In this document: positions 1 through 10,484 of the stretch, piece by piece | Layout: every line of letters starts with the position of its first letter | Position numbering within the stretch: position 1 is the stretch's first letter | Assembly (NCBI GenBank): GCA_963705725.1 | Contig: CAVPKM010000006.1 | Location: forward strand, 1-10,484 | DNA length: 10,484 bases | Source: an uncultured Gammaproteobacteria bacterium | Lineage (GTDB): Bacteria; Pseudomonadota; Gammaproteobacteria; UBA6002 | Direction of reading: 5' to 3' | Notes under the pieces: generated by a model | Seen by the model: only the letters and a program-made list of their open reading frames with translations | Told to the model about the DNA's origin: nothing | Database searches by the model: none | Made by a program: the position numbers and the translations under genes

Positions 1-49
1 CCTCTTATTATCATTTGAATTTAGTTGAACGATGGCGACTTTCATATTC

Positions 50-1993
50 TTATAAACTTGCTTTCACTAAGTTAATTAAACCACCAGCCTTTATTATTTT
101 TACTTGGCGCTCGGATAAATTATGTTTGACAGCAAATGCTTGTTGTTTATTTTTCATTTGAACAAGAAATTCATTTCCCTGTTCCAAAGTATTGATGAGG
201 TTATCAATAAATAAAATTTCATTTATTTCAATTTCGTCGTAGGCATTAGGATCAATAAAGGTAACGGGTAAAATGCCAAAATTAATCAAGTTTTGCCAAT
301 GGATTCGAGCAAAACTTTTTGCAATAACAAGTTTTAAGCCAAGATAACGCGGAGCAATAGCGGCATGTTCACGGCTTGAACCTTGACCATAATTTTCACC
401 AGCAATAATCGTATGACCCGTTTGCTCAGCTATTGCCCTAGCTCGATTAGCATAGGTAGGATCCATTAAATCATAAACAAATTCGCTAATCTTAGGAATA
501 TTGCTACGATAAGGTAGGACTCGAGCGCCAGCTGGCAGAATTTCATCAGTTGAAATATCATTACCCACCTTCAACAAAACCGGTAAAGTTAACGCATTAG
601 GCAGAGAGTCAAAAATCGGTAAAGAATGAATATTGGGTCCTTTAATTAAGGTGACTTGCCTTGCTTGATTTTCATCGATGGGCGAATGTAACATATCATG
701 ATTGATAATTTTTTCACCTGAATGCGTTATTTTAGGATAGGGGAGAGCTAAATCACGAGGGTCGGTAATTTTCCCGGTAAGGGCAGAAGCGGTTGCCGTT
801 TCTGGACTACAGAGAAATACACGATCTTCAGGGGTTCCAGAGCGCCCAGGAAAATTACGCGGAGTGGTTCGTAAACTATTTTTTTCCGTGGCCGGGGCTT
901 GACCCATTCCAATGCAACCATTACAACCTGCTTGGTGGACTCTTGCTCCGGCATGAATCATATCAGCTAGGTAGCCTTCTCTGACGAGTTCTTCAAAAGA
1001 GTTTCGTGAGGTAGGATTGATATCATAAGATACGCCGGTTGGAATTTTTTTGCCCTTGACCATTTCTGCTGAAATTGCAAAATCTCTAAATCCGGGATTG
1101 GCGGATGAACCAATATACGCTTGATAAATAGGTTCTCCGGTTAGTTCTCTTACTTTGACAACGTTATCCGGGTTACTTGGCATCGCAATAAGAGGTTCAA
1201 GCGTTGCTAAGTGGATGATGTCGTGTTTATCATAACTTGCCTCTTCATCTGCCTGAAGCTCACACCAATCTTCTGCCCGACCTTGGTCGATTAAAAATTT
1301 TTTCGTATTTTCATCAGAAGGGAAAACGGTGGTAGTGGCGCCGAGCTCAGCTCCCATATTTGCAATGACATGGCGATCCATCGCTGTTAGCTGCTTTAAG
1401 CCTGAACCATAATATTCTATTATATAGCCTATTCCGCCTTTCACACTATGACGTCGCAACATTTCAAGGATAATATCCTTTGCACTGACCCATTCAGGAA
1501 GGTCTCCTTCTAGCTTTACGCCAAATACTTTTGGCATCCTGACGAAGTAGGGCTTGCCCGCCATAGCAAGTGCCACTTCAAGCCCGCCGGTGCCAATGGC
1601 TAGCATCCCCAAAGAGCCGGCGGCGCAAGTATGACTATCTGATCCAAGTAGCATCTTACCGGGCTTACCAAACGCTTGCATATGCACGGGATGGCTAACG
1701 CCATTGCCTGGACGACTAAACCAAACTCCAAATCGTTGGCAAGCGCTTTGCAAAAAAAGATGATCATCTGGATTTTTATAATCTTCTTGAATCAGGTTAT
1801 GATCAACATATTGAACTGATAACTCTGTTTTAACCCGATCCAATTCCATTGCTTCCAGTTCTAGCATCACTAAAGTGCCCGTTGCATCTTGAGTCAGCGT
1901 TTGATCTACTTTCAAGGCGATTTCTTGCCCTGGTATCATCTCGCCATTTAAAAGATGGGCATGAATCAGTTTTTGTGCAATATTCATCGGCAT
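50..1993 (-). CDS. Aconitate hydratase, short (~650 aa) putative-aconitase type
   Basis: 647-aa ORF with aconitase-family motifs QDATG, DHN, GSDSHT, CNGCIG, RNFPGR and YGQGSSREHAA. AAGGAGG Shine-Dalgarno just upstream of the ATG. 34 bp downstream of fumC on the same strand. Confidence 0.92.
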   Translation of the reverse strand: MPMNIAQKLIHAHLLNGEMIPGQEIALKVDQTLTQDATGTLVMLELEAMELDRVKTELSVQYVDHNLIQEDYKNPDDHLFLQSACQRFGVWFSRPGNGVSHPVHMQAFGKPGKMLLGSDSHTCAAGSLGMLAIGTGGLEVALAMAGKPYFVRMPKVFGVKLEGDLPEWVSAKDIILEMLRRHSVKGGIGYIIEYYGSGLKQLTAMDRHVIANMGAELGATTTVFPSDENTKKFLIDQGRAEDWCELQADEEASYDKHDIIHLATLEPLIAMPSNPDNVVKVRELTGEPIYQAYIGSSANPGFRDFAISAEMVKGKKIPTGVSYDINPTSRNSFEELVREGYLADMIHAGARVHQAGCNGCIGMGQAPATEKNSLRTTPRNFPGRSGTPEDRVFLCSPETATASALTGKITDPRDLALPYPKITHSGEKIINHDMLHSPIDENQARQVTLIKGPNIHSLPIFDSLPNALTLPVLLKVGNDISTDEILPAGARVLPYRSNIPKISEFVYDLMDPTYANRARAIAEQTGHTIIAGENYGQGSSREHAAIAPRYLGLKLVIAKSFARIHWQNLINFGILPVTFIDPNAYDEIEINEILFIDNLINTLEQGNEFLVQMKNKQQAFAVKHNLSERQVKIIKAGGLINLVKASL

Positions 1994-2027
1994 AGTTTTC
2001 CTCCTTGAAAAGCCTCTTTAATCTATT

Positions 2028-3440
2028 CTAGGAAAAATTTTTCTCCTTCGCGAAAGGATGAGCCATTTTTTTAGGTTGCACAGCGTGATCAAATTGTTCA
2101 GAAGTTAAAAAGCCAAGTGCGATGGCTGCGTCTTTCAGCCCAGTCCCTTCTACATAGGCTTTATGGGCAATTTTAGCCGCTTTGTCGTAACCAATGACTG
2201 GATTTAATGCCGTGACCAGCATTAATGAATCGCTCACATAATGATTTATTTTATCGATATTTACCTGAATTCCTTCCACAGCGTATTTTCTAAAACTATG
2301 ACAAGCATCAGTTAAAATTCTAACCGAGTGTAAAAAATTAAAAATCATTACCGGTTTATAGACATTTAACTCAAAATTACCTTGTGATCCAGCAATACTA
2401 ACAGCCGTATCATTACCCAGGACCTGTACACAAACCATGGTCATCGCTTCACATTGTGTGGGATTAACCTTGCCTGGCATAATGGAAGAACCTGGCTCAT
2501 TTTCAGGCAAAATTAATTCGCCTAATCCACACCGAGGACCAGAAGCTAACCAACGTATATCATTAGCAATTTTCATTAACGATGTGGCTAAAGTTTTTAA
2601 TGCACCACTTGCCATCACAATGGCATCGTGGCTGGCAAGTGCAGCAAATTTGTTAGGTGCACTAATAAAATCTATATGGGTTAATCGACTAATTTCATCT
2701 GCAGCCATTTTTGCAAATTGCGGATCCGTATTCAGACCTGTGCCCACTGCTGTCCCGCCCAATGCTAATTCTTTGAGAGTAGGGAGAGTCCCTTCGATAT
2801 AGCGAATATTTAAATTAAGTTGTGCCACATAGCCTGAAAATTCTTGACCAAGGGTGAGCGGGACGGCGTCTTGCAAATGGGTTCGCCCAATTTTGACAAT
2901 ATCCGCAAATGCTTTTTCCTTTTCTTCCAGGGCTTGTTTAAGTGCCCTCACAGCGGGCAGAAGTTGCTCGACTAACTCTGTGACAGCGGCAATGTGCATG
3001 GCTGTTGGAAAAGTATCATTAGAAGACTGGCACATATTCACCTGATCATTGGGATGGATCAGCGCCTTGCTGCCTTTTTCTCCTCCCAATATCTCTGCCG
3101 CTCTATTCGCAATGACTTCATTCACGTTCATGTTTGTTTGAGTACCGCTGCCGGTTTGCCAGACATGTAAAGGAAAATTTTCCTCTAATTTTCCGCTTAT
3201 CACTTCATCGCAGCTGGCAATAATGGCTTTTGCTTTATCTTCCGGAAGTTTGCCAGATTGTTGATTTACCATGGCTGCTGCCTTTTTTAAAATCGCAAAA
3301 GCTTTGATTAATTCTTTTGGCATTAAATCTTGACCGATATTGAAATGCAGTAAGGAGCGCTGTGTTTGTGCTCCCCAATAACGATCAGCAGGCACTTCAA
3401 TTTTACCCATACTATCTGTTTCAACACGCATTTTTGACAT
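2028..3440 (-). CDS. fumC: Class II fumarate hydratase
   Basis: Motifs [38 protein letters not shown] and the fumarate-lyase signature [15 protein letters not shown]. Start moved from 3482 to the ATG at 3440 (MSKMRVE, 470 aa), which has AGAGG 5 nt upstream. Confidence 0.97.
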
Positions 3441-3487
3441 AAAAACCTCTTGATAATTTATATAAAGCACTAAATCCAACATAAAGT

Positions 3488-3496
3488 ACTATAATT
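3488..3496 (+). promoter_or_regulatory. Putative -10 element (ACTATAATT) for the 127-aa membrane protein gene
   Basis: Perfect TATAAT at 3490-3495, about 30 nt before the ATG. AAGGGGG RBS at 3515-3521. No recognisable -35. Confidence 0.5.
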
Positions 3497-3525
3497 TTAC
3501 GGATCGTTGGCGCTAAGGGGGAAAA

Positions 3526-3909
3526 ATGAATTTATCACGCTTTTTAGCAGCTGTCATGGGTTGGTATTTCATCATCATCAGTTTATTAGTGCTTTTGCGC
3601 TATAAAGTTTTTGAGCGAATAGCTAGAGAGCTCTGTCATGTGGAAGCCGCTTGGACATTATCTGGCATGATTATCTTGGTCTTTGGCTTAATCATTGCAG
3701 TGAGTCATAGCTTATGGACACCTGATTGGCGTTTTTTAGTCACCTTAATTGGGTGGATTCTTTTAATTAAGGGGGTAAGTCGCCTTTATTTTCCCACTAT
3801 GACTAAACATCTCACCATACAATGGTTGCAGCGTCGTTATTTGAACCTAATTAGCGCAATACTCTCGTTAGTAATAGGAATATTTTTAATTTATTGCGCG
3901 TATAATTAA
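3526..3909 (+). CDS. Small integral membrane protein of unknown function (about 4 TM helices)
   Basis: 127 aa with four hydrophobic segments, including the HSLW..DWRFLVTLIGW..LIKG stretch. Clear RBS. Its stop codon overlaps the stop of the convergent gene (TTAA 3906-3909). Confidence 0.85.
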   Translation: MNLSRFLAAVMGWYFIIISLLVLLRYKVFERIARELCHVEAAWTLSGMIILVFGLIIAVSHSLWTPDWRFLVTLIGWILLIKGVSRLYFPTMTKHLTIQWLQRRYLNLISAILSLVIGIFLIYCAYN

Positions 3910-5519
3910 TGCTGATATACCTGTAAATTGTTTAGATTAAGATTAATTTCCTCAGTTGAGTTGGAGTAACCGGATCTGCGCCAAAAATTAGATGCTGGCA
4001 CACTCACCATTCTAAATTGATAGGATGGATGGTATGTAGCTGCTTCATGAAAAGCTTTACAAACAAATAAAAGAGAAAATAAAGTGGCATACGACTGGTC
4101 AGAAAATTCATTTCCAACAATTGTGGTAATCATATGAGCAAGAAATGTAATATTGACTCCTAGTGCGGTATAAGATTGATTAAAAAGATAACCATCATTG
4201 TCATGAATTGAACTCACACTATTAAAAAAATTCCTAAGCCTTTCCAGGTGACTGACAACCTGCAAATTACTGAGAGAAACTTGTGCTGTACTGGATGTGA
4301 TGCCAGAAAATTTCTTTTTTAATTTGTTTTTTGCATAAACAAGATTTGCAATGTCGTCAAAGTTAAGATCTTTCAATACGCCATAAAAATTATTCAATGC
4401 CGTATCATCAGCAAACCAGTCAAATATGTCAAAAACATGACATTCTTTTGCCACATTAGCCATCTGTTTTAAAATAGCTTGAGGATTTTCATAATCACCT
4501 AGGCAAACTTGATGATCGATAATTAATGCAGGTGTATTTTCCCAAGCGGGGTGAGCTTGATAAATTCCATTAATCATGGTGAACAATTTATAGGCAGCTA
4601 AATGCTTTTTATTATTATCTCTAATAAAAGAATTACGCTCATGACATCGATAAATTTTTTGAAATGCAGATCGGCATTTTTTAAAATAATAAAAATTTTT
4701 TATAGCTAAATTTTCCAGAAATTTTTTATAAAAATCTTCTTTCATTAAAAAAATTTTGAAGTCCCTATCGTGATAACGATCCATTTCTTGACAGAATAAA
4801 ATCGTGAACATCATTGAATTTTTATGCTCGGCCATATCAAGCATGGAATGAATGTTCATTGATAAAGAAGCAAGGTAGTAATCGATTACCATATCTTCTT
4901 CTCTTCCAAATTTAGATTCACGCCAATGAACTTGCAATTGTTTTAGTGCGTATGAGTATTTATTGAACTGCAGTTTATCCGCCACTAATTGAGATGCGCA
5001 AATAGAATTTGCATTTCTGTAAAGTATTTCTGCTATTTTATGCCTATTTTTTTTGCTTAAGCTGATGACAGTTTCATTTAATAATTCCGCATCATCAATT
5101 TGAGCAAACAATCCACAAAATAATATTTCAAAAGATTCGAATTGCTGATTTTCTTCATAGAAATCTTCAATAAAATTATTATAGATTTCAGCATGATCTG
5201 TATTAAATTGGCAGGAAGTATATTTTTTAATAAAAATTTTTTCATCATCAAAACTATTTTGATCAAAAATGATTGCCTGAACTTGAGTTCGAATCCCATC
5301 TTGAATTGCACGAAGAACAAATTCTTTAGCAGCGAAAATATCGAGATAAATAAAATCTGTTAGATAATAACGAGAAAGTTTAAATTGATATTTAAAACCC
5401 CCTTTGCTTGGTTCATATAAATAATGTAAAGATAATTCTCGATGCTGCCGAGAATAGTTCTCACCTCGTTTTTTTCTTCTACAAATTTCCGCACGAAGTA
5501 TGTTCGTTCTATCTTTCAT
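3906..5519 (-). CDS. Hypothetical protein, candidate secreted effector
   Basis: 537-aa open frame in very AT-rich DNA. AGGTGA RBS (complement of 5526-5531). No family recognised. Basic RRKKR patch near the N-terminus. Divergent from the Wip-like gene. The effector role is an inference. Confidence 0.75.
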   Translation of the reverse strand: MKDRTNILRAEICRRKKRGENYSRQHRELSLHYLYEPSKGGFKYQFKLSRYYLTDFIYLDIFAAKEFVLRAIQDGIRTQVQAIIFDQNSFDDEKIFIKKYTSCQFNTDHAEIYNNFIEDFYEENQQFESFEILFCGLFAQIDDAELLNETVISLSKKNRHKIAEILYRNANSICASQLVADKLQFNKYSYALKQLQVHWRESKFGREEDMVIDYYLASLSMNIHSMLDMAEHKNSMMFTILFCQEMDRYHDRDFKIFLMKEDFYKKFLENLAIKNFYYFKKCRSAFQKIYRCHERNSFIRDNNKKHLAAYKLFTMINGIYQAHPAWENTPALIIDHQVCLGDYENPQAILKQMANVAKECHVFDIFDWFADDTALNNFYGVLKDLNFDDIANLVYAKNKLKKKFSGITSSTAQVSLSNLQVVSHLERLRNFFNSVSSIHDNDGYLFNQSYTALGVNITFLAHMITTIVGNEFSDQSYATLFSLLFVCKAFHEAATYHPSYQFRMVSVPASNFWRRSGYSNSTEEINLNLNNLQVYQH

Positions 5520-5537
5520 ATTTTATCACCTATTTTT

Positions 5538-5546
5538 ACTATAATT
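5538..5546 (+). promoter_or_regulatory. Putative -10 element (ACTATAATT) for the Wip-like gene
   Basis: TATAAT at 5540-5545 in the 61-bp divergent intergenic region, about 35 nt before the ATG at 5581. Confidence 0.45.
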
Positions 5547-5580
5547 TATATTGAAATTTTAAATAAAGAGTAAATACTGG

Positions 5581-7119
5581 ATGCTAACCCCTAATATTGA
5601 GTTAATTGAAAAAAAAGTAGACATCTACCAGTTGCCCTCTCGCAATGAGGTGCATGTCCTGGCAGAAGGAGCGCTAATTGCACTTGGCGACTTGCATGCC
5701 AACACCATGAAATTGATCTTCATGTTAATTCTGTTCGGCGTAATAACCAATATGTCTCAGGAAGATTTTAAACAATTAGTTCAGATCTATACAGCTAGGG
5801 CTTTGACAAAATCTTCGATTGAAGCTTTTGAAGCTATCCTAAAAAACAAGAATTTAAATTTTCAACAAAAAATAAAAGTCTTATTAATTGGAGATGAAGT
5901 AGGGGATAGAGGCAAAAATGATGGCTTGACTCTCATCACTTTATTTGAACTTTTTTTAAGAGGCATTGAGCTTGAAATATTACTATCCAACCATGGGATA
6001 GAATTTATTATCGCTTATGAAAAAGGCAAAGAATTTACGCTTTCCCTATTGCAAATTATTCATGGAGGTTCCATGGAAAGATTGAATCAATCCATTCAAT
6101 CTGGTGCGATCTCAAAAGAAAAAGTGTTTGAAATGATTGAAAAGGCTTACAAGCCTAATCTGCGTGTACTTTCTTATTCACTTGATAAAGAAAATAATGC
6201 GATTACTCTCTACAGCCATGCTCCAATTGGATTAGATAATATTGAAGCATTAGCAGCGAAACTGGGTGTAAACTATATTGATACTACCGCTGAAGACCTT
6301 GCTCGAACGATTGACAAAATTAATGCAAAGTTTCAAAACTACGTTAATGCTAATAAAGTGCATACATTATTTGATCAAGCAAAGTTACAAGAGGGTTATC
6401 GTAACATACGGGCAGATTTACGAGACGACCCTTTTTCATTTGTTATGTACAACCGTCGTTATGATTTCCTTAATCGACCGGCCAATCATCATAATTATCG
6501 AGTAAATTTTGTTCACGGACATGATCCAGATGGTTATACAATGGATAATGTTGTTGATCTTGACGACTTTCTAGGAAAAGGACTTAAGTTTAACCAAGGG
6601 ACTTTTGCCGTAATTTACTCACACGTAAATGAAAGACCACTCCAAGAAACAGCAACGAGTTCAAGTTATCCAAACACGTATTTTACTCCTGTTTGGCCTT
6701 TAGCGCTTTCTGAACAGTTTTATTCTTATCAAGCCAATTATAAAAATGGCAGTATCGCTATCTCCTGCCCATCAGATTCAGATCAAGTGAGTAAACTATA
6801 CCAATATTTTAATCATTATCTGCCTGGGTTATTATCCCTTAACCAGGAAGAGAATTCGATTACCGTCAATCCAGTGAAAGCGGGTGTGGGGGGAGTTTCT
6901 CTGGTTGGGGAGGATGAAAATGAAAAATTTGTTATTACTTTTCCAGAAGCTAAATATCGAAATTTTTTCATGTTATTTCTTGGTTTAGATATGGATCCTG
7001 ATAATGCTGATAAAAATTATCAGCAAAGCGGCTATGAAGTAGGAGAGGAATCGCCAAACAAATTGTATCTTAGCCCTCAATTTTTTAACTTACATAAAGG
7101 TAAGCAGCCTTCCCCCTAA
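5581..7119 (+). CDS. Wip-family (WipA/WipB-like) Dot/Icm effector metallophosphatase with an extra C-terminal domain
   Basis: PPP/metallophosphoesterase motifs in order: GDLHAN, IGDEVGDRG, LLSNHG, YSHA, FVHGHD. These variant spellings match the Legionella Wip effector phosphatases as I recall them. Confidence 0.8.
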   Translation: MLTPNIELIEKKVDIYQLPSRNEVHVLAEGALIALGDLHANTMKLIFMLILFGVITNMSQEDFKQLVQIYTARALTKSSIEAFEAILKNKNLNFQQKIKVLLIGDEVGDRGKNDGLTLITLFELFLRGIELEILLSNHGIEFIIAYEKGKEFTLSLLQIIHGGSMERLNQSIQSGAISKEKVFEMIEKAYKPNLRVLSYSLDKENNAITLYSHAPIGLDNIEALAAKLGVNYIDTTAEDLARTIDKINAKFQNYVNANKVHTLFDQAKLQEGYRNIRADLRDDPFSFVMYNRRYDFLNRPANHHNYRVNFVHGHDPDGYTMDNVVDLDDFLGKGLKFNQGTFAVIYSHVNERPLQETATSSSYPNTYFTPVWPLALSEQFYSYQANYKNGSIAISCPSDSDQVSKLYQYFNHYLPGLLSLNQEENSITVNPVKAGVGGVSLVGEDENEKFVITFPEAKYRNFFMLFLGLDMDPDNADKNYQQSGYEVGEESPNKLYLSPQFFNLHKGKQPSP

Positions 7120-7122
7120 TCA

Positions 7123-7131
7123 ACTATAATT
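7123..7131 (+). promoter_or_regulatory. Putative -10 element (ACTATAATT) for iaaA
   Basis: TATAAT at 7125-7130, about 28 nt before the ATG at 7159. GGATGAG possible RBS. Confidence 0.45.
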
Positions 7132-7158
7132 CATGTTTTAACTCTGGATGAGTAAGCA

Positions 7159-8064
7159 ATGAAAGAAAATATTCGAATCATCATACATGGTGGTGCGGGA
7201 ATTATTAACATAGCTGAGGAAAATGATGAGCATGTAAAACGTAACCTAAGAAAATTAAAACAAATTATTGAAGCCAATTATCAAGCCCTGCTTGGTGGTG
7301 CAAGTGCTTTAGACGTTGCCGAACAAGCTGTGATTGAATTAGAAAATGATGAAGGCTTTAATGCCGGGCGCGGAGCAGTATTAAATAGTGATGGGTCAGT
7401 CGAATTAGATGCCGCTATTATGGATGGAAGAAACCGCGGTGCAGGTGCTATCGCGGCAGTTAAACGAGTCAAAAATCCCATTTCTGGGGCGCGGGCTGTC
7501 ATGGAATATAGTCATCATGTCTTGCTAGTTGGTCATAATGCTGACCTGTACTGCGAATCACATCATGTTGAAATGACCCAGACACAATATTTCATTACGG
7601 AAGACAGGCGTCTGCAATTAGAAAAAGCGCAAAGAGAAGGGCATGTCAAAGATATCGATGTCCTGGGCACAGTAGGCGCCGTGGTAAGAGATGTTTACGG
7701 CAATTTAGCGACAGCCACCTCAACCGGTGGCAAAACCAATAAAACGCCGGGGAGAGTGGGAGATTCACCAATTATCGGTGCTGGCACTTGGGCTGATAAT
7801 AGCTGCTGTGCCATTTCTGCAACAGGCGATGGTGAGATGTTCATTAAATCCGTTTTTGCCCATGAAGTTGCCGCAAGGGTTAAGTACAAAGAAGAATTGC
7901 TGTCTGTAGCTTGCAAGCAAATCTTGCAGGAAGTCAAACAGCTAGGGGGCGAGGGGGGATGTATTGGAATTGATAAGGATGGAAATATTGTAATGGAATA
8001 TAACACCTTAGGCATGTACCGCGGCTGGATTGATGAGGTAGGACAGTCTTTTTCTGCTATTTAA
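7159..8064 (+). CDS. iaaA: Isoaspartyl peptidase / L-asparaginase (Ntn-hydrolase, plant-type asparaginase family)
   Basis: Motifs IIIHGGAG, LE...FNAGRG, ELDAAIMDG, G|TVGAV (nucleophile Thr171, codon 7669-7671), ATSTGG, GRVGDSP and SATGDGE. Confidence 0.95.
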   Translation: MKENIRIIIHGGAGIINIAEENDEHVKRNLRKLKQIIEANYQALLGGASALDVAEQAVIELENDEGFNAGRGAVLNSDGSVELDAAIMDGRNRGAGAIAAVKRVKNPISGARAVMEYSHHVLLVGHNADLYCESHHVEMTQTQYFITEDRRLQLEKAQREGHVKDIDVLGTVGAVVRDVYGNLATATSTGGKTNKTPGRVGDSPIIGAGTWADNSCCAISATGDGEMFIKSVFAHEVAARVKYKEELLSVACKQILQEVKQLGGEGGCIGIDKDGNIVMEYNTLGMYRGWIDEVGQSFSAI

Positions 8065-8106
8065 CCTACCTACATCCCAGCCTCCGCACTTAATTAAAAA
8101 TTGTAC
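7543..8106. repeat. Direct repeat copy 1 (564 bp), start of the 1614-bp duplication unit
   Basis: Matches 9157-9720 with no mismatch found by eye. ORF-track translations in three frames are identical at offset 1614. Confidence 0.95.
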
Positions 8107-9011
8107 CCTACAGATTTAAAACAGTGATCAGAAATTTCCCCTATCACTTCATTTGGTAATCCTAAATCCTCTTTAGCTGTAAAAAAAGTAAAACAGATCT
8201 GACGTAAATCTTGCAGCTCTTTGGCTTTTTGTTTCAACTGATCGATTACTTCCTGAATAGGTCGATCTAAGAACTTTATTTGCAGCTGATCGCAAACGTT
8301 AATAAGGTAATTAATTTTAATTGGATCAGTTAAATAATGATTGGCATGCTGAATTTTAGCATTGCGATTTTTGTAGGCATATAACTGATAACCTGAAAAG
8401 CCTAGATAAGTGACTAAAAGTATTGAAGGAAGAATTGGTAAAAAATATTTTTCAAACTCTTTTATAACATATTCAGCGGAATCTTTCAATTCTAAAACTT
8501 TTGCCAATTCAGATTTGAGAATATCATCATGAGTATTATTTATTCCATTAAATAACTGACATAATTCTTCATTTATGTCGTGGCAAGCTTCCGAAAAATT
8601 CCCAAGAAAATCAAGTGAACATCTTTCAGACATGGAGAAAGAATTTAATGGAGGACACCCTGCTGAAATATAATTAGCTTGATGCACCAAGAGAGAAGCG
8701 TGAGCGGTAGTAGACTTTAGAGAAAACAATAAATTGGCTATCTCAATTGTGCTCTGCACAGCAGCTAACGCCGTATAGGCGTTCTTAGTATAATTTCGCA
8801 AAGTGTGATAGCCAATATAGCTAGCAGGAATTGAAATAATAAAATTGAATGCTTGTAATAGAAGGGAAGAATAATACTTTTGTTTTGCTTTAATCATCTC
8901 TTTCCTTGCTTCTTCCAAAATGTCAATACACTTGATAATTTTTTCATAGAGAAAAGCATTACTATTGCGATGGGCTTGCGATTTAAAAATAATTTCTGAC
9001 GGATTATTCAT
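8094..9011 (-). CDS. Two-TM hypothetical membrane protein, paralog 1 (candidate effector)
   Basis: 305 aa. AGGTG RBS upstream. Hydrophobic segments SLLLQAFNFIISIPASYIGY and YFLPILPSILLVTYLGFSGYQLY flank a loop with four Cys. Homologous to the ORF ending at 9722. Confidence 0.85.
   Translation of the reverse strand: MNNPSEIIFKSQAHRNSNAFLYEKIIKCIDILEEARKEMIKAKQKYYSSLLLQAFNFIISIPASYIGYHTLRNYTKNAYTALAAVQSTIEIANLLFSLKSTTAHASLLVHQANYISAGCPPLNSFSMSERCSLDFLGNFSEACHDINEELCQLFNGINNTHDDILKSELAKVLELKDSAEYVIKEFEKYFLPILPSILLVTYLGFSGYQLYAYKNRNAKIQHANHYLTDPIKINYLINVCDQLQIKFLDRPIQEVIDQLKQKAKELQDLRQICFTFFTAKEDLGLPNEVIGEISDHCFKSVGYNF
8139..8393. repeat. Near-identical block shared by the two paralogs (partner 9752-10006)
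   Basis: 255 bp with two mismatches (8203/9816 and 8330/9943), both non-synonymous (R/H and T/S). Confidence 0.9.
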
Positions 9012-9108
9012 ACCTGCACCTATATCATAAGTTAGTAAAAATATTCTTATATCATGTAATAAAAAATATGTAATTATATTTGGGTATCTTTTTTTGATAA
9101 TTTACGAT

Positions 9109-9141
9109 GTTAATAATTGTTTAATATTTTCTAAGTAGACT
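9109..9141 (+). promoter_or_regulatory. PmrA-like binding box plus -10 element
   Basis: gTTAATaaT-tg-tTTAATatT (9109-9128) versus the Legionella/Coxiella PmrA consensus cTTAATatT-N2-cTTAATatT, followed after 7 nt by TAGACT (9136-9141). The AT-rich background lowers specificity. Confidence 0.6.
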
Positions 9142-9156
9142 TAAAAATTCAGGGCC

Positions 9157-9678
9157 GACCTGTACTGCGAATCACATCATGTTGAAATGACCCAGACACA
9201 ATATTTCATTACGGAAGACAGGCGTCTGCAATTAGAAAAAGCGCAAAGAGAAGGGCATGTCAAAGATATCGATGTCCTGGGCACAGTAGGCGCCGTGGTA
9301 AGAGATGTTTACGGCAATTTAGCGACAGCCACCTCAACCGGTGGCAAAACCAATAAAACGCCGGGGAGAGTGGGAGATTCACCAATTATCGGTGCTGGCA
9401 CTTGGGCTGATAATAGCTGCTGTGCCATTTCTGCAACAGGCGATGGTGAGATGTTCATTAAATCCGTTTTTGCCCATGAAGTTGCCGCAAGGGTTAAGTA
9501 CAAAGAAGAATTGCTGTCTGTAGCTTGCAAGCAAATCTTGCAGGAAGTCAAACAGCTAGGGGGCGAGGGGGGATGTATTGGAATTGATAAGGATGGAAAT
9601 ATTGTAATGGAATATAACACCTTAGGCATGTACCGCGGCTGGATTGATGAGGTAGGACAGTCTTTTTCTGCTATTTAA
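9157..9678 (+). pseudogene. iaaA: 5'-truncated duplicate of iaaA (end of alpha subunit, linker and complete beta subunit)
   Basis: Lacks the first 128 codons. In-frame TAA at 9142-9144 upstream. A 163-aa ORF from ATG 9187 is possible but has no clear RBS. Confidence 0.85.
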
Positions 9679-9720
9679 CCTACCTACATCCCAGCCTCCG
9701 CACTTAATTAAAAATTGTAC
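9157..9720. repeat. Direct repeat copy 2 (564 bp)
   Basis: Identical by eye to 7543-8106. The junction reads GCcGACC versus GCtGACC in copy 1. Confidence 0.95.
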
Positions 9721-9721
9721 T

Positions 9722-10484
9722 CTACAAGTTTAAAACAGGATCAAGAATTTTCCCTATCACTTCATTTGGTAATCCTAAATCCTCTTTAGCTGTAAAAAAA
9801 GTAAAACAGATCTGATGTAAATCTTGCAGCTCTTTGGCTTTTTGTTTCAACTGATCGATTACTTCCTGAATAGGTCGATCTAAGAACTTTATTTGCAGCT
9901 GATCGCAAACGTTAATAAGGTAATTAATTTTAATTGGATCAGATAAATAATGATTGGCATGCTGAATTTTAGCATTGCGATTTTTGTAGGCATATAACTG
10001 ATAACCCCAATAGACAAGATTACAGGTTAAAAGTAATGAAGGAATAGATAAATAATTTTCAGAGGTTTGTAAATTAGATTCATAGGAATCTTCCACTTTT
10101 AAACCTATTGCCAATTCAGATTTGGCAATATCGATAGCATTTTTTTCATTAAATAACTGACATAGTTGTTCATTTATGTCGTGGCAAGCTTCCGAAAAAT
10201 TCTCATTTATAAGAAAATCGAGTGAACATCTTTCAGACATTGAGAAAATATCTAATGGAGGACACCCTGCTGAGATATATTTAGCTTGTTGCGACAAGAG
10301 CAAATTGTGAATGACAGAAAACCTTAAAGAATGCAATACATTGGTTATATCTGTAATCCTGCTTTGCACATGAGCTAACTCCATAGAGTAGTCCTTAGTA
10401 AAATAATCCCGCAAAACTTGATTGACAATATAGCTAGCAGGACAATAATCCCGCAAAACTTGATTGACAATATAGCTAGCAGGA
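9722..10484 (-). CDS. Two-TM hypothetical membrane protein, paralog 2 (5' end outside the window)
   Basis: The frame stays open to the window edge, so the TTG start at 10456 is an internal Leu codon. Aligns with paralog 1 from PASYI onward. A 1-bp indel gives it a different C-terminal tip. Confidence 0.85.
   Translation of the reverse strand, partial: PASYIVNQVLRDYCPASYIVNQVLRDYFTKDYSMELAHVQSRITDITNVLHSLRFSVIHNLLLSQQAKYISAGCPPLDIFSMSERCSLDFLINENFSEACHDINEQLCQLFNEKNAIDIAKSELAIGLKVEDSYESNLQTSENYLSIPSLLLTCNLVYWGYQLYAYKNRNAKIQHANHYLSDPIKINYLINVCDQLQIKFLDRPIQEVIDQLKQKAKELQDLHQICFTFFTAKEDLGLPNEVIGKILDPVLNL
10402..10484. repeat. 42-bp in-frame tandem repeat (at least 2 copies, cut by the window end)
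   Basis: AATAATCCCGCAAAACTTGATTGACAATATAGCTAGCAGGAC at 10402-10443, repeated exactly from 10444 to the end (41 bp). Encodes PASYIVNQVLRDY(C/F). Confidence 0.92.

Follow-up and report, generated by a model that had tools for sequence, protein, structure and literature searches.

A tandem repeat beside iaaA carries two divergent versions of an orphan gene in an uncultured gammaproteobacterium

Cassette-type antigenic variation, as at Neisseria pilE/pilS, Borrelia vlsE and Anaplasma msp2, pairs one expression site with many promoter-less partial cassettes, and diversity-generating retroelements comprise a reverse transcriptase (RT) with template and variable repeats that differ at template adenines. 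Gene conversion acts on tandem paralogues such as Helicobacter pylori babA/babB and the Neisseria opa genes. An immunity gene is not usually convergent with its partner gene. C-terminal displacement or orphan-module arrays are known from Rhs, CDI and T6SS effector-immunity loci, where, as outlined in the sections of PMC5361080 that treat them (citing Jackson et al. 2009 and Koskiniemi et al. 2014), a full gene is followed by a new module, an orphaned 3′ fragment and the old module through homology-facilitated illegitimate recombination.

We analysed the entire contig CAVPKM010000006.1 (assembly GCA_963705725.1; 10,484 nt, hereafter the window) of an uncultured Legionellales-like bacterium. A repeat search of the window returned direct repeats spaced 1614/1613 bp and, together with column-by-column alignment, revealed a 1614-bp unit present twice, head-to-tail and in the same orientation. 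The contig includes one complete unit and 1328 bp of the next, and what the initial annotation had described as a tandem array is thus a head-to-tail repeat of two copies. The mosaic identity profile that it had reported was recovered with exactly the same numbers. The first segment (7543–8106 against 9157–9720) aligned over 564 columns with 0 mismatches and 0 gaps, both this perfect identity and the 9156/9157 junction being those of the assembly, a single contig. It is followed by 32 columns (8107–8138) with six substitutions and a 1-bp indel, 255 columns (8139–8393) with two mismatches, at 8203 and 8330, and 449 columns (8394–8829 against 10007–10442) with 83 mismatches and 26 gap columns, or ~76% identity. 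The indels of this last, variable part are in frame in a codon alignment, also as claimed. The 564-bp segment opens on the first base of iaaA codon 129. Comparison of the flanks showed that the sequence to the left of the 9156/9157 join has only 2 nt (GC) in common with that before 7543, and copy identity starts at the first base past the join, with no decayed edge. Same-orientation copies at 1614-bp spacing and a novel junction at 9156/9157, as assembled, constitute a tandem segmental duplication, in which an orphaned iaaA fragment (9157–9678) stands ahead of the second gene copy, as in displacement arrays.

Table 1 Features of the repeat locus, in window coordinates
Feature	Coordinates	Strand	Description
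iaaA	7159..8064	+	Isoaspartyl peptidase/L-asparaginase gene, full length, 301 aa; Pfam Asparaginase_2
Copy 1, 564-bp identical segment	7543..8106		iaaA codons 129–301, stop and 42-bp spacer; includes last 13 bp of X1
X1	8094..9011	-	305-aa orphan protein; ORF with no Pfam/NCBIfam family above cut-off
32-bp divergent block	8107..8138		Extreme C-terminal tail of X; 6 substitutions and 1-bp indel
255-bp near-identical block	8139..8393		X codons 207–291; 2 differences
Variable part of X	8394..8829		aa 62–206; compared with 10007–10442
AT-rich region	9012..9156		Upstream of X1, within repeat unit
Head-to-tail junction 9156/9157	9154..9159		X1 upstream region abuts iaaA codon 129
Copy 2, 564-bp identical segment	9157..9720		Orphaned iaaA 3′ fragment (9157–9678) and spacer
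X2	9722..10483	-	Second version of X; 253 codons visible, frame open to contig end
Perfect 42-bp tandem repeat	10402..10484		2.0 copies; contig ends on repeat

The iaaA product matched Pfam Asparaginase_2 with 319.8 bits over profile positions 2–300 of 309, and the NCBIfam beta-aspartyl-peptidase equivalog with 268.8 bits, under the cut-off of 567. Its GTVGAV motif puts Thr at residue 171, which we take to be the nucleophile. Within the fragment in copy 2 the gene caller reads a 163-aa ORF (P0004, 9187–9678), which protein clustering places with the 301-aa iaaA protein of the same contig. Searching genome contigs with the iaaA protein returned eight loci only, at 43–50% identity, in Planctomycetota, Gemmatimonadota and Acidobacteriota MAGs and with no near relative; neither a single-copy “before” state nor a donor allele was seen among these loci, all from unrelated phyla. 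In a plasmid collection, blastn gave six iaaA matches, all weak, and tblastn with X1 gave none. No terminator was found between the convergent iaaA and X1 genes, with 0 sites in 7000–10484.

X1 has a conserved Cys core (aa 111–155), a hydrophobic segment (~aa 190–208) and a conserved C-terminal domain (aa 207–291), and is predicted to be all-helical. X1 and X2 share 70.6% identity across 238 aligned positions. The 1-bp indel in the 32-bp block shifts the frame of their tails, X1 stopping at 8094 and X2 at 9722, and the N-terminal ~60 codons of X2 and its promoter lie beyond the contig end. Two very large protein searches yielded as relatives of X1 only X2 and P0002, a 218-aa metagenome fragment; X is an orphan protein family with three known members (X1, X2 and P0002). 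Pfam gave nothing above cut-off for X (best Spectrin_Dys-1, 18 bits against a threshold of 27.6), NCBIfam had no match, a PDB profile search reached no lower than E = 0.36, and the ESM Atlas held no usable match to X1, whole or as residues 186–305. Of the five proteins scanned, none matched in PADLOC, and PHROGs gave one weak match for X1 (E = 0.001, function unknown) and none for the other four. An AlphaFold2 model of X1 from a 3-row alignment (mean pLDDT 37.4, pTM 0.28) fell short of the quality that a fold search needs. X1 has a promoter-like site on the minus strand from 9100 to 9073 with 10/12 consensus matches, in a region (7000–10484) holding 12 such sites against 11.0 expected.

The two X genes had been annotated as encoding membrane proteins. 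The hydrophobic segment aligns at the same position in all three family members, but its 19-residue Kyte-Doolittle means are weak (X1 1.52, X2 1.01, P0002 1.82) beside the 2.35–2.56 of a clear membrane protein in the window, and the designation is weakly founded. Our guess from this weak hydropathy is that X is anchored in a membrane and exposes a loop that cysteines stabilise.

The repeat has two ages, because dS is ~0.15 in the variable part of X, whereas no synonymous change separates the copies in the iaaA piece and X C-terminus. In the latter, 0 of 166.4 synonymous sites had changed, compared with 12 of 90.3 in the variable part (P(0) = 5e-11), a test that reads alike for conversion, a partial copy of recent origin or an allele brought in from elsewhere. 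Across the variable part dS was ~0.13–0.17, conserved core included, and for the 564-bp piece the neutral divergence was below 0.0053 (95% upper bound); on these sequence estimates the piece would be at least about 25-fold younger than the variable part. In the 255-bp block both differences were non-synonymous, with 0 of 49.7 synonymous sites changed. The initial annotation had noted that the pattern runs contrary to simple duplication and decay, and the synonymous counts bear this out: a single duplication with uniform decay cannot produce a mosaic of two ages. Judged from sequence divergence, some recombination is needed, whether conversion or the integration or replacement of a divergent allele.

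Selection also differs along X. The two loops flanking the Cys core had dN/dS values of 2.3–3.5 (NG86, LWL85, YN00 and ML), and the core itself 0.33–0.46. For the loops Fisher's test gave P = 0.002, with loop boundaries that were set after the alignment was inspected, and over the whole variable part omega was 1.7–2.0 (P = 0.057). The 83 mismatches comprised 37 transitions and 46 transversions, 23 lying at A in X1 and 27 at A in X2, a symmetrical spectrum. As in diversity-generating retroelements, variation is confined to part of the gene and the rest is constant. However, there is no adenine pattern, indels occur, the dS of 0.15 is common to the conserved core, and no RT was found in the window. 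A retroelement was rejected on the lack of adenine bias (23/83 and 27/83 at A), the presence of indels and the lack of an RT in the 10.5-kb contig.

Our leading reading, held tentatively, is that a young recombination junction stacks two divergent X versions beside iaaA, with ordinary recombination at work and the iaaA piece a by-product of the breakpoint. A donor very closely related to the host would have supplied DNA spanning iaaA, X1 and the sequence upstream of X1, and this DNA would have recombined homologously inside iaaA and joined illegitimately at 9156/7543. The 3′ half of the resident iaaA, together with its X2, would then have been shifted one unit downstream, giving the “displacement” topology, and the iaaA piece would be a passive remnant of the breakpoint position. 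An equivalent route would take two steps, first a new tandem duplication and then an allelic replacement that exchanged the variable part in one of the copies. Under the favoured reading, the iaaA pieces would be identical since the housekeeping DNA of donor and recipient hardly differed, and the X versions would differ because exposed loops are under diversifying selection, so that old alleles persist in the population. We infer both the order of events and the foreign origin of one copy. The resulting 564-bp (effectively 851-bp) direct repeat would then permit RecA-type unequal exchange, with copy loss, copy gain or hybrid genes, which is a side effect rather than a design.

In RecA-dependent recombination, conversion tracts require flanking homology, and an old junction should carry a diverged rim. 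The junction here appears young because identity reaches the first base after the join with just 2 nt in common on its left, an argument that is numerically weak (~2–4 differences expected in the outer 30 bp). It bears on a second explanation, which we regard as possible but doubtful: that the 1614-bp unit, or X alone, was duplicated long ago (dS ~0.15), and that concerted evolution of these older tandem paralogues, through intrachromosomal gene conversion or unequal exchange, made the promoter-distal ~850 bp uniform, with selection maintaining the differences between the loops. Such conversion fits the two-age mosaic equally well; neither visible X ORF is disrupted, and purifying selection acts on the Cys core (omega 0.33–0.46), as for two maintained paralogues. 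As at other converted tandem paralogues, neighbouring copies combine long identical tracts with adjoining segments that are diverged and selected, but here the identical tract runs into a housekeeping-gene fragment, up to a non-homologous junction, and has an unconverted 32-bp island inside it. With seven differences between 564 and 255 near-identical bases, the 32-bp block would demand at least two tracts or patchy repair under conversion, whereas under stacking it is simply allelic. Identity moreover reaches the homology edge at 7543, where conversion is least expected, and the account calls for more events than stacking. Conversion of tandem bacterial paralogues is commonplace (Santoyo and Romero 2005, cited in PMC4209131; see also PMC12046097). 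Among the papers listed (10 of 14), titles and abstracts described no gene conversion between Legionella effector paralogues at an iaaA locus.

A third possibility is that the assembly created the arrangement, X1 and X2 being alleles of two co-assembled strains brought together at a chimeric junction, or two differing 564-bp copies having been collapsed to one consensus. Alleles from two strains would indeed show a hypervariable gene next to an identical flank of housekeeping sequence, and short-read assemblers have difficulty in resolving an exact repeat of 564 bp. These proteins occur on this contig alone, which is short and ends just past 2.0 perfect copies of a 42-bp unit, in the manner of a repeat-induced break. 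Nevertheless, we consider an artefact unlikely: the 9156/9157 join shares 2 nt with the alternative left flank and hence no k-mer, so that spanning sequence must have existed, and a chimera would need two coincidences, a strain mixture and a misjoin that produced a seamless head-to-tail order. The isolated SNPs at 8203 and 8330 in the 255-bp block stayed distinct, which speaks against wholesale collapse. Provided that the junction is genuine, the locus cleanly captures a natural case of a fast-evolving gene gaining a second, divergent copy, and the contrast in age between its very young repeat arm and its older core, which is under positive selection, is datable.

Under the stacking model the locus shares with Rhs, CDI and T6SS arrays the order of full-length gene, new variable gene, orphaned 3′ fragment and older variable gene, and the proposed route, with homologous anchoring on one side and illegitimate joining on the opposite side. 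It differs in that their displaced 3′ fragment is a variable toxin end, whereas the iaaA 3′ halves are identical (0/564), and in that iaaA encodes an Ntn-hydrolase housekeeping enzyme (Asparaginase_2) rather than a toxin; X is also convergent with iaaA, and two modules are seen here. The identical 3′ halves, the Asparaginase_2 domain and the PADLOC result (0/5 proteins) give no indication of a polymorphic toxin with a cognate immunity gene.

The strongest form of the initial annotation's proposal would have the iaaA fragments act as constant homology arms, in a cassette array able to expand and drawn on repeatedly to switch or add X variants. Such a dedicated diversification locus is, in our estimate, very improbable. 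Its topology resembles the orphan-module arrays of polymorphic toxin/immunity loci as presented in part of PMC5361080, loop dN/dS exceeds 1, and, as unit 2 is cut off by the contig end, more units may follow. Against it, two units are seen and the window contains no recombinase, RT, invertase site, inverted repeat, tRNA or known RNA. Neither recombinase nor RT domains were detected by Pfam or NCBIfam in any of the eight ORFs scanned, in agreement with the annotation, which saw no integrase, transposase or RT in the window; inverted repeats of at least 20 nt (0 pairs), tRNAs (0) and Rfam matches (0) were likewise lacking there. The window thus has no tRNA or Rfam feature by which an integration site might be marked. 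Site-specific recombination (integron, shufflon or invertase) was rejected, as the window holds no recombinase domain and no inverted repeats. The symmetrical spectrum (23/83 at A in X1, 27/83 in X2) also argues against a dedicated device, as does X1's own promoter-like site, a consensus match only, and X2 is open over 253 of 253 visible codons (its start lying beyond the contig), unlike a silent partial cassette. With cassette antigenic variation the locus has in common that conserved segments flank variable ones and that variation falls in putatively exposed loops; it differs in showing two apparently whole genes and no silent cassettes, the X2 5′ end lying beyond the contig.

Breakpoint position suffices to account for the iaaA fragment, and any 564-bp direct repeat supports RecA-type unequal exchange without being meant for it. 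The annotation had also allowed that the repeat is “used to integrate divergent alleles”, and that part matches the model we favour, although nothing shows a dedicated anchor or an expandable array. Ordinary recombination explains the locus better than a special diversification device, and the locus reveals no new diversification mechanism: the processes invoked, namely tandem duplication, allelic replacement, one-sided illegitimate integration and gene conversion, are all known. An extension of the stacking model, which we think improbable, is that iaaA serves as a recurrent landing pad, where one-sided recombination events, one after another, add new X alleles and move the earlier ones downstream, each behind an orphaned iaaA 3′ piece. 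If true, this would provide a reservoir of exposed-loop protein variants in an uncultured Dot/Icm-bearing bacterium, and would apply toxin-immunity displacement logic to a non-toxin gene and a housekeeping anchor.

The locus also flags a new orphan family of three members with a conserved C-terminal domain and a Cys core between loops with dN/dS > 1. The X genes have a GC content of 0.325–0.331, against 0.41–0.44 for the housekeeping genes. The gene adjoining X belongs to the Wip family (NCBIfam T4SS_Wip, 337 bits against a cut-off of 300; PDB WipB/WipA, E = 4e-47 to 2e-42). Low GC, an effector-gene neighbour and a lack of relatives outside the lineage are among the effector predictors listed in the relevant part of PMC2701608. 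X shares all three with Legionella-type Dot/Icm effector genes, but differs in matching no effector family in Pfam, NCBIfam, the protein searches or the PDB profile search. Given its neighbour genes, X is possibly a candidate Dot/Icm substrate, which is a guess; beside a Wip-type effector gene in a Legionellales-like bacterium, the family can reasonably be considered a candidate factor facing a host or competitors. The 42-bp repeat on which the contig ends is, if real, an in-frame 14-aa duplication in X2, and the contig break within unit 2 leaves room for more units.

The repeat is a head-to-tail unit of 1614 bp, of which one complete copy and 1328 bp of a second are present in the data. Alignment reproduced exactly the unit and the block-by-block identities reported in the initial annotation. 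The identical segment begins at codon 129, first codon position, of iaaA (an isoaspartyl peptidase/L-asparaginase gene). It takes in what remains of iaaA and a spacer of 42 bp, as well as the final 13 bp of X1, the first of two versions of a gene, X, whose second version, X2, is open at the contig end. The 32-bp block that follows encodes the extreme C-terminal tail of X, where the indel shifts the X1 and X2 tails into different frames. Left of the join, the flanks have 'GC' alone in common.

Genes of the window and blocks of the 1614-bp repeat
Feature	Position	Strand	Basis	Aligned columns	Differences between copies
Aconitate hydratase	50-1993	-	family libraries		
Class II fumarate hydratase (fumC)	2028-3482	-	family libraries		
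Strongly hydrophobic protein, 127 aa	3526-3909	+	ORF, hydropathy		
537-aa ORF, no family, GC 0.311	3906-5519	-	ORF calling, family libraries		
Wip-family Dot/Icm effector homologue	5581-7119	+	NCBIfam, Pfam, PDB		
Asparaginase_2 gene (iaaA)	7159-8064	+	family libraries		
X1, 305 aa	8094-9011	-	ORF		
iaaA 3' part, second copy	9157-9678	+	repeat		
X2, runs off contig	9722-10483	-	ORF		
Identical block	7543-8106 (= 9157-9720)			564	0
Divergent island	8107-8138			32	6 substitutions and one 1-bp indel
Near-identical block	8139-8393			255	2 substitutions
Variable block	8394-8829			449	83 mismatches and 26 gap columns

X1 and X2 were aligned by codon, with the variable part taken as X1 aa 62-206 (141 aligned codons). 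Synonymous divergence (dS) there was 0.13-0.16 by four methods, and the conserved Cys core had the same dS as the variable part overall (0.12-0.17). X codons 207-291 had 0 of 49.7 synonymous sites changed and the iaaA piece 0 of 116.7; at the variable-part rate, ~22 differences would be expected over these 166.4 sites (P = 5e-11). For the 564-bp segment, the 95% upper bound on divergence is 0.0053, at least ~25-fold below the variable part. A single duplication with uniform decay therefore cannot yield the mosaic, as the initial annotation had argued, and the data support its view of a unit shaped by recombination.

No recombinase, reverse transcriptase, tRNA, inverted repeat or Rfam element was found within the window, which leaves general recombination as the default. 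A dedicated cassette system is very improbable. Three histories fit the data: an imported allele, old paralogs with conversion, and an assembly artefact. We tentatively favour the first, in which the junction is young. Here iaaA, X1 and the X1 upstream region would have arrived in the DNA of a near-identical relative and recombined homologously in iaaA, with an illegitimate join at 9156|7543, pushing the resident iaaA 3' half and X2 downstream; the outcome would be the same if the unit had recently duplicated and one allele had then been replaced. The same topology is proposed for type VI secretion effector-immunity arrays and Rhs loci, via homology-facilitated illegitimate recombination, in one study (PMC5361080). 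Import would explain the identical housekeeping arms, the identity up to the repeat edge and the 32-bp island with the fewest events, the island being simply allelic. Old tandem paralogs homogenised by later gene conversion, a process common in bacteria, are a somewhat less probable origin, since conversion would have to run up to the homology boundary and to skip the island, either as two separate tracts or through patchy repair. In a single genome scan, no relative of this lineage was found and no single-copy 'before' state was seen.

The pattern also looks allelic, as an assembly artefact might, and the contig stops exactly where a 42-bp unit has been repeated perfectly 2.0 times, which shows that the assembler struggled with repeats here. 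However, an artefact would need two coincidences, no k-mer is shared at the junction, and two SNPs that stand isolated in the 255-bp block were kept separate; we consider it improbable. The terminal repeat (10402-10484; 83 bp, 100% matches) would, if real, duplicate 14 aa of X2 in tandem and in frame, where X1 has one copy; a contig break or loop induced by the repeat is just as possible.

An imported allele agrees with the earlier suggestion that the iaaA fragment was 'used to integrate divergent alleles'. We found no support for the larger proposal, in which the fragment serves as a constant homology arm in an expandable array for diversification. A breakpoint that fell incidentally within iaaA would leave the same picture: two copies, an X2 that is apparently whole, and no machinery. 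The 564-bp repeat will favour unequal exchange, but as an outcome of the structure, not as evidence of the purpose of the locus.

Within X, dN/dS was 2.3-3.5 (NG86, LWL85, YN00 and ML) in the two loops on either side of the Cys core (aa 62-110 and 156-206), against 0.33-0.46 in the core. Tested against neutrality on NG86 counts, the loops gave Fisher P = 0.002, with boundaries picked after viewing the alignment; for the whole variable part, omega was 1.7-2.0 (P = 0.057). Misalignment is an unlikely source of the high loop dN/dS, as loop dS is low. Of the 83 mismatches, 23 fell at A in X1 and 27 at A in X2, and 37 were transitions and 46 transversions; this symmetrical spectrum led us to reject targeted mutagenesis of the diversity-generating retroelement type.

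The window is a complete contig: the protein database places X1 on one contig only, 10,484 bases long, and each of the window proteins that were looked up was present on this contig alone. The Wip homologue gives the principal indication of the type of organism: it scored 337 bits against NCBIfam T4SS_Wip (cut-off 300) and 252.8 bits against Pfam WipA_Phos, and matched WipB and WipA in the PDB at E = 4e-47 to 2e-42 (WipB 5nny, 4.4e-47; WipA 5y9o, 2.3e-46). The phosphatase-domain match does not extend to the C-terminal ~170 residues of the homologue. FumC shares at most 81% identity with any entry of the protein collection; among named relatives, those in a Gammaproteobacteria MAG (73%) and in a Legionellales MAG (71%) come closest. 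Together, FumC and the Wip gene point to an uncultured Legionellales-like bacterium without a sequenced close relative, and indicate no named pathogen. The longest fumC ORF (484 aa) begins ~17-20 codons ahead of the family-model match, the TIGR00979 alignment starting at residue 18 (3432-3482, minus strand), and FumC relatives are ~463-470 aa long; the true start is thus probably a downstream ATG. The 537-aa ORF, which adjoins the Wip-family gene in divergent orientation, has the lowest GC of the window and no family in Pfam, NCBIfam, PADLOC or PHROGs; it may be another lineage-specific effector candidate.

X is an orphan as judged by sequence searches. A word-indexed search of 5.8 billion proteins returned X1 itself as the sole match among 1234 candidates, and HMMER, run in full against 1.84 billion representatives, added P0002, a 218-aa partial metagenome protein (E = 3.4e-7) aligned to X1 194-293, with which X has a hydrophobic segment and a C-terminal helical domain in common. 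A profile of X1, X2 and P0002 found no further members among 4189 candidates. Family libraries, the PDB and the Atlas gave nothing usable for X, nor did AlphaFold2 (pLDDT 37.4). Hydropathy gives weak support for no more than one conserved membrane segment, with a basic KNRNAK stretch after it. We infer that X could be membrane-anchored, its Cys-containing loop lying across the membrane from a conserved C-terminal domain in the cytoplasm. X has a low GC (0.325-0.331), is restricted to its lineage and neighbours the Wip gene. PMC2701608 names such traits among the predictors of Legionella effectors, and X is thereby an effector candidate, nothing more.

iaaA and X1 converge, with 29 bp separating their stop codons (8064-8094). 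No terminator-like hairpin was found between them (0 sites in 7000-10484; shuffle mean 2.8), and their transcripts may overlap. The orphaned iaaA piece contains an ATG-initiated 163-aa ORF (9187-9678, plus strand), deposited by a gene caller as P0004. This ORF retains the complete beta-subunit portion and with it the GTVGAV-motif Thr, the nucleophile; most of the alpha subunit is absent, and any encoded protein is probably inactive. In the X1 upstream region, a direct repeat at 9110-9128 (plus strand) resembles the PmrA box of Legionella effector promoters, a consensus unconfirmed in the literature searched. It has 1 mismatch to that consensus, with a chance expectation of 0.12 per window and at least one match in 20/200 shuffles. 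The repeat is directed rightward, into the orphaned iaaA fragment and away from X1, and may belong to a gene once right of X.

Follow-up and report, generated by a model that had tools for sequence, protein, structure and literature searches.

Two tandem copies of an orphan gene from a Dot/Icm-gene-bearing soil bacterium differ around a conserved four-cysteine core and are near-identical at their 3' ends

Introduction

The end of a small contig raises the question of how two neighboring copies of one gene came to be almost identical over one part and markedly different over the adjoining part. The window, which is the whole stretch of DNA that was analyzed (10,484 nucleotides), is the whole 10.5-kb contig C6 of a soil MAG of 1.58 Mb in 20 contigs, with a completeness of 92%. 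A preliminary description of this DNA proposed that an inter-TM loop encoded by both copies diverges mostly at codon positions 1 and 2 around four invariant cysteines, and it read the loop as a disulfide-bonded luminal or surface domain under diversifying selection, as expected for a host-interacting protein. The question is therefore which parts of the gene pair have been shaped by conversion, which by selection, and where the encoded protein might act.

Results

A head-to-tail duplication with divergent and near-identical parts

The two copies lie in a segmental duplication of ~1.6 kb whose units are arranged head to tail (Table 1). Each unit contains the 3' half of an asparaginase gene and, convergent with it, an orphan gene on the minus strand; alignment of the two units placed the start of homology at 7540 and 9154, and a blastn search of the genome against itself returned exactly these two copies of the unit. 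The 3' 525 bp of the asparaginase gene fall inside unit 1. In a synteny comparison, a homologue of the asparaginase was present in one of four same-genus genomes (43% identity), where the neighborhood was different. The two orphan proteins share 72% identity across aa 61-297.

As evident from the DNA alignment, the divergent part carries 87 mismatches and 25 gap columns in 450 columns, and the following 854 columns hold 10 differences. The boundary between the two is sharp, at 8393/8394, and falls at the end of hydrophobic segment 2 of copy 1. Within the near-identical block, all differences lie within ~290 bp of the block edges, and as assembled the units do not differ at all in 7543-8106. 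The copies thus form a mosaic, in which the near-identity of the 3' ~850 bp, comprising the asparaginase fragment, the spacer and ~85 C-terminal codons, reflects recent gene conversion or concerted evolution, although the middle of this 850-bp repeat may have been collapsed to one consensus by short-read assembly. The 42-bp tandem repeat at the contig end is the likely reason for the assembly break. In the one run that shares words with this genome, a soil metagenome (a share of 0.20), four pieces of 151-289 nt were recovered on the asparaginase gene and its copy, and none on the orphan gene or the 9153/9154 junction; no RNA run was among the matching read sets. Of two further read sets, one yielded a single 33-nt partial match, which came from another organism, and the other yielded nothing.

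Table 1. Features of the duplicated locus, in positions of the window
Feature	Position	Strand	Basis
Intact Asparaginase_2 gene (isoaspartyl peptidase type)	7159..8064	+	Pfam PF01112, E 2.2e-95
Duplication unit 1	7540..9153	.	direct repeats spaced 1601-1614 start-to-start; period ~1614 bp
Orphan gene copy 1, 305 aa, complete	8094..9011	-	ORF list; AGGTG-type ribosome-binding sequence ahead of ATG
Variable C-terminal tail, 7 differences including a 1-bp indel	8107..8138	-	differences at 8138, 8132, 8131, 8125 (indel), 8114, 8113, 8107
Near-identical C-terminal domain (aa 207-291)	8139..8393	-	2 DNA differences, 0 synonymous changes between copies
Hydrophobic segment 2, copy 1 (aa 189-207), marginal, two prolines	8391..8447	-	KD19 1.52
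Divergent segment, copy 1 (aa 61-206; span named in the preliminary description)	8394..8830	-	87 mismatches + 25 gap columns/450
Four-Cys core, copy 1 (aa 114-153; C119, C131, C143, C151)	8553..8672	-	omega 0.29-0.30, dS 0.19; purifying selection
Hydrophobic segment 1, copy 1 (aa 49-67), marginal	8811..8867	-	Kyte-Doolittle 19-residue mean 1.36
Promoter-like -35/-10 pair TTATCA-16-TATAAT, upstream of copy 1	9073..9100	-	consensus match only; 10 such sites in region vs 10.3 expected
Duplication unit 2, cut off by contig end	9154..10484	.	repeat spacing + alignment
Duplicated asparaginase 3' fragment (ORF 9187-9678)	9154..9678	+	same as 7540-8064 save position 9156
Orphan gene copy 2, open to contig end, 253 codons seen, 5' end not assembled	9722..10484	-	ORF list (5'-open)
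Divergent segment, copy 2	10007..10443	-	alignment with copy 1
Four-Cys core, copy 2 (C74, C86, C100, C108)	10154..10279	-	copy alignment
Perfect 42-bp tandem repeat, 2.0 copies, 14 aa PASYIVNQVLRDY-C/F	10402..10484	.	TRF, 100% matches; very end of contig

Codon changes and reading frame in the divergent part

We compared copy 1 residues 62-206 with copy 2 over 141 aligned codons (8394-8830 vs 10007-10443). All replacement codons quoted in the preliminary description were found, namely aat/gat (N123D), gaa/caa (E149Q), gga/gaa (G156E), ata/aaa (I157K), aaa/ata (K171I), gtt/ggt (V172G), ttg/gtg (L175V), tat/tct (Y181S) and ttt/tct (F186S), as were its silent pairs att/atc, tcc/tca, ctt/ctc and tta/cta. 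Changes did fall mostly at codon positions 1 and 2, with 35, 36 and 17 differences at positions 1, 2 and 3, respectively (chi-square vs equal, p=0.02), and silent changes were indeed few; 66 of the 141 aligned codons differ, 58 by replacement and 8 in a fully silent way. Conservation between the copies was likewise as described, extending to YISAGCPPL, FSMSERCSLDFL, NFSEACHDINE and LCQLFN with the four Cys and the NFS sequon, and the NYT and NNT sequons were confirmed in copy 1 only. NFS is the sole sequon common to both copies and lies inside the conserved core.

The five indels (1, 1, 2, 2 and 2 codons) are all in frame, so that both copies remain open through them, as had been claimed. The annotated frame was the sole frame open in both copies, with 0 stops compared with 9-14 in each of the other five, and upon random placement of the same 88 substitutions the frame stayed open in 313 of 20000 trials (1.6%). 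Both copies are maintained as coding for the part seen, the 5' end of copy 2 being outside the contig. Copy 2 may be non-functional, because that 5' end is missing and because the 1-bp indel at 8125 shifts the frame of its tail, so that its final residues and those of copy 1 are read in different frames.

Purifying selection on the core and rapid replacement in its flanks

For the entire span, the proposed dN/dS above 1 was recovered, with an omega of about 1.9-2.0 and a p of about 0.03-0.06 from two sequences. In particular, NG86 gave 1.86, and an ML codon model returned 1.96 (LRT p=0.048) when codon frequencies were F3x4 and 2.6 (p=0.003) when they were equal; 95 of 3000 simulations under omega=1 reached the observed value, and the Fisher p was 0.057. 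These and all other selection estimates rest on two sequences, with no usable outgroup for the loop.

Upon a post hoc split of the span, omega was 0.29-0.30 in the four-Cys core (40 codons) and 2.9-3.6 in its flanks (p 0.001-0.004). The ML estimate for the flanks was 3.57 (p 0.002), the NG86 values of the flank pieces were 2.5, 4.7 and 2.2, and the observed value was reached in 3 of 3000 simulations under omega=1. In the ~50 codons on either side of the core, amino-acid change has thus run two to four times faster than change at silent sites with the frame intact, at a moderate level of statistical support. Since dS in the core (0.19) is similar to that in the flanks (0.08-0.17), purifying selection, and not conversion, accounts for the conservation of the core.

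Silent divergence was ~0.15 throughout the divergent part and fell to 0 over the 81 codons that follow, and synonymous changes numbered 0 per 47.3 sites in aa 211-291 compared with 12 per 92.7 sites in aa 62-210 (p=0.008). The preliminary description had set against its own claim the case of simply old paralogs with a recently converted 3' end, in which the loop dN/dS would be well below 1 with high dS. The conversion part of that rival idea is also true, as dS is 0 in aa 211-291, but the data lack the combination of dN/dS and dS that it predicts for the loop. The dS pattern and the omega values together indicate that the 3' end was homogenized recently and that selection probably drove the divergence of the middle.

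The excess of omega over 1 is fragile. Codons changed at both positions 1 and 2 numbered 17, against 8.9 expected, and because codon models score each such double change as two replacements, multi-nucleotide events may inflate omega, whose true value could be nearer 1.4. With this reservation, the amino-acid change around a fixed four-Cys core suggests adaptive divergence.

Comparison with the only detectable relative

The only detectable relative was P0002, a hypothetical protein of 218 aa encoded on a 2437-bp JGI metagenome contig (whole-library E value of 3.4e-7), which is probably truncated at its N terminus, as its first residue is L. It was 31% identical to copy 1 over aa 196-293. The two proteins share the hydrophobic segment and the C-terminal domain, and nothing could be aligned in the Cys-rich part outside the cysteines. 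The order of parts is the same, that is, a Cys-rich part, a hydrophobic segment and a C-terminal domain with DP[IV]KIN..INVC[DE]QL. In contrast, P0002 has a fifth Cys, a middle Cys spacing of 20 residues compared with 11-13, and a stronger hydrophobic segment (KD 1.82) than the orphan copies. The tail of copy 2 (K-IL-D) was closer to P0002 than the tail of copy 1.

Further searches added no member. A word-indexed protein search with copy 1 and with a 3-row alignment returned nothing beyond the two copies and P0002, and 61 relatives searched with the protein yielded no homologue. A profile search of 400 genomes of the class gave two matches with E values of 0.006 and 0.010 per genome, which is about chance for 400 trials. 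Pattern scans of the genome contigs, and of the metagenome contigs with P0002, found no further homologue, and a six-frame profile search and tblastn of the genome itself recovered the two copies and no more. No family was assigned by Pfam (E up to 10), where a spectrin-like match stayed below threshold at 18-20 bits (cut-off 27.6), or by NCBIfam or PADLOC; the best match among PDB sequences, Syncytin-2, was not significant (E 0.37), and the ESM Atlas gave no usable match. An F-box lead from an LPxE[VI] motif was dropped, as the Pfam search contained no F-box. Judged by these sequence searches, the orphan gene is lineage-restricted, with almost no relatives.

Cysteine module and membrane topology

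The Cys count is even (four) and invariant between the copies, and the C-x11-C and C-x7-C spacings recur in P0002. Firm TM helices on either side of the loop were not supported, as hydropathy was marginal: the KD19 maxima of the two segments in copy 1 were 1.36 and 1.52, and the highest window in copy 2, which starts at residue 145 and aligns to segment 2, reached only 1.01. The counts of K+R and acidic residues were 3 and 0 after hydrophobic segment 2, and 3 and 4 before it. This positive-inside count weakly favors a loop-out arrangement, and P0002 was similar by eye. A glycosylated luminal domain was not supported either; copy 1 has 3 sequons against 2.4 expected, and 43% of shuffles had at least 3. 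AlphaFold2 models were unusable, with a mean pLDDT of 44.4 from the single sequence and 37.2 from the 3-row alignment. We infer a putative disulfide-bonded, extracytoplasmic Cys module.

Genome context

A Wip-type Dot/Icm effector gene is located at 5581-7119 (NCBIfam 337 bits, cut-off 300), two positions from the orphan gene and past the asparaginase gene. Elsewhere in the genome, contig C1 ends in a cluster of the genes for DotD, DotC (T4SS_TraI) and DotB (T2SSE), contig C20 begins with a TrbI-type fragment, and contig C10 carries a separate VirB-type system. The Pfam families of DotH, DotI and IcmS were not found in the 92%-complete genome, in searches that had no positive control. The best matches of FumC were 64-70% identical and came from many phyla, including Coxiellaceae, Legionella and Rickettsiella MAGs, and were not decisive.

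Support for the host-interacting role proposed in the preliminary description was confined to genomic context, namely the neighboring Wip effector gene and dotDCB. Approximately 120 residues separate hydrophobic segments 49-67 and 189-207, which is not a short loop of the kind known from TM effectors. According to PMC11602083, periplasmic loops of Legionella TM effectors are mostly <30 aa, and larger loops reduce translocation; the ~120-residue loop therefore speaks against an effector, should the inner membrane be where the protein is inserted first. The protein may be inserted into a host membrane as a Dot/Icm substrate, or it may reside in the bacterial envelope. Because of the neighboring genes, we lean slightly toward a secreted or host-facing role.

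Discussion

We consider that the two tandem paralogues at the locus are real copies of an orphan gene restricted to the lineage of a Dot/Icm-gene-bearing soil bacterium, with conversion at the 3' end and selection-driven divergence of the flanks, and we give this account an even chance of being right. On this proposal, a unit of ~1.6 kb was duplicated head to tail, after which the copies became mosaic. The protein would be helical and membrane-associated, with the conserved C-terminal domain facing the cytoplasm and the Cys module across the membrane from it; two disulfides would hold this module as a scaffold on which variable flanking helices are displayed. Following the duplication, selection would have favored different flanking surfaces in the two copies and acted against conversion there, which is how we propose that the sharp boundary at 8393/8394 arose.

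The same divergence might have come about under relaxed constraint, with a redundant copy drifting near-neutrally outside its useful core and with multi-nucleotide mutations and few silent sites pushing the estimate above 1, an explanation that we regard as rather unlikely. It fits the borderline tests of the span (LRT p 0.048, Fisher p 0.057, 95/3000 simulations), the excess of double changes at positions 1 and 2 (17 vs 8.9 expected) and the state of copy 2, which is less hydrophobic, has a frameshifted tail and has no assembled 5' end. However, neutral drift cannot give an omega above 1, and the flanks reach 2.9-3.6, a value matched in 3 of 3000 null simulations; stops are lacking where chance would leave the frame open in 313 of 20000 trials, and 5/5 indels are in frame. 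Moreover, the tail of copy 2 is more P0002-like than that of copy 1, so that copy 2 is not clearly the decaying copy. A different doubt concerns the assembly, since the tandem layout or the identity of the repeated kilobase could stem from a hypervariable gene present once per genome, whose divergent alleles in co-existing strains were assembled together. The MAG consists of 20 contigs and comes from a soil metagenome, the contig stops within copy 2 at a perfect 42-bp repeat, the four small read-derived contigs do not touch the orphan gene, and the near-identical block differs only within ~290 bp of its two edges, as if only phaseable variants had survived. An allele bubble nevertheless offers no path from 9153 back to 7540, and the sequences to the left of the two homology starts have no common word for mistaken joining. 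In addition, 8139-8393 adjoins the variable part and would itself be phaseable, and its low divergence is therefore real. An artefact of this kind appears improbable.

Donor-cassette systems are known, for example, from Anaplasma msp2/p44 and Neisseria pilE/pilS, and the order of a variable part, a conserved core, a variable part, an identical block and a variable tail resembles them. Copy 1 would then be expressed and copy 2, which has no assembled 5' end, would be a donor, with the identical 3' block and the Cys core anchoring conversion that swaps the flanks. Several silent cassettes would be expected of such a system; tblastn and the profile search found two copies only in the assembled 92%-complete genome. 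Furthermore, the dS of 0.19 in the core is a normal silent divergence, so the core is not an active conversion anchor. We judge this mode of variation very improbable. The same low standing applies to its extension to a minimal two-cassette device in a Legionellales-like bacterium, in which a secreted or surface protein would carry variable helical flanks on a double-disulfide scaffold, the flank sets would be switched via the converted 3' block, and the 42-bp (14-aa) repeat would add length variation at the first hydrophobic segment. A diversity-generating retroelement, or another targeted mutagenesis that writes the variable region, would account for localized divergence with a sharp edge, but it was rejected and can be given almost no credence. 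It is contradicted by the substitution spectrum, which is symmetric with no adenine bias (A in 24/87 mismatches for copy 1 and 27/87 for copy 2; 40 transitions and 47 transversions), and by the genome, in which no reverse transcriptase (RVT_1) exceeded the Pfam cut-off (best 20.8 bits vs 29.6); indels are present as well, and silent divergence is uniform over the core and flanks.

Returning to tandem paralogues as the preferred account, such fast-evolving tandem genes with partial concerted evolution are familiar from plant R genes and pathogen surface antigens. The orphan pair is similar in that conversion holds one part identical and another part differs with dN > dS, and it is different in that the family consists of two copies only in one assembled genome. 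Chlamydial Inc proteins have a bilobed hydrophobic hairpin with a very short connecting loop. Like them, the orphan protein has a pair of hydrophobic segments, and its helical or coiled-coil-like C-terminal domain would be exposed to the host cytosol; unlike them, it has ~120 residues with a Cys module between the segments, and the secretion system and lineage also differ.

A closer comparison is provided by Legionella-type Dot/Icm TM effectors such as SidF, as described in PMC11602083 and PMC6110835; the orphan gene is low in GC (0.33) and near a Wip-family effector, in a genome with dotDCB. Many effector TM segments are reported to be moderately hydrophobic (PMC6110835), and the orphan protein likewise has two such segments. 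A secretion signal must be presented in the cytoplasm (PMC11602083), and the C-terminal domain of the orphan protein is predicted to face the cytoplasm. In contrast to the TM effectors studied, whose loops are mostly <30 aa and in which larger loops reduce translocation (PMC11602083), the stretch between the orphan segments is ~120 aa long and contains four Cys.

The pattern itself is already well known from other systems, and the family in which it occurs here is one without annotation. If the preferred account is true, the locus would be a compact natural case, in an uncultured Dot/Icm-bearing soil bacterium, of conversion holding one domain while selection parts the surfaces around a Cys scaffold, and the protein would be a candidate interaction surface toward a host, a phage or a competitor. 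It would be no surprise, and for the search for effectors in environmental Legionellales-like lineages it would be a modest starting point.

Organization of the duplicated region

The genome comprises 1.58 Mb in 20 contigs and is 92% complete, and its words were present in one sequencing run only, a soil metagenome. The window is the whole of one contig (10,484 bp), on which the gene order from left to right is aconitase, fumarase C, DUF308, a 537-aa orphan, a Wip-family protein, Asparaginase_2 and a 305-aa orphan. The 305-aa orphan gene, termed copy 1, is part of a head-to-tail duplication. The repeated unit takes in the 3' 525 bp of the asparaginase gene, followed by a spacer of 29 bp and the convergent orphan gene. 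No third copy of the unit or of the orphan gene was found in the genome by blastn, tblastn or profile search. Since the contig stops in a 42-bp repeat inside copy 2, the 5' end of copy 2 lies outside the assembled sequence; this repeat encodes PASYIVNQVLRDY-C/F twice, at a position corresponding to where hydrophobic segment 1 ends in copy 1. The open asparaginase fragment probably arose as a side effect of the duplication. It includes all of the C-terminal part starting with the GTVGAV site and is letter-for-letter identical to its parent gene.

Features of the contig and related loci in the genome (window positions unless a contig is named)
Feature	Position	Strand	Remarks
Aconitase and fumarase C genes	left end of contig
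Small DUF308 membrane protein	between fumarase C and 537-aa orphan
537-aa orphan ORF	3906-5519	-	GC 0.31, GC3 0.23; adjoins Wip-family gene
Wip-family protein, 512 aa	5581-7119	+	Pfam WipA_Phos, E 3.8e-75
305-aa orphan gene (copy 1)	right of Asparaginase_2 gene	-
Duplication unit 1	7540-9153		head-to-tail repeat, ~1614 bp
Duplication unit 2	9154 to contig end		head-to-tail repeat of unit 1
C-terminal tails	8107-8138 vs 9721-9751		last ~14 codons; 7 differing positions including a 1-bp indel
Direct repeat TTAATA-N5-TTAATA	9110-9126	+
Duplicated asparaginase fragment ORF	9187-9678	+	163 codons, open; start is an internal Met
42-bp tandem repeat	10402-10484		perfect, 2.0 copies; contig ends within it, inside copy 2
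Second WipA-type phosphatase gene	C7:141534-143735	-
Direct repeat TTAATA-N5-TTAATA	C7, around 143749-143765	-
VirB-type type IVA cluster	C10:15800-25800 (locus L009 9821-19800)		complete-looking
TrbI/VirB10-type C-terminal fragment	C20:1007-1432 (locus L092)		at contig start; one in-frame TAA

Divergence and selection

A preliminary description had claimed that the two copies differ mostly at codon positions 1 and 2 around an invariant four-Cys scaffold, with both frames open across the indels. The alignment bore this out: every codon pair that it quoted was found, as were the four conserved motifs and four cysteines, and the differences numbered 35, 36 and 17 at positions 1, 2 and 3, respectively (chi-square p 0.02). 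The 141 aligned codons (copy 1 residues 62-206) included 58 replacement and 8 purely silent codons, and the five indels measured 1, 1, 2, 2 and 2 codons. The annotated frame had no stops in either copy, against 9-14 for every one of the five alternative frames; random placement of the 88 observed substitutions on copy 1 left the frame open in only 313 of 20,000 trials.

Over the divergent span, the Nei-Gojobori method counted 76 replacement changes in 332.7 sites and 12 silent changes in 90.3 sites, giving a dN of 0.272, a dS of 0.146 and an omega of 1.86, the denominator of which is carried by only about 12 silent changes. A self-written pairwise Goldman-Yang-type likelihood with kappa free returned an omega of 1.96 under F3x4 frequencies (likelihood-ratio test against omega=1, p 0.048) and 2.61 under equal frequencies (p 0.003), and 95 of 3000 parametric simulations at omega=1 reached the observed span value. 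With a core/flank boundary set post hoc on these two sequences, omega was 0.29-0.30 in the four-Cys core (40 codons, residues 114-153) and 2.5, 4.7 and 2.2 in the pieces flanking it; the pooled flanks gave 2.9 by Nei-Gojobori (Fisher p 0.004; a value that 3 of 3000 null simulations reached) and 3.57 by maximum likelihood (p 0.002). Because silent divergence was about equal in the core (0.19) and the flanks (0.08-0.17), the core has been kept by purifying selection and is not a conversion patch. Codons changed at positions 1 and 2 together numbered 17 against 8.9 expected (flanks, 16 against 10.4), and single-step codon models count each such double change twice; we estimate that omega would be nearer 1.4 if each were a single event. 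The omega values of the span (1.86-2.61) and the pooled flanks would fit the diversifying selection proposed earlier; the signal is not uniform, the core being constrained. The flanks have evolved at a rate at least neutral, and probably above neutral, while the reading frame and Cys core were kept.

Mosaic history of the two copies

The edge of the divergent span was abrupt: positions 8394-8443 had 14 mismatches and 6 gap columns, and the adjoining 8344-8393 had neither. The 854 columns between 8393 and 7540 contained 10 differences, 7 of them crowded into the last codons of the gene, where the 1-bp indel puts the C-terminal tails of the two copies in different frames; positions 7543-8106, covering the spacer and the functionless asparaginase-fragment copy, had zero differences. 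Silent changes occurred at 12 of 92.7 sites in residues 62-210 versus 0 of 47.3 in residues 211-291 (p 0.008). The 3' kilobase has been homogenised recently, either by conversion or because a recent duplication later took in a diverged middle. This middle part is older and also changes fast as protein. Hence, rapid protein change in the variable part and old paralogs with a converted 3' end, which had been posed as alternatives, hold together. The perfect identity of the 850-bp repeat is possibly overstated, because short-read metagenome assembly, we infer, cannot phase its centre; the low divergence of 8139-8393, which adjoins the variable part, is free of this doubt.

Tandem copies could also be created by misassembly, but this is unlikely, since the sequence offers nothing that could wrongly connect 9153 with 7540. 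A diversity-generating retroelement was excluded, the substitution spectrum being symmetric (40 transitions and 47 transversions) and free of adenine bias; no reverse transcriptase above the cut-off was found in the genome. A many-cassette variation system was unsupported, as only two copies were found in the assembled genome.

Homology and predicted topology

The orphan protein gave only a sub-threshold spectrin-like match in Pfam and no match in NCBIfam, PADLOC, PDB sequences or the ESM Atlas. One relative came out of an exhaustive HMMER scan against 1.84 billion representatives: the 218-aa metagenomic fragment P0002 (E 3.4e-7), which aligned only from hydrophobic segment 2 through the C-terminal domain, with 31% identity and a DP[IV]KIN..INVC[DE]QL motif. 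Its N-terminal part was Cys-rich and unalignable, with Cys spacings of x11, x5, x14 and x7, which include the C-x11-C and C-x7-C spacings seen in the window proteins. This likeness indicates that the order of parts (Cys module, hydrophobic segment, C-terminal domain) is kept in the family, and the residues around the cysteines are free to change across it. The tail of copy 2 (K-IL-D) is closer in look to that of P0002. If the protein were a type IV substrate, its secretion signal would sit in the C-terminal tail.

Hydropathy was marginal, with Kyte-Doolittle 19-residue maxima in copy 1 of 1.36 (49-67), 1.31 (80-98) and 1.52 (189-207); copy 2 peaked at 1.01 and P0002 at 1.82. Charges weakly favoured an inside C-terminal domain and an outside Cys module, and both AlphaFold2 runs were all-helical with a confidence too low for use (pLDDT 44 and 37). 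The label of inter-TM loop given to the divergent segment is therefore only plausible. The sequons listed in the preliminary description are at chance level, with 3 N-x-S/T seen, 2.4 expected and at least 3 in 43% of shuffles.

Secretion systems and genomic context

The end of contig C1 carried the genes dotD, dotC and dotB as a group; searches of the genome for the Pfam families of DotH, DotI and IcmS, run without a positive control, gave no match. The TrbI/VirB10-type fragment is possibly the terminal piece of a DotG-like gene that was interrupted either by assembly or by a genuine stop. The VirB-type cluster contained VirB4-like, VirB6, VirB8, VirB9, VirB10, SLT lytic transglycosylase and VirD4 genes and may be a conjugative element, because an IS66 transposase adjoins it. 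The Wip gene of the window scored 337 bits against the NCBIfam family "Dot/Icm T4SS effector Wip" (cut-off 300). A Legionellales-like, host-associated lifestyle is likely. Comparison of FumC did not single out a taxon for the genome.

With a GC of 0.33 and a GC3 of 0.27, the orphan gene is AT-rich, as are the neighbouring orphan and Wip gene. The 537-aa orphan, which matched no Pfam, NCBIfam or PADLOC family, is another candidate effector. The direct repeat TTAATA-N5-TTAATA, which resembles the PmrA-type box found at Legionella effector genes, had 8 genome sites versus 0-5 in ten mononucleotide shuffles. The site in the window occupies the spacer upstream of copy 1 but is oriented away from it, toward the duplicated asparaginase fragment; another, on C7, precedes the first ATG of the second Wip paralogue by 13-30 nt.

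In one study, periplasmic loops of L. pneumophila TM effectors are mostly <30 aa, and enlarging the SidF loop lowered translocation by 80% (PMC11602083); these findings count against the classical TM-effector route for the orphan protein. Another study places effector TM segments often just under the inner-membrane targeting threshold (PMC6110835). By analogy, the weak hydropathy would fit such sub-threshold segments, and the protein would then bypass the inner membrane altogether. For the "host-interacting" role proposed for the protein, the one support is the company of the gene.

Discussion

The pair consists of tandem paralogues whose DNA is a mosaic of homogenised and diverged parts, with a conserved four-Cys module, fast flanks and a kept frame. 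On the non-cytoplasmic side, the Cys module may be closed by two disulfides and would hold variable, contact-making helices. After duplication, selection may have favoured different contact surfaces in the two copies, and conversion tracts reaching the variable part would have been purged. The observations in the preliminary description were real and careful, and its interpretation was half right. The finding is a moderate lead drawn from two sequences. Duplicates that evolve partly in concert, with protein change speeded up around a structural core, form a known pattern; here it is seen in a family that is new and almost without relatives, from an uncultured bacterium.
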